Shown: in pieces, positions 1-64,000 of the stretch
Layout: each line of letters opens with the position of its first letter
How positions within the stretch are numbered: position 1 is the stretch's first letter
Source of the DNA: a virus
Taxonomy: Duplodnaviria > Caudoviricetes
IMG/VR virus record: IMGVR_UViG_3300028591_000071
DNA length: 64,000 nucleotides
Direction: 5' to 3' (one strand)
Translations under genes and position numbers: made by a program
The notes under the pieces: model-generated
Databases searched by the model: none
What the model saw: the letters and a program-made list of their open reading frames with translations, nothing else
What the model was told of the DNA's origin: nothing

Positions 1-508
1 TCTTCACTACATTGTCGTAGTCATTCTCACCGGTGAGGTCATATGTATTGTCGCCTACCTGATAGTTTGAAAATTCATCCCATCCTTCTTCGCCTTCACC
101 ATCCTGAGGTTCTGCAGGCTCTTCGCCTTCGATACCCGCATCAACTGGTGCTTCCTCGGCTCCTGCCTGTGGCTGTTCTGCTCCCGCCTGCATTGCATTA
201 GGGTCCTGTGCTCCCGCCTGTGGCTGAGGTCCTTCTATCTCGTCATTCTCGTCTTCGCTGACATCTGATGAAGAACTTTCTTCGGAATCTTTTTCATTCT
301 CATCTTCGGCGTCATTCTTTTCGTCATCATCGACAACCTCGTAGTCCTTTTCTTCCTCGTCTTCTACGCTCTCTCTGAGTGCGTCCTTAACGGCTTCATT
401 AAGCATACTACCAAGTGTCTTCTTGCTCTCCTCCTTTATAGCGGAAACTATTGAATCCATCTCTAAAAGTGCTTGAGCTGCTACGCCTTTATTATTCTTT
501 ACGCTCAT
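1..508 (-). CDS. Prohead core/scaffold protein (gp22-like position), runs off the left edge
   Basis: ATG at 508 gives MSVKNNKGVAAQALLEMDSIVSAIKEESKKTLGSMLNEAVKDALRES..., very acidic; directly downstream of the prohead protease; ATATTTAT motif at 544-551. Confidence 0.65.
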   Translation of the reverse strand, partial: MSVKNNKGVAAQALLEMDSIVSAIKEESKKTLGSMLNEAVKDALRESVEDEEEKDYEVVDDDEKNDAEDENEKDSEESSSSDVSEDENDEIEGPQPQAGAQDPNAMQAGAEQPQAGAEEAPVDAGIEGEEPAEPQDGEGEEGWDEFSNYQVGDNTYDLTGENDYDNVVK

Positions 509-621
509 TTTAAAATCAGCAATTATTTCGGTTATTTTTAATAATAAATATCAGTATGTTTTGAAAAAAATCGTAAATGCCTACTAAAACAGGTGTTTAT
601 GGTTTCTATTTAAACCTTTTC

Positions 622-1344
622 TTAAAGAATTTGCCCCAAAATCTCATCTGCCCTGATGAATCTTTCGTCCAAAACAGGCTTCTCTTCCTCTTTTGACTCA
701 AGATATTGCCCCAATTCTTCCTTTCCGTTAGGGGAGATAAAGGCCCCCGGAGTACTAGGGTCACTAACCACATCCCAACAGACTATCTCATAATCATCAG
801 CCACATAGAGTATTCCCATCTTGTTCGTAACGGTTCCGAGACCCCTTGATGAAACGCCTATTTTATATCCTTGCAGCAAAAGGTTTGCTGTTTGGTCACC
901 CTGACAGGATATGATTCCATGCTTCCTGAAGCCCGGGCTTGTTATGATTTCAAGTTTTCCTACAAGCGTGTGTCCTTCCCAATGGAGTTCTACAATGTTT
1001 ATCGCAACGCGTGAAAGGTCTATTACTGATTCTGATGGGTGATTCAATTCTCCCATTGCCCTTTTCTCCTGAATCTTGGCCGCGTAGTTATTTACTTCCC
1101 TCTTAAGGATTTCCTCAGGATAAATTCTTCCGTTTGCGTTCTCAATGCCGTATTTTTGGAATACCGCATCTACAACAAATGGGTATGGGCAATGAAACTC
1201 GTCTCCCGATGCGTTTTCGGCGTTGATTGCCTCAAACAACTTCTTATTGTTTCCGCATTCTGAGGAGATGAATCCGTCATGCTCTATAAGCAAGCCGGTT
1301 CCAGTCTGCCCCTTCTTTATTTCAACTAAATTTTGTCTGTCCAT
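622..1344 (-). CDS. Prohead core protease, T4 gp21-like
   Basis: Motifs NANGRIYP, GELNHP, GVSSRGLG, WDVVSDPSTPGAF typical of gp21-family maturation proteases. Confidence 0.92.
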   Translation of the reverse strand: MDRQNLVEIKKGQTGTGLLIEHDGFISSECGNNKKLFEAINAENASGDEFHCPYPFVVDAVFQKYGIENANGRIYPEEILKREVNNYAAKIQEKRAMGELNHPSESVIDLSRVAINIVELHWEGHTLVGKLEIITSPGFRKHGIISCQGDQTANLLLQGYKIGVSSRGLGTVTNKMGILYVADDYEIVCWDVVSDPSTPGAFISPNGKEELGQYLESKEEEKPVLDERFIRADEILGQIL

Positions 1345-1345
1345 A

Positions 1346-2506
1346 TTATAACTCCTCTGGGTGGATATAATCGTCTGTTATTATTCCCTTGTCTTTTTTC
1401 ATCTTGTCCATCCTGTCAACGAACTTGTCGTATTCAGAATCATCCTTTGCCTTATTGCAAATAAACGCCATGATTCTCCTTCCCTTCTTAGTTCCTGCAA
1501 GAACCTCTTTCATAAGGAAGTTGAATTTATCGGTCTCCAATGAAGACAATCTTTTAAATAAATAGGGTATATAGTCGAAACTTATGTCATTTAATGATTT
1601 TCTGACCATATTCCACATATGTCTTCCCAATCTCATGTCCCATGGCTCGGCCTTAAGGAAATCAGACTTTCCGAGAACGGATATAGCCCTGTTTCTTTCC
1701 TTTGGAAGCCCGTGTGAAATGAATAAATCCATGAAGCCCCTTATCGTCTCGCAAAGCAAGAACGGGAATATGACCCCCTGCGACTCTATCCTGCATTTTG
1801 TTTCCTCATTTCCGAGGCGGAGTTCAAATGTTCCCATCTGCAGGTTGTTATCGTCGGTCATTCCCAAATCTTCTTTCGTAAAGAGAAGATAATTGTTAAG
1901 GGCTGTTATTTCCGTGTATAGTTTTCTGAGTTCAGGATTTATCTCGTCAATTTGATGAAGGACGGATTCGTCGATTGAATATGATAAATCAAGGCCGATT
2001 CCCATACATACCGCATCCAAGAATCTTCTCTTATAAACCTCGCCCTTTATTGCCATCGCGTCTCCGAGGTCGTCGAATTCCATGTCTTCATCTCCGTCGG
2101 CGGGGTCTAATATGACTGAATCCCTGCTTGTGTCCACCTTGTCGGTAAGTGTTATGGAAAGGTCGACCGCATCTTCAGGAACCGCAAACAGGTCAATGAT
2201 ATAATTGAAGCATATCTTTTCGAGTTCGCTCCTATATGGCCTTTCAATTTCTTCACATTTGTGAATAAGACCAGCCAAAGCGGATTCAAGGGAAGTCTCA
2301 TCAACTCCGTCGATTGAACCTATTTCTTTTAAGGCATCCTTTGCAGAATCGAATTCGGTATTTACTACTTTCAATATATAAGGTATGTCATAGATATCCG
2401 GAATCGCCGGATTATTACCCAATGACGTGCGATGCTGTAAAACCGCCTGTCTTATATCATCAGGTATTGTATCTAATAAAATTGATTCTGTAATCAAACG
2501 TTTCAT
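1346..2506 (-). CDS. Hypothetical phage protein, probably virion-associated
   Basis: Long ORF; likely start MKRLITES at 2506, just after ACTATTTAT (2513-2521, minus strand). Confidence 0.6.
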   Translation of the reverse strand: MKRLITESILLDTIPDDIRQAVLQHRTSLGNNPAIPDIYDIPYILKVVNTEFDSAKDALKEIGSIDGVDETSLESALAGLIHKCEEIERPYRSELEKICFNYIIDLFAVPEDAVDLSITLTDKVDTSRDSVILDPADGDEDMEFDDLGDAMAIKGEVYKRRFLDAVCMGIGLDLSYSIDESVLHQIDEINPELRKLYTEITALNNYLLFTKEDLGMTDDNNLQMGTFELRLGNEETKCRIESQGVIFPFLLCETIRGFMDLFISHGLPKERNRAISVLGKSDFLKAEPWDMRLGRHMWNMVRKSLNDISFDYIPYLFKRLSSLETDKFNFLMKEVLAGTKKGRRIMAFICNKAKDDSEYDKFVDRMDKMKKDKGIITDDYIHPEEL

Positions 2507-2564
2507 ACCTATATAAATAGTTAATATATAACAAAAATGGCCCACATTGCTGTGAGCCATAACC

Positions 2565-3008
2565 TTATTTAAATGATTCCCGAAGTTGTTTCTTTGTCAT
2601 AACAGTTCCTTCTACTCTCATTTTCTTTAATCTCGCTTTTTCTATGTCTTTCTTTGAATAAGACTTTGTTTCGGATATTCCATCACCTGATATTTCAACA
2701 TCACCGCCAGTTCCTGTTGCTGCCGGGTTCAATTGATTCTGCATCGCCCTTTCAATTGTGTCACCCTTTCCGACTTCAACGTGCTGTGTCAATTTGGAAT
2801 CGTCCGACCCGTTTTGTGAATTCGGGTTTGATATGTGTATAACAGGGTCTCCGAGTTTGCTTGCCTGATTGATGTCTGCCCTGTTCTGTGTAACGGTATT
2901 TACCATTCCTGCTATGGTATTTGCCGTTGACTGGAGCCCGACATTCACATTGTTCTCCTCATTTAAACAACGGTCTAACTGCTTTGTATTAATTACAATC
3001 CTTTTCAT
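2565..3008 (-). CDS. Hypothetical head-associated protein
   Basis: N-terminus MKRIVINTKQLDRCLNEE resembles the shared leader; lies in the head operon. Confidence 0.55.
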   Translation of the reverse strand: MKRIVINTKQLDRCLNEENNVNVGLQSTANTIAGMVNTVTQNRADINQASKLGDPVIHISNPNSQNGSDDSKLTQHVEVGKGDTIERAMQNQLNPAATGTGGDVEISGDGISETKSYSKKDIEKARLKKMRVEGTVMTKKQLRESFK

Positions 3009-3009
3009 A

Positions 3010-3558
3010 TTATTTGAACTTTGGTGAATTGAATGGAGATTTCTTATTTAGTTTTCCGCCTTTCTTTTTCTCCACCGCATTATTCTTTTCATCTTCGGGT
3101 TGAGTTGTCAATAAGTTTTCGTTAATTGCCCTTAACTGACCTTTTCTGAAAATGACAGTTTCCATCATTGGTGCTGCATTCGGGTCTCCGCCTTCAGGAC
3201 CATCCATAGGTGGCATTTCCCCGCCGTCTTCAGGCCCATTTGATTCGTCTCTTGAAATCATACTTTCAATGTAACCCCTTGCCGCCTTCTTGTCTTCATC
3301 AGAAAGTTGGTTAAAGAGAGACATCGTGCTGTCATCACCTTCTCCGCCCTCAGGCTCGTTCATAGGCGGCTCGCCTTCCATTCCAGGGCCTCCTCCCATG
3401 TTTGGGTCAAGTTCTCCGTTTCCGTCAGGCGGTACATCTCCGCCCATTCCGTCCATAGGCGCTCCCGCAGGGTCTCCTTCAGGACCATTTGGGCCCATAT
3501 CTCCCGCAGGAACATCAGAAGCACCGTCCATAGGTGCCGGAGCCGGTGCCCCGCCCAT
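3010..3558 (-). CDS. Pro/Gly/acidic protein, probably the -1 frameshift extension of 3624-5411
   Basis: Frame stays open upstream of the ATG exactly to the A9 run at 3630-3638. Confidence 0.65.
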   Translation of the reverse strand: MGGAPAPAPMDGASDVPAGDMGPNGPEGDPAGAPMDGMGGDVPPDGNGELDPNMGGGPGMEGEPPMNEPEGGEGDDSTMSLFNQLSDEDKKAARGYIESMISRDESNGPEDGGEMPPMDGPEGGDPNAAPMMETVIFRKGQLRAINENLLTTQPEDEKNNAVEKKKGGKLNKKSPFNSPKFK

Positions 3559-3623
3559 AGATGGTGCTTCGTTATTGCTACCGCCTAACTTGAGGACTTT
3601 TCTCTCGTCCTCAAAGTTTTCAG

Positions 3624-5411
3624 TTACTCTTTTTTTTTATTCTCGCCCTCGATAGGGATACCGGCCTTCAATTGGTACATGATGTCCTTGGTAACTGCAT
3701 CAACCAACTGATTGAACGGGTCACCGTCACCAATCTTTGAGCCGAATGGCTCTTCGCTGTGAACGCTCTCGTCGTTCCAGTCTTCACCCCACTGATTCTT
3801 GTCTTCACCCGTTGTAGGGAGTTCCATTGGCTTCTTCCTGTAGCCAGGGTGCTTTCCGAAAACATGGAGTTCATCTTCTGCGAGAATCTTGCTAACAACA
3901 GACTCTACGATGCTGTTCATAATCTTCTGCTTTGCTTCCATCATTGGAGTTGGCTCCATCATGCTGCCGTCACCGCACTCGTCAAGGTCGTCATCGTCTC
4001 CGAGGGTATCCTCGTCTCCGCCGAATTCACCTTCTCTTTCTCCCGAGAGGTCAGCACCGAATTCACCTTCGTCGTCTGCGCCAAGGTCTTCGCCACCATC
4101 AGCGTCGAGTTCATCTTCGCCGCCGTCTGCGAATGACTCTGCGTCACCTTCGAAATCAGGTTCCTCACCTGCGATATCTCCGACAGGTTCCTCTTCGCCA
4201 CCGTCTAATTTTGCACGGAGTGCGTCAAGTTGTGCCTGAAGGTCTTCAATCTGTGCCATAAGGTCAGCATCGTCGTCGCTTTCAACGCCGTCCTCTGCAT
4301 CAAAGTCGTCTTCTGCGTCAAGTTCTGAATCAAAATCGGCAGCGCCGCCATCAACATCCTCAACACCCGCGTCAAGGTCTGTATCTGTTGCAGGGTCTTC
4401 GTCGTCTCCGCCGAAATCCTCTACATCAAAGTCATCTCCGCCTTCTGCAGGAACAGCCTCTGTGTCAACATCGGCCTCTGTATCAACAGGTGCTTCTACA
4501 TCTTCCTCTCCGTCGAGTTCTTCTTCCTCATTTACATTCTTGTTGAATGGGTCGTTGTTATGGTCGGTATCTGCCTCACCAACTCCTGCTGATGAAGGAA
4601 GTCCCTCTGAAGCCCAATCGTTCTCTTCCTCGTTGACCTTCTGCTGTCCATCCATTTCCCAACCGATTTCCTTAGGGTCGCGGCCCTTTCCGATGCCTTC
4701 GGTCCCCCAGTTCTCCGTGTTAGGGTGGAGAGGAGCGTCACCGATGTCTCCGGCCTCTTCCTTGAGCTGGTCTTTTGGATTGCCTTCACCCTGGTCGAAT
4801 GGAGCAACTTTCTTATCAACACCATTGGTCTTTGAACCCTTGTATTCAGGGTCTGCCTTTGTTTCCTTTCCGCCTTCGTCACCCTTCTTGCCTGTCTCGG
4901 CCTCAGGATTCTTGCCGTCGTACATTACAACGTCCCCGTCGCGTGAAGCGCCAATTTCGCTTGACTCTTCCATCAACATTGAAACATTGTACATAATCTG
5001 ACGTTGACGAGCGATTTCGTCGCGCATTGCGTCGGTTGCTTCCTGAAGTACCTGATGTGACCTGAAAGGATTAAGTGATTCGATATTCACTTTCTGGTCA
5101 TGCGCCTCATTGATGGAAGCCATTTTGAGTTCAAACTGCTTGAGGGCGTTTGCGTAACTCTTATATTCATAGTCGCCCTTGTTGCAGAACCCGCCAAGAT
5201 ACTCATAAGCCTCAGCGATAGTCTCCTTGCCCTTAGGAGCAGACTTAATATAATACTTGCTATTCTCCTTGATGATACCGTAAGTAACGCCGTCTGCTGC
5301 TACTGCGCGATGCTCAAGGGTGTGGGTTTTTAGGTTATTGCTCTCATTTAATTCCTTACCATAGGTATAAAGGTCTTTCATTCTTGCGAGAGCTTCGTCA
5401 AAACTTGGCAT
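3624..5411 (-). CDS. Highly acidic prohead core/internal protein
   Basis: 595 aa, D/E-rich, many L/I-x-E sites, ends in KKKE on an A9 run; ATATTTAT motif at 5455-5462. Confidence 0.7.
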   Translation of the reverse strand: MPSFDEALARMKDLYTYGKELNESNNLKTHTLEHRAVAADGVTYGIIKENSKYYIKSAPKGKETIAEAYEYLGGFCNKGDYEYKSYANALKQFELKMASINEAHDQKVNIESLNPFRSHQVLQEATDAMRDEIARQRQIMYNVSMLMEESSEIGASRDGDVVMYDGKNPEAETGKKGDEGGKETKADPEYKGSKTNGVDKKVAPFDQGEGNPKDQLKEEAGDIGDAPLHPNTENWGTEGIGKGRDPKEIGWEMDGQQKVNEEENDWASEGLPSSAGVGEADTDHNNDPFNKNVNEEEELDGEEDVEAPVDTEADVDTEAVPAEGGDDFDVEDFGGDDEDPATDTDLDAGVEDVDGGAADFDSELDAEDDFDAEDGVESDDDADLMAQIEDLQAQLDALRAKLDGGEEEPVGDIAGEEPDFEGDAESFADGGEDELDADGGEDLGADDEGEFGADLSGEREGEFGGDEDTLGDDDDLDECGDGSMMEPTPMMEAKQKIMNSIVESVVSKILAEDELHVFGKHPGYRKKPMELPTTGEDKNQWGEDWNDESVHSEEPFGSKIGDGDPFNQLVDAVTKDIMYQLKAGIPIEGENKKKE

Positions 5412-5478
5412 ATTGTTTCTATTTTTATTTCGAAATTATTTCGTTATTTTTCATATAAATATCGTTCAAAGTCAAAAA

Positions 5479-8400
5479 CTACGATAAACTATTCAATTTA
5501 TCATATGTATCTGACATCAAAGTCGTAATTTTTTCTATATATCCTAATCTTCGGAGGCACTTAAAAATAAGGTTTCCGTTTGTAATTTCTATCTCTTTAT
5601 CGTTCAGACTGCTTTTCCTTTCCTTTTTTATCTCGTCGAAAAGTTTGTCAGCATCTTCAGACACTTTCCTTATTTTATAATCGCTATCCGCTCCCTTATA
5701 AATAGTAAGAAGTTTGTCAATTTTATCAATGTATTCTGCCACCTTATTTTTAATAAGTGACTTGTTTATCTTTGACTTAGATAACTTTTCCCTTTCAGGT
5801 TCCTTAATCCATTTGTCCTTGTCGAGAGAATAGACACCGGTTGACGCATGCTTCTCTTTCGTGTCCTGTACATATAGTTCAACTGGGAAGCCGAATATCT
5901 TAAGGTCTTTATGCTCGTCGTTCCAAAGTTTCTTCTGTGAATAGAAATAGTTATCAACGAAATCGGTTCTCTTATCAACCTTTGAATAATCCATAAGGAC
6001 ATGAAGGTCAATGTCCGAAAATTTCTTATTCCAATTGTAATTGGCGAGAGAGCCCGTCATTATGATATCGTCAGGCTTGACCCAATCAACCCCAAGAAAC
6101 TCGATGAAATCGTCTGCTATATCTAATAATTTCATTCTAATCCTCGAATCGAGTCGCCCGTCTTTCCAGAATTTGGGGTTGAGTTGCGTCTTTATGTTAA
6201 ATGATGATAGGTCAATATCGTCAGGGTCTGTTGCTTCAGAAAGATTTTCTATTCCGTCAGGGTTACGCCTCTGCATGAGTTGAATGAGCCATTTTGAGTA
6301 TTTACCCTCCTGAAGGATATCCTTTGAATCCTTCTTTGCATATTCAGTCCATTTCCTGAAATAGACATTCCCCTTGAGGTATGCTTCAGATTCAATCTCT
6401 TCAAGACGCTCGTTATCCTTCACATCATCTTCTGAACTGAAATTAAGGTCAACGCCGTCAAGGTTCTGTGAGTGGTGAATCATCTCGTGCGCGTATGTGC
6501 GTAATATATCTTTAGGGTGTCTGTCCTTACAGAATATTACAATCGTTTTTGATTCAGGTTCATAATACCCTGTCTTTATGAAAAGTCCGTCCTGTTCATC
6601 CCAATTAAGTCTAATCTTCGGATATGGATATACATTGAGGCCGTCGTTCTTCATGAATTCGGCAATGGACCTCATCATAGGCGTATAATCATCTGCGGAA
6701 TGCATTTCAATTGATTCATTTACCGCATGGAAATATTCATTGTTTCCGCCTTCTCCGCCAATCTTATATTCATCTGCTTCAGGTTCTGCGCCTTCTGCCA
6801 TTTCATGTTGAACAGAGCCAAACGGAACCTTCCTACCAAATTCATCATATTCCCAAGAGCCGTCTTTTCCCGGAATAAACTTGAACACATCTTCAAACTT
6901 AATTCCAAGCAGTTTTTCCAACTGGCCCTTTGTGAGATAGTCTCCGTCAAATTCGTTTGGCATGTTGTATCTTGAATATACGACGAAATTGTTTTTAAAA
7001 ACGATGACAACAAATCTGCTGAGGCCATAGTAGTCGTATGGGAATTTCCAAGAGCCGGGTTTGTTTGTCCAAGACAAGTCGCTGTTTATAAGACCCATTT
7101 CGCCCATGTCATCCTCTTCTCCTGCGATATCGCATAGTTCTCCGAATTGGTTTGCATATTCCTGATTTTCCATCGCCTCGTCGTGCTTGTTGATGAGTTC
7201 TTCGTTCTCAACGAGGTAAACAGTCCCGTCTCCAATCAATCCATACCAAAGGTCGTCTGCATATGAAATACACCATTCGCCATCGCAACGGGCATTCATT
7301 TCATCATAACTATCAATTCTTGTAACGGTGAACCCGTCTTTGAGCCTGACCATTTTTTCCGATGTGGAAAATTCAGTTCCTTCGAAATCGGGGACAAAAA
7401 ACTTCTCTTTTAGTTCCTCAAAGGTTTTTCCTCCGAGATTAGGGTCGTTTATTCCTTGTCTTTCATAATAATTGCTGTTAGCAATCTTATATAATATCTT
7501 ATTAAGTACGCTGTATTCATCCCTTGGCAGTCCCTCCTCAAAAAGAATCCTCATAACCCCAAGCATGAATCTTCCTCCGCAAACTCTTGCATAAGGAATA
7601 GCCTCATAGATTTCCATTACCTTATTTCTAATGTCTTGGAAGTCAGTGAGTCCGAATTTTTCCTTAATATATTTGTTTACCTTTCGGTCGTTTGAGTTTT
7701 CGTCAATCACTTCTTCTTCCATCATTCCACCACCGGTAACTGCATCCATGATTCCGGCATTTACCTTGTTATGAACTTGGTCTTGTGCGGTTGGAACTTT
7801 TTCTTCCAGGAGATGCATCTGCATGAGTTGCTGATTATTTCTTGGCTTAAATGTTTGCAGATAGTTTATGCCTGTCAATTCCTGTATCTGCTCTGCGTTC
7901 CACATGTTGTTATGATTTTCTCCGCCGAATTCGTGGTTCCATCTCGTAGTAACATTATCAGGAAGTCCGTCCGCCCCAACTATTAGGGCAATAAGTGAAA
8001 GCCCATATTCGTCAAGCGGGCAATTTTCGCCCTGTTCCCTAGGGACATTCTCGAATCCGTCACGCATCAAGATATACAACTTTCCTCCGTTACTGAGATA
8101 TTGCGAATATTCCCATAATCCATTCTGTCCGCACACACACCAATCAGTATATTGGTCAAGCATATTAAGTATATTCCTTCCATTCGCATCAGGAGTAACC
8201 ATTCCCTGATGATTAACGGTATCGTTAATTGGAACAACCTTATAATGATGGTTGCCTCCCCCATTGTATTGCGCTAATCGTTCTTTCGCTCCATTTACAT
8301 ACGCATCCATTTTCCCGGCAAATTTTTGCATAATCTCGCCGTAAGACATACCATTAAGGTCTTTATCCAATTCTTCTCCGTCAAGCATAAACTCAGGCAT

Positions 8401-8868
8401 CTTGTCAATCATCTTCATCAACTTTGAGAACTTGATGATTCCGCCACCATTCATGTTTTCACCGAAAGAATAAAATCCGAGGTCTTGGCAAAGAATCCTC
8501 GCTATTCCGACAATATATTTATCAGGGCCGTTTCCGTGTGATATTCCGACCTGCCCCTTAAGATTAAGGACAAGGAAGTCTATGAAACGGTTCATTCCGT
8601 GTTGGTTATTCTTAACCGAGACCCACGCACCTTGTTCCTGCCCTTCCGGGTTGCACATATCATGTAACCAATTGGGCACATCTGAAAGCGGGGTCATTAA
8701 ATATGGCTTACAATATGTTCTATTGCAATTATCGGCAATGATTTTCATCACCTTCTTCCTGTCAGTTCCCGTCTCCTCGTTCAACATCATGGACCATCTG
8801 CCCGTTTTACTGGTAGATTTTTCCAATTCGTTCCGCTGATTTTCCGTTATGTAAATGGTTTTCATCAA
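5479..8868 (-). CDS. Multidomain protein: two PcfJ-like (WC) domains, zincin HExxH domain, C-terminal pol-beta-type nucleotidyltransferase
   Basis: TDWCVCG and GEWCISY; YAHEMIHH; TGSLANYNW...SDIDLH (GS..DxD). Confidence 0.7.
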   Translation of the reverse strand: MMKTIYITENQRNELEKSTSKTGRWSMMLNEETGTDRKKVMKIIADNCNRTYCKPYLMTPLSDVPNWLHDMCNPEGQEQGAWVSVKNNQHGMNRFIDFLVLNLKGQVGISHGNGPDKYIVGIARILCQDLGFYSFGENMNGGGIIKFSKLMKMIDKMPEFMLDGEELDKDLNGMSYGEIMQKFAGKMDAYVNGAKERLAQYNGGGNHHYKVVPINDTVNHQGMVTPDANGRNILNMLDQYTDWCVCGQNGLWEYSQYLSNGGKLYILMRDGFENVPREQGENCPLDEYGLSLIALIVGADGLPDNVTTRWNHEFGGENHNNMWNAEQIQELTGINYLQTFKPRNNQQLMQMHLLEEKVPTAQDQVHNKVNAGIMDAVTGGGMMEEEVIDENSNDRKVNKYIKEKFGLTDFQDIRNKVMEIYEAIPYARVCGGRFMLGVMRILFEEGLPRDEYSVLNKILYKIANSNYYERQGINDPNLGGKTFEELKEKFFVPDFEGTEFSTSEKMVRLKDGFTVTRIDSYDEMNARCDGEWCISYADDLWYGLIGDGTVYLVENEELINKHDEAMENQEYANQFGELCDIAGEEDDMGEMGLINSDLSWTNKPGSWKFPYDYYGLSRFVVIVFKNNFVVYSRYNMPNEFDGDYLTKGQLEKLLGIKFEDVFKFIPGKDGSWEYDEFGRKVPFGSVQHEMAEGAEPEADEYKIGGEGGNNEYFHAVNESIEMHSADDYTPMMRSIAEFMKNDGLNVYPYPKIRLNWDEQDGLFIKTGYYEPESKTIVIFCKDRHPKDILRTYAHEMIHHSQNLDGVDLNFSSEDDVKDNERLEEIESEAYLKGNVYFRKWTEYAKKDSKDILQEGKYSKWLIQLMQRRNPDGIENLSEATDPDDIDLSSFNIKTQLNPKFWKDGRLDSRIRMKLLDIADDFIEFLGVDWVKPDDIIMTGSLANYNWNKKFSDIDLHVLMDYSKVDKRTDFVDNYFYSQKKLWNDEHKDLKIFGFPVELYVQDTKEKHASTGVYSLDKDKWIKEPEREKLSKSKINKSLIKNKVAEYIDKIDKLLTIYKGADSDYKIRKVSEDADKLFDEIKKERKSSLNDKEIEITNGNLIFKCLRRLGYIEKITTLMSDTYDKLNSLS

Positions 8869-8890
8869 CGATAAATAGTTTTATAAACAA

Positions 8891-8917
8891 AAAGAGCCAC
8901 CGAAGCGGCTCTCTTTT
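8891..8917 (-). terminator. Intrinsic terminator (bidirectional shape)
   Basis: AAAGAGCC-ACCGAAGC-GGCTCTCTTTT downstream of 8937-9158. Confidence 0.7.
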
Positions 8918-8936
8918 CGTTATTTGCAAGATTTGA

Positions 8937-9158
8937 TTATCCACCAATCTGTGCTCCGTTCTCTTCGAAGAACTTCTCAACATCAACAATCTCGAGCTGG
9001 TCGTGCCCAAGTGCCTTAGCACCCATGAACTCGATAAGCGGCTGCTCATCGTTCGTTCCGACACCGCCGGCTGCGTCGATTGCCTTAGGCATGAGTCCTT
9101 CAAACTCAATTCCTTCGATGAAATCATAGTTCATCATTTCATGGTTTTCTGTAAACAT
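8937..9158 (-). CDS. Small protein paralogous to the N-terminus of 9186-10775
   Basis: YDFIEGIEFEGLMPKA..ALGHDQLEIV..FEENG versus YDFIEGIVFDGLAPKA..HLGADALEVI..FEKSG. Confidence 0.7.
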   Translation of the reverse strand: MFTENHEMMNYDFIEGIEFEGLMPKAIDAAGGVGTNDEQPLIEFMGAKALGHDQLEIVDVEKFFEENGAQIGG

Positions 9159-9185
9159 AATAGCTATTAGTTTTTTCTTTTATTT

Positions 9186-10775
9186 TTAGTCTTTAACAAC
9201 TTCATATACTTTCTTTCCTTCTTCAACGGATTCTACTACATGATAACCTTCTGCAACATAACTTACAGGACCGCCAGGTTCGCCGTATGTAACTGCGGGG
9301 TTATACTCGTAAAATTTACCGCCGTAAACTTTGATTTTTGCTGTTCCAGCAGTATAATTTGCGTCGTAGCAATTTAACAAGAACTTAAGGTTTCCATTAG
9401 CGTCCCTTTCTGCGGTTTCCGCGTTAAGCAGTTTGAATGTTCCGCCATATACATTGATGGTTCCGAGTAACGAATAAAGCGTGTGGGTGTAACCGCGATA
9501 TTCGCCTGACATGAGGTTAACGACGGCATTTTCTCCATTTGAGAAAATAAGATATGCTTCGTGATTGTTTTCAAATACGCCACCGCCAACGGAGTCCATG
9601 ATTGTGATTTCTGAAGCGCCGCCCCTTATGTAATATGAGCCAAGGTTTGAACTTTCCGCCCTTGTGTCGCCGCACCTCCAAGTATGTCCGTTAAGGTCGA
9701 TAATTTCCTTTCCGCTTGCAAGTACAGAGTATGCACGACCCTTTGTCAGTTCAATATCAGTATCGAGGATAATCTTACCATTTGCAGGTGATGATGACAT
9801 AAGTTTTGAGTTACTGTCCTGTGTCACATGGTATTCAGGGTAAGTAATAACACAACCGTCAGGGACAACCAACTCATCGACGAAATCGTTGATGTCAGTT
9901 CCGTTTACGAAGATATTTCCTTTCTTAAGGATAAGTTTGTTGGCGTGGAATCCATTCTTTAACACAAGCGTGTTTTCGCTTACGGTCGCAGTAAGAACAT
10001 CATATTTTCCACCCACTTCAACAGTTGCGTTTGGCGCGTAGATTTCAGGGCTTGCAGTAACTGCGGTAACGCCATCGCTGAGCGTCAATTTTTCCTCTCC
10101 AAGATAAGTGATTCCGCAATCATCTCCCACGAAGTTAACAGAAACGCTTACAGGCTGATTCGTATCTTCAACTGATATGGTTCCGTGTACATTAGGGTAT
10201 TGTGAACTTTCCACCGGCAACGACTTTCCGCTTAGGTAAATGTCATTATATTCCCCCTTTAGATAAACACTTCCGCCATTTGATACAACCGACACATTTG
10301 TAGGCTCTTCACTAGTGTTGTAAATCATCAAAGACTTTCCACTAGACTCATTGGTGAATGTCGCCCCGTTTTGAACCGCTCCGGAAATCGCGCCAGTGCG
10401 CTTTGCTCCTTCTGGAACCGTTATGTTGTTAACAGAATCTGTGCTTGTTGAATACCTTGTACTTCCTGATTCAGCCGTCATTCCCGCAGCGATATCTTCA
10501 GCCGCCTGTTCTTGTTCCGCTGTATTTTCAGTTTCTTCGGGTTTTACTACTTCATGTTTTGTTTCACCGCTTTCGGACCCGCCTGACTTTTCAAACAAAG
10601 CATTGATGCTTATCACTTCAAGTGCATCAGCACCAAGGTGTGCACTTTTAAATAAATGATTGGATTTGGCATCTCCGCCATCGCCGGTTGAATATCCTTC
10701 CATCGCCTTCGGTGCAAGACCGTCGAATACTATGCCTTCGATGAAGTCATATTTTTTCATTTCATTGTTAGCCAT
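9186..10775 (-). CDS. Putative virion surface/adhesin-like beta-rich protein
   Basis: 529 aa with repeated I(N/K)VYGG.F beta-helix-like motifs; ACTATTTAT at 10807-10815. Confidence 0.5.
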   Translation of the reverse strand: MANNEMKKYDFIEGIVFDGLAPKAMEGYSTGDGGDAKSNHLFKSAHLGADALEVISINALFEKSGGSESGETKHEVVKPEETENTAEQEQAAEDIAAGMTAESGSTRYSTSTDSVNNITVPEGAKRTGAISGAVQNGATFTNESSGKSLMIYNTSEEPTNVSVVSNGGSVYLKGEYNDIYLSGKSLPVESSQYPNVHGTISVEDTNQPVSVSVNFVGDDCGITYLGEEKLTLSDGVTAVTASPEIYAPNATVEVGGKYDVLTATVSENTLVLKNGFHANKLILKKGNIFVNGTDINDFVDELVVPDGCVITYPEYHVTQDSNSKLMSSSPANGKIILDTDIELTKGRAYSVLASGKEIIDLNGHTWRCGDTRAESSNLGSYYIRGGASEITIMDSVGGGVFENNHEAYLIFSNGENAVVNLMSGEYRGYTHTLYSLLGTINVYGGTFKLLNAETAERDANGNLKFLLNCYDANYTAGTAKIKVYGGKFYEYNPAVTYGEPGGPVSYVAEGYHVVESVEEGKKVYEVVKD

Positions 10776-10822
10776 AATGTTTTAAAGTTAGTGTTTTATA
10801 CTAACCATAAATAGTCAGGAAA

Positions 10823-11545
10823 CTAGAAAGTTTTGAGCATGTGTCTCCTTAATATGTTCTGTGCTGTTCCCGAGTTCTTTTTTATGTCTCTCACCAATGC
10901 AATGTCCCTCGATGATGCCGCCGTCATCGCCGCATCACGTTCTTCATCACCCTTAAAGCCGCCCTTTGTTTTAGTAATCTTAGGATTTATATTCCTCGGG
11001 GCATCAAGCATGTGATACACAGTAACCCTTTCGGGCTCGATGCAGAGAATGTCCATCAAATAATTCTGTGCCATTATATCTGCCCCCTGATAATCACCGA
11101 CAATGAATTTTGCATTTGGATTTTCGTGGAGTGCAAAGTTTATAAGTGGTTCGTAATTGAATTCGAATTCGTTTGCTGTTATATCCCTGTGGCCTGAAAT
11201 AAAATAGGTATTTTCAACATCCAACGTGTCTTCTTCCGATTTATGCAGTTCTTCATAAATCTTGTCAAGGTCCGCGTTACCTACCTTCTCATATTCATAC
11301 TTTCCCTTTATCACCTTGTTCAGGGTCTTTCCCTGTGACGCATCAGTTCCGCCACCGACGAAGAGGACATAATCTTCAAATTTTACACCCGTATATTTGT
11401 ATGTGGTTCCGTTGTTGAATGTTATGAACAGGTCGCCTTTGTTTTCGTTGTCGTATTCAACCATCTCGGAGTATTTTATCATTGACGAATCATACCACAC
11501 TTTTTGAGTTTTCGTTTTTTCTTCGTATATTTTTTTGAGTATCAT
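10823..11545 (-). CDS. KTSC domain fused to a SLOG/YspA-like domain
   Basis: N-terminal DSSMI..LFITFNNGTTYKY..SQGKTLNKVIK (KTSC); C-terminal FISGHRD..VGDYQGAD..RDAAM (SLOG-like). Confidence 0.65.
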   Translation of the reverse strand: MILKKIYEEKTKTQKVWYDSSMIKYSEMVEYDNENKGDLFITFNNGTTYKYTGVKFEDYVLFVGGGTDASQGKTLNKVIKGKYEYEKVGNADLDKIYEELHKSEEDTLDVENTYFISGHRDITANEFEFNYEPLINFALHENPNAKFIVGDYQGADIMAQNYLMDILCIEPERVTVYHMLDAPRNINPKITKTKGGFKGDEERDAAMTAASSRDIALVRDIKKNSGTAQNILRRHMLKTF

Positions 11546-11605
11546 GGTTTTTTATTTTAATATAAGGTATATAGTTCGTCAAATCAATACGGCTGAACCC
11601 CCTTA

Positions 11606-11637
11606 TTTGCTTTTTAATCCATTTTTGTGTATATTTG
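11606..11637 (+). promoter_or_regulatory. Bacteroidetes sigma-A-type promoter for clpC
   Basis: TTTG-N20-TATATTTG matches the -33/-7 consensus. Confidence 0.7.
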
Positions 11638-11665
11638 CAAAGACAAGAAATTTTATTTTTAGCAT

Positions 11666-14218
11666 ATGGCAGAAAACGAAAATGCAAAACCTGATGTACA
11701 GGTTCCAACACCGCAGATGTCGGATGAATTGATTAATCTTTTGGATTTCATAAAGAAGGATTTATCAAAAGAATTACCAACCCTCACGATTGACTTGAAT
11801 TATTTCCTCCTTGGAGTGTTGTCACACAAGGATAATGATTTGTATGTCCGTCTTGAGAGTTGCATCATGTCATCAACGCTGTCGGCGATGTACAACACAT
11901 GGTATCAGGTGGTTTCGACAAAACAGATTTCAGCGGTTAAGCCGAACAGGGTTCCTTCATTTGACCAAAAGATGACCGAAATCCTTATTGCCGCCGAAAA
12001 GGAGGCGATTGATATGGAGAGTGAATTTATTACTTCCGAACATGTTTTTCTCGCCATCCTCGCCGACCTCGATGATTCCAATAAAATAAGGAAGGTATTC
12101 AATAAAGCGGGCATCACATACGGTTATATGCGAGGAAAGATGTCAGAGGGGCGTCCAATGGAAGTCAAGGAAGTTGGAACTATTCAACTTCCAAACGGAG
12201 ACAATGCACAGGTAAGGATGATTCGGGTTAAAGACCCTGAAGACATCAAGCGTGCGATTAAGAAAATGACCGGCCACGATATCATGGAGGACATGATGGG
12301 TAATTCGGAGATGGTGCCCGGCATGTCAAGGAAGAAAAAAGGGAAAAGCCAATATATTGAGGAGTATTGCACAAACCTCAATAAACTTGCATCCGAGGGA
12401 AAGATTGAAAAACTCGTTGGAAGAGAGCGCGAGGTAAATGAAATCATCCGCATTCTCGGAAGAAAGAAAAAGAACAACGCAATCCTCGTCGGAGGAGAAG
12501 GTGTTGGAAAAACCGCGATTGGAGAATCTATCGCGTGGAACATCGTCCATGGAGATGTGCCCGAGTTCCTTGTTGACAGGAAACTCGTATCTCTTGACAT
12601 GACCGCTCTTATGGCGGGAACGACCCTTAGGGGCATGTTCGAAGAGCGAGTAAAGGGCATTCTCGACGATATTCGTGCAGATAATTCATACATCCTGTTT
12701 ATGGATAATATCGGAGCAATCCTCGCCGATAAGGGAAAGAACGATTTTGAGATTTCTGCGATGCTCTCCCGCGCTTTGGAAAATGGCGAGATTCAGGTTA
12801 TCGGAACATCTGATTTTGCCTCCTACAGGAAGACTTTTGACAAAGACCCGAGCCTTGCTCGCCGCTTTCAAAAAATTATAGTTGAAGCGCCGTCAAAGGA
12901 AGATTCCGTAAAGATACTTGAAGGTATTAAGCCTGCATACGAAAAGCATCACAATGTAAAATATGATGATGCCGCAATCAAAGCGTGCGTTGAACTTGCT
13001 GACAGATACATTTCCGAAAGAAACCTTCCGGACTCGGCCATCGACCTTATCGATGAGGCTGGCGCCCACGAGAGTTTGATTAACGAGCCAGAAAAGTTAA
13101 GAGAACTCCGTATAAAGATGCTTGAAGAAAAAGAAGAGGAATCCGCGCCGCTCATCGAAGAGTATAACGAACTCAAGAAAGAGTTTGACGAGGATAGAAA
13201 GGAGAATCCAATTATCGTTACGAAAGAGAATATCCTTGACATCGTTTCGATGAAAACTGGTATTCCGGTCAACAATCTTACATCTGATGACAAGAAGAAG
13301 TTGTCAAATATCAATGACAGAATCAAAGAGGGTGTAATAGGACAGGACGAGGCTATCGATACCATTTGCAAAGCCCTCAAGAGAAACCGTATCGGATTGC
13401 ACAAGAGCGGCTGTATGTACAGTTGTATAGAAATCGGAAAGACAGGTGTTGGGAAGACGCTTATTGCCAAGAAACTCGCCAAAGAATTGTTTGGCGACGA
13501 GAAGGCCCTTGTCCGTTTTGACATGTCTGAATATTCCGATAAGGTTTCGGTTAACAAACTCATTGGCTCGAATCCTGGATATGTCGGTTATGAAGAGGGC
13601 GGACAACTCACGGAAGCAATTAAGAACAAAAAGCATTGCGTGCTTCTCCTTGATGAAATTGAAAAGGCCGACCCCGAGGTGTATAACATCTTCCTTCAGG
13701 TTCTCGATGAAGGATTCCTTACTGACAACTCAGGCATGCATGTTGATTTCAGCAATGTGATTGTCATTTTCACTTCCAATGTTGGCGCAAAGGCCGCAAG
13801 CGAATTTGGTCGTGGAATTGGATTTAACGAGAATGAGTCAGAGAACACGAAGAGGATATTGCTTAAGCAATTGAAGGGCAAATTCCCGCCCGAATTCCTG
13901 AACAGAATAGATGACATAATCTATTTCAACTCACTCACAGATGACAATCTTAAGGACATCATCAAGATTGAACTCGACAAGTTGGAGAATAATGTAAATT
14001 CAATCGGCCACGACATTGAATATGATGACTGCGTTGTAGAATATATTCTTGAAATTGTCAAAAGCGAAAAAGAATTTGGTGCAAGACCGATTATGCGTGC
14101 GATACAGGATGAAATTGAAGATAAGATAACAGAAGCCATTCTCGACAACGACTACGAGGATGGGCACAGATTCAAAATTTCTTGTTGTTCCGACGAAAGC
14201 AAAGTCGTTGTTGCTTAG
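11666..14218 (+). CDS. clpC: ClpC/ClpA-like Hsp100 AAA+ ATPase
   Basis: Clp N-repeat (ITSEHVFLAIL), GEGVGKT, RNLPDSAIDLIDEAG, GKTGVGKT, GYVGYEEGG, LLDEIEKA, IGF loop, FGARP. Confidence 0.92.
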   Translation: MAENENAKPDVQVPTPQMSDELINLLDFIKKDLSKELPTLTIDLNYFLLGVLSHKDNDLYVRLESCIMSSTLSAMYNTWYQVVSTKQISAVKPNRVPSFDQKMTEILIAAEKEAIDMESEFITSEHVFLAILADLDDSNKIRKVFNKAGITYGYMRGKMSEGRPMEVKEVGTIQLPNGDNAQVRMIRVKDPEDIKRAIKKMTGHDIMEDMMGNSEMVPGMSRKKKGKSQYIEEYCTNLNKLASEGKIEKLVGREREVNEIIRILGRKKKNNAILVGGEGVGKTAIGESIAWNIVHGDVPEFLVDRKLVSLDMTALMAGTTLRGMFEERVKGILDDIRADNSYILFMDNIGAILADKGKNDFEISAMLSRALENGEIQVIGTSDFASYRKTFDKDPSLARRFQKIIVEAPSKEDSVKILEGIKPAYEKHHNVKYDDAAIKACVELADRYISERNLPDSAIDLIDEAGAHESLINEPEKLRELRIKMLEEKEEESAPLIEEYNELKKEFDEDRKENPIIVTKENILDIVSMKTGIPVNNLTSDDKKKLSNINDRIKEGVIGQDEAIDTICKALKRNRIGLHKSGCMYSCIEIGKTGVGKTLIAKKLAKELFGDEKALVRFDMSEYSDKVSVNKLIGSNPGYVGYEEGGQLTEAIKNKKHCVLLLDEIEKADPEVYNIFLQVLDEGFLTDNSGMHVDFSNVIVIFTSNVGAKAASEFGRGIGFNENESENTKRILLKQLKGKFPPEFLNRIDDIIYFNSLTDDNLKDIIKIELDKLENNVNSIGHDIEYDDCVVEYILEIVKSEKEFGARPIMRAIQDEIEDKITEAILDNDYEDGHRFKISCCSDESKVVVA

Positions 14219-14223
14219 TCTTA

Positions 14224-14249
14224 ATCCCACAGGTTTCTGTGGGATTTTC
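14224..14249 (+). terminator. Intrinsic terminator
   Basis: AATCCCACAG-GTTT-CTGTGGGATT-TT. Confidence 0.8.
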
Positions 14250-14292
14250 TTTATTTAACGGCTATTTATTTAAGAATATAGTATGCAATTAT

Positions 14293-15885
14293 ATGAAAAA
14301 AATTATATTGAGCGAATCACAGTCAAAAATGCTTGCATCAATTCTTAAAGAAGAAGAGAGACAAGTGCAAAACATGCCTGTTGATAAGAAGATGAATAAA
14401 CCATATTGTATAAACCCCGATAAAGTCCTTGCCGTAAAGAAGTACCTTGACAACGGATTTACAGCACACGATTTTGAAAGGGTCGGGGCTAATGGTTATC
14501 CGGAGAAGATTAAAATCATCACGATGAATGCTTCAAACGGACAGCCACTAAAGCCAATGTACAAAGACCAGTTAAAAGACCTCCTCATAGATAAGTTCCA
14601 AAAGATGTTCTTGGATAAGGTTGAAAGGGAGATGTTCATCACGCAGGTCTTGAATGACTGGCTCAACGGCTCCATAGGTGTTCATGGAACGCTTACTACA
14701 AATCTATTGAAAGAAACTACGGTGTCTTCTGATATGGTTGATGAGCGTGCCTCTGAAACAAATACGGAGCCAACAGAAAAGCAAAAAGAAGCCGGAAACT
14801 ATAAGATGGGGCACATCTCAATTAAGGGAATGCATATTTCAATAGAAAATCCAAAGGGGTCGCTCAGGAAGGGGAAGGACCGCAACGGAAAAGAGTGGGA
14901 AGTAAAGATGAAAAATCATTACGGATATTTCACCAACACGACCGGAAACGGAAAGGATGGTGACGCTGTGGATGTGTTCATCGGACCTCATACAGAGGAT
15001 TTCGACAAGATTTATGTCGTTGACCAAAAAGTTGATGGTGAATTTGATGAGAGCAAGGTCATGCTCGGATTCTATGACAAGGATGAGGCAAAGAGGGCTT
15101 ATTTATCAAATTATTCACCTGGATGGAATGGATTTTGGAAGATAACAGCTGTTTCAATAAAGACCTTCAAGAGGTGGCTCTATCGCGGAAACAAACAAAG
15201 AAAACCGTTCTTCGATTATGTTACGATAAAGAAACAGAAACTTAACGAAGCAAGGCTCAATGAAGAAGAATATAATGAAATAAGATTCATTGGAAGAGCG
15301 TTTGATGAGAAGGGGGCGCAAGAAATTGCTGAAGAGTTAAATGCAAAAGGAATAGAAACATATGTAAGAGGAACTTCGGTCTATATCATTGTAGAACAGG
15401 ACAGAATGTACCCTTCATATGTCGATGAGATTGAATCCCTCGCAAAGAGAACCATGGGCGAATACATGCAGACCCACTCAATTACCGCAGACGAGCCTGA
15501 ATTTGCGACTGCATTGTCAGAGGATATTTCTCCTTTGGACATGTACAAAAACCTCAAGACAAATAATCCAGGAATATCAAGAACCGAAGAGCCACCATTT
15601 GACTCATGGAAAAGAGTGAAGAGAAAGGACGGAAAAATGAACTTGAAGAACATAGATACCGATGAAGTTCTTTCAGATATTTGGTTTGATTGGATTGGTT
15701 ATCTAATAAATGGTTATGCAATAGTTGGAATTGATGATAAGGGATACAACCTTATTGACAAAGACGGCAACATCATTTTACCGGAATGGCACGAAGATAT
15801 ATACGAACCGCTTGGCAACGAAGACAGTTATGTTATAGTTGATGGAAAAGAAAGGTCGTTGTTCAATCCGACATCTGAAAAATAA
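14293..15885 (+). CDS. Multidomain protein with a polyvalent-protein-type inorganic pyrophosphatase (InPase) domain and C-terminal WG-like repeats
   Basis: GNYKMGH..IENPKGS..HYGY..DGDAVDVF..FDESKVMLG; true start MKKIILSESQ after CTATTTAT (14262-14269). Confidence 0.75.
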   Translation: MKKIILSESQSKMLASILKEEERQVQNMPVDKKMNKPYCINPDKVLAVKKYLDNGFTAHDFERVGANGYPEKIKIITMNASNGQPLKPMYKDQLKDLLIDKFQKMFLDKVEREMFITQVLNDWLNGSIGVHGTLTTNLLKETTVSSDMVDERASETNTEPTEKQKEAGNYKMGHISIKGMHISIENPKGSLRKGKDRNGKEWEVKMKNHYGYFTNTTGNGKDGDAVDVFIGPHTEDFDKIYVVDQKVDGEFDESKVMLGFYDKDEAKRAYLSNYSPGWNGFWKITAVSIKTFKRWLYRGNKQRKPFFDYVTIKKQKLNEARLNEEEYNEIRFIGRAFDEKGAQEIAEELNAKGIETYVRGTSVYIIVEQDRMYPSYVDEIESLAKRTMGEYMQTHSITADEPEFATALSEDISPLDMYKNLKTNNPGISRTEEPPFDSWKRVKRKDGKMNLKNIDTDEVLSDIWFDWIGYLINGYAIVGIDDKGYNLIDKDGNIILPEWHEDIYEPLGNEDSYVIVDGKERSLFNPTSEK

Positions 15886-15912
15886 AAAAGGGCAGGTTTC
15901 AACCTGCCTTTA
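15884..15912. terminator. Bidirectional terminator between convergent genes
   Basis: AAAAAAGGGCAGGT-TTCA-ACCTGCCTTT. Confidence 0.75.
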
Positions 15913-16615
15913 TTTGTTTAAGATTGCTTCCGTAGAAGTCCGTTGGACTCGTTCCGCAATATTCGGCCATCCTCGTTATTGCATCCAAATAAGACATTCC
16001 GCCCCACCCGAATAGCGTTGATGGGTCTGATTTTACATGTTCAAGTTTTGGGCAGTCCACTTCATAGAATGCAACGCTCGAAACCCCGTCTATCTTTTTT
16101 GCTGCGGAATTGAATTGCTGAATGTTTCCTTTCTCACATTTACAAATCCACCATTTATAGTCAGTTCCTTCTGGCTTCTTTATTATGCATAATATAGCGG
16201 CGTCGTACTGTTGGTTCTTGCCTTCGGTATCCGTGTCCGTCCTTATTGTTTCAGATGAAATTTTCCACCCGTCGGCGTTTATTCTCTGAGCGATGCTCAT
16301 GAATTCCTTTCCGTGTTTGTTTTGCGGACATATCCCCATTACGAGATAAACATATTCATGACACATTTCGTGCAGAAGAGTACTTATGACGGCATTTTCG
16401 TCCCTTGAATAACGGTTTGTAAGCGTTATCTTTCCGGTTCCATTGACTTTCGTAATCTTAAGTGTTTTAAGATTATACCTTGCATCAAGGTCATATACGC
16501 CCCATAGCCCGCTAAGTCCCTCAACTGCAAATTGCGGGGTAGGCAACTGCCCGCCAAAATACTTCTGATTGTATTCGGCGAACTTCTGCCTCATCCATGG
16601 AACTGTTGGAATCAT
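15899..16615 (-). CDS. SprT-like zinc metalloprotease domain protein
   Basis: FAEYNQKYFGG..TLLHEMCHEY..HGKEF. Confidence 0.8.
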   Translation of the reverse strand: MIPTVPWMRQKFAEYNQKYFGGQLPTPQFAVEGLSGLWGVYDLDARYNLKTLKITKVNGTGKITLTNRYSRDENAVISTLLHEMCHEYVYLVMGICPQNKHGKEFMSIAQRINADGWKISSETIRTDTDTEGKNQQYDAAILCIIKKPEGTDYKWWICKCEKGNIQQFNSAAKKIDGVSSVAFYEVDCPKLEHVKSDPSTLFGWGGMSYLDAITRMAEYCGTSPTDFYGSNLKQIKAG

Positions 16616-16986
16616 TACTTGCTAACCTTAATGAAACAACCGGTTTGACCATTGTATTCTTCCATACCTTCCGCCCTTGTTCTTACGCCCTTATCTTGAT
16701 AATAGATGTTGAGGTCTTCAACAAGTTCCTCGAAAGGAAGTGATTCATCAAATGCAAACACTGCATCATTACTCTTATAGCACCTGAGTACCAAGAAATT
16801 AGGGCCCTTATCGGCTGTGACTGCTTTCCATCCGTTACCTTTTATAACATCAGACGCTTTCTGTGGTTTTCCTTCCGGTCTTGTCCTTCTGAAAAGGCCC
16901 TCACTTAGCATCTTTTTTGTTGCGTTATAAACTATAGCGGCAATCTCGTTTTCGTTCAACTTAAGTTTGTTCATATTAAAATGCAT
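16615..16986 (-). CDS. Hypothetical protein with the shared leader motif
   Basis: KLKLNENEIAAIVYNATKKMLSE; CTATTTAT at 16996-17003. Confidence 0.6.
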   Translation of the reverse strand: MHFNMNKLKLNENEIAAIVYNATKKMLSEGLFRRTRPEGKPQKASDVIKGNGWKAVTADKGPNFLVLRCYKSNDAVFAFDESLPFEELVEDLNIYYQDKGVRTRAEGMEEYNGQTGCFIKVSK

Positions 16987-17170
16987 TTTATATCTATAAA
17001 TAGAATGTATATTACTAAAAAAGCGGGATTTCTCCCGCCAAAACCTTACACAAGCGGAAGAGGCCCTGTCTCTCTAAAATATGCCGTCCAATCCGAAGGT
17101 GGTTTGACGATAATTATCTTGTTTCTTTGGAAAATACTACAAAAAAGCGTATATTAGACAAAAAATTAGT

Positions 17171-18751
17171 ATGATTTTTAGCAAAGAACAGGAAGACATA
17201 TTCGAATACGCGCAAAAGGGGCCGTTCAACATGGTTATTCAAGCGGTCGCAGGTGCGGGAAAAACAACGACGCTCATTGAATGCGCAAACAGGATTGACA
17301 GCGACAAGCGGATACTGATGCTCGCCCATAACAGGTCTACAAGGGACACGCTAAAGGAGCGGATAGGGAACAAGCCGAATGTGAGGATTTTTACTCTTCA
17401 CGGGCTTGCGTATAGGATGTTTTCCGAGCATTTCGAAAAGGAGCCGAAAATCAACGAGGAAAAATATAGGGAATACATAAACAAAAATCTGTCTGACATA
17501 GCCGGATTCAAATTTGAATCTTTATCACATCAGAAAAAGATGATGTATAAAGCAAATGTGTTTGATATGTTGGACAAGGCGAGGTATAACCTAAAACAAT
17601 CAGAAAAGGAAATTAAGAAACTCGCAGAAAAGAAATACGGATACACACTCGTTGCAAACGAGGCCGAAACGGTTTCTAAAATCCTTAAATGGGGCGCGGA
17701 AAATTTGGATGTTGTAGATTTCCAAGACCTGCTTTGGCTACCGTCGCAAATTGGCTACTACACGAAAAAATATGTGGCTGATGTGATAATGCTCGACGAG
17801 GCACAGGATGCGTCACTTGCTCAACAAGATATCGTAAAACGGTGTTTTATGAGGCAGACAAGGTTAATGGCGTTCGGAGACAGAGACCAAACAATAAACA
17901 ATTGGTGTGGCTCAGATATTGAATCATTTGAACATCTGCACGACAGTAATGAATTCCGCCGTCCTGCGGTTGATTTCCCGCTTACAACGAATTACAGGTG
18001 CGGAAAGAACATAATAGAATACGCGAAACAATTTACCGACAATCCGATAAAGGCAAAAGACGATGCAGAAGACGGCATAGTGCGGCACGAAGCGAGCCTT
18101 AACGATGTTGCAAACGGAGACATGATTCTTTGTAGGAATGTTGCGCCATTGATGGCTGTTTATAGGATTGGCATTTCATTGGGAAAGAAAATGTATTTCC
18201 GTGGCGAATCGCTCGGAAAGAATCTCATAGAACAGGTGGATTGTGCGACGGGCGACAAGATAGAAGATATTATAAAGAGTCTAAAACGAAGGTTGATTGC
18301 CACATGGGAATTTCTTACCATCAACAGCGACCTTGGAGAAAAAGAGACGATGACCGACCCGAGGGTGGTATCGCTTCTTGACACGATACAAACGCTTGAA
18401 AACCTACCGAGAACGGTTGAAACAAGGCATGACCTTGAGAAATTTTCAAGAGATGTATTTTTGGAGGAAGGGAAAGAAGGTATAGAACTGTCAACCATCC
18501 ACAGGGCAAAAGGACTTGAGGCAGACAATGTGTTTATTATTTGTCCGTCACTTATACCATCAAGACTTGCAACGCTTGACTGGCAGCAGAAAGAAGAACG
18601 CCACCTCCAATATGTAATGTGTACGAGGCCGAAGCATAGTCTTAATTTTATTACAGAAAAAGAAGTTCGTCCATACAGTGCTTTTTCCGATAGCATTGCA
18701 TTGTATTCGGAATTGAAAAAAATAAAGGAAGAAGTAATAGAAGAACGATAA
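17171..18751 (+). CDS. UvrD/Rep-like SF1 helicase
   Basis: AVAGAGKT, LDEAQD, GDRDQTI, LTTNYRC, STIHRAKGLE, YVMCTR. Confidence 0.9.
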   Translation: MIFSKEQEDIFEYAQKGPFNMVIQAVAGAGKTTTLIECANRIDSDKRILMLAHNRSTRDTLKERIGNKPNVRIFTLHGLAYRMFSEHFEKEPKINEEKYREYINKNLSDIAGFKFESLSHQKKMMYKANVFDMLDKARYNLKQSEKEIKKLAEKKYGYTLVANEAETVSKILKWGAENLDVVDFQDLLWLPSQIGYYTKKYVADVIMLDEAQDASLAQQDIVKRCFMRQTRLMAFGDRDQTINNWCGSDIESFEHLHDSNEFRRPAVDFPLTTNYRCGKNIIEYAKQFTDNPIKAKDDAEDGIVRHEASLNDVANGDMILCRNVAPLMAVYRIGISLGKKMYFRGESLGKNLIEQVDCATGDKIEDIIKSLKRRLIATWEFLTINSDLGEKETMTDPRVVSLLDTIQTLENLPRTVETRHDLEKFSRDVFLEEGKEGIELSTIHRAKGLEADNVFIICPSLIPSRLATLDWQQKEERHLQYVMCTRPKHSLNFITEKEVRPYSAFSDSIALYSELKKIKEEVIEER

Positions 18752-18752
18752 T

Positions 18753-19007
18753 ATGGGCTCAATAAGAAGACACAAGAAACACGAATCCGACTACGATTCA
18801 TATCAGGCATGGCCGATAGTTGATGAGGAACATGACCGCCTTAAATTTGGTGACATTCCGTTTGCTTCAACACGGTCATCCATTGGCCGCTCGTGGGACA
18901 ATAACTCTGTGCTACAGATAAAAGTCAAACAGGACTTCAAAGAAGATGAATATCCGCAAATGCAATATTCTGAAGCTTTTACATTCCATTTTATTTCGAT
19001 GATATGA
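18753..19007 (+). CDS. Hypothetical protein
   Basis: ORF abutting the helicase stop. Confidence 0.45.
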   Translation: MGSIRRHKKHESDYDSYQAWPIVDEEHDRLKFGDIPFASTRSSIGRSWDNNSVLQIKVKQDFKEDEYPQMQYSEAFTFHFISMI

Positions 19008-19054
19008 TTTTTGTTTTTTGAAGATTTTTTTGTATATATTAGTTAATAGAAATT

Positions 19055-20179
19055 ATGGTTATAAACAAATTCAAGAAAACTGGGAATGTAAATCTCCCAT
19101 TTACAGAATCAGGCTACTACGGCGATGTCGATGGACTTTCGCTGCAGAACATGTTCTATGCAAGAAACGGCGTTTTTCCAAGTTGTTTTTTGTTTGATTA
19201 CGAAACAAGGACAAACGGAGATTTCACCTTTGACACGCACAAGATGTCAAAATACCTCATAGAGAACATAGACCCCGAAGAGAATGTGGAAATATCCACT
19301 TATTATACAAAGATTCTTGGGAGTCCAGAAGACAAACTCGAACTTGGGTTCTGTATTATTCTCAACAAGAGTAAGATTTATGCCCGTTTTGAGAAAAGGG
19401 TTACCGAATCGTATATCCTTTATACAAACGACCATGCGGACGAATTTGAGAAGTTCCTTGAAATGGTGCTTCAGTTCTATGTCGCTCCAACGGGCGAGGA
19501 AAACACATATTGGAGAATCTGTTCTGCGCAGGGAGGATACTACCTTGAAAAGGGTAACACAAAGTGCCCTCCGAATTTCGATGTTGCAAAATTATACAAC
19601 GACTCATTTGCTGCGGAAGATGAAAAGATTCAAAAATTCATCGAGGAAAAGGAGAACAGCGGCCTTGTAATCCTTCACGGAGAAAAGGGAACGGGTAAGA
19701 GTTCATATATCAAACACCTTATCAACAAACACCCTGACAAGAAATTCGTTTTTGTTCCCGCCGCCATGATTAGGCTTCTTGGGGATACCTCTTTCGGGTC
19801 GTTCCTTTCAACCCTCAACGAGCATGTAATTATCCTTGAGGATTGCGAGGGTGCAATCAGGGACAGGAAGAATCAAATGTTCGGGGATACCGCAGCCGTA
19901 TCACTCCTTCTTAACATGACGGACGGAATTCTCGCAGATGACCTTAACATGAAGTTCATCTGTACCTTCAACGAGGACATGAACAACATTGATTCGGCTC
20001 TCTTGAGAAAGGGAAGATGCGTGTCAAAGTATGAATTTGAGCCGCTTTGTGCTGAAAAGGCGCAGAAACTACTCAGCGAGCGAGGAATTGATGCACTCGT
20101 AACAAAACCGCTTACGCTTTCAGACATCTTCCATTATGAAGATGATGATTACCAAATAAAGAAGAAATCAATAATCTAA
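19055..20179 (+). CDS. AAA+ ATPase
   Basis: [33 protein letters not shown]. Confidence 0.85.
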
Positions 20180-20180
20180 T

Positions 20181-20396
20181 ATGCCAAAAACACAACCATT
20201 ATCAGCCGAAGGTGTTGTAACCGAGGCTCTTCCAAATGCCATGTTCAGGGTTGAGCTTGACAACGGATACAACATACTTTGCGTTGCAAGTGGAAAAATG
20301 AGAAAGAACTATATTAAAATAATAGTCGGTGATAAGGTAAAGATAGAGATGACCCCTTATGACCTGACGAGAGGACGAATAGTAACAAGATTATAA
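20181..20396 (+). CDS. infA: Translation initiation factor IF-1
   Basis: [49 protein letters not shown] is the canonical IF-1 sequence. Confidence 0.95.
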
Positions 20397-20419
20397 ACCA
20401 TTTTTAAACATTTTTAGTT

Positions 20420-20848
20420 ATGCTTAATTCATTGATTAGATTGCTTGACGATTCCAATCTTGATTATCTTGAGAATCGCCTCAGTGCGGGTATTGACCGC
20501 TTCAAGAAGGCTTTTGGCGCCGCTTTTACTTCACTTGAGGACAAGGAAGACCATTATGAACTCGCTCTTGATGTCGCTGACGACGCAAAGGCAAGCAATG
20601 TCTCCGTTAATTATGATGACGAGACCCGTGAACTCTCTGTCGAGTATAAGTACGAGTCTGCCAATTATAAGAACACAGCCACTGTCATTGAGACTTTGCC
20701 TGTAGATGCGGATGAGGAGACTATTGGCGCAACCGTAGAAAACGGAAAGTTCACGCTTACCGTTTGGAAAAAGGTTGTTGAGGATAATGAGCCTGAAGAG
20801 GAAGTTTCAGATGTGATTGTTCCAATCAACAGAAAGAACCGCAAGTAA
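20420..20848 (+). CDS. Small heat-shock protein (Hsp20-like)
   Basis: EDHYELALDV..VSV..LPVDAD..IGATVENGKFTLTV.K alpha-crystallin pattern. Confidence 0.7.
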   Translation: MLNSLIRLLDDSNLDYLENRLSAGIDRFKKAFGAAFTSLEDKEDHYELALDVADDAKASNVSVNYDDETRELSVEYKYESANYKNTATVIETLPVDADEETIGATVENGKFTLTVWKKVVEDNEPEEEVSDVIVPINRKNRK

Positions 20849-20849
20849 A

Positions 20850-20884
20850 AAAAACAAGGGAGGGCTTGATGCTCTCCCTTTTTA
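20850..20884. terminator. Bidirectional terminator
   Basis: AAGGGAGGGC-TTGAT-GCTCTCCCTT-TTT. Confidence 0.75.
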
Positions 20885-21604
20885 TTTCATATAGTTGTTT
20901 ATGAATTCAAGCAAATCAGAATATCCGCTGTTGAATGCCATCCGTTCCCCAAATTCTTCGCAGAGGTCTTCTTCGTCAAAACCAAGCAGCCACCTGACGG
21001 CTTTCAGTTTTTTACCTTTGAATATTCCCGTTCCCCGCTGAGTGTCAAGCCTTCTCTGCTGCTTAATCCAATCAATGAGCCCGTGGCCACATTCATGCCA
21101 AAGACTTACCCTTATTTGGTCTATCACATCGTCGTAGGTTATGAAATCATCTTCATCTTCGAGCCATGACATTATAGCAGCCTTATTCACGGAAAATCTC
21201 ATGCAGCCATCACGCCTGACGCTTCTGTTCTGATACACAGCCACGCAGTCAGCGTAATATCCCGAAAAATCGTAACGCTTGTTGAACTTCGCCTTTATTC
21301 CGAATTGCGATAGATATTCGTTTATTAACTGGCATATTTGCGAGACTTCGTCATCGAAATTCTGTTCAACCATATCGGAAACCTCAGATTCGGCAATCAT
21401 CCTGACTGATTCATAGACCATTTTCCTGATGTCATCCTCACATAGGTCAATCTTGTGTTTTTCCTTTCTCGTGTAGGCTTTCTTGTTTCTCGTCTTGGTT
21501 GTCCTGAACACAGTCGGCTTACCGTGATGTTCGATGTCTTCCCGTCTTCTCTCAGCACCGTCACGCTTGATTATGTCTCTGTTTATGTCAGTCTTTTTCG
21601 GCAT
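20882..21604 (-). CDS. Fusion: ArfA-like basic peptide, shared targeting-like motif, HExxH domain
   Basis: HGKPTVFRTTKTRNKKAYTRKEKHK; LCEDDIRKMVYESVRMIAE; WHECGH. Confidence 0.6.
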   Translation of the reverse strand: MPKKTDINRDIIKRDGAERRREDIEHHGKPTVFRTTKTRNKKAYTRKEKHKIDLCEDDIRKMVYESVRMIAESEVSDMVEQNFDDEVSQICQLINEYLSQFGIKAKFNKRYDFSGYYADCVAVYQNRSVRRDGCMRFSVNKAAIMSWLEDEDDFITYDDVIDQIRVSLWHECGHGLIDWIKQQRRLDTQRGTGIFKGKKLKAVRWLLGFDEEDLCEEFGERMAFNSGYSDLLEFINNYMK

Positions 21605-22416
21605 TACTTAAGCGATTTGATATAGTTTATTATTCCGTCAACATGTGTCTTAATCACGGCTTCTCTTCCTGAGGCAGAAAGGATATACGACACATCGTCA
21701 GGGTTATCGTAGAAGAAATTTTCCGTAAGGACTGCCGGGCACAGAGACTTATAGATAACCGTGAAATTTGCCTCCCAATCCCTGTCTCCATCGGACATGT
21801 CTTTTCTTATAGCCCTTCCTTTGAAGTTTTTCTCCGCTTCGTCATAAAGTGCTTCAGCGAGTTTGTCGCTCTTCGTAGTACCCTTTGTCGTATACGCGCT
21901 CCACCCTTTAGCCTTCATCCATTCGCTTCCATTTCCTGCTGCGTTAGAGTGAATAGACACCAAGATGCAGTTTGCTGCGCCAAGTTTTTTACAGAAGGCG
22001 TTCACCCTGTTTGCCCTTTCTGTAAGGGATATGTCACTTTCTTCCTTTACGAGGAGTTCGGCATCGTATCCACGGCGTACCAATTCGTCAACAATCGGCT
22101 TTGCAATCTCCCTGTTCCACTTATATTCGTAGAACTCTATTTCAGGTTTAACCTTCGCAGCACACCAAGGACTTCTTTTTCCCGGCGTGTTCGTTCCGTG
22201 CCCGTTGTCTATGAGAATCTTTATATTTGACTTCTTTCCTGTCAGCGTTATTGTTTCTTCCGTTGTGCCGCTCTCTTCTTTGGGCTCTTCTTCGTGTATC
22301 GGCTCTGTGACGGTAATCGTTTCACCGCTTTCAACGCTTGGCTCAGATACGATTGGCTCCTCTTTCTTAAAGAGCCCTTTTATAAAATCAATTAACGCTT
22401 TAAACAAATTCTTCAT
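21604..22416 (-). CDS. N-acetylmuramoyl-L-alanine amidase (Amidase_3), endolysin
   Basis: ILIDNGHG..PGKRSP..E..LVSIHSNA..PAVLTENFF. Confidence 0.9.
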   Translation of the reverse strand: MKNLFKALIDFIKGLFKKEEPIVSEPSVESGETITVTEPIHEEEPKEESGTTEETITLTGKKSNIKILIDNGHGTNTPGKRSPWCAAKVKPEIEFYEYKWNREIAKPIVDELVRRGYDAELLVKEESDISLTERANRVNAFCKKLGAANCILVSIHSNAAGNGSEWMKAKGWSAYTTKGTTKSDKLAEALYDEAEKNFKGRAIRKDMSDGDRDWEANFTVIYKSLCPAVLTENFFYDNPDDVSYILSASGREAVIKTHVDGIINYIKSLK

Positions 22417-25009
22417 CTCCGTTCCTCCTTCTATCAACATCTATTATTGATTTGTAAATCTTGTTGAAATTTTCCCTCACCTGTACCTGTTCAGGATATA
22501 TAATCGATTGAACTATTTGCCCAATTTCAGGTTTGTTCGGATATGTAATAAAAACCGGATTTTTTGACCACGGCAGATAGCTAAATCTTATTTCTTTTCC
22601 ATTTCTCGTTGTCGTAAATTGAATTCCACCGTCATACGATTTTGACAAATCAATTCCATCCAGCAATATTCCATTCTGATTCGGAAGAAGGCTCGTATCT
22701 ATACCGTTTGTCTCAATATAGAAAAAACGATTATTGTCAATCACAGGAATATAAGCGTTGGCCGATATCCTACCACCTTGGATAATGTTCAATTTCTTTT
22801 TCAGAACGATATTCTTGTTTCCCATGATATATCCACCGGTAAGGTCTTGGTCCCAAATTACCCAAACTACGATGTTGGTGTCTGCTACGATTCCGTAAAA
22901 AACAGGCGTTTTTCTTCCACTAACCCCATTCAGAACACAAGTTCCATTGAAATAGTCGTACAAAGAAACATTATCTTTATCTTTTCCGAGATAAACGAGG
23001 CCGAGTTTTTCAAGTTGAGGAACCGTTCCATATACGCCAAATTCTCCTTCAATCGCAAACCTACCCGCTTCTATGTCAAATACATTTACATGGTCATTTT
23101 TGTCGGTAACAACGACATATCCATCATGTATATTTTGGTATGCCATCTTTTTGAACGGACCGAATATTCTTGGGCCATCCTGTCTGTCAAATGAGAATAT
23201 GTAAAAGTCTTTGCCCTCCGTTCTGCATGCCCAATAAAATCCCCTTGAAGTCATTGGTCTGCTGTAATCATCCACCGTATCACCGACCCATTTCCTATTG
23301 TCAATATCAAAGAAGCGGAAACCCGTAGAGTCTTCACATATTGCGAGGTCGCATGCCGTGGTCGAATACCATTCTATATCTTTGAATGGATGTTCAAAAA
23401 CAAATTTCTTTTCTTCAACGGAGTAGATATTCTTTCCCGGCTTTCCTTCAACGATAAAGAAATGGTCGTTGATTTTTTCGGCTATGTGGTAGTTGGCTTC
23501 GGATTCTGATTCAAGTTCATACTCAAAATATTGTCCTTTCGCACATAGTTTCCCTCCCTTCATGAACGGGGTAAAATAAGACTTTTCTGGCTTGTCATTA
23601 TGGATGAAGAAATCATATCCTTCGCTATCCATATAAAGAAGCCCGCGATTTCCGTTCACATATATCAATTCAACAAATGAGCCAGGATATGTGTTAAGTC
23701 CTGGGTTCGTTCCTTTATATTGGCGGATAAACGCCTCGATTGCTTCTGACGGTTCTACGCTTTCTATTGAAAAATCTGAATCCGCGTCTTCAAGTTCCTT
23801 TATCTTATACGGCCCATAGCCGCCATTTGCAGGGACAGCAAACACTTTACCCCCTCCCGTTGCTATAATATCAACTTCCCTTGAACATCTTATGGACAAA
23901 TCGTCTTCTTCTTCCCAATCAAAATAGGTTCCGCCCCATCGTCCGTCAGATTCTTCTCCGTAAACGAGAACCGGATATTCGTGATAATCTTTCAATATCG
24001 CTATCGGTTCGTCCGTGTTTGGATATGACTTTATGAGGAAGTCTTCGGGATTATATGGCGTATTCGGGAAAACGGAATCCGAATAGTCTTCGTTATCATA
24101 AAGAAACCAATTAACGCCGTCAATGTCGCAGTCATCATTTTCCTCAGGCATGAGGTCGAGATATCTTCCGTTATAATCGAGAACTCCGATTGCAGCGTTA
24201 ATCCTCTCTTCTTCGTATTCTATTCTTCTGCGTTCAGCGTCATTTTCCGGTCCGTTTTCTATTATTTCTCCGTATCTTTCATCCTGACTTCTGTAGAAAT
24301 CAACAACGCCCTCAGGAAAATCCATCTCAGAAATATTTACCCTGTGGTCGTACTTATCCATGAACTCGCCTGCCCAATTTTCCCATTCAAACAAGAATTG
24401 ATATCTTTTGTATGGGTATTCCTTGTTATCTTCAGGACATATTTCACTTCCCCGCCTGTCAAAATTAACCCAAAGAGGACCCTTTGATGAATATCTGTTA
24501 TAGTAATGCTGCCCATCTCCGAAAGCGCCAGCCGTACACCATTTGCACCCCTTTCCGAGTTTCTTTGCCGCCGGATATGAATGCGGGACGGCAATAGTCC
24601 ATTCGGGTGTATCATAAACGACGTCAAAGTCATTCTCTTCTTCGCTACCATCTTCCTTGTCAAGAACGGGGTCCACATCAGGAAGCATCTCAATCGCTTG
24701 TGCAACGCTTTTCATCGCATTAAGGTCAAGTCCTTGGCCGGCTCTCTCCTTGAAGAGTTTGAAAACCCTCTTCATCGTCTTATCTTTTATCGCTGAAAGT
24801 ATAACGTTTCTTTCGCTCTCCCAATGTATAAGAACCCAATTCGTGAAGTTTTTCTTCTTGGTCGGGTCTATCTCCAAAAGGTAGTTAAGAACTTCCTGCG
24901 GAACACCCTTTCCCTGTACGAACTTATATTCCATAGTCCGCTTTATCTCCTCGGGTGACTTCGCTTCGGCTATCAATCTATCGTAATATTCTTCAAGTCC
25001 TAAAATCAT
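22400..25009 (-). CDS. Large protein with a PcfJ-like domain and beta-repeat C-terminal region
   Basis: WTIAVPHSY.AA..LG..KWCTA..YQF; start MILGLEEYY after ACTATTTAT (25029-25037). Confidence 0.6.
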   Translation of the reverse strand: MILGLEEYYDRLIAEAKSPEEIKRTMEYKFVQGKGVPQEVLNYLLEIDPTKKKNFTNWVLIHWESERNVILSAIKDKTMKRVFKLFKERAGQGLDLNAMKSVAQAIEMLPDVDPVLDKEDGSEEENDFDVVYDTPEWTIAVPHSYPAAKKLGKGCKWCTAGAFGDGQHYYNRYSSKGPLWVNFDRRGSEICPEDNKEYPYKRYQFLFEWENWAGEFMDKYDHRVNISEMDFPEGVVDFYRSQDERYGEIIENGPENDAERRRIEYEEERINAAIGVLDYNGRYLDLMPEENDDCDIDGVNWFLYDNEDYSDSVFPNTPYNPEDFLIKSYPNTDEPIAILKDYHEYPVLVYGEESDGRWGGTYFDWEEEDDLSIRCSREVDIIATGGGKVFAVPANGGYGPYKIKELEDADSDFSIESVEPSEAIEAFIRQYKGTNPGLNTYPGSFVELIYVNGNRGLLYMDSEGYDFFIHNDKPEKSYFTPFMKGGKLCAKGQYFEYELESESEANYHIAEKINDHFFIVEGKPGKNIYSVEEKKFVFEHPFKDIEWYSTTACDLAICEDSTGFRFFDIDNRKWVGDTVDDYSRPMTSRGFYWACRTEGKDFYIFSFDRQDGPRIFGPFKKMAYQNIHDGYVVVTDKNDHVNVFDIEAGRFAIEGEFGVYGTVPQLEKLGLVYLGKDKDNVSLYDYFNGTCVLNGVSGRKTPVFYGIVADTNIVVWVIWDQDLTGGYIMGNKNIVLKKKLNIIQGGRISANAYIPVIDNNRFFYIETNGIDTSLLPNQNGILLDGIDLSKSYDGGIQFTTTRNGKEIRFSYLPWSKNPVFITYPNKPEIGQIVQSIIYPEQVQVRENFNKIYKSIIDVDRRRNGDEEFV

Positions 25010-25049
25010 ACTATACAATATCTCTAAGATAAATAGTTTATGCCTTCCA

Positions 25050-25081
25050 TTTGTGCTATTCAAATTATTTTTGTATATTTG
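25050..25081 (+). promoter_or_regulatory. Sigma-A-type promoter
   Basis: TTTG-N20-TATATTTG. Confidence 0.65.
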
Positions 25082-25085
25082 AGAC

Positions 25086-25691
25086 ATGGAAAACATGGTA
25101 GCAAAAATCATTCAGAAAATGAAGAAAGACGGAAAGACCCGTTTTTGGTCTCCTATGTTCGGCACTACTGAAGTTACGGAAGTGACTGATACTATGATAG
25201 AGATTCATGCCGAATACAATCATCTTAATGGCATCACACTTAACGGCGATGGAAAAATGGACGATGGCGGAGAGGTGCTTATATTCCCCGAGAAGGGCGT
25301 CAATTGGGACGAATCAATGCTGTACGACGACGGAGAAATAAAGCCGCTCGGATATTACATCACTGATGAAATCAAGGTAAGGGTAATCAAAGATGCTGTT
25401 GATAACCTTGATTTCGAACTAATTCATCGGGTAATGGACCTCCTTAATTGGACATGGTGGACGCCCGAAGGCGGCGCAGTTCCGTCCGTCTATGAATTGA
25501 AGAAAACGGTGAGCAGTTATCTTGGCGATATTCTTTCCAGAAAGGAATGCGATAATTATCACATCGCGACAGGCGGGTTTGAGTATTCATTCAGAGTTTA
25601 TGAGCCAAATGAAGGCGAGGCGGATACCTTTGACAACTGCGTTAATGTCAGTGTAAAATTTGTCTTAGATGACTTTGATTCTTTGATTTAG
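25086..25691 (+). CDS. Hypothetical protein
   Basis: ORF between a sigma-A promoter and a terminator. Confidence 0.6.
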   Translation: MENMVAKIIQKMKKDGKTRFWSPMFGTTEVTEVTDTMIEIHAEYNHLNGITLNGDGKMDDGGEVLIFPEKGVNWDESMLYDDGEIKPLGYYITDEIKVRVIKDAVDNLDFELIHRVMDLLNWTWWTPEGGAVPSVYELKKTVSSYLGDILSRKECDNYHIATGGFEYSFRVYEPNEGEADTFDNCVNVSVKFVLDDFDSLI

Positions 25692-25718
25692 GCGTTGGAA
25701 AATTCCAACGCTTTTTTT
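25692..25718 (+). terminator. Intrinsic terminator
   Basis: GCGTTGGAA-AA-TTCCAACGC-TTTTTTT. Confidence 0.8.
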
Positions 25719-25769
25719 ATGAAATCATAAATTGATGCAACGAACTATTTATAAGAAAACTTATAAGTT

Positions 25770-26252
25770 ATGAAGTGTATTGATAAAATTAAAGAACTCT
25801 GGGCAAAGATTGTTGCTTGGGTAAAGGGTGCATCATCAAAGGTTGACGACTTCATCGTCAAGTACGCACCTATCGCTGTTACGGTCGTTAACAGCATCAA
25901 GGATTTCAATGAGTCTGCAACCGCAGATGTAGTTGAGATGATTTTGTCAAATGTCAAGGATAAGTACGGCAACAAGCTTGTTCCTATCATAAGAACATGG
26001 TTGGAGGTTACCCTTCCAAAGGTTATCGATGCTCTTAACCTTGCGAATGAAGTTGCAGAAGGCGCAACGCTCGCAGAGAAGATTCTCGCGGCACAGAAGG
26101 CAATTGCTCTTCTTCCGGAGAGCCTCAATGCTACCACATGGACAACGCTTTCAACCCTTCTTGCAAACGCACTTGCTGATGACAACAAGCTCTCACTTTC
26201 TGAGGCATTCGCAATCATCGGTTATGTTTACGAGAACAATCTCAACAAGTAA
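25770..26252 (+). CDS. Hypothetical amphipathic-helical late protein
   Basis: ACTATTTAT at 25744-25752; terminator at 26274-26304. Confidence 0.6.
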   Translation: MKCIDKIKELWAKIVAWVKGASSKVDDFIVKYAPIAVTVVNSIKDFNESATADVVEMILSNVKDKYGNKLVPIIRTWLEVTLPKVIDALNLANEVAEGATLAEKILAAQKAIALLPESLNATTWTTLSTLLANALADDNKLSLSEAFAIIGYVYENNLNK

Positions 26253-26310
26253 TTCTTTGAGGGATAAAAAAAGAAATCCACTCCAATTGGGGTGGATTTT
26301 TTTTGTTTAT

Positions 26311-27643
26311 GATTTGCGAACGGGAAAACCCACTACTTTAGTGGTGGGATGAAAGCGAACTCACCTTCTTTTTTGCAAATATACATTTTTTTTACAAAAA
26401 ATCAAAACTTTTTGTAAAAACAAACTATTTATATGTAGAATGAAGGAAATTTACAAATCATACAGATTCAGAATCTACCCGAACAAGGAACAACAAGCCG
26501 TCCTTGCCCGGTATTTTGGCTCTGTGCGTTTTGTGTATAACTATTTCCTTGCTGAACGGAAACGACAATACGAAGAAAGAAATTATTCTGATAATTACTA
26601 TGCACAGGCGAAGGCGTTGACGGAACTCAAGCATTCTGAAGAATTCTCGTGGCTATCCGAAATCAATTCCCAAACCCTACAGCACGCACTTCGTCATCTT
26701 GAAACGGCATATGTCAATTTCTTCCGTGGAAATGCAAAGTTTCCCTCATTTAAATCAAAGAAAGCCAAGAATAGTTTTACTGTTCCACAGCATTGTACAA
26801 TATCAGGCAACAAAATCTATATTCCTAAGTTCAAAGAAGGCATTAAGGTAAGGGAGCACCGCAAGGTTAAGGGTACTGTAAAGAGTATGACAATTTCTTT
26901 GACACCGGCTGGTAAATACTATGTTTCCATCCTATCAAAAGAAAATTGTGAAACTATAGGCAAAACCGGTAAGGCGGTAGGTGTTGACTTGGGCTTGAAG
27001 GATTTCGTTATTACCTCCGATGGAAAGAAGTATAAGAATCATCGTTACATAAAACAATATGAAAAAAAATTAGCGGCAGCGCAAAAGCATCTTTCTCGTA
27101 AACAACACGGTAGCAATTCCTATGAAAAACAAAGAAGAAAAGTTGCCAAGATATACGAGAAAATAACCAACTGTCGTATGGATAATCAACAGAAAGTTTC
27201 TCTTGATTTAATCAGAAACTATGATGTTATCTGTTTAGAAGACTTAAACATCAAGGGGATGGTTAAAAACCGTCACATGGCAAAAGCAATCAATGACGCC
27301 TCCTGGGGACAATTTGTTTCAATGCTCTCCTATAAGGCAGAATTAAATGATAAACAGGTTGTCAAAATAGATAGATGGTATCCTTCAAGCAAAACCTGCC
27401 ACAATTGCGGGTGGGTTAATGAAGGTTTAAAACTATCCGACAGGCAATGGGTTTGCCCTCATTGTGGCGAGGTGATAGACAGAGATGTTAATGCTGCTAA
27501 AAATATCCTCTCAGAAGGATTAAGAAATATATCGGTGGGGCACACCGATTACACTGATGGAGACAGAGTAAGACTTAGTAATAAGCATCAGTCCGTGAAG
27601 TCAGGAAGAAGCCCACGATTTTAATCGTGGGGGTCTATGTCAC
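26311..27643 (+). mobile_element. IS200/IS605-family element, TnpB only (IS1341-like)
   Basis: LE hairpin CCCACTAC-TTTA-GTGGTGGG (26329-26348) after TTTAT; RE hairpin CCCACGATT-TT-AATCGTGGG (27612-27631), ending TCAC; no tnpA. Confidence 0.85.
26440..27624 (+). CDS. tnpB: RNA-guided endonuclease TnpB
   Basis: HTH YRFRIYPN; RuvC GVDLG / LEDLN / DRDVNAA; Zn finger CHNC..CPHC. Confidence 0.95.
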   Translation: MKEIYKSYRFRIYPNKEQQAVLARYFGSVRFVYNYFLAERKRQYEERNYSDNYYAQAKALTELKHSEEFSWLSEINSQTLQHALRHLETAYVNFFRGNAKFPSFKSKKAKNSFTVPQHCTISGNKIYIPKFKEGIKVREHRKVKGTVKSMTISLTPAGKYYVSILSKENCETIGKTGKAVGVDLGLKDFVITSDGKKYKNHRYIKQYEKKLAAAQKHLSRKQHGSNSYEKQRRKVAKIYEKITNCRMDNQQKVSLDLIRNYDVICLEDLNIKGMVKNRHMAKAINDASWGQFVSMLSYKAELNDKQVVKIDRWYPSSKTCHNCGWVNEGLKLSDRQWVCPHCGEVIDRDVNAAKNILSEGLRNISVGHTDYTDGDRVRLSNKHQSVKSGRSPRF

Positions 27644-27653
27644 AATGAGTTTT

Positions 27654-29411
27654 TCATTGTCCCAATAACTTTTTTACGCACTCATTTATCATTTCTTCAA
27701 TATCTTCTTGGTTGAACAATGATGGCTCTTTTAATGCCCTCTTTGTGTTTGACACTTTAGCCGCGATTGAAGTTTTCTTTGACATAAAATCATATGACGG
27801 AACAAGTTCTGACAATTTTTTTATAGCATCATGTGTGTCAGTAACATTGGTTATAGTGACCGGTTTTCCGTTAATTCTAAATGTTAAAGAAGGAATAACA
27901 ATGTCTGATGGTTTTCTTCCCCTCTTTTTAGGCTCTCCATTTACTTTATCCAATTTTTTGAGTTTCGATGCGGCTGCGTTACCTCTTTGATATTGTGTAA
28001 CAATACCCTTTCGCCTGTCTTTCATCCTCTCATATGCCGCATGGTTTCTTGCTTTCTTGTCTTTGTCCGCAGTCTTTATATCTTCATCATGCGGCCATAT
28101 CATTTTCATTATATTCGCCGCCGCCACAAACAATTTCTTATAATTGTCAAGGTTAAACCTTTCTTCAATTATCTTGAAGATTGAATGTATCATTGATTTC
28201 GATATGCCCTTAAGAAAATCAAACTTTGGATTGCTGCTAAAACAATATTTTGCTATTTCCGAATTAGTCAAAGATTCGTATGTAGAAAATATCATATCGG
28301 TTATCTTCTTGTTCAAACTCGGTTCCCTTATCGGGCCGGTCAATTCTTTAATGACACTAAGAACATTTTCTGCTGAGAATAATGAATTGAATCTGAAAAG
28401 ACCGGTATGCATGTTAGATTCGTTAACGGGCACTAGATTGCCATATTTTTCCATGAAAAGAACAATCCAAACAAAGACGGCGAGATTTTTGAGTTTTGCA
28501 CTCTCAATCAACTTCGGCATTCTTTTTTTCTTTGCCTGCATCGTGTCTAATTTATCTGTTATTTCCGGTCTCCATGTAAGCGGAGATATGCCAACTTTTT
28601 CTCCCGCGCTTTTAATTCTCTCAAAATCAGGCCTGTTATATGATTTAAAATCCCCATAGACATGAATCTTCCCTTCAACGGGGGTTCCTTTTGCTAAATC
28701 CAAAATTTCTTTAGCGTCAACTATAGAATCTTTGGACGATGCCAATATATCTATCCTCGTAATATAATTGAGTATTCCGTCAAAATCGTATGTGTAGCCA
28801 AACAATCTATCTTCGGCTTGTTTAATCATTGACATTTTTGTTGCGTCACCGTTCGCCCATTTGCCCGAGGTAGTTTGAAGGTTGTGTTTATGGACCTTTC
28901 CGTTCTCATCAGTATATGGCCCGAAAAAATCTATTGGCTTTATAACGCGGCCGGCGGACAATGCCCTTCCATCAAATGTTATTCTTGCAGAGCCAACACT
29001 GTTTGGTAATGTTGGGGATACATTTATCTGTTTTCCTCCCTTTCCGTATGAGGCATTAGGGTCTATTGCCTTTGTATAGCCCCAGTTTGCGTTTGGACTT
29101 CTTGTAAGACTTAGATAATGAGTGTAATTACCTTCTCGTCCCAATATTTGTTTATCAACTTTTCCAGGATGGCTTAGTGAGAAATATCCGCCATTCTTTC
29201 CGTTGTTCTGGAGCATTGACTTTATTGAGTTTATGCTTGTAAAATGGTATAGAATTTCAGAGCCGCCCCTTTCATTTATTTTGTTTTCGTTTAGTGCGGA
29301 TTGATGGTCGAATTTACTCCTGTCATGGCATAGCGTTCCCATATTCCTTTCAAGGAGCAAGGAAACACATTCTGTAACCATCTTGCGTATATCTGATTCT
29401 AAAAATACCAT
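27654..29411 (-). CDS. Putative ADP-ribosyltransferase-fold virion protein, targeting-like motif at both ends
   Basis: LYHFT / LSLTRS / QAEDR triad; N-terminal FLESDIRKMVTECVSLLLE; C-terminal QEDIEEMINECVKKLL. Confidence 0.5.
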   Translation of the reverse strand: MVFLESDIRKMVTECVSLLLERNMGTLCHDRSKFDHQSALNENKINERGGSEILYHFTSINSIKSMLQNNGKNGGYFSLSHPGKVDKQILGREGNYTHYLSLTRSPNANWGYTKAIDPNASYGKGGKQINVSPTLPNSVGSARITFDGRALSAGRVIKPIDFFGPYTDENGKVHKHNLQTTSGKWANGDATKMSMIKQAEDRLFGYTYDFDGILNYITRIDILASSKDSIVDAKEILDLAKGTPVEGKIHVYGDFKSYNRPDFERIKSAGEKVGISPLTWRPEITDKLDTMQAKKKRMPKLIESAKLKNLAVFVWIVLFMEKYGNLVPVNESNMHTGLFRFNSLFSAENVLSVIKELTGPIREPSLNKKITDMIFSTYESLTNSEIAKYCFSSNPKFDFLKGISKSMIHSIFKIIEERFNLDNYKKLFVAAANIMKMIWPHDEDIKTADKDKKARNHAAYERMKDRRKGIVTQYQRGNAAASKLKKLDKVNGEPKKRGRKPSDIVIPSLTFRINGKPVTITNVTDTHDAIKKLSELVPSYDFMSKKTSIAAKVSNTKRALKEPSLFNQEDIEEMINECVKKLLGQ

Positions 29412-29512
29412 ATTACTAATAGATAAATAGTCCGTTACAGGTCATTTGTTATGCATTTTAATAATTTAACAAAAACCGAATAAAATAGTATTTATTATTA
29501 AAGACAATTATT

Positions 29513-30370
29513 GTGAAATTTACCGAAACAGACATAATGGAAATGACCCGCAGGGCTGTAGAACGGATTCTTTCTGAAAATGTTCAGAACGAATTGGAAT
29601 CGTGGCATGGCTCTGCTGCTGATTTCGATAAATTTGACTTAAGTTTCATTGGGACGGGTGAAGGAACGCAGGCCTATGGATACGGAGTATATGTAACGGG
29701 TGTTGAAGATACGGGAAGGATGTACGCCGTGGTAGCGACATATAACGGAAATGTAAAAACAAACAAAAGTGCTGAGTCACTTAAGCAATACAAGAGATTC
29801 GTTTCGGCCCTGAAAAGCGTGCTCAAAGAAATAAGGAAAAACATTGGCAACAACCCATCAGAATTTATACCATTTGCTGTTAATAAGATATCAAAGGTGA
29901 AGGGTGTTACTCCTGAGATGATTGATATGGTCAGGTCTGCAGATTCAATTTGGAAAATGAGGCAGTTGTTCGTCAGGTTTCAAACCATGGCAACAAGGTC
30001 TTTCTCAAGATTCCTATACAGACTTGAGATACCTGATGAAGGATATATTGATTGGAACAGCACGGATACAAACCTGATAAGTAGAATATATGAGGAATTC
30101 AAGAAAAATTTCGATGTAAGGCATGTCAATCTCAAAAAGGTACAAACATTCGGAGACCTGTATTCACAATTAAGAGGGTGGTCAAAATTGAGACATGAGG
30201 CAAAGAAAACAGTTATACCACAGAAACAAATTAGTTTGTTCTTATCAAAACTTGGATATACAGGGATAAGGGTTCCAATCGGGAACATGCACGGAGGAGA
30301 CAATATTGGAAATAATTATGTGATATTCGATGCCAATGACATAAAGATAGAAAATAAGGAGAGGTTTTAA
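29513..30370 (+). CDS. Polyvalent-protein-type ADP-ribosyltransferase-like domain protein
   Basis: WHGSAADFDKFDLSFIGTGEGTQAYGYGVY...GYTGI...NYVIFD; leader MKFTETDIMEMTRRAVERILSE. Confidence 0.65.
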   Translation: MKFTETDIMEMTRRAVERILSENVQNELESWHGSAADFDKFDLSFIGTGEGTQAYGYGVYVTGVEDTGRMYAVVATYNGNVKTNKSAESLKQYKRFVSALKSVLKEIRKNIGNNPSEFIPFAVNKISKVKGVTPEMIDMVRSADSIWKMRQLFVRFQTMATRSFSRFLYRLEIPDEGYIDWNSTDTNLISRIYEEFKKNFDVRHVNLKKVQTFGDLYSQLRGWSKLRHEAKKTVIPQKQISLFLSKLGYTGIRVPIGNMHGGDNIGNNYVIFDANDIKIENKERF

Positions 30371-30455
30371 GCCTCTCTTTTTCATTTTGCATTTTCCGTA
30401 AAATCCGCCGAAACACACTATTTATTTTTGAAAGGAAGAAACAAATCCAACATTT

Positions 30456-30785
30456 ATGGCAAAAGAGAAGAAGGATGTTAATATCGCGAGAGAGTGGGCG
30501 AAATTAGGCATAGGCGTGTTCTTTGCCATCGCCGGCGTAGGTCTCATAGCATGGAGCATGCTCATACCTCCTGCGGGGGTGATACATGCCACCGTACTCG
30601 GAGCATTCGGAACGCTTCTCACATGGGCGGGAGCGATGTTCGGAATGGATTCCAATACGAAGATAAAAATGCACGAACAGGACATCGACTTCGAGATAAA
30701 GAAAATGGAACTCGACGAACGCATGCGGCAGTTCGATGCCCGTCTCTATGCCGAAACGAGGAAAGAAGAAAAGAAGGAAGAATAA
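30456..30785 (+). CDS. Holin-like two-TM membrane protein
   Basis: Two hydrophobic helices around a PPAG turn, charged C-terminus; ACTATTTAT at 30417-30425. Confidence 0.55.
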   Translation: MAKEKKDVNIAREWAKLGIGVFFAIAGVGLIAWSMLIPPAGVIHATVLGAFGTLLTWAGAMFGMDSNTKIKMHEQDIDFEIKKMELDERMRQFDARLYAETRKEEKKEE

Positions 30786-30812
30786 TTTTGTGATACATAT
30801 CTTATTTATAGA

Positions 30813-30846
30813 AAATGCACTTCCATTAAACAGGAAGTGCATTTTT
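30813..30846. terminator. Bidirectional terminator
   Basis: AAAATGCACTTCC-N8-GGAAGTGCATTTT. Confidence 0.8.
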
Positions 30847-30876
30847 GTTTTTACGATATAATGATGTATATTTGCA

Positions 30877-33216
30877 TCATGCGTTCAGAAGCAATGACAC
30901 GCATTCATTGACCATTTTCTTTATGTCAGATTCGTTTATGCGCATTGTATCAGGCTTTCCTTCTATCTTTCCAAGATATTCTCCGCTATTCGGGTCTATT
31001 ACATGCCAAATATCGTTTTCATATTCGTCATATGACTTGTTAAAATAAAACTTTCCTTGAACGACATCGTATTCGTAGATTTCCTTGGCAATGATTTTAC
31101 CGGTGGATAAATTGACCAAATCGTTCAGTATGCTATCATCGTTAAAAGAATATCTCTCCAATAGAGCAATCGCTCCCCAAACACGCCTGCGAACGAAATG
31201 TCCTTTGAATCTCGCCAAAACATCGCTTCCTCCGTCTACCGTTCCCCCGTTTGCGGACACCACAAACGCGTGCGAGCAAATGTCGTCCGACCAATCGCTT
31301 GATTCTTCGTATGCCCTGCTTACAAAGTTTCGTTCAAAATCGTTCGTTCCATTGCATTCAACATTAACCAACATTCTGTTTGTTTCCCTTGAGATAATCC
31401 TGAATATTCCAAAATCAAATTTTATTGGGTACCCCATTTTCGCCTCGTTATCGCTGCCGTGTTCAATAATGGCGTGGATAAGTTCATCGTCGTACATCCC
31501 ATCATTGACACTCTTTTCAAGTGATGCCGTGGCCTTTTGTTCGAAGGTGATTACTCGTTCCTCCCAATAATCTTGCTCATTTTCTACCCCTTTGACTGTT
31601 TGTTCAATAAGTTCTCCGTACGGAATCTCTTGCAAGAGTTTGTTTAATGTTTCAGGATTTGAGAAAAGTGCGGCGACATCTTTCATATTCTTGTCCTTGT
31701 CAAGAAAGTCACAGCACGAATCAAGTTCCCCGTCTTCGTAGAATTGGCATTGGATGCTGAGTTGTCTGTTTTTCTTTGAAACGAACTGAACAAGGCAAGC
31801 ATATCCTTCTGTTGTATAGTAGCAGAACATCTTGAAACCGTTATACCTTCCCGCAATGTCAGATGCCGTGCACCAGTGTGAGTCTCCGTAATATTTCTTT
31901 GATGCGGAATAACTTGTCGTACAGGTGACGAGCACATTATCGTCTTCAAATATCTTTATGAGCCCATTATCGGCGAATTTCATTTCTGTGTGATAAGGCA
32001 TCTTTTCCGTTGTTTCAAGAAAACGAAGAAGTGAATGGAACGAAGGGTTTCTACCTCTTTTCTTCCACCCGTTTATCATGTCAATGACATATTGCCTTCC
32101 CTCGCCATCAAGTTTGTTCCAAACCCCAGGAACCTTCTCTGCGAGTTGTTGACTCCATCCACCATAGTCCTTGAACATGGCATCTAGCGCGAGTTTATGG
32201 AGCGGGGTCATTGTCGGAGCACCGGACATGAATGCGTTCCACTGCTCAGGTGAAACCTTATCCTTGTAAAATTTGTTGTATGCATCGGCTGAAGAAATCT
32301 CGTTGAGCATCGCCTTCTTGAACGCGGAGACAACCATCTCCTTCAAGTCATTTCTGGTCATCTCCATAACGGTTCCGTTGTCAATCCTTGCCGTAAATTT
32401 AAATTTACCCAACTCATTTACAATCGGTTTACCTGTGATGTCCCAATATCTGTATGTTTTCATTTCGTGCTTGTATCCTTTTTCGAACAGTAGGCTTACC
32501 AAATCAGGGTCTTGTGATGTGAGGAGCCTCAGGCATCTTCCTTCCCTACTTTCAATCCTTTCCACTTCGCCGACAAGATTCCAATTATTGGCATTCATGA
32601 GCCTAACTTCTCCGTTTTTCATATACATGACTACGACAATAATCCTTGAGGCTTTTGCCGCCGCTCTTCTTTTTTTCTTTTCGGCGAACACGGAATTGAG
32701 TTCCATCTCGTTCATCTGCTCAGCCTTCGCAATCCTTTCTACGGTGAAGAACTCGTTTGACTTTTGGCTGACTCGGAACGCTATAGACTTGAATTCATTG
32801 CCGTGGTGCTGAACGGGCCTCCATCCATCCATGTTGCAATAATAATGGCACATCTCATGAATCAATGTGCTGAGCGCAGCCTTTTTTGACCACTTATAAT
32901 TGCCGTTCAGTTCAATGCGAGGCTTGCAGACCGATGCGAAATTTTCTTTCGTGATGTAGTTTTTGTCGCCCCACATATCCTTTGTAAACATCCTTCTTGA
33001 ACTCTTGGAAACATATATGCCGGTGCCGGTTATCTTGAACCAACCAAGAACACCGCCCTCTGCGCCCTTTCCTGTTGTGAAGAGCCCGAATGAACAATCT
33101 CCAAGTTTTCCGTCAAAGTAAGATGTGTTCAACCTGTTATACTCCGTCTGAATCCAAGCGGGGGTAAGGTCAATTACATCATTCTCATCAAGTTCGTTTA
33201 TCAGGTCGTATTTCAT
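30877..33216 (-). CDS. Multidomain protein: SprT-like protease plus PcfJ-like domain
   Basis: TLIHEMCHYY..HGNEF; SHWCTA; internal MTRNDLKEMVVSAFKKAMLNE and terminal INESDIKKMVNECVSLLL motifs. Confidence 0.7.
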   Translation of the reverse strand: MKYDLINELDENDVIDLTPAWIQTEYNRLNTSYFDGKLGDCSFGLFTTGKGAEGGVLGWFKITGTGIYVSKSSRRMFTKDMWGDKNYITKENFASVCKPRIELNGNYKWSKKAALSTLIHEMCHYYCNMDGWRPVQHHGNEFKSIAFRVSQKSNEFFTVERIAKAEQMNEMELNSVFAEKKKRRAAAKASRIIVVVMYMKNGEVRLMNANNWNLVGEVERIESREGRCLRLLTSQDPDLVSLLFEKGYKHEMKTYRYWDITGKPIVNELGKFKFTARIDNGTVMEMTRNDLKEMVVSAFKKAMLNEISSADAYNKFYKDKVSPEQWNAFMSGAPTMTPLHKLALDAMFKDYGGWSQQLAEKVPGVWNKLDGEGRQYVIDMINGWKKRGRNPSFHSLLRFLETTEKMPYHTEMKFADNGLIKIFEDDNVLVTCTTSYSASKKYYGDSHWCTASDIAGRYNGFKMFCYYTTEGYACLVQFVSKKNRQLSIQCQFYEDGELDSCCDFLDKDKNMKDVAALFSNPETLNKLLQEIPYGELIEQTVKGVENEQDYWEERVITFEQKATASLEKSVNDGMYDDELIHAIIEHGSDNEAKMGYPIKFDFGIFRIISRETNRMLVNVECNGTNDFERNFVSRAYEESSDWSDDICSHAFVVSANGGTVDGGSDVLARFKGHFVRRRVWGAIALLERYSFNDDSILNDLVNLSTGKIIAKEIYEYDVVQGKFYFNKSYDEYENDIWHVIDPNSGEYLGKIEGKPDTMRINESDIKKMVNECVSLLLNA

Positions 33217-33381
33217 CGGCGTACAATTATTTTAAAATAAATAGTTCGTGGCATTTGTTTATCTGGCATGGTTTTTGTATTATATTCATTGAAATTAATT
33301 GAAGCGATATGAAAATTATTGGATTTGGTGTCATCATCTTGCTTGGAGCAATTTGGTGGAGTGTAAAAGAAAGTGAATAGT

Positions 33382-33885
33382 ATGAAGAATTTCCCTATTG
33401 AAAAAGACGGAAAGACCTATTGGGTAAGCCGTTCCGTCGCGGCTGTTGCTTATGTTTTTTCTTATGATGAGAACGGGAAGATGTGTGTCCTTGCCAATAA
33501 GCGGGGGCCCGGCCTTCCTAACAATATAGGAAAGTGGAATTGTCCGAGCGGATTCCTTGACTATGGGGAAACAATCAGGCAATGTGCGATGAGGGAGGTA
33601 TTTGAAGAGACGGGTGTCCGTATAAACGAAGACGACCTTAAGTTGTATGCCGTTGACGACAATCCGAATCGTTCAAATCAGGTTGTTCTTTTCCGCTATT
33701 ATGCAAAGGCAGACCATTCGGAGAAATTGACAAACGAAAACTGCGAACCAAACGAGGTTGAAGAGGTCAAGTGGATTCCGCTCGACGAGATTGGGAATTA
33801 CGATTGGACATCGGACATCCATGTCAGGGCACTTTTTTCTTGCGCAAATGCAGTTGTTACCGGAGGCAAAGTGACTGTATTTTGA
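33382..33885 (+). CDS. Nudix hydrolase
   Basis: Nudix box GFLDYGETIRQCAMREVFEETGV. Confidence 0.9.
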   Translation: MKNFPIEKDGKTYWVSRSVAAVAYVFSYDENGKMCVLANKRGPGLPNNIGKWNCPSGFLDYGETIRQCAMREVFEETGVRINEDDLKLYAVDDNPNRSNQVVLFRYYAKADHSEKLTNENCEPNEVEEVKWIPLDEIGNYDWTSDIHVRALFSCANAVVTGGKVTVF

Positions 33886-33911
33886 AAAGTTAGATGAATT
33901 TTGTATATTTG
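33881..33911 (+). promoter_or_regulatory. Sigma-A-type promoter heading the small-gene array
   Basis: TTTG-N19-TATATTTG. Confidence 0.65.
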
Positions 33912-34059
33912 CGATATAGAAAATTAAAGAACAAAGATGAGTAAAAAAGATATTTTGAACGAGATTAAGTATCAGATGAATGAAGGATGTTCCGACTGCT
34001 TTGATTTCATTGATTGGCTCAGGGACTTCATTGACGAACAACTTGACGAATTTTAGGAT

Positions 34060-34278
34060 ATGACTAAGGAAGAAAAGAGAGAACAGTTTGCCCCGAAACG
34101 GTGGTCGTTATATTGCAACGATGTATTTGTTGCTTCGTTTGCATCACATACGGAAGCAAAACACGCGCTCTATAATAAGTGTGAAGAAATAAAAAAGCAT
34201 CCACGCAAATATCGCGGAAAATATTACACAATAAAACCAGACGAAAATGACACAGGAAGAGAAACGGGTTTTAATTAA
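34060..34278 (+). CDS. Hypothetical protein (MTKEEK start)
   Basis: ORF in array. Confidence 0.5.
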   Translation: MTKEEKREQFAPKRWSLYCNDVFVASFASHTEAKHALYNKCEEIKKHPRKYRGKYYTIKPDENDTGRETGFN

Positions 34279-34404
34279 CTGGTGTAAAAAGAAAAAGAAA
34301 GAATTTGATTGGTATCCTCTTACTATGCGTAATATTATATCCGGCAATCCGAACAAAGACAAAATAGAGTTGCTTGATGAATTTATTGAAAAAATATCAG
34401 AGTT

Positions 34405-34773
34405 ATGACACAGGAAGAAAAACAAATATTACTAAAAGACCTTTGCTCAAGGTTGTTTTATGGAGTTAGAGCAAGATTTTGCGATGGGGTAAAAGAGGAG
34501 ATAGATGATGTTTGGGACATTGATATGTTCAGTGGTGCAATCAATGCAGATTATATCATTGATGATGTCAAACCTTATCTCCGTCCAATGTCTTCTATGA
34601 CCGAGGAAGAGAAGGATGAGTTATTAAATCTTCGTAAGGAAATGAATATGCACATGCATCCGTGGATTGATAGAATATTGGATTTTTATCTTTCTCACCA
34701 TCTAGACTGGCGTGGTTTGATTCTCCTTGGACTCGCTCTTGAAGCACCGGAGGGCATGTATAAAACTGAATAG
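34405..34773 (+). CDS. Family A paralog
   Basis: MTQEEKQ..DLCSRL.YGV..KPYLRPMSSM..HHLDWRGLI..GLALEAPEGMYKTE. Confidence 0.75.
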   Translation: MTQEEKQILLKDLCSRLFYGVRARFCDGVKEEIDDVWDIDMFSGAINADYIIDDVKPYLRPMSSMTEEEKDELLNLRKEMNMHMHPWIDRILDFYLSHHLDWRGLILLGLALEAPEGMYKTE

Positions 34774-34779
34774 AACATT

Positions 34780-35238
34780 ATGTGCTTACTTACCACCCGC
34801 CAAACACCACTTGTCGCTGCTAACCCTATAAGAGTCTATAAGGTCCTGGAGGTGATGCCTCCACAATTGTCCTGTAGAACCCCATTCAGACATTTCGATA
34901 TAGCGTTCGATGAGGAAGGAAAATGTGAACTAAAAGCAGAAATAGAAGGGCAAAAATTTTCAACTGGCGTGTTCGTTGTCCAATCCGGAATACATTCATT
35001 CCGTAAACAATGGGCGGCAGAAGAATTAACAAAGGATATCGCACCATCCATACACATGGGACGGCATAGCAAAGCTAAAGTCTTCTATGCAATAATCCCA
35101 ACGGGAAGTGAATACTACCTCGGCGAGGATGAGGATATAGTGGCAAACCACATGATTATCTTCAAAAGACACGACCTTATGAGGGACTATATGAACAAAC
35201 AAGACATTACACATAGAAAATATGACACAGGAAGATAA
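34780..35238 (+). CDS. Hypothetical protein, paralog of 49863-50405
   Basis: MCL..YKVL..TPF..SGIHSF..IP.G pattern shared. Confidence 0.6.
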   Translation: MCLLTTRQTPLVAANPIRVYKVLEVMPPQLSCRTPFRHFDIAFDEEGKCELKAEIEGQKFSTGVFVVQSGIHSFRKQWAAEELTKDIAPSIHMGRHSKAKVFYAIIPTGSEYYLGEDEDIVANHMIIFKRHDLMRDYMNKQDITHRKYDTGR

Positions 35239-35671
35239 ACAACTATTACTCATAACACTTTGTGGTATGTTGCCTTATGGGGTAAATTTGCACATAGAGT
35301 TTTATGATTTGCAGGGCGATGGAAAACTTGCAAACAGGGATATAAAATTAACTCCGGGCAATATCGCCTATTGCTTTGATAACAGCCATTGGGTGAGTGT
35401 CAAACCTTATCTTCGCCTTATGTCAAGCATGACTGAAGAAGAGAAAGATGAACTCAATAATTTATTTAATGGTACATTTCAATATTTCAATCAAAGGGTT
35501 ATTTCAGCTGAATGGGATAACAATGAGGCAGTTTTTGTTGGAGAACTTGATTGCTCAAAGTTAATTGATTGGCTCAATGCCCATCACTTTGACTACCGTG
35601 GGTTAATTGAGAAAGGTCTTGCTCTTGAAGCACCGAAGGATATGTACAAAACTGAAAAGATATGGAAGTAG
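35222..35671 (+). CDS. Family A paralog
   Basis: Same termini, different central segment. Confidence 0.75.
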   Translation: MTQEDKQLLLITLCGMLPYGVNLHIEFYDLQGDGKLANRDIKLTPGNIAYCFDNSHWVSVKPYLRLMSSMTEEEKDELNNLFNGTFQYFNQRVISAEWDNNEAVFVGELDCSKLIDWLNAHHFDYRGLIEKGLALEAPKDMYKTEKIWK

Positions 35672-35853
35672 TAGCAAATAAACATTCAAAGAGATACCCG
35701 ATAGAAATAAACTTTCAGGATGTTGATAAGGAAGTTTCAGTTGTTTTTTCATTGGAAAATGCAAAAAAGTTGTTGTCTGACTTGGGCGCGGCAATTAAAG
35801 AGATAGAAAATGGGATTGGCATTGGAAGCACCTGAAGATATGTACACACAGAT

Positions 35854-36081
35854 ATGAACAGGAAAGACGAAATCATCATCGAAGCCGAGAAGGACCTTCT
35901 CGACCTCATAACAAGACTCAAGGGACTCCATGGGGCTTACGTCCGTGAACGTGACTACTGCGCCATACGGAACCTTGCACTGGCAGCTAACAACATAAAG
36001 AAAGACTGCATGAGAATCATGGACACCTTCGATTTCGTGGAACCCAACATGAGGGACAATGACCGCGACCTGCTGAGGTGA
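35854..36081 (+). CDS. Hypothetical protein
   Basis: ORF flanked on both sides by family-A C-terminal remnants. Confidence 0.55.
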   Translation: MNRKDEIIIEAEKDLLDLITRLKGLHGAYVRERDYCAIRNLALAANNIKKDCMRIMDTFDFVEPNMRDNDRDLLR

Positions 36082-36287
36082 CAAAAAAGATTTAGTTCTT
36101 GGAACACCTGAAGGAATGTATTAAAGCATATGAAAATAAAAGAACTTATTTGGAAACTAATAGAGCCCAGCGTGAAAAGAAAGCGTGCATATTATGAGGG
36201 GCTTTGGTGTAAAGGAAAAATGTCTGCCGGGGAAATGTGTGAGAAAGTTGCAAATCTTTATAGATTAAAACCCTAATATGAATAGAT

Positions 36288-36524
36288 ATGAATAAGATTT
36301 TACTTAACAGTTACGATGGTTTTGTCTCTTTTGTAGATGCTCATACCGGTAACATTCCCGGACACGGAAATGTCGTATCTGATTTTTGGACAAGCCCTGA
36401 AAAATATCCTTGTGTGGTCATTTGGGGTATTAGATATGATGGGAATGGTCCTGATGAACTATATGGGGAGTTTGTTTATTTAGATGATTTTGAAGCACCT
36501 GAAGATATGTATAAAACTGAATAA
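36288..36524 (+). CDS. Hypothetical protein ending in the family-A tail
   Basis: Unrelated body followed by FEAPEDMYKTE. Confidence 0.6.
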   Translation: MNKILLNSYDGFVSFVDAHTGNIPGHGNVVSDFWTSPEKYPCVVIWGIRYDGNGPDELYGEFVYLDDFEAPEDMYKTE

Positions 36525-36530
36525 ATTATT

Positions 36531-36713
36531 ATGAAATTCCGTCAGGCAAAAAAGATAGTTGAACATTGTGACAAATATCGTGGATGGTATCATGGAACAC
36601 CTCATTGGTATAAGAAGGCTGTACAGGTATATGTTCATCACAAAAAGCGAAGCAATTGGCATTTCTATGAATCAAGAAGAATTATCAACAAGCAAGGACA
36701 AATAATAATATGA
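36531..36713 (+). CDS. Small basic hypothetical protein
   Basis: MKFRQAKKI start; overlaps next ATG. Confidence 0.5.
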   Translation: MKFRQAKKIVEHCDKYRGWYHGTPHWYKKAVQVYVHHKKRSNWHFYESRRIINKQGQIII

Positions 36714-37069
36714 TTACCGAAGATTATGTAAGCTTTGAAACAGCAAAGATTTTGAAGGAAAAAGGGTTTGATGAAGAATGCATCTATGTTTATCGTCACG
36801 ACGGTTCGGAAGATATTTGGGATGCTGATGAAGAAGATATTGCATGTCAGAAGCCAACCCTCCAAATGGCTATGAAATGGTTAAGGGAAATTCACGATAT
36901 TGATATTGTTGTTACATTACACAGGCCGGATAATACTAAATGGTATCTTTGGGACGCTTATACCGATTCAGATGTCCATTATTCCAAATTTATTAATGGG
37001 TATGCGTATCGTAAAAATGAGGAAGCATGTGAAGCAGCAATAAAGTATTGTCTTGAAAATTTGATTTAG
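36710..37069 (+). CDS. Family B paralog
   Basis: MITEDYVSFETAKILKEKGFD..PTLQMAMKWLRE..EEACEAAIKYCLENLI. Confidence 0.75.
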   Translation: MITEDYVSFETAKILKEKGFDEECIYVYRHDGSEDIWDADEEDIACQKPTLQMAMKWLREIHDIDIVVTLHRPDNTKWYLWDAYTDSDVHYSKFINGYAYRKNEEACEAAIKYCLENLI

Positions 37070-37071
37070 AT

Positions 37072-37389
37072 ATGACACAGGAAGAATTAGACAGATATTG
37101 CAGGCAATACCTTTTGGATGTTCTTACTTACGAAGAATATCACAGCATGGGGCTCGACGGCTTCCGTGACTATGCGAAGGAACACATCATCCCAATCCCG
37201 AAGGCGGAACTTGTTGTCGGGCAGGAATACCCCGGTCACTGCAGGAATGCAAGCAGGGCGACTTGGGACGGAAAGAAGTTTCATTATGAAAAATATGAGT
37301 TTGGCACGGTTTTTGAAGAAACTATAAATCACTACGAGGACGATGACAAGATAGGAATTGATGTGTTCGTCCCGATAAAGGAAATTTAG
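37072..37389 (+). CDS. Hypothetical protein with a family-A-like start
   Basis: MTQEE then unrelated sequence (GHCRNA..WDG). Confidence 0.6.
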   Translation: MTQEELDRYCRQYLLDVLTYEEYHSMGLDGFRDYAKEHIIPIPKAELVVGQEYPGHCRNASRATWDGKKFHYEKYEFGTVFEETINHYEDDDKIGIDVFVPIKEI

Positions 37390-37406
37390 GCATAAAAGTA
37401 TGTAAT

Positions 37407-37769
37407 ATGGAACAGGATAAAAAGAAAGTACTTGTCCCGTGGGATGAATATCAGGGACTGTTAAAAGATAGCGAAGCCCTTAAAGAAGCGAGGGAAGAAT
37501 TGAAGAAAGACAGCAAGGAGCGTGGAGTTTATATGGAACACAAAATATATCTGTCAACCGAAAACCTTACAGGTCTTTCCTACATTAGTTCTGACATTCC
37601 CCGTCTGTCAATCATATCAAAGGAAGAAGGCCTTAAAGAGGCGCAGAATGAGATAGACAGGCTCTTGGTGGTGGTTAAAAACGTTAAGGATATTGCCGAG
37701 CAGCGCGAAAAAACTATTGACCGTCTCAGAAGTAGGAACCTATGGCAAAGGATTATTAACAAACGGTAA
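37407..37769 (+). CDS. Coiled-coil protein, paralog of 38058-38492
   Basis: KKV..P..EY..L..EL..D.KER..AQ.EI shared. Confidence 0.6.
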   Translation: MEQDKKKVLVPWDEYQGLLKDSEALKEAREELKKDSKERGVYMEHKIYLSTENLTGLSYISSDIPRLSIISKEEGLKEAQNEIDRLLVVVKNVKDIAEQREKTIDRLRSRNLWQRIINKR

Positions 37770-37820
37770 TTTAGCGGCAGTATGAAAGCTTCTGAAGAAA
37801 CGTATAAAACTGAATAAGGT

Positions 37821-38039
37821 ATGACTTACATTATTATAACCGTTGCGTTTGTACTTGGGTTACTCTGTTATGCGGTTGATAACATAATCACGAAATCAAA
37901 TGCTTTTCGTGAATTAAGAAAGACTCATTGGGAAACCGTCCTGAATTTAAAAACGTGGCTTAGTATTTTCATTATTCTGTGTGCAGCTGTTATTACATTA
38001 ACTGTAATATTTGGTGTAATTGGCGGAATTATTTTATAA
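37821..38039 (+). CDS. Two-TM membrane protein
   Basis: Two hydrophobic stretches. Confidence 0.55.
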   Translation: MTYIIITVAFVLGLLCYAVDNIITKSNAFRELRKTHWETVLNLKTWLSIFIILCAAVITLTVIFGVIGGIIL

Positions 38040-38057
38040 AAATGAGAAAAATATAAT

Positions 38058-38492
38058 ATGGAAACAACAGATACAAAGAAAGTGACACTCCCAATGTCGG
38101 AGTACGAATACCTCAAGGCGAGGGAAAAGGAAGCGGACGATATTAAGGCTGAACTCTTAAAGGAAGACAAGGAACGGAAGTATATCGTTATCAATGCAAG
38201 AGACCTTTATTATCGGGGAAAGGTCAATAAGTACATGGAAATATGGTCCGAGTCAGAAGTCTTAAGGGACGCACAGGATGAAATTAGCTACATGGACACA
38301 ATGCTGAACAGGGCTAATAAAACCATTGACTACTGCCGTGAGGAAATCCGCAAAGGAAACCACAACAAGGCTTGTCTTTATGATACCCTTATGGAGTGTA
38401 GGAAAATGACATTCTGTGAAAGGATTTTCAAGTGGAGGAAGATGAAGAAGAAGATGGAAGATGTTTTAAATGAAGATTCTAAACGAATTTAG
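38058..38492 (+). CDS. Coiled-coil protein, paralog of 37407-37769
   Basis: Shared N-terminal pattern with 37407-37769. Confidence 0.6.
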   Translation: METTDTKKVTLPMSEYEYLKAREKEADDIKAELLKEDKERKYIVINARDLYYRGKVNKYMEIWSESEVLRDAQDEISYMDTMLNRANKTIDYCREEIRKGNHNKACLYDTLMECRKMTFCERIFKWRKMKKKMEDVLNEDSKRI

Positions 38493-38496
38493 AAAT

Positions 38497-38676
38497 ATGA
38501 TTACTGAAGATTACGTTTCCTTTGAAACAGCCAAACTCCTTAAGGAAAAGGGGTTTGATAAAAAATGCTTTACTGTTTACAATAATAATCATGAATATCG
38601 TTCTTCAGATTATTTTGACTCTTATGAAGAAGCCTGTGAGGCAGGCATTAAATATTATCTTGAAAATTTGATTTAA
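38497..38676 (+). CDS. Family B paralog, internally deleted
   Basis: Both termini present; PTLQMAM core absent. Confidence 0.6.
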   Translation: MITEDYVSFETAKLLKEKGFDKKCFTVYNNNHEYRSSDYFDSYEEACEAGIKYYLENLI

Positions 38677-38678
38677 CA

Positions 38679-39125
38679 ATGGGATTGCCAAAAAGAGATT
38701 TATACGTTACATACCTTGGTGATGACAAAACCCTGTTTTTTTCTACATGGGTGCCACCAAAGAATAAAGACGGGGAATACTATCATCCATCCGATGTACC
38801 AATAGGGCTTGATATGTTCATTCCGAATGTACTCAATATGAAGCGTGATGAGGGGCCCGTTAAAGTTAAGGTGGTTAAGTCAGATAAGGAAACAGGATTA
38901 TGGCTTATATGCTATAATGATTGTTTCGGAAACGAAACACATCTTCACAATTACAAGCCAAGATTCAAACCAGATGCAAAATATCCGAAGATTGATTTCG
39001 ATTATGAAGATTCGCTTTATGATACAATGGACTATGAGCCTTGGTCAATCCACGTATGGGCTGAGGACTTTGGCATGAAAGCTGGTGACGGTCCAATACC
39101 AGTAACCCTTGAAGTATTGCCTTAA
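38679..39125 (+). CDS. Hypothetical protein
   Basis: Internal duplication GP(V/I)(K/P)V; 3' end overlaps a family-B tail remnant. Confidence 0.6.
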   Translation: MGLPKRDLYVTYLGDDKTLFFSTWVPPKNKDGEYYHPSDVPIGLDMFIPNVLNMKRDEGPVKVKVVKSDKETGLWLICYNDCFGNETHLHNYKPRFKPDAKYPKIDFDYEDSLYDTMDYEPWSIHVWAEDFGMKAGDGPIPVTLEVLP

Positions 39126-39144
39126 AAAATTGATTTAATAAACT

Positions 39145-39744
39145 ATGGATAATAGCCAACTATCAGAGCAGATAAACAAGAAATACGCCTCCCTGAAACG
39201 TCACGAGGCAAATGTAGAACGCTTGCTCAACAAAGAACCGTTCACAGAATTTGACAATAAAAAGTTGCACAGGGAAAAATATATGGTAAGGAAAATACGC
39301 AAGGCGATTTCCGATATTGAAGAACACCTCAAAAATAAGAATATGATTACAGAAGATTACGTTTCCTTTGAAATTGCAAAACTCCTTAAGGAAAAGGGGT
39401 TTGATGAAGTTACTTCAAAGTGGTATTTGAAATATAAAGGAGAATATTCCCTCGTTTCAAGAGGAAGTGCTGAACATACAGATGATTCCATTGATGTCCC
39501 AACTCTTCAAATGGCAATGAGGTGGCTGAGAGAAGTACATCACTTGTTCATTGGTGTTGAACCGAGACTGAGCTTTACCGACTACTACTGGATAACAGCT
39601 AATGTGTACAGAGTAAGAAAAAAGAACAGTTTATACCATGCCGAGCCTGTAGATGACTATAGCTGCGTGGCTTGCTGCGATGGGGATTCTTTTGAGGACG
39701 CCTGTGAAAAGGCTATTAAGTATTGTCTTGAAAATTTGATTTAG
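39145..39744 (+). CDS. Family B paralog with a fused N-terminal extension (B starts at 39343)
   Basis: MITEDY begins at codon 67. Confidence 0.7.
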   Translation: MDNSQLSEQINKKYASLKRHEANVERLLNKEPFTEFDNKKLHREKYMVRKIRKAISDIEEHLKNKNMITEDYVSFEIAKLLKEKGFDEVTSKWYLKYKGEYSLVSRGSAEHTDDSIDVPTLQMAMRWLREVHHLFIGVEPRLSFTDYYWITANVYRVRKKNSLYHAEPVDDYSCVACCDGDSFEDACEKAIKYCLENLI

Positions 39745-39893
39745 ATATGACTAAAGAACAAGCAATAGAACAACTTGAACAATCCATAGATGGGTGGTAC
39801 GAGTTTTGGGATGATGCTTCTCATCATATATCTGAAAAGGATATTGAAGCGATACAGATTTTGATTGAAATCGCAAAAAATAGTAAATAATAT

Positions 39894-41081
39894 ATGAAAC
39901 AAGAAGAAGCAATAGAAAGAATTAAGGCTCGTTTTGATAAATGGGCTTTGGATAATGAAGACATGAAAGCGATTCAAACCCTTATTCCCGAACTCCGCGA
40001 GAACGAGGACGAGAGGATAAGAAAGGCGTTGATTGAGGGTGTGAGACAAATTCGTTGTAAGAATGGTATCACGCAAGAACAGATGGTTGCTTACCTCGAA
40101 AAGCAGAAAGAAACAGGGATTCAATGGTTTAAAAGTGATAATGTGAAAAATCCCGACAAGCCGTATATTGACAAGGCAGGAATGTTTTACACGACTGACG
40201 GCAGAATGTGTTATGCTTCCGAGATTGAAAAGCAGAAAGAACAGAAGCCAATCAAGTGGACAGATTTGACTTGGAAAGATATAGTTGAGCTTGAAGGTAT
40301 CATCAATAATGTCCACTACGATTTCAGTGATGGAATAGGCCAAGAATCATTCGGAAAAGAAGTTCTTGAGAGATTTCGTAGTACAAAGGGCATAGAATAT
40401 CTTGATGAAGCAGAACAAAAGTATTGGCGAGAAGAGGGACAGAAAGAGCAGAAACTTGCTTGCGAAGACAATTTTAAGTGGACAAGTCAAGATGAAAGAT
40501 GTAGAGGCAAACTAATAGATATACTTGAACTCGCTGATATAAAATATCCAGCAACAAAAGATAGTAGAGACGAATTGTGGGAATGGCTAAAAGAATTACC
40601 AATGAAATTCCCCAACAAAAATGCTTTTGTATATGGTACTTTAGATAGTGACGATAAGTGGTCACAAACCGAAGAAATCTTAGGCGTTGATGGGAATCCT
40701 ACTTGCTATAAGCAGAAGCCCGCAGATGATAAATCCTTTGAAGAATGGATTGATGATTGGTGGAAATACAATAAGGTAAACAATCCTGATTCATATAACA
40801 AAGGCGATGAAATTCAATTCGACGAACAGGGTTTCAAGAGATTTTGCCGGGGCATTAGAAATATGTATCAACAGAAGCTCGTACATACCGCAAAAGAGAT
40901 GTGGAAAGAAATGAGGCTTGAGACATATGCTCAGGCATCTGGCAATCGCCACGAGCCAAATTATTCTGATGATTCTACGAAAATGTTTTCACTTTGTGAT
41001 ATAGACGAAATCTTCGAGAAAATCGATAATTCTATTGTTGGTTACAGCCCACAGATGATGTATCCAAAGAAGTATGTATAA
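39894..41081 (+). CDS. Family C modular protein
   Basis: Modules delimited by EDERIRK, YLEKQKE, KEQKP. Confidence 0.7.
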   Translation: MKQEEAIERIKARFDKWALDNEDMKAIQTLIPELRENEDERIRKALIEGVRQIRCKNGITQEQMVAYLEKQKETGIQWFKSDNVKNPDKPYIDKAGMFYTTDGRMCYASEIEKQKEQKPIKWTDLTWKDIVELEGIINNVHYDFSDGIGQESFGKEVLERFRSTKGIEYLDEAEQKYWREEGQKEQKLACEDNFKWTSQDERCRGKLIDILELADIKYPATKDSRDELWEWLKELPMKFPNKNAFVYGTLDSDDKWSQTEEILGVDGNPTCYKQKPADDKSFEEWIDDWWKYNKVNNPDSYNKGDEIQFDEQGFKRFCRGIRNMYQQKLVHTAKEMWKEMRLETYAQASGNRHEPNYSDDSTKMFSLCDIDEIFEKIDNSIVGYSPQMMYPKKYV

Positions 41082-41093
41082 AAACGATTAGAT

Positions 41094-41405
41094 ATGAGTA
41101 AAGCATTTTTCATTTATAGGGACGGCGAAAAATTCGGGAATCCAACGGGATACACGACAGAGAAAGGCGCGAAGAAATCACTTGTAGGTTGTGATGATTG
41201 GTACAGGCTCCTGATGCCTTATCAACTTCTCAATGCGAAGGAAGACATTAGCGAAGAAATGAAGGCAACAGGTTTCTTCTATTGGAGCAAATACGGCAAC
41301 TGTTGGTTGTTTGACAGGAAGGTTTGGAGCAGGAAAATATGGGCTCCGTATGTCAAGGAACACTATCAGATTATCGAAAAAAATTACGAAATAAATACCG
41401 ATTAG
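41094..41405 (+). CDS. Hypothetical protein
   Basis: ORF bounded by ATTAGATATG on both sides. Confidence 0.55.
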   Translation: MSKAFFIYRDGEKFGNPTGYTTEKGAKKSLVGCDDWYRLLMPYQLLNAKEDISEEMKATGFFYWSKYGNCWLFDRKVWSRKIWAPYVKEHYQIIEKNYEINTD

Positions 41406-41407
41406 AT

Positions 41408-41806
41408 ATGACACAAGAAGAAAAACAGTTACTCTTTAAGGACCTTTGTTCGAGGTTGCCTTATGGGGTTAAATGCAAAATACGTTATACGTTCAATAAC
41501 GAAACAACTTTTGGTGAGGATGTTGAAGCGGAAGAAGATGACGTTCTTGTCAAAATAGACCCACAAATCCAATCTGCATTTTTTGATTGGTATGGTGATT
41601 TTATAAGTATTGAAAATTTCAAGCCTTATCTCCGCCCAATGTCAAGTATGACGAAAGCAGAAAAGGAGGAATATGAGAAAATGACTGCTTGGGGCTCCTT
41701 TGATTGGGAAATGGTTGATTTCTATAATGAGCATCACTTTGATTATCGTGGATTGATACCTATGGGCCTCGCTCTTGAAGCACCTGAGGGAATGTATAAA
41801 CAGTAA
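41408..41806 (+). CDS. Family A paralog
   Basis: Conserved termini. Confidence 0.75.
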   Translation: MTQEEKQLLFKDLCSRLPYGVKCKIRYTFNNETTFGEDVEAEEDDVLVKIDPQIQSAFFDWYGDFISIENFKPYLRPMSSMTKAEKEEYEKMTAWGSFDWEMVDFYNEHHFDYRGLIPMGLALEAPEGMYKQ

Positions 41807-41920
41807 ATGATATGGACAAGGCGGAATATAATGTAACAATGTATCATTGCTACGTGAAATGCAAGCCACAGGAGGAAAAATGCAAGGACTGCGAGTTATT
41901 AAAGATTTATAGGGAAATAT

Positions 41921-42283
41921 ATGACACAGGAAGAAAAACAACTATTGCTGATTGATTTAAGTGCGAGGCTACCTTATGGAGTAAAAGTTCATATCACAGA
42001 CGAGTGGTTTTATGATAAGATTGAACCATATGATAGAAGACTTGATTGTGATGTTATAAAACATATAAGAGAAAATCGATACACAGTCAAGCCATATCTC
42101 CGTCCAATGTCAAGTATGACAATGGAAGAGAAAAGAGAGTATATCCCTGTTGGAAGAGGTATGTCCCCCGATAATCCAAGTGTTTTAGCTGATTGGCTCA
42201 ACGAACATTACTTTGACTATCGTGGTTTAATCCCAATGGGGCTTGCTCTTGAAGCACCTGCAGGAATGTATAAAGCAGTATAA
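41921..42283 (+). CDS. Family A paralog
   Basis: Conserved termini. Confidence 0.75.
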   Translation: MTQEEKQLLLIDLSARLPYGVKVHITDEWFYDKIEPYDRRLDCDVIKHIRENRYTVKPYLRPMSSMTMEEKREYIPVGRGMSPDNPSVLADWLNEHYFDYRGLIPMGLALEAPAGMYKAV

Positions 42284-42296
42284 AACACAGAAAAAA

Positions 42297-42515
42297 ATGG
42301 ATTACGAAAATTTTATAAATGAATACGATAAACAGCATGCTTGCTGCCCAATATGTCACAGTGAGAATTTTTCTTCAACAATGGTGGCATATCCCTACTA
42401 TGAAGAACATCCTGAAAATTACAAAGACAGGAATCGTGTGAGATGCCATGATTGTGGATGGGTAGGAATACGGCACGAACTTATTCCAATTATAAAGATG
42501 AGTAAAAAGAAATAA
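42297..42515 (+). CDS. Zn-ribbon protein
   Basis: CPIC...CHDC. Confidence 0.6.
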   Translation: MDYENFINEYDKQHACCPICHSENFSSTMVAYPYYEEHPENYKDRNRVRCHDCGWVGIRHELIPIIKMSKKK

Positions 42516-42528
42516 TAGAGATAGAAAT

Positions 42529-43182
42529 ATGAAACAAGAAGATAAACAACTTTTATTAATAGATTTATCTGCAAGGTTGCCTTATAAGGTGAAGGGGGTA
42601 TATGCCAGAACCGATATTAAAAACCTGTCCATATGTGAAATCACCGCGCATCTATATGGTGAGATGGAAGAATCATTTAATGGAAAAGAAAAATGCGAGT
42701 TTATCCCCTATCTCCGCCCAATGTCAAGTATGACGGAGGAAGAAGAAAATGAATATAGAGCAATAAATTGTTATGAAGGCTTATTTCCTCGTAATGAAGA
42801 AGCCCTTGATTATGTTCTTGAACATCATTTTGACTATCGCGGCTTGATTGAAAAAGGTTTTGCTCTTGAAGCACCTCCGGGGATGTATAATAAAGAAGAG
42901 TCAGAAAAAGAGAGTGAGATTCCCATCCCAAAAACCGTTGATGAGGCAGTAAAAACTTTGGCTAAGATAGTTTCAAAAGAAGACAGGGATTACCTTCTCG
43001 AAAACGGTGCAATTTCAATGCATAACTCATTGGGTAGATGGATTAGGAATGAATGGGGACTATGGACCGGTTCTGAACTTAAAGATGAGATGATGAATAT
43101 GAATAAAGGCCTTAATCACCCTGATGATATGTCGAATTATATTATAGAAGAATTCATTAAATATTGGAATAGTAAAATATGA
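42529..43182 (+). CDS. Family A paralog with a fused C-terminal domain (DUF6794-like)
   Basis: After EAPPGMY: PKTVDEAV..HNSLGRWIRNEWGLW..HPDDMS. Confidence 0.65.
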   Translation: MKQEDKQLLLIDLSARLPYKVKGVYARTDIKNLSICEITAHLYGEMEESFNGKEKCEFIPYLRPMSSMTEEEENEYRAINCYEGLFPRNEEALDYVLEHHFDYRGLIEKGFALEAPPGMYNKEESEKESEIPIPKTVDEAVKTLAKIVSKEDRDYLLENGAISMHNSLGRWIRNEWGLWTGSELKDEMMNMNKGLNHPDDMSNYIIEEFIKYWNSKI

Positions 43183-43574
43183 TGACTGAGGACTACGTTA
43201 GTTTTGAAACGGCAAAACTCCTGAAAGAAAAGGGGTTTGATGGAGATGGCAGTCATTTCTATGAAAATAAAAAGATTGTTAGTTTTGTTGATTATTGGAA
43301 TAGAATAACACCTTATGAAAGGTATTGTGCTATAGAATGCCCAACCCTCCAAATGGCTATGAAGTGGTTGAGGGAAGTGCATAATCTCCATTGTGCTGTT
43401 GATTATGATTTTGCCCTCGGATGGTATTGCCAAATTACTAGCCTCAAAGAAACCGTTGAATACGATTACGAAGAATTAGTGAAACATTATCATCCGGAGA
43501 AGAACAGCGGTTTTTCATCCCCAGAAGAAGCCTGTGAATCGGCTATTAAGTATTGTCTTGAAAATTTGATTTAG
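43179..43574 (+). CDS. Family B paralog
   Basis: Conserved termini and PTLQMAMKWLRE. Confidence 0.75.
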   Translation: MMTEDYVSFETAKLLKEKGFDGDGSHFYENKKIVSFVDYWNRITPYERYCAIECPTLQMAMKWLREVHNLHCAVDYDFALGWYCQITSLKETVEYDYEELVKHYHPEKNSGFSSPEEACESAIKYCLENLI

Positions 43575-43884
43575 ATGGACAACACAGTAACAACAGAGAA
43601 ACTTAATCTGTATCTCTTCTCAGGAAGTCCTTCGAGGCTTTGCATTTGTTTTTGCCAATAAATCTTTGTATTTTTATATAAATAAGAATTATAACAAGAG
43701 AAAAAATGAAAACAACATTAACCTTGGGTGACATTGGAACGATAACAATCCCAAAGAAAAAAGAAGCTCAACAGTGGCTTTATTCGCTAATTGAAAGTTT
43801 TGTGTGGAGAAAGGATTATCCATATAGTAAAACTCAAATTCTTAAATATATTGCTGAATTATAAACACAATACAGGTAAGAATT

Positions 43885-45873
43885 ATGACAAGAGAAGAAG
43901 CAATAAAAGAAATCAAGATGTGGGGAATCGAAGCCCCAAGACAAAGAGAAGCACTTGAAACACTCATCCCCGAACTCAAAGAGACCGAGGACGAGAGGAT
44001 AAGAAAAGCGCTTATTAACCTCGTAAGTACGGTTGGAGAGTATTATCTCCCGAAACTTGAAGCCAGAAACAAGATGCTTGCCTACCTTGAAAAGCAAGAG
44101 ATATTTTCAAAAAATGGAGAAGGTTGTTACTATTATCACGCAGATGGTAATTATACTTTTATTGGCTCGATGGGGTTCGGACCAATCGAAGATATAAAAC
44201 TTAACGGGGAGCGACCTAAAACCGAAAATAATAGCGTTGACTTGTCAGGTGCTTGTCTTTGTGTAGAAAAACAGAAAGAAGCAAGTAAAGCAATAGAAGC
44301 GGTAGATAGGATTGACAAGTACATTGATGAACATCTTGCCAATGCTCATGATATGAAGGATTCCAACCCTGACAAAAAGTATTACCGTGGATGGGATGAC
44401 GCTCTTGGTGAAATGGCTAGAATATTGCAAGATGTTTATTCGGGAGAAAAGCAGAAAGAATCTTTACATATTTCCGAAACATGTAAAGAAAGTGCTGATT
44501 CTTTTACAGATGAGGACGAGAGGATAAGGAAATGGTTGTATGACTATATAAGTAATTGTCCTAATAATAACTTTGCCTTCTACGGTGGGGTCGGTAAAGA
44601 TGCAGTCTTGAACTACCTCGAAAAGCAGAAAGAAGAGGAAGGATATGAGGAAATTCCTGTGGAATCCACACTTGAATATAAGTTGGGATTTAAAGCGGGC
44701 AAGGAATCTGAAAAACAGAAAGAGCAAGAACATATTTGTGATTCATATCAATTTGAGGAAGGATTCAAGACAGGTTTAGAAATAGGCTTGAGGAATCAGA
44801 AAGAGCAAAAGCCCATACGCGATATTATATCCGGTGATGCTATTGAGTCTTGTATGCTTCGTTATCTCCAATCCGCCGCTAATCGGAAGGATGACATTGA
44901 AATTATTGAAGATACGAAAAAATATAAAAAGGAACTTCTTGAAATAATCGAAAAAGAGCAGAAGCCAGTGGAATGGGACGATGATGAGATGATGTGTAAA
45001 AGGGCAATAGCGATATTAAAACGACAACGAGACTTTTGGAGTTATGACGGGTCAATGGATAAATTCCCACCAGCAACGCCGAGAAAAGACCTTGTCAATG
45101 CTCTTGATATTGCTATATCTTACCTTGAAAAGCATAAACTTGATGCTTCAAAACTTGAGAACTTTGACCCTGTTGATGTACTTAATAGGATAAAGACGGA
45201 GTGGCCGATGGCTTGGGAAAAAGTTGTCGGAAAGCAAGAGTGGAGCGAAAAGGATGAACGGATAAGGAAAGGATTAATTAACTTCCTTCGTTCTTCGTTC
45301 ATCAAAGAAAACGTCACTGATGAAACGGTTGCCCCGTGGATTACCTACCTTGAAAGGCAGAAGCCGTTCGTTACAATACCTGCGACTGAAATTGTCAAAA
45401 ACGAGCCAATGGAGATGCCAAGCGGAGAGTCTCTCGATGCTTTAGCAGATGTTGTACAAGCCAAAGATTGGAAGCCCACCGAGAAACAAAAATATGATGG
45501 AAATATGGATAATGAATGTATTAAGCTTTGTAATACTCTCAATTCCATCCCATCAATAGATACATTTGAATCTTGCTGCGGGCATTTGAAAGACAGGTAT
45601 TCTATATGGTTTTTCTGTAATGATATTATTACAATCTCACGACTTGGAAGATGTGTTGAGCGTAATTATTCTGACGGGAAGTGGGAGTTACTTGTGGATT
45701 CAACTGACACCCACCCAACCGGTGTTTTCTGTTTGAGAAGCAAAGTTCCTTTCCAAGATTATGTTGAAATGGATGAATCTGTAAATGAACTGTGTAACGG
45801 TATTCAATATTGGTTTAACGCGAAATTTGATTCCTATTTTAATGCGAGATTGGGAATAACAGAAACAACCTAA
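43885..45873 (+). CDS. Family C modular protein (about 10 modules)
   Basis: Three DERIRK and many EKQ/KEQKP junctions; terminal TFESCCGH domain. Confidence 0.7.
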   Translation: MTREEAIKEIKMWGIEAPRQREALETLIPELKETEDERIRKALINLVSTVGEYYLPKLEARNKMLAYLEKQEIFSKNGEGCYYYHADGNYTFIGSMGFGPIEDIKLNGERPKTENNSVDLSGACLCVEKQKEASKAIEAVDRIDKYIDEHLANAHDMKDSNPDKKYYRGWDDALGEMARILQDVYSGEKQKESLHISETCKESADSFTDEDERIRKWLYDYISNCPNNNFAFYGGVGKDAVLNYLEKQKEEEGYEEIPVESTLEYKLGFKAGKESEKQKEQEHICDSYQFEEGFKTGLEIGLRNQKEQKPIRDIISGDAIESCMLRYLQSAANRKDDIEIIEDTKKYKKELLEIIEKEQKPVEWDDDEMMCKRAIAILKRQRDFWSYDGSMDKFPPATPRKDLVNALDIAISYLEKHKLDASKLENFDPVDVLNRIKTEWPMAWEKVVGKQEWSEKDERIRKGLINFLRSSFIKENVTDETVAPWITYLERQKPFVTIPATEIVKNEPMEMPSGESLDALADVVQAKDWKPTEKQKYDGNMDNECIKLCNTLNSIPSIDTFESCCGHLKDRYSIWFFCNDIITISRLGRCVERNYSDGKWELLVDSTDTHPTGVFCLRSKVPFQDYVEMDESVNELCNGIQYWFNAKFDSYFNARLGITETT

Positions 45874-46112
45874 GAAACTGATATGAGAGAAATAGATTAC
45901 GAAGCCTTACGGATATGGCTTATAGAACATGGCTATTTTGTAGGCAATCATGAAGTAGCAGAAGCATTACGGAAACTTGCTGATATGTGGGATGATTAAA
46001 CTGATGTAAAACATAGGGCAGAGGTACAAGGATGATTTTTAGCAAATTTACCTACCTTGTATTAATGGTCTCTGCCCTTTTAAACATAATGATTTTAATA
46101 TAAGATTAAATT

Positions 46113-47099
46113 ATGGGAGAATTGTATTACGATAGGGAGAACAAAAAGTTCTATGTAAGAGAGATTATAACTGAAAAGAATGGGGACATTCTGATAGCTA
46201 CCGACGAAAAATATGTGGATATAACTGATGAAATCGTTGAACTGTTTCAGGAATACATCGCCAAGGATGGAAGACAAGTGTTATGTTTTGACACCACAAT
46301 GCTTCAGTTACCAGACACAGTGTATAAGGAAGGTAAAAAGTTGGACTATTCCGGTTATCCAAGCGTAGGTAAGACACGGGAAGAAATAAAATCGGAAAAT
46401 AACGTAGATATTAATCGTCTTGAAAAAGATTCAAATTCATTTTTCAAACAAGTTCACGATTCTATTATCTGGCATAGGGGTCTTAGAACAGGCATGGAAC
46501 TTGGTTTTAACGAAGGGACCAAAAGTAAAAGTAAAGTTTTTACTATCGAAGAAATAGAAAACTTCGTTCACGACCATATTCAACAGAAGATTGATAACGA
46601 TGAGTTACATTTGACCGGCATTGGTAACGATAATTTTGAAAGAGAGTTTATGATATATAGAAATGCTCTTTTTGAAGGTATCGTAAATGGCATTAGTATG
46701 TGCAACAACAAAGTAGAAGGCATTGAAGATAATCTCAAATCCCTCCGTCCCCAACCAAAGCAAGAGCGGCCAATTAAAGAGGGGGATAAAGTAAGAATTC
46801 ATTGCCGGAATGATAGGGATAAAGATACAATTGCTATCTTTGATGGTAAAGTTGGCGAGGTAATCCATGTATGGGATGCTAAAAGGAATCCGTGGGGACA
46901 TATTGGCGTTAGACTGGATAACGACTGTAATGACGGTTTTTATGAAGATGAGATTGAAGTCCTTGATGAGTCTCATTGGAAGCCCAACGAGGAGCAAATG
47001 GAGGCCTTAAATTATGCCATTCAAGTGTTGGCTCCAAGGGCTGCAAAAGCATCCGAAGAACTGGAAATCCTTTGTGAACAACTCCAGAGACTGATGTAA
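46113..47099 (+). CDS. Modular protein with SLRPQ / WKP.EEQM modules
   Basis: Long ORF in array, ends EQLQRLM. Confidence 0.6.
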   Translation: MGELYYDRENKKFYVREIITEKNGDILIATDEKYVDITDEIVELFQEYIAKDGRQVLCFDTTMLQLPDTVYKEGKKLDYSGYPSVGKTREEIKSENNVDINRLEKDSNSFFKQVHDSIIWHRGLRTGMELGFNEGTKSKSKVFTIEEIENFVHDHIQQKIDNDELHLTGIGNDNFEREFMIYRNALFEGIVNGISMCNNKVEGIEDNLKSLRPQPKQERPIKEGDKVRIHCRNDRDKDTIAIFDGKVGEVIHVWDAKRNPWGHIGVRLDNDCNDGFYEDEIEVLDESHWKPNEEQMEALNYAIQVLAPRAAKASEELEILCEQLQRLM

Positions 47100-47389
47100 A
47101 ACCATAGGGTGCGAAGTAGAATAATAGAAATATTGGAGCGGGTCATGCCGTACTGCATACACCGTGATTTATTACGGTTACTCCGTAAAAGTATGCAACG
47201 CACCCTTTTAATTGATTAAGATATGAGACTATTTCATAAACATAAATGGGAGTTAGTTGAAAACAAACTTGTTAAAGTATATGCCAGGACAGATGCCGAG
47301 ACAGAACGTCCAGTTGAATTTCACTATGTAGAAATTCAAAGGTGTAAAGACTGTGGTAAGATAAGAAAACAGATAATAAAGTTTTAGCC

Positions 47390-47632
47390 ATGTGTAACAT
47401 AGAATTTCCACACTTTGGTGCGTCATATCCCGATGCTCATTGTATAGATGGTTATCTATATGATATGGACTCCTATGAAGATGGAGCATATACTATCGGC
47501 GGTGATGACCCCTGCCCCTTCTGCAACACGGAAGAATGGCTGAAGGACGTTCTTGATGATGAAATCTTTAAAACACAAGAGGAAGCCCTTGGATGGGTTG
47601 AAAAAATGAGGACAAGATATGAAATACATTGA
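47390..47632 (+). CDS. Small Cys-containing phage protein
   Basis: FGASYPDAHCIDGYLYD.D..GGDDPCPFCN. Confidence 0.6.
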   Translation: MCNIEFPHFGASYPDAHCIDGYLYDMDSYEDGAYTIGGDDPCPFCNTEEWLKDVLDDEIFKTQEEALGWVEKMRTRYEIH

Positions 47633-47912
47633 CGTAGAACTTCTCCGTGAGAGAATTGAGAAGATTCAATATGCAATAGAACCAATGTTTATTAAAGGAG
47701 ATGATTCTGTTTATGATGGAGAGAATGATGCATATAATAGGGTGCTTCGTATCATCGACTCTCTCGAGCAGGAGCAAGAAAGTGTTGCTGAAAGATTCGC
47801 AAGAATAGTTCGTGGGAATCTAATCGGAATAGACAAAGACGTGCAACAAAAGTTTGAGCAACTTTACTTTGAAATTACTGGAAATAAAATGTATGGAGGT
47901 TACAATGACTAA
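47619..47912 (+). CDS. Family D paralog
   Basis: KYID..IDSL..FEQLYFEITGNKMYGGYND. Confidence 0.65.
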   Translation: MKYIDVELLRERIEKIQYAIEPMFIKGDDSVYDGENDAYNRVLRIIDSLEQEQESVAERFARIVRGNLIGIDKDVQQKFEQLYFEITGNKMYGGYND

Positions 47913-48237
47913 ATATATTGATGCAGAAAAGCTGATTGCTTTGCTTGAACAAAGAAAGAAGCAGTTGGCACGGTGGACTGACAAAGAATATGCAAATCAA
48001 CGTATTGATGAGATTGATTGTATTCTTGATGTTGATATTGACTCTTTCCAGCAGGAAACTTCAGAAATAAGTCTTGAAGAGTTTACCGAAAAAATGAAAG
48101 ATTGGAAAGCAAGATATAACTATCCAGACAATATTCCAATTAAAGCTACAATGGCTTTTACTGCAAGAATGTTCTATATGTACCCTGATGTTGCAAGAGA
48201 ATGGTATGATGGATTACCTAAAGTAACACAAGATTAG
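47905..48237 (+). CDS. Family D paralog
   Basis: MTKYIDAEKL..IDSFQQE. Confidence 0.65.
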   Translation: MTKYIDAEKLIALLEQRKKQLARWTDKEYANQRIDEIDCILDVDIDSFQQETSEISLEEFTEKMKDWKARYNYPDNIPIKATMAFTARMFYMYPDVAREWYDGLPKVTQD

Positions 48238-48239
48238 TT

Positions 48240-48551
48240 ATGACTAAATACATTGATGCAGAAAAACTGGCAAGTAAGGTAAAGAAACTTAATATAGTAA
48301 CAAAGACATATGAGGAGCAAGTTTCTTTTTCTACTGCTCTTTTAATGGTTATTGAACTCATTGATACTCTCAGCAAGGAACAGACGGATGTGGATTTGGA
48401 GAAGGAGGTTGAAGAATACTTTCAAGGATATTGGCCCGGAATGGAAACGGCAGAGCAATGTAATACTGATTTGCATTTTACACCACCGTCGATAATGCGA
48501 ATGATAGAGCACTTCTTCGAACTTGGACAATGTAACGCAAGAAAGAAATGA
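48240..48551 (+). CDS. Family D paralog
   Basis: MTKYIDAEKL..IDTL..DLEKE. Confidence 0.65.
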   Translation: MTKYIDAEKLASKVKKLNIVTKTYEEQVSFSTALLMVIELIDTLSKEQTDVDLEKEVEEYFQGYWPGMETAEQCNTDLHFTPPSIMRMIEHFFELGQCNARKK

Positions 48552-48846
48552 AACAATATGTTAAAATAGACCGAAAAGTGTTGTTTGAGATTTGTGATGC
48601 GATTCTTGAACACGATGGATATGCAGATGAAAATTTCTGTCCGGAGAATGATGTCCCGTGCTATTGGCATTATTGGGATAAAGACTTCCGCAGAAAGGTA
48701 GAAAACATTAGAAAGAACTCTTAACGCAAGAAAGGAGGAAAAGAAATGACAACAGCAGCATTATGGGCAATAGCAGTCGCCCTGGGAGGAATATGGATAG
48801 TCTTATCAGACATCAGGGACATCTTAAAAAACAAGGAGGAACAGAA

Positions 48847-49533
48847 ATGAGCGACATTGAGAAGATACGTCAATATATTGAAAGGCGAAAGAAAGAACTG
48901 GAAGAACAAATTGTGGATATTTACGATTCAAAGGCCGCTCTACGGAAAGACGAACTGCAAAAACTTCTTTCCTTCATTGACTCCCTGCCAGAAGAAAAGC
49001 CGTCAGAGAACTTGAATAAACTTATACAAAAATGGGACAGAATTGACATCAATACGGTTTTGAAAGTAAAAGTCAAAGCAACAGGGAAAGTTATTGATGG
49101 ATTCTATGATGGAAGGGGACATTTTGACCACTTCATTGACCATGATGTCTTTGATAGGTATTCTATTGATGAGGTGGAATTGATACCAGATGAAGAGCCA
49201 AGCAAAGGTTTGGATGTAATTGATTTCTGCAAACCCATTGACCCCGGTATTGCACAATGTATTGCTGACCATTGGTGGGAAATGTTGGGAGATAAAGAAC
49301 CCGACAAGAGTCAGGAGGAAGCGGCAATAACATACAGCAAACAAGTCTCCGATGGTCATAATTACCGCGACCTACGAGCTGGCTTTATCGCCGGAGATAA
49401 GTGGGGCGCTGAACAGTTTGCTAAAATAGTTCGTGCAAATCTGTCTGAAATTGGGAAAAATGCACAATCTCAATTCGAGCAACTTTACTTTGAAATTACA
49501 GGAACTAAAATGTATGGAGGATACAATGACTAA
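48847..49533 (+). CDS. Family D modular paralog
   Basis: IDSLPEE..FEQLYFEITGTKMYGGYND; 3' end duplicates 47844-47916. Confidence 0.65.
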   Translation: MSDIEKIRQYIERRKKELEEQIVDIYDSKAALRKDELQKLLSFIDSLPEEKPSENLNKLIQKWDRIDINTVLKVKVKATGKVIDGFYDGRGHFDHFIDHDVFDRYSIDEVELIPDEEPSKGLDVIDFCKPIDPGIAQCIADHWWEMLGDKEPDKSQEEAAITYSKQVSDGHNYRDLRAGFIAGDKWGAEQFAKIVRANLSEIGKNAQSQFEQLYFEITGTKMYGGYND

Positions 49534-49608
49534 ATAATAGGGAACGATATACTTGTTTACACTAAGCTCTTGACTCTTTCCAGAGAAACAATATATTTAT
49601 AGAAAAAG

Positions 49609-49748
49609 GAAGCCACATTGCAGTGCCTATTTCCGACGAGTGCTACAAACAATCAAGGACTGGCCAATCAAGTGAGCGCTCTACATAACCTCAGACCCGC
49701 ATTGCAGATTTCAGCAAGCGAAAAAGAAAACACTGGCGTTGTGGCTTC
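49609..49748 (+). ncRNA. Candidate structured ncRNA (~140 nt)
   Basis: Ends pair (GAAGCCACA/TGTGGCTTC, CAGTG/CACTG); lies between ATATTTAT (49593-49600) and a terminator. Confidence 0.45.
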
Positions 49749-49773
49749 TACCTATAAAGGTAACTAAAAATTG

Positions 49774-49806
49774 AAACGCATCCTGTTTGGGGATGCGTTT
49801 TGTTTT
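49774..49806 (+). terminator. Intrinsic terminator
   Basis: AAACGCATCC-N7-GGATGCGTTT-TGTTTT. Confidence 0.8.
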
Positions 49807-49862
49807 CACAAGGATAACATGTAAATCACTCATCGCTTTAATGGGAAAAAATCCCGAGGGTG

Positions 49863-50405
49863 TTAACCTTCGGGATTGTTTGTAAATATTTCTTTTATTA
49901 TTTTCACGTTGAATGAAGAAAGAAGGCCGAAGTCTCCGTCATTGACAACCTCTTCGGGGCTTAGGACTCTGATGAACTTAAGCCGCTTCGATGCCATTTC
50001 GCGCCCGTTTCCTTCGATGAAGAAAAAGTCCCCTTCGGGAATTTCAAACTCCACCACCAACGGTGTAAAGCGGCCCGAGAATGTTTCGTCAAAAAAATAA
50101 ATGGCATTTTCCGCAGCGAAAGACGGCCTTGAACAGGAATGAATAAATCCAGAAGAGACACAGTATCTTGGCTTTATATAATAACGGCAGTCAACCTCGT
50201 CCTTAAGGAGAAAATCCCGTCCAATGAATTCTTCGTTCTCGCAAACCACTTCTTCATCCCCCAAGGCGTAGTGCATTTCTTCTCTAAGGTCCCACACATA
50301 TCCCATTTGGTATGGGGAGACGATGGACCTGCCGTTATCAAGCAGCAGTTTATAGCACCTCATTGGTGTGTCGCAGTATTCTATTGTTGCATTTGATAGA
50401 CACAT
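49863..50405 (-). CDS. Hypothetical protein, paralog of 34780-35238
   Basis: MCL..YKLL..SPY..SGFIHS..EIPEG. Confidence 0.6.
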   Translation of the reverse strand: MCLSNATIEYCDTPMRCYKLLLDNGRSIVSPYQMGYVWDLREEMHYALGDEEVVCENEEFIGRDFLLKDEVDCRYYIKPRYCVSSGFIHSCSRPSFAAENAIYFFDETFSGRFTPLVVEFEIPEGDFFFIEGNGREMASKRLKFIRVLSPEEVVNDGDFGLLSSFNVKIIKEIFTNNPEG

Positions 50406-50533
50406 ACCTTATTCCTTTAATCGTTGTTAGTACTTAATATACAAAAAATTCGGATGGGTTCAAAATCATTTTTATTTTTGGCACGGTTTTTGTATATTAT
50501 GATAAAGGAAAAAAACTTTATATCAAATATATT

Positions 50534-51214
50534 ATGAACAGAAAAGACCTACAGGAAAAGTATAATATCATCGGTAAAAATGATGACATCTACCTTTATA
50601 GAAAGCATGGGGAATATGAAAGGGGGTTCGGATATTGTGGAAACATTTCCCTGAAAAATGGGAAGGCTGTCTTCAACGGAGTTCAGTATCCGACGATAGA
50701 AGCCCTCGACGCCGCTCTCCGCGAATGGGAAAAGACTCTTCCTTGGCCGGTGGACACATATAATCCGATGCTGAGGAAAGGGGCGGTGGTCGAAGACCGT
50801 GTCGTTTGGTACCTCACCGAGAAAATGGGATTCAAGACCGTACATGCCGATTGGTCCGTTCGATATTCAAAGGAGATTGGCATTAACTCATCCATTTCCT
50901 TCAGTGTGGATAGAAATGGGATTGATAGTGATAAAATAACTATCATCTGTCCCTACGGTCCATATACCTTCAGGGAGGAATTCACGGATGCCGAATCGGC
51001 GGTCGCCATGATTTCTTCGTTGGTCAGGCAGCAGGTCTTGCAGATGTCATCGGGGATGGTGGAAGCACTTTCCGTATGTCCCGATGTCGATGTTCCTGAA
51101 ATGGAAGCATATGTAAAATCGAACAAAAACATTTTCGGCATAGAAAAAATCGATTACAAGTCGATGATGATTTCCCTGCTCGAAAACGAACTTAAGAAAC
51201 TGAAAGGAGAATAA
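50534..51214 (+). CDS. Hypothetical protein
   Basis: 226-aa ORF after an AT-rich divergent promoter region. Confidence 0.6.
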   Translation: MNRKDLQEKYNIIGKNDDIYLYRKHGEYERGFGYCGNISLKNGKAVFNGVQYPTIEALDAALREWEKTLPWPVDTYNPMLRKGAVVEDRVVWYLTEKMGFKTVHADWSVRYSKEIGINSSISFSVDRNGIDSDKITIICPYGPYTFREEFTDAESAVAMISSLVRQQVLQMSSGMVEALSVCPDVDVPEMEAYVKSNKNIFGIEKIDYKSMMISLLENELKKLKGE

Positions 51215-51222
51215 AGGAGGAA

Positions 51223-51615
51223 TTGATTATGACAAAAGAAGAACTGAAGACCTTTTTGGGACTGAATGATAAATTCATCGAAGACTGTAACCGTGTTTGT
51301 AACATTTTAAATGGCAGCAAAAAACGCCATGGAGAATGTGAAAATATCTCTTATGCAGACAGATTCAACATCGAAGACAATAGCGTTTGGTGGGAAGGTG
51401 ACGAATATTGGTCATATGGCGGACATGAGAAGCATTGTGGCTATTTCGATATCGAGTTCCTTACAATGTCCGATGATGAACTTCTTGAAATCGTAAAGAA
51501 GGAAAACGAGGAATACGACAGGAAAAAGGAGCAGAAAAAGAAGGAGAGGGAAGAAAGGGAGAAGGCCAAAAGGCTTGCCGAATATGAACGACTCAAAAAA
51601 GAATTTGGACAATGA
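51223..51615 (+). CDS. Hypothetical protein with a charged C-terminal helix
   Basis: RBS AAGGAGG; ends EYERLKKEFG. Confidence 0.6.
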   Translation: MIMTKEELKTFLGLNDKFIEDCNRVCNILNGSKKRHGECENISYADRFNIEDNSVWWEGDEYWSYGGHEKHCGYFDIEFLTMSDDELLEIVKKENEEYDRKKEQKKKEREEREKAKRLAEYERLKKEFGQ

Positions 51616-51766
51616 TTGGATAGTGTGAACAACTACCGGGGTTTAATGTTTACAAATAAAAAACGGAATTATCCCTTTGTGTGTTGTGAATAAGTCAGAA
51701 AAGAACCGCAGTTGGCTTCTATCTTCTGCGGTTTTTCGTTATCTTTGTAGAAACTAAAATACGGTT

Positions 51767-51976
51767 ATGGGGAATAGCATTAAATGCCCAATTTGTAATC
51801 AAATGGTGGCGGTGAGGTCAAATGCAGTAACACCTATTGGGTTTGACCATGAGATTCAGATGGTTGTATCAGATTGTGGCCACTTGTGCGGATGTATAGA
51901 TAATGCATATTACATTAACACAGTTCGCGCCTTAAACAATCTAACCAGGCAGTTGTCAGCTGAGAAGAATCGGTAA
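51767..51976 (+). CDS. IS passenger: small Zn-finger protein
   Basis: CPIC..CGHLC; TATCTTTG box at 51740-51747. Confidence 0.5.
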   Translation: MGNSIKCPICNQMVAVRSNAVTPIGFDHEIQMVVSDCGHLCGCIDNAYYINTVRALNNLTRQLSAEKNR

Positions 51977-52544
51977 TACGATTTTTCTTTAAGAAATCGT
52001 TTTGTATTTCTATATCTTGGTCTGACATATTGTTAGGCCATACTTCTCCTTTGTTATCAACAACGGTTTTCTTATAAACCTTTACTCCGTTGTCAGCAGA
52101 TGTTTCAAGTACCCTTCTAATACATTCTTTAACAATCATTCTTAAATCAGATTCTGAAAGTGTGACTGTTTTTCTTTCACAAAGCGGAATTGGGGAATTG
52201 TGGTAATCTCCTTCATAGAGAGCATCTTTTACATTGAAAACATATCCACCTTTTCGTGTTTTCTTGATAACGCCAGCGAAATACCAATGACGGTATTTTG
52301 TTACCAACCACTTGTGCGCTTCCCACGGATTATAAGATGAACCCCTGACATCAGTTTCGTATGTGACTTGTTGCCCGTGAAAGGACGCCACAGTCACAGC
52401 CTCTGACGATAATTGTGTTCGGAGAATTGCTCTTGCTCTTGGGGAACGAATCCTCTTTGCCCTATTCTTGTAGAAATGGGCATATTTCTGCGCTATTAGT
52501 GTATTGATAGCACCATTGGGAGGAAAGTTAATCGTTACGAGCAT
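51915..52544 (-). CDS. IS passenger carrying the phage targeting-like motif
   Basis: VTLSESDLRMIVKECIRRVLE. Confidence 0.6.
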   Translation of the reverse strand: MLVTINFPPNGAINTLIAQKYAHFYKNRAKRIRSPRARAILRTQLSSEAVTVASFHGQQVTYETDVRGSSYNPWEAHKWLVTKYRHWYFAGVIKKTRKGGYVFNVKDALYEGDYHNSPIPLCERKTVTLSESDLRMIVKECIRRVLETSADNGVKVYKKTVVDNKGEVWPNNMSDQDIEIQNDFLKKNRITDSSQLTTAWLDCLRRELC

Positions 52545-52696
52545 TCATCATCAATTCTATCAGCAAGCTTATTGAACTCTGATAAAACTGACTTGCGAAC
52601 TTCCTCGGTTGACAGAATACCATTCTCTTCCTCTTCAGTTAACAACTCTGCATTCCTTAACGCTTCCTCTTTCAGTATTTGTTCTTCAAGAATCAT
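52535..52696 (-). CDS. IS passenger: small acidic protein (53 aa)
   Basis: MILEEQILKEEALRNAELLTEEEENG..; overlaps the next ATG. Confidence 0.55.
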   Translation of the reverse strand: MILEEQILKEEALRNAELLTEEEENGILSTEEVRKSVLSEFNKLADRIDDECS

Positions 52697-52775
52697 ATTC
52701 AATTACAGTTTTATCAAATATACCAAAAATAGCTGGTTTTTACAACTATAAATAGTTTGAAAATCACAAACATCC

Positions 52776-53717
52776 CTATGCTGCAACGGAAAGTTTCACG
52801 AGATTTGCAAATCCGTCCTCAACCTTGCGGTGGTTCATACGGAAGCAGAACTCATCCATATAAGTCTGCATATGCTTAACCGATACATGGTGGTAGATTC
52901 CGTAGACACCCCTCTTGACGATTGCCCAAAACGATTCAATACCGTTGGTGTGCTTTCCGTCACCCTTGGAGAACTCAACCTCATGGTTCACCATGATACG
53001 AATGAAATTCTTCGTATTCTCAACCCTGCCTTCATCAATCACATTATAGCCACTATATTGGTCAGTCATAACAGTAGTACCTTCCTTGCAAGCATCGTTA
53101 AGTACCTTCAACAACTGTTTGCCCGTCAGTTTCTGCCCATTGGCATTTGCAGTAGCCACAACACAATGTACCCTGCCACTATTCCTTTCTTTAACACCAA
53201 TCACAGGTGTTTTGGAGGATGAACCCCTGCCACGCTTATTGAACTTCTCATTGGTTTCCCTTTCAAAGTGAACATTCTCCTTGCGAGGTTTGCCACCCAC
53301 ATAGGTTTCATCCACTTCAACAATGGCTTCAAAGCAATCCTTGTATTCCTCCTTGCCCATAATCTCACGGATAAGATGAAGCATACGCCATGCTCCCTTA
53401 TAGGATTTCATACCAAGTTCCCTCTGCAACTGACAAGCGGAGATACCCTTCTTGGCAACCATAACGAGGTTGATGGCGTAGAGCCACATACGGATGTCAA
53501 GATGGGTGTTTTCAAAGATGGTTCCCTTCAGTACGGAGAAATGGGATTTGCAGTTGTTGCAGTACAAATCCTTACCATTGTTGGCACTGTCACGGTAGAT
53601 GTTGTGAACACAACCGCAGAACGGACAGACATAAGGACCGTTGTACTTAACCTTGATGATGAAGTCAATGGCCGACTTCTCCGTGGGGAAACGCTTATGG
53701 AAATCAAAAATAGTCAT
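52776..53717 (-). CDS. IS1595-family DDE transposase
   Basis: CPFC..CNNC Zn ribbon; EVDETYVGG, TDQYSGY, VNH, HTNGIESFW. Confidence 0.93.
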   Translation of the reverse strand: MTIFDFHKRFPTEKSAIDFIIKVKYNGPYVCPFCGCVHNIYRDSANNGKDLYCNNCKSHFSVLKGTIFENTHLDIRMWLYAINLVMVAKKGISACQLQRELGMKSYKGAWRMLHLIREIMGKEEYKDCFEAIVEVDETYVGGKPRKENVHFERETNEKFNKRGRGSSSKTPVIGVKERNSGRVHCVVATANANGQKLTGKQLLKVLNDACKEGTTVMTDQYSGYNVIDEGRVENTKNFIRIMVNHEVEFSKGDGKHTNGIESFWAIVKRGVYGIYHHVSVKHMQTYMDEFCFRMNHRKVEDGFANLVKLSVAA

Positions 53718-54088
53718 AGTTCAAGTCCTTTAACCTAAATCTATGACTATATACCCTAAAAGTCCAGAATTCTTACAACACTAAAAGGGATAATTCCGAA
53801 TATTTGTTGAAAGTGCTGAAAGAATCTGTCATATCCCGAGTATGAGTAACTATGAAACTCCCGTTAAAAGTAGCCTCATGATAACACTCGACACTTTTCC
53901 GACTTTTTACGTCGAAAAGTGAAACTTTCTGTCGGGTGGCGCGTATATACTCATGCCTTCTGATTGGTAAAGGGTGCCTTTCAGTCGTAGAGTAGCCGGA
54001 CACGGTCCGGTGACGCCAACCGAGCTGCGGAATCAGCCGCGGTGGATCATTACCCGCTAGTATCAATAGAAAACCAAAACTATCTGCA

Positions 54089-54334
54089 ATGACGACAAAC
54101 ATCGCTGTAGCCGCGCAGATTGCGCGCCCCACTATCCCTTTTGTTCTCAAGAGCGTCCTTCCTGCCGAGACGGAAAGCCGTCTTGACCGAATCTGCTGCG
54201 GAGCTCCCGTGGCCGAGGTCTATCGGGACGAGTCCCGCCCCTGGTGGGGGCTTGTTGATAACGACAAGGTCTACGAGACCATCGCCTCTGACCATTTACA
54301 GGCCTATGTCCGACTGATATCCGCCAATGCCTGA
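54089..54334 (+). CDS. Hypothetical protein
   Basis: ORF overlapping the start of the sigma factor gene. Confidence 0.45.
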   Translation: MTTNIAVAAQIARPTIPFVLKSVLPAETESRLDRICCGAPVAEVYRDESRPWWGLVDNDKVYETIASDHLQAYVRLISANA

Positions 54335-54875
54335 GCCTATGGCCAAAACCGGACGGACTTTTGTCTTTGACGCCGAAGCGGCGCTCAAAGCGGCCACCCT
54401 CGCCGTTATCGGCCTCACCTCCGCCTGGAAGTACAAACTTCAGGAATCGGACAGGAAGGAGATAATCGCCGAGGCCGTAGCCAAGGCGTGGAGCCACCGA
54501 GAAACTTATGACGCAGTACGGGCCTCTTTCCAGACCTGGGTCGGACGTATCGCACGAAACACCCTGCTGGATCATATCCGCAGGGCCAAGTCCCGGGAGG
54601 ACTCCCCTGCCCAGGAGAACGACGTAATGGCCGAGAAGTCTCCCGACACGTTAATGATGGAGGACGAAGGACTCGAGGCTATCCAGCGTGCCGTAGAAAG
54701 GCTTCCCGAGGCATATAGAGATATTATTGCCCTCTTATCGGAAGGCAAGCGTCCCCAGGAGATTGCCGAGATCCTGGGATGCTCCCCAAATGCAGCCACC
54801 ATTCGCTGCTGCCGTGCCCGCAAGGCGCTGCGAGAGCTTCTTAAAGGGAACATGCAAGAAAGCGGACGTCAATAG
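54327..54875 (+). CDS. ECF-type RNA polymerase sigma factor
   Basis: Region 2 SFQTWVGRIARNTLLDHIRR; region 4 LPEAYR..EIAEILG..RARKALR. Confidence 0.85.
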   Translation: MPEPMAKTGRTFVFDAEAALKAATLAVIGLTSAWKYKLQESDRKEIIAEAVAKAWSHRETYDAVRASFQTWVGRIARNTLLDHIRRAKSREDSPAQENDVMAEKSPDTLMMEDEGLEAIQRAVERLPEAYRDIIALLSEGKRPQEIAEILGCSPNAATIRCCRARKALRELLKGNMQESGRQ

Positions 54876-54903
54876 GTATAAATAGGAAAACGAACTGACG
54901 AAT

Positions 54904-56610
54904 ATGAGAAGCAAAAGAGAATCCACCATCTTTGAAGAGAAGAACTTCATTTCCGAGGACGAGACGGTCCAGACCCAGGCGGCATGCCTGAACCGCATTT
55001 ATCGTAAGGTAAATTCCACCGGCCTTTCCGCCGATACTATCCAGGAGCTCCGTGACGATATCGATTACGTCGCCGAGCGCTACCATATCGACAACCAAGG
55101 AGCGGTGCTTCTTGCCGCCATCCTCGAGAAGTCGGCCACCAACAACCTCATGGACGACGAGGACCTGGCTATGTATCTCGGCTGCACGAACATCGAGTTC
55201 ATCCGCTATCACAAGAAGCTTCGCGACATGGACAAGGCGGGAATCATTCAGATTGGCGGAGGTCGTGGCGGCCGTCGTTGCTATAGGGTGAGCCCGGAGA
55301 CGCTGAAGGCCGTTGAGAGCAACGGGGAGTTCAGCCCGGTAAAGATGTCCGGACTTACGACGGAGGAGTTCTTCTCCCGTTTCCGCAAGTTCTTCGGATC
55401 GTTCAGAAACGACACTATAGATGCAGATCGGCTTCTGGAAGAGCTGGATAGCCTGGTAAGCTACAACGACCATCTTTCCTTCTGCAAGAAAGCTTTGGAG
55501 TCTGCTCTCTACTCCGATTGCACCAACACGGAGCGCAGGATGTTCTATTACATCTGCCATCGCTACGTAACACACGGGAGCAAATCCGTGGATATCGAGA
55601 CTCTCACGAACTTCACCGAGTTCATGGAGGATGACGAATGCATCAAACGCCGCATCGCCAACGAGCATATGTCCATGCAGCGTAGCGGCCTTGTCAGCTT
55701 TGCCATCGAGGATGGATTCGTGGACACGGGCTCCTTGTCCCTTTCCGACAAGGTAAAGGCAGAGTTCTTCAACGAGGTAGTCTTGACCCCGGAGGAAACC
55801 GTTCGTCATCGCGATATCGTCAGCGCTGAAACCATCCAGGAGAAGGAGCTCTTCTTCAACGAGGCGGAGAGCGCCCAGGTAGCCCGCCTGGAGAACCTCC
55901 TTGACGCCGAGAATTTCAAGGAGGTGCAGAGACGTCTTCTCTCTACAGGAATGCGCAAGGGGTTCAATGCCATCTTCTACGGTGCCCCGGGCACTGGCAA
56001 GACCGCCAGCGTATACGAACTTGCCCGTCGCAGCGGCAGGGACATCTTCCGCGTGGACATGACCAAGCTCAAGAGCAAGTGGGTTGGTGATAGCGAGAAG
56101 GCGGTTCGTGGTGTGTTCAAGATTTACCGGGCTATGTGCAAGGGCAAGGAAAAGGCTCCCATCCTGCTTTTCAACGAGGCGGATGCTGTCTTCACAAAGC
56201 GTATAGAGAACGTCGAGCAGAGCGTCGACCAGATGAACAACGCCATCCAGAACATCATCCTGGAGGAGATGGAAAGCATCGAGGGCATCCTCATCGCCAC
56301 CACCAACCTCCTCTCCAACCTGGACCCTGCCTTCGAGCGCAGGTTCATCTTCAAAGTTGAGTTCAAGATGCCCGAGAAAGACTCCCGTGCCAAGATTTGG
56401 AAGTCCATGATTCCAGGTCTCTCGGATGAGGACGCGGCCGTTCTTGCCGACAAGTATGCCTTCTCCGGCGGCAACATCGAGAACATCGCACGGAAGAGCA
56501 CCGTTGAATATGTCCTTTCCGGGAACGAGCCCACACTTTCGTCCTTGGAGGGTTACTGCCAGGAGGAGATTCTAGACCGTAAGGAGAATCGCAACCGAAT
56601 CGGATTCTAG
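54904..56610 (+). CDS. AAA+ ATPase
   Basis: GAPGTGKT, LLFNEAD, TTN, LDPAFERR, C-terminal RIGF. Confidence 0.85.
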   Translation: MRSKRESTIFEEKNFISEDETVQTQAACLNRIYRKVNSTGLSADTIQELRDDIDYVAERYHIDNQGAVLLAAILEKSATNNLMDDEDLAMYLGCTNIEFIRYHKKLRDMDKAGIIQIGGGRGGRRCYRVSPETLKAVESNGEFSPVKMSGLTTEEFFSRFRKFFGSFRNDTIDADRLLEELDSLVSYNDHLSFCKKALESALYSDCTNTERRMFYYICHRYVTHGSKSVDIETLTNFTEFMEDDECIKRRIANEHMSMQRSGLVSFAIEDGFVDTGSLSLSDKVKAEFFNEVVLTPEETVRHRDIVSAETIQEKELFFNEAESAQVARLENLLDAENFKEVQRRLLSTGMRKGFNAIFYGAPGTGKTASVYELARRSGRDIFRVDMTKLKSKWVGDSEKAVRGVFKIYRAMCKGKEKAPILLFNEADAVFTKRIENVEQSVDQMNNAIQNIILEEMESIEGILIATTNLLSNLDPAFERRFIFKVEFKMPEKDSRAKIWKSMIPGLSDEDAAVLADKYAFSGGNIENIARKSTVEYVLSGNEPTLSSLEGYCQEEILDRKENRNRIGF

Positions 56611-56649
56611 GCGAAAGAATCCTCATTACAACTTGTATATAATACCACT

Positions 56650-57729
56650 ATGGCAAATATCAACGTTAATACAACCGAGCTGATCCAGCTCCTCGACATT
56701 ACTCCCGCCGACCACAATCTCATGCTGGTGGGCAAGCACGGTATCGGCAAGTCGGAGATTCTGACAGACTATTTCTCCAAGAAGGACATGCCCGTTGTGG
56801 CGCTCTTCTTGGGCCAGATGAGCGACCCGGGTGACCTCATAGGCATTCCCAACAAGAACGAAGAGACCGGCAAGACGGATTTTATGCCTCCTTACTGGTT
56901 TCCGCTGGATGGCAAGCCCATCGTCCTCTTCCTTGACGAACTGAATCGCGCAAGGCCGGAAATCCTCCAGACCATCATGGACCTGGCGCTTAACCGCAAA
57001 CTTGCCGGACGCAAACTCCCGGAGGGCAGCCGCATCATCAGTGCTGTGAATGCTGGTGACCAGTACCAGCTGACGGATCTTGACCCGGCGCTGGTCAGTC
57101 GTTTCAATATCGTGAACTTCCGTCCTACCGTGCAGGAGTGGTTGCTTTGGGCTCGCAAAGCCGATGTGGATGGCCGTGTCATCGACTTCATCCAGGAGAA
57201 CCAGATTTGGTTGGACAAAGACCCCGATGCGAAGGAAGGTGAAGATACCGGCCTGGACAAAACCCCTGACCGGCGCGGCTGGAAGCGTGTCTCGGATATT
57301 CTCAAGCAATCCGGGGAACTGAGCCCGCTGCTTACCAAGGCAATCTCTGCCGTTGTTGGCCCGAAGGCAGCCAGTGCCTTCGTCAGCAATGTTTCCAGCC
57401 GGAAGATAGTTTCCGGACGTGAGGTGATCCTGGGCTTCCCTAAGGTCAAGGAAAAACTGGACAAGTATGAGCTTCACCAGATCTCGGTGGTCAATGACGG
57501 CATCTACCGATTCCTTGAGGTTGAGAAGGTATCAGCTAAAGACAAGGAAACGGCCAAGAAGAACCTTGAGGACTACTTCTGTTATCTGACAAAGTCCAAG
57601 AAAGAGGCCGCAGCTCACTTTGCCAACCTCTTCGTCCAAAAGACGTACCCTAACGCCGTGGCGTTCATCGCAAGGGAGTGTCAGGTCCTGACTATGATGT
57701 TCATCTCCTACGTGAAAGGAATCAAGTAA
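56650..57729 (+). CDS. MoxR-like AAA+ ATPase
   Basis: GKHGIGKS, LFLDELNRA, DLDPALVSRF. Confidence 0.85.
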   Translation: MANINVNTTELIQLLDITPADHNLMLVGKHGIGKSEILTDYFSKKDMPVVALFLGQMSDPGDLIGIPNKNEETGKTDFMPPYWFPLDGKPIVLFLDELNRARPEILQTIMDLALNRKLAGRKLPEGSRIISAVNAGDQYQLTDLDPALVSRFNIVNFRPTVQEWLLWARKADVDGRVIDFIQENQIWLDKDPDAKEGEDTGLDKTPDRRGWKRVSDILKQSGELSPLLTKAISAVVGPKAASAFVSNVSSRKIVSGREVILGFPKVKEKLDKYELHQISVVNDGIYRFLEVEKVSAKDKETAKKNLEDYFCYLTKSKKEAAAHFANLFVQKTYPNAVAFIARECQVLTMMFISYVKGIK

Positions 57730-58914
57730 ATGAGGGATCGCATTACAACTATCCTGGAGCACTGGTTCATACAAGAGCCAGCGCTTTTCCAGGTTCTCTG
57801 TACCCACGAGCTTGTATCCAACACGCTGATGGAGTGTCCTGTCAGGAGCGGCAAGAGGCGCGTCGAGTATAATCCCGAGTATCTCCTCGAGATGACTGAC
57901 CAGGGACTGGAAGAGGCTCTCCGCACCGAGGCCGTGCGCATTCTGCTCAAGCATCCTTACGAGCGGAAGCCGGACGGATGCAGTCAGCAGGCTATCGCCA
58001 TAGGGTCCAATATCGTAGTAGGAGACAACTACAAGTATTCCGCCTTCAAGATCGACAAGCCGGCGGACTACGATCTGCCTGCCGGAATGGCCTATGAATG
58101 GTACTCCAGAAAGATTCAATCCATGCTGCCTCCGGGCGCCGGGGGTAACGGTGGGGAAGATGGAGATGACAACCAGAAGCCGGGACAAGGAACCGGGGAA
58201 GGGCGAAATGGTAGTCTGGATGACCGGTTTGAAAGAACATCGGACAAGAATCAGGACCTTTCCGAACTCTGGGACGAGGACGATCTGACGGTCGCCATGA
58301 TTAACGGAGTGATTGAAGGCTGCACATCCTGGGGCTCGCTTGCCGGTGCCTTCGCTGAGCAGCTCAAGGCTTCCACTAAGGCCAAGATTAATTGGCGTAA
58401 TGTCTTCAGCGGCTTCAGGGCGAGCATTCTATCTTCCAAGCGCAAGCTTACCCGTATGCGTCCGAACCGTCGCACTGGGTTTGAGAACATGGGCTCTATC
58501 CGTCGTTTCGATACCAAGCTGCTGGTGGCGGTGGACGTGAGCGGATCCATCTCCAGTGAAAGCCTAAGTTACTTCTACGGCGTTATCAATAGTGCTTTCC
58601 GTTACGGCTTCGAGTCCATCGATGTCATACAATTCGATTGTGGCGTGCGCGTGGTTCAGAGTCTCAAGAAGGTGATGCGTGAGGTGATCGCCATCGGCCG
58701 TGGCGGGACCAGTTTCCAGGAACCCATCGAGTATGCTCACGAGAATGACTACGATGGCCTGCTGATCCTGACTGATGGCTATGCTCCGGAGCCGATAATC
58801 CCTAACAATATGCGCTGCAAGATCATCTGGGTGTGCCAGGACAAGAACTGTTATGAGGCCCACCATCACTGGATGGAGAAATCCGGACGTGTCTGTACAA
58901 TTGAACTGCGATGA
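57730..58914 (+). CDS. vWA-domain partner of MoxR (DUF2201-like)
   Basis: MIDAS DVSGS..GGT..LTDG. Confidence 0.8.
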   Translation: MRDRITTILEHWFIQEPALFQVLCTHELVSNTLMECPVRSGKRRVEYNPEYLLEMTDQGLEEALRTEAVRILLKHPYERKPDGCSQQAIAIGSNIVVGDNYKYSAFKIDKPADYDLPAGMAYEWYSRKIQSMLPPGAGGNGGEDGDDNQKPGQGTGEGRNGSLDDRFERTSDKNQDLSELWDEDDLTVAMINGVIEGCTSWGSLAGAFAEQLKASTKAKINWRNVFSGFRASILSSKRKLTRMRPNRRTGFENMGSIRRFDTKLLVAVDVSGSISSESLSYFYGVINSAFRYGFESIDVIQFDCGVRVVQSLKKVMREVIAIGRGGTSFQEPIEYAHENDYDGLLILTDGYAPEPIIPNNMRCKIIWVCQDKNCYEAHHHWMEKSGRVCTIELR

Positions 58915-59465
58915 ATGGAAAGAAAATACAGGAAATGACCGAGGAGGAAGTCCTCAATCACGTGGCTACGGCTATTCATGACTATCTGATGCGAATTCGT
59001 CCGCAGCACGGCGAATTCGTTCTGGAGGATTGCATGGCCAGACAGGTCAGTGAGTTGAAGATGCTGTTCCGCTGGAGTCGCGGGCTGGGAAGGAGGGATT
59101 CCTTGAGTCCCCAGGATGTTCAGGAGCTTGACATTACCATCAATCATTTCCTGCCTCAGATGCAGGAGCGGGCTCGTGCCGTGCAACTGCATTATACTAA
59201 AGAGCAAACCCTGTGGAAGATCAAAGGGACTTCGGCAGAAGCGCTCATCAAGAAGGCTTTTCAGGATGTGGGAATGAAAGCAGTCGTAGAGTGCCAGAGG
59301 TATCGAGCTAAAGTAATTATCGACCTTGGCGGGCGCACACTTCGTATCTATGTGGGATTCAAGGCCCTTGAGCAGGAGGACACTCTGCCCAATGTGACCC
59401 GGGCGGTTCTGGACTTGAAGGATGCCGCGTGCCGGATTGGTGGTGATATTAAACTTGGAAGATAG
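58911..59465 (+). CDS. Hypothetical protein
   Basis: Coupled to the vWA gene; MTEEEVLN segment resembles the next gene. Confidence 0.55.
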   Translation: MNGKKIQEMTEEEVLNHVATAIHDYLMRIRPQHGEFVLEDCMARQVSELKMLFRWSRGLGRRDSLSPQDVQELDITINHFLPQMQERARAVQLHYTKEQTLWKIKGTSAEALIKKAFQDVGMKAVVECQRYRAKVIIDLGGRTLRIYVGFKALEQEDTLPNVTRAVLDLKDAACRIGGDIKLGR

Positions 59466-59466
59466 T

Positions 59467-60054
59467 ATGTTCAGATTCTTGAGAAGACCGTTCCCTATGA
59501 CTGATGAGGAGGTAATCAATCAGGCTCTGAAGGCGGTCAATGAATACGCAAAACAGCATAAAGGAAGCGATTTTGACATCGACGAAAGTGTCAAGTGCGC
59601 CGTCAAGGCTGTTGAGCCCGTATGGAGAAGTGTAAGATATCCCGGACGTATTCTAAAGCCGTCACAGGCTTTGGAACTCAAGGAGATTACCGGCCGGGTA
59701 AAACCGCAGCTGGAACAGCGAGCCCGGGCTCTTGCTTATGAGTGCATGAAAAAGCAGAAAATCGAATCGATTAAACTGACGAGCTATGAAGCACAGATTA
59801 CCTCCGGACTTAGGGCGAGGGGCTATATGTTTCATTATGACTGGCAGAAAAGCAAGGTCGTGGTCACTATCAAAATCAGCGATACGCTTGCATGCACGCA
59901 GGAAATTAAGTACTCTGACATTAAACGGGGACTTCTCCCCGGCATTATAGCTGATGTGGCAGAGGCGGTGGATCTGCTGATTGGCAAAAACCTGAAGGTG
60001 AGTGTTTGGAAGATGTCAAATGATTGGAAAAGATGGGTAACATGGAGCTCTTAG
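59467..60054 (+). CDS. Hypothetical protein
   Basis: MTDEEVIN..RARA.. similarity to the previous gene. Confidence 0.55.
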   Translation: MFRFLRRPFPMTDEEVINQALKAVNEYAKQHKGSDFDIDESVKCAVKAVEPVWRSVRYPGRILKPSQALELKEITGRVKPQLEQRARALAYECMKKQKIESIKLTSYEAQITSGLRARGYMFHYDWQKSKVVVTIKISDTLACTQEIKYSDIKRGLLPGIIADVAEAVDLLIGKNLKVSVWKMSNDWKRWVTWSS

Positions 60055-60827
60055 ATTTCAAATCTATTACGGCGGAAGCCGTTAAGGAAATCAGCAGTAT
60101 TCCTCTGGAACGACCGGGCGGCTTCTTCAACAGGCGTCAGGTCAAGGTTGATATTTCTCCGGAAACACTTCGAGAGATGCTTCTAAGAAAGGTCTGGGGA
60201 AAAGGAGTAGGGCTGTTAAATACTCAGGAAGCGAAAGCTGAGCCTCTCGTTGCAGAAAAGGCTTTATCGGAACTCATGAAGAGGGGGGCCGTCAAAGACA
60301 AGATTATCTATAAGAAGGATTCGTTCCGCCTGAAACTTGAGAATAGCCAGTACCGGGCATATACATTCGGCGTATCAGGGGCGGTTTACGCCTGCCCGTG
60401 GCCATCAGAGAAACGATATGAGATTCTGATGTCCGGAACCATGTTCGCGGATTTCATCCTTCAGTTCGATGCAGAGATTCCGGAAATGGTCTCTCGCATC
60501 CCGGAGATTATTGAGGTCCTCAAGATGAGGGAGTTGGAGGAAAGGAAGCGAAGGATGGAGAATGAGTTGAAAGAACAAGTCCTTCGGTCCCTCATAGAAC
60601 AATACCTGAAACCCATTGGACTTTCCGTACGCTATAAACTCGATGAAGGAGACATGGTCTCGATGGATATCTCTCAAACCCTCACCGCGCATTTGGAAAT
60701 GCCTCTGGCCCAGATGATGGACAAACTGAAAGATGCCGATGCCTTTAAAGCGTTACTACAGGCAGAGGAAGAACCCGGGATTATTATAGACGACGAGGAC
60801 GACCTCGAGAATATGCTTATTCCTTAA
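60042..60827 (+). CDS. Hypothetical protein
   Basis: ORF in the same operon. Confidence 0.55.
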   Translation: MELLDFKSITAEAVKEISSIPLERPGGFFNRRQVKVDISPETLREMLLRKVWGKGVGLLNTQEAKAEPLVAEKALSELMKRGAVKDKIIYKKDSFRLKLENSQYRAYTFGVSGAVYACPWPSEKRYEILMSGTMFADFILQFDAEIPEMVSRIPEIIEVLKMRELEERKRRMENELKEQVLRSLIEQYLKPIGLSVRYKLDEGDMVSMDISQTLTAHLEMPLAQMMDKLKDADAFKALLQAEEEPGIIIDDEDDLENMLIP

Positions 60828-60886
60828 TTCCGTGTAAGAATATATCCGGTCTTCGGTATAAGTAGACGATAACACAAACGGACACT

Positions 60887-61087
60887 ATGAAGAACGAAGA
60901 CCAATTCCCCACAGACAAGCTGGTGCAGAATACCATTTCTGCCTTCAGGAACGGATACATTGGAGACGAACAGGCCATGTTTGCCATTGACTTTGCGGCC
61001 AAGCTGGGCGATACAGATGCTCAGGCACTGCTCGATAAGTGCAAGGAAATCGGTGTAGCAGAGGCGTTTAACTCAATCGGCAAGTAG
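60887..61087 (+). CDS. Hypothetical protein
   Basis: Short ORF in co-oriented run. Confidence 0.45.
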   Translation: MKNEDQFPTDKLVQNTISAFRNGYIGDEQAMFAIDFAAKLGDTDAQALLDKCKEIGVAEAFNSIGK

Positions 61088-61090
61088 TCT

Positions 61091-61585
61091 ATGTCGATGT
61101 GTCTCCAGATGATTCAGAAGCCTCCGGTGGTCTTCACGAAGTACGACCCGGCAAAGGTCATTAGCCACTCGGACCTTGTTTTGGCGCTTAACTCACGCAG
61201 AAGCGATGCTATCTCCTGGCTCTGGCTAAGCTATGGACGTGCCGTGCTGGATGATGTCAATCCTTGTATGGAAGCAAACGAAGGAGCTGCAGCAACCATC
61301 GCTTTTACATCCTGCTACAAGAGCCTCTCAAAAATGGAGGTTAACCAAATGCCTGGTTCCAACTATGAGCTGAAGGTCGGAGATACGAGCCTATATCTGT
61401 CTGAGACGGACGAGGGAGACGTATTCCTCTATTTCTTCTCTCCGGAGAAGTCTTTCAGCCGCAGGGAGGAGTGCAGAATCGATCTTACCGATTTCGGAAG
61501 CGATGCGGCCGCATACTTCATAGCGACAGTATTTGAATCATATAAACCCGTAGTGCGATACTTTGATACGAACAAATACGAATAA
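61091..61585 (+). CDS. Hypothetical protein
   Basis: ORF in co-oriented run. Confidence 0.5.
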   Translation: MSMCLQMIQKPPVVFTKYDPAKVISHSDLVLALNSRRSDAISWLWLSYGRAVLDDVNPCMEANEGAAATIAFTSCYKSLSKMEVNQMPGSNYELKVGDTSLYLSETDEGDVFLYFFSPEKSFSRREECRIDLTDFGSDAAAYFIATVFESYKPVVRYFDTNKYE

Positions 61586-61768
61586 CCCGTCAGCTTAACA
61601 GAACCATTAACCAGGGATACAAAACGCTCCAATGGCGAAACCTACTACTGCAGCGAGCCTACATCCAATGTCGGGAAAGTAGGCCAGAAACGATGGAACA
61701 ACTGCGTTGTGAAGCACATAGATAAGGTTAAGTGACAAAAAATGATTAAATTTGAATTTATCATCTCA

Positions 61769-62074
61769 ATGGACAAAGCAAAACGAACAATGAAACCTAA
61801 AAAGAAACAGAAGAAACTCCGGATTACGGAGAGGGATTTCCTCCTGGCCAACCGAAGGGCGGCGAGGATCGAGGAAATCGAAGCGCATGGCCGGCCGGTT
61901 TCATTCCGGGGGGCTATCCACAAGTCCAAGAAGGTCTACAATCGCAAAGCACTGAAAAGGCAGGCATCTGATGATGACCTGCCTTTATCATTGACGTCTG
62001 TCTCTCCTTCCGCTCGGGTCACGGATGACGATTTCGTTCAGGAACGCATCCAGATCTCCCTGGAACTCCGATAA
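61769..62074 (+). CDS. ArfA-like alternative ribosome-rescue factor candidate
   Basis: HGRPVSFRGAIHKSKKVYNRK; TAAATTTG -7 box at 61747-61754; internal hairpin at 61956-61986 before the stop. Confidence 0.55.
   Translation: MDKAKRTMKPKKKQKKLRITERDFLLANRRAARIEEIEAHGRPVSFRGAIHKSKKVYNRKALKRQASDDDLPLSLTSVSPSARVTDDDFVQERIQISLELR
61956..61986. terminator. Hairpin/terminator inside the ArfA-like ORF and at the end of the convergent gene
   Basis: AAAGGCAGG-CATC-TGAT-GATG-A-CCTGCCTTT. Confidence 0.65.
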
Positions 62075-62944
62075 GTCATAGAGGACAGGAGTCAGTTGGT
62101 GGCAGACGCTGATAGCCACATACCTACGTCCAGTCAACGGGAAAACCCATACCATCTTATCCGGGTTATTATGGACCCGCAGCGGCTCTCCGAACCGATT
62201 CTTCAGGGCATTGACGGAGTGATAGCCGCAGCAGTCCGCACCGATAGTCTCCAGGTCACGCAGTTTCTGCGCTCCATCGATATGCCAGGCATCACCTAGG
62301 CAGAGCCATTCCGGAACGCATTCACGGTACTTTCGCAGTGTCCGGTGGAACGGGGCCCCGACACCCGTGAAGTTGGTCCAGTTGCCTGCGAATCCCCAGC
62401 ACTGGATGAAGCAGAGCATCTTCGGGGCAAGACCCCGGCTGCAGTAGAGCTGCTGGAACGTAGCGAGTCCCTCGCCGCAGACGAACAGCAAAGAGAACCG
62501 CTCGGGACCATGTTCCTCGCCTCGGTCGGCATTACGCTCGAACACGACCCAATGGGCGAAATGGGCAGGACCGTCCTTTGTTCCAAGGAAGGAATCCCAG
62601 TAGTGGGGACTGGCCATGGGCTCCGGACGAGCCTCGGGTGAAACCATCTCCAGATGCCAGTCGGCCGGGATGTACTCCTCCCGGCGGAGGCTGCGGTGGC
62701 CAAGTACATGATAGCCCAGCACCGTCCTCGTGTCACGGATGTATTCCACCTCCGACACGTCGAAATCGCAGTACACGAAGCTATTGATGCCCAGGCTCCG
62801 CCAAAGGGTGTTGCACAAACGGATGGGCCGTCCGTCGGTACGGCTGGCCGGGTAATAGAGAGAGTCTTTCAGCAGGTCGTCCATTAGGACGGAGCCGCGA
62901 GCGATGCGGTCGGGAGTAAGGTCGTTCAGTCTCATAGCAACCAT
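61988..62944 (-). CDS. Hypothetical protein
   Basis: SLYYPAS.DG.P..FVYCD..RFSLLF..EG.ATF..LY pattern. Confidence 0.6.
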   Translation of the reverse strand: MVAMRLNDLTPDRIARGSVLMDDLLKDSLYYPASRTDGRPIRLCNTLWRSLGINSFVYCDFDVSEVEYIRDTRTVLGYHVLGHRSLRREEYIPADWHLEMVSPEARPEPMASPHYWDSFLGTKDGPAHFAHWVVFERNADRGEEHGPERFSLLFVCGEGLATFQQLYCSRGLAPKMLCFIQCWGFAGNWTNFTGVGAPFHRTLRKYRECVPEWLCLGDAWHIDGAQKLRDLETIGADCCGYHSVNALKNRFGEPLRVHNNPDKMVWVFPLTGRRYVAISVCHQLTPVLYDLSEFQGDLDAFLNEIVIRDPSGRRDRRQ

Positions 62945-62998
62945 ATATACTCCCCACTCATGTCTTTCTTACACACATCCCGTCCCTACTCAGACCGT

Positions 62999-63481
62999 TC
63001 ACTGCCCCATGGCAAGATCAATGATACCTTGAGGGATGACCGGGGTGTAGTCGAAGTCACCCGGGCTTCCCTGTTCCATCACATCCCCGTACAACGCCTC
63101 GATGCTGGCTACCTTCTCGGCTTCGCTCAATTTGTTGAAGTTCTTGATGGTACGGCGACGCTGCCCTTCCGGGATCTCGAAATAGCCGCAAAGATGCCCC
63201 TCAATAAGCCAGTGCTTGTAGTTGGCATAGCTCGCGGCATCGTACGACGCATAATCAAGTGCCTGGTAGATCTCCGGGCACTTCTCTTTGAGGCCGAGTT
63301 TCTCCACGTCGGTCTCACCTCCATTCTCCTTGATCAGAGCGACGAGCTGCTCCACCTGGTTATCCTCCAGCGACACGCACCCCTCTCCTTCGGCATACTC
63401 GCCCACGCCGTTGCAGTGATAACCCAGACAAATCTCAATCGTGAAATCGAATTTTTTCATATCATAACAAGTTAAATCCAA
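62999..63481 (-). CDS. Hypothetical protein
   Basis: Co-oriented ORF. Confidence 0.5.
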   Translation of the reverse strand: MDLTCYDMKKFDFTIEICLGYHCNGVGEYAEGEGCVSLEDNQVEQLVALIKENGGETDVEKLGLKEKCPEIYQALDYASYDAASYANYKHWLIEGHLCGYFEIPEGQRRRTIKNFNKLSEAEKVASIEALYGDVMEQGSPGDFDYTPVIPQGIIDLAMGQ

Positions 63482-64000
63482 ATATTTCCATCGGAGATAG
63501 TAACGGGAAACCGTCTCAAGATCTCCATACCGACAACGCCGTCAACACCGATAACGGAAAGCATCATCTGCAATGAACCGGGAAGATGTCCTGCCTTCAT
63601 CGTAAAATCATTCCCGGCGAAAGAGGCGGGGAACTCGAATATAGGTGTTTCAAAGGTATCTCCATGAACCAACGGATTGAAGTCTGTCACCTGACCAATC
63701 GGATTGAGTCCTCCCGTAAATGACCCGGATACGTACGATGTCGGCGCACCCGTGTCTAGTATGATTTTGGCGGGCTTTCCGGTCAGAAACATATCCACAG
63801 ACATATAGCCCATCCCCATCCTGGAAGGAAGGCGGGTCATGCCGTCAGTCGAAGGATTGAGAGAAAGTTTCCCTCCGGGAATGTCAATCTTCATCCCTAA
63901 CCTGGAGATGATATCCATCCCCAACAATCCAGAAACATTCACGCCAACCTTCTCAGCTATGTATGAAGAATCCACCCCCATTAAGGAATCAGGTACTGGG
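63472..64000 (-). CDS. Retropepsin-like aspartyl protease, 5' end probably outside the window
   Basis: GLLGMD, ILDTGAP, GVVGMEIL. Confidence 0.75.
   Translation of the reverse strand, partial: PVPDSLMGVDSSYIAEKVGVNVSGLLGMDIISRLGMKIDIPGGKLSLNPSTDGMTRLPSRMGMGYMSVDMFLTGKPAKIILDTGAPTSYVSGSFTGGLNPIGQVTDFNPLVHGDTFETPIFEFPASFAGNDFTMKAGHLPGSLQMMLSVIGVDGVVGMEILRRFPVTISDGNIWI

Follow-up and report, generated by a model that had tools for sequence, protein, structure and literature searches.

Only two genes, arfA and brfA, are known to follow a non-stop design, and both encode ribosome rescue factors (PMC6881298). BrfA (YqkK) of Bacillus subtilis is an RF2-dependent alternative rescue factor; its gene of 71 codons contains an internal rho-independent terminator, yields a product of about 62 amino acids, is repressed by trans-translation, and encodes a protein without obvious similarity to other Arf proteins (PMC6881298). 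ArfT was described in Francisella tularensis, a host without ArfA and ArfB, and such rescue factors arise independently (PMC6299226). ArfA itself (YhdL, PF03889) is found in gamma- and beta-proteobacteria; no ArfA-type factor is known in Bacteroidota, and arfA was present in 0 of 1,956 FCB-group genomes in a published survey (PMC11633108). Here, we report a small gene at positions 61790 to 61960 of a viral DNA record of 64,000 nucleotides (Caudoviricetes; the whole stretch analyzed is called the window below), together with a family of homologs in Bacteroidales, in which a hairpin followed by a T-run is often placed inside the reading frame and in front of the stop codon.

The family resembles ArfA in its non-stop mRNA design, made with a hairpin inside the ORF, in the variable, unconserved stop downstream, and in a C-terminal tail that is rich in Lys and Arg and has a comparable local pattern. 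It differs in that it has no match to PF03889 at E <= 1, is without the KGKGS motif (where the alignment has a gap of 3 residues), and has a terminator-like T-run after the stem, whereas E. coli arfA is cut by RNase III. A first-pass annotation of this DNA had proposed an ArfA candidate; taken as a claim of ArfA homology this was not supported, i.e., Pfam, NCBIfam, and the PDB gave no match, and the hhalign probability was 0.5 to 1.8%. Against E. coli ArfA hhalign gave a probability of 0.5 to 0.6%, and one targeted comparison with an ArfA alignment made of enterobacterial sequences only gave 1.8% (P = 0.028), with 42% identity over 26 columns. In that alignment, the family residues IEAHGRPVSFRGAIHKSKK, a three-residue gap, and VYNRKA are set against ArfA, the shared pattern being FRxxxxKxKK...YxRK. 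The matched part of ArfA lies in the mRNA channel in ArfA-ribosome structures. The 42%-identity tail match is suggestive only and may reflect homology, convergence, or composition.

BrfA is the closer likeness in layout. Both are small ORFs in stand-alone genes with a rho-independent-type terminator inside the coding region, both give a product of about 62 to 67 amino acids from a non-stop mRNA (predicted for the family) without detectable similarity to other Arf proteins, and both coexist with the tmRNA-SmpB system. They differ in phylum, no sequence relationship was found between them (no relevant chain in the PDB sequence searches), and about half of the close relatives have probably lost the internal terminator. 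ArfT, set beside the family by description, is likewise a small lineage-restricted peptide without ArfA homology (PMC6299226). Two marks of the ArfA/BrfA-type class are found in the family, i.e., a conserved in-ORF hairpin before the stop, with 45 of 88 close relatives being without it, and a length of about 55 to 70 amino acids with a basic tail near the presumed mRNA 3' end.

Coding core and in-frame hairpin of the window gene

The features of the locus are given below with their positions in the window.

61742..62074, + strand: mechanical ORF of 110 amino acids, from the ORF finder listing
61747..61754, + strand: -7-type promoter box TAAATTTG, 35 nt 5' of the likely ATG, from reading of the sequence
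61790..61960, + strand: conserved coding core of 57 amino acids, MKPKKKQKK...SKKVYNRKALKR, from the homolog alignment
61953..61990, both strands fold: in-frame hairpin with extended stem, encoding QASDDDLPLS on the + strand
61984..61992, + strand: U-rich stretch TTTATCATT 3' of the stem, where the + transcript presumably ends, from reading of the sequence
61991..62074, + strand: read-through tail to the first stop, unconserved outside the closest relatives
61988..62944, - strand: convergent ORF of 318 amino acids, from the ORF listing, of no known family

The Bacteroidetes -7 promoter consensus is TAnnTTTG, with which TAAATTTG at 61747-61754 agrees. A strict box of this type was present in 11 of 100 upstream regions of homologs and is not general in the family. 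The first 16 codons of the mechanical ORF lie 5' of the box or across it and are unconserved. ATG 61790 is most likely the true start because the homolog N-termini align on MKPKKK; it lies downstream of TAAATTTG, and the sequence 5' of it is unrelated among homologs. As a separate observation, four loci with the hairpin (L003, L005, L006, and L007) have a common motif, TTTTGCATCTATAGG, about 30 to 45 nt 5' of the ATG, with GCAAC about 20 nt further up; this region is probably the small gene's own promoter in these rumen lineages.

Conservation among homologs spans MKPKKK to ...Y(D/N)RKxLK(R/K). In the window, the C-terminal letters of the core are KSKKVYNRKALKR, and the conserved stretch finishes with ...HKSKKVYNRKALKR at 61960 (...YNRKALKR). 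Per-site differences among 103 distinct sequences amount to 0.15, 0.08, and 0.43 at codon positions 1, 2, and 3, and the core is therefore protein-coding and under purifying selection; a reading of the locus as a non-coding RNA was rejected on the same pattern. The encoded peptide has about 57 to 67 residues, with a Lys-rich N-terminus, one amphipathic helix, and a Lys/Arg-rich tail (...HKSKKVY(D/N)RKxLK(R/K)), and the predicted product up to the U-tract is about 65 to 67 amino acids long. An AlphaFold2 model of a homolog of 67 residues (locus L005; mean pLDDT 74) shows a basic N-terminus, a helix at residues 14-33, and a second helix at residues 47-57 that covers SKKVYDRKRLK; the loop between the helices holds the invariant HG(R/K)P. 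The small protein is thus modeled as an extended peptide and not as a globular fold. Foldseek found nothing in the PDB at E <= 0.001 with this model, which is expected because the model is a two-helix peptide of 67 residues.

The 13-bp core of the hairpin is formed by 61956-61968 and 61973-61986, with a bulged A at 61977 and a 4-nt loop, TGAT. It overlaps the K-R codons at the end of the core, and the frame continues through it as QASDDDLPLS. The hairpin by itself has a predicted free energy of about -21 kcal/mol; in its 81-nt context, the + strand reaches -30.6 kcal/mol (z = -5.2), and 0 of 200 shuffles were as stable. The - strand of the region has z = -4.1, and no shuffle folded as well. 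A simple terminator consensus scan of the region made no call on either strand, because of the bulge and because most of the T's are paired with the upstream A-run, and the Rfam search returned no family at the hairpin. Most homologs have TTTTTT tracts, and the U-tract TTTATCATT of the window is weaker than these.

The first in-frame stop on the + strand is TAA at 62072-62074, 27 codons past the hairpin and antisense within the convergent ORF 61988-62944. The four sequence elements pointed out in the first-pass annotation, i.e., the promoter box, the basic region ending YNRKALKR, the 13-bp hairpin within the reading frame, and the late stop antisense in the convergent gene, are all present. 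The read-through tail is common only to relatives with the same convergent gene; other tails diverge right after the hairpin-encoded residues. In the closest relatives (L097 and L100), the 3' end of the convergent ORF is conserved along with the small gene. The 318-aa product of this ORF has no match in Pfam, NCBIfam, or PHROG.

The stop codon of the convergent ORF (61990-61988) abuts the base of the hairpin, and the window hairpin is therefore placed to work in both directions. This position and the weak + strand U-tract speak for a simpler reading, i.e., that the gene encodes an ordinary small basic protein (nucleic-acid-binding or accessory) and at its 3' end only happens to overlap a terminator that is compact and often works in both directions, no control by tmRNA being involved, with most transcripts including the stop or with the few C-terminal residues being irrelevant. 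We regard this reading as rather unlikely for reasons that come from the family as a whole and are given below. The non-stop design is likely for the window copy and less certain there than for the family, given the weak U-tract and a hairpin that also fits the convergent gene.

Hairpin and stop position across the family

Hairpin and stop position were analyzed in 107 distinct loci. A strong hairpin was found in 53 of them, with -15 to -27 kcal/mol, starting 5 to 8 nt past the RK codons and having the typical form GAAGAAGGCAGGCATC...GATGACCTGCCTTTTTT. Among the close relatives, 43 of 88 distinct sequences have the hairpin and a T-run at the equivalent codon position. Most of the distant Bacteroidales members (37-54% identity) also carry hairpin and T-run at the same codon position, with stems that differ (GGCAGAT/ATCTGCC, GGCAGAG/CTCTGCC, and GGCAGATGCC/GGCATCTGCC); in two loci (L192 and L193), the stem sequences are unrelated to those of the other members. 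In an alignment of 48 sequences, 89% of the cells are paired, versus 24 to 56% when the partners are slid by one to three columns; both partners have changed in eight of the 13 pairs, and values as high as these came up in 0 of 500 shuffles. At the protein level, only the stem-encoded residues (A... LP) are conserved, and the loop-encoded residues vary. This covariation indicates that the hairpin is under selection as RNA.

The stop codon starts 6 to 355 nt past the G/C stem in all 52 hairpin loci with a stop within reach, and in none of the 52 does a stop lie before or inside the stem. Intrinsic terminators release the RNA 7 to 9 nt past the stem. In 44 of the 52 loci, the stop lies 12 nt or more past the stem, i.e., beyond the release point of an intrinsic terminator; in the other eight, it lies only 6 to 9 nt beyond, and these stops might be included in some transcripts, as the ordinary-protein reading would have it. 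That reading, on the other hand, has to explain why an in-frame terminator, which is costly unless selected, has kept its codon position in distant members whose stems differ and covary, why none of the 52 hairpin loci has a stop in front of it, and why the frames run on into neighboring genes.

About two-thirds of the hairpin loci have a convergent gene downstream, and at least six have one that runs in the same direction. Family-wide, the hairpin is a feature of the small gene. Its persistence beside co-directional downstream genes means that, for the family, it is not the terminator of a convergent gene alone, and this persistence tells against the ordinary-protein reading as well. For the window copy by itself, a hairpin that ends only the convergent gene is conceivable. 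We therefore hold with considerable confidence that the non-stop design is a selected feature of the family. The built-in non-stop architecture put forward in the first-pass annotation is borne out in this sense, i.e., by a conserved in-frame hairpin and an unconstrained stop; no hairpin-bearing homolog places its stop ahead of the stem, and a hairpin serving only the convergent gene does not agree with the co-directional loci.

The expectation that homologs would show a hairpin before an unconserved stop was confirmed in 52 of 52 hairpin loci and did not extend to 45 of the 88 distinct close relatives, which have no hairpin and end at a normal stop 7 to 14 codons past YDRK. These stop-bearing proteins end, for example, in ...LKKQVPED or ...KRMEQKLSDKSE directly before the stop, and what comes after is in many cases a conventional terminator or the next gene. 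That half of the close relatives manage with a normal stop is again a point for an ordinary small protein. On a poorly resolved tree of 54 columns, the hairpin trait needs about eight changes, of which at least two are forced by supported branches, and the window's own clade of 10 contains both states. Loss of the hairpin seems the likelier direction because the distant members mostly carry it. The hairpin-less close relatives, together with the phage copies described below, imply that the non-stop gate is dispensable for the protein.

A frame without its own stop also explains a number of longer relatives, in which the module appears "fused" to a cyclophilin, a GH43 glycosidase, a metallophosphoesterase, or a GNAT; in one further case, an upstream aminotransferase reads in frame into the module. 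In the cyclophilin, GH43, and metallophosphoesterase chimeras (three clearly readable cases), the downstream enzyme keeps what appears to be its own signal peptide. In a Parabacteroides isolate (L227 1501-2397, + strand; protein P0464), the module is separated from the cyclophilin's own start by a hairpin with z = -4.6 and by a U-rich tract. The "fused" proteins are read-through artefacts of the stop-less frame. Real domain fusions were considered and rejected, the downstream enzymes being unrelated and having their own signal peptides. In public annotations, P0464, P0398, P0442, and P0257 each appear as one protein made of the stop-less ORF and the enzyme encoded downstream, with an internal signal peptide.

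In some loci (L043 and L227), the ORF is translated through the terminator, with a co-directional next gene within a few tens of nt, as would be expected if the peptide were the leader of a transcription attenuator and translation through the hairpin controlled read-through into the downstream gene. This appears very improbable to us. The downstream genes are unrelated between loci and convergent in about two-thirds of the hairpin loci, which is not the arrangement of a leader peptide; a basic peptide of about 57 amino acids under strong purifying selection is unlike leader peptides; and the stop-bearing and phage copies do without any hairpin.

A conserved operon partner was sought across the loci and none was found. 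GNAT, TM1586-type nitroreductase, RNase T-like exonuclease, and Rep3 genes recur as neighbors, each in a minority of loci. Within the stop-bearing subgroups, a GNAT acetyltransferase gene lies directly 3' in about nine loci (including L010, L016, L020, L041, and L048 at +26 nt after YDRK), and an RNase T-like DEDD exonuclease gene lies directly 3' in three to four loci (L026, L073, and L078); these pairings with the stop-bearing gene are apparently two-gene operons.

Carrier genomes and phage copies

Clustering at 90% identity gives 693 clusters of relatives; at 50% identity, 871 were found among 1.84 billion representatives. There are 251 matches in GTDB species genomes, almost all of them rumen or gut Bacteroidales MAGs, at least 403 in metagenomes, and 11 in viral contigs. 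The small protein has no match in Pfam or NCBIfam at E <= 1, and PHROGs gave none for the window protein, the phage paralog, or a jumbo-phage copy. The PDB sequence searches with family profiles returned nothing in one case and one chance match (E = 2.5) in the other. The spread is patchy, i.e., 15 of 301 Bacteroidales genomes and 14 of 81 genomes of one ArfB-less GTDB family, and some MAGs hold several copies; such an accessory distribution would also suit the ordinary-protein reading.

The gene lies near the right end of the window, whose composition changes along its length. Further features bear on its setting.

20882-21604, - strand: ORF of 240 amino acids, whose N-terminal 50 amino acids (21455..21604, - strand) are a paralogous module, from the family HMM match
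21604-22440, - strand: Amidase_3 endolysin gene
52776-53717, - strand: IS1595-type DDE transposase, just left of the GC step
54904-58914: AAA, MoxR-like AAA_5, and VWA/DUF2201 genes, right of the GC step, in the GC-rich 10 kb

The GC content is about 0.40 up to a step near 54 kb (at about 53800-54000) and about 0.53 beyond it, and the small gene sits in the GC-richer segment, which agrees with the earlier description of the gene as host-like. The step could be a phage-host junction or the result of a chimeric assembly.

A phage-borne homolog starting at 21604 had likewise been suspected, and the homologous module is the N-terminus of the ORF 20882-21604. The family HMM matches it with E = 2.4e-6 (in a small local search), and it is 34% identical to the window core (alignment A3). 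Past the module, the ORF continues into a domain with an HECGH (HExxH-like) motif, for which the Pfam matches are weak and sub-threshold (DUF4344 putative metallopeptidase and Astro_VPg). The ORF lies directly downstream of the endolysin gene. Jumbo-phage contigs of 100 to 435 kb hold stand-alone copies of 72 to 80 amino acids with ordinary stops and no hairpin.

SmpB was found in all five and tmRNA in four of the five carrier genomes searched, and ArfB, RqcH, and PF03889 in none of them; the PF03889 search of these five gave noise only, with nothing at the small gene. ArfB was also absent from 50 further carriers, none of the roughly 70 carriers searched in all had it, and the ArfB model (NF006718) matches only RF1 and RF2 in carriers. 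The small protein, with its 57 to 67 amino acids, has no GGQ domain and thus falls outside ArfB. Among 301 evenly sampled Bacteroidales genomes, ArfB is present in 100, the family in 15, and both in none; ArfB in 0 of 15 carriers versus 100 of 286 non-carriers gives a Fisher P of 0.002, a value that ignores kinship among the genomes. RqcH is in none of the 301. In the GTDB family of one carrier, none of the 81 genomes has ArfB, be it with or without the small gene; the exclusion between ArfB and the family is confounded by phylogeny because the absence of ArfB is at least partly clade-level. Please note that most genomes without a known back-up are also without the small gene. With SmpB and tmRNA present and ArfB, RqcH, and PF03889 absent, a genomic need for a back-up in the carriers is plausible.

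Two side observations concern the translation machinery of carriers. In small-genome rumen carriers (G001, G002, G004, and G011; L178, L179, and L198), prfB is read in one frame from residue 1, and in most other Bacteroidales (L199-L226), the match begins at about residue 20-23. The latter is the expectation for the programmed +1 frameshift of prfB, and by these reading frames the small-genome rumen carriers seem to have lost it. The other observation is the ARAGORN tmRNA tag in two carriers (L195 1503-1897 and L196 1503-1899, both - strand), which is read as GNYNYSYAC directly before the stop. The common ending of tmRNA tags is ...ALAA, beside which this one is unusual. The reading GNYNYSYAC may come from a mis-set resume codon or may be a real lineage-specific tag.

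Proposed function

We consider a back-up ribosome-rescue factor the best single explanation of the small peptide, on the basis of analogy and distribution, and we see the case for it as about evenly balanced. Size and layout match BrfA closely, which makes the role plausible by analogy. In the mechanism that we infer, the gene's own intrinsic terminator hairpin, placed inside the frame and directly after the basic tail, would end transcription, and transcripts ending there would carry no stop codon, so that the ribosome would stall at the 3' end. tmRNA-SmpB would rescue the stalled ribosome and tag the peptide for degradation. Peptide made while trans-translation fails would then act as the back-up factor: on the model of ArfA and BrfA, its basic tail would probe the vacant mRNA channel, and its helix would recruit a release factor. 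The complex prediction of the L005 product (alignment A6) with RF2 of the same genome (alignment A5) gave a score of 0.00, which speaks neither for nor against such recruitment.

The evidence from architecture would be the same if the gate were real and the peptide did something other than recruit a release factor, i.e., if it served another response to failing trans-translation or acted as an unstable regulator, for example a ribosome-silencing or hibernation-type peptide, an RNA- or DNA-binding regulator, or a growth-arresting peptide held low by tmRNA tagging. The family has no detectable homology to ArfA or BrfA, and some of its members stand in unobvious places for a rescue factor, i.e., at the N-terminus of an HExxH-type phage protein beside an endolysin, and with ordinary stops in jumbo phages. 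Such another function is nevertheless unlikely in our view, since the only known genes of this design, arfA and brfA, are rescue factors (PMC6881298), and since the size, the basic tail right before the 3' end, and the occurrence only in ArfB-less genomes fit rescue best.

For the back-up rescue factor, a more specific proposal can be made, and we offer it tentatively, as possible and somewhat short of probable. The family would be the first RF-dependent alternative rescue factor of Bacteroidota, with an evolutionary origin separate from ArfA, BrfA, and ArfT, and the terminator inside its ORF would place it under the control of trans-translation. Jumbo phages of Bacteroidales would have acquired copies that carry a stop or are fused, and these copies would free ribosomes stalled on cut mRNAs independently of tmRNA during infection.

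The stop-less frame exposes a systematic annotation error, an example being the "cyclophilin" merger in the Parabacteroides isolate. About two-thirds of the 301 sampled Bacteroidales genomes have neither ArfB nor RqcH; the rescue role, if true, would fill part of this back-up gap in dominant gut and rumen bacteria when trans-translation fails. It would also be the third or fourth example of convergent evolution of a non-stop switch, and it would bear on the use of trans-translation inhibitors as antibacterials. The phage-borne copies hint at ribosome rescue as a battleground between phage and host.
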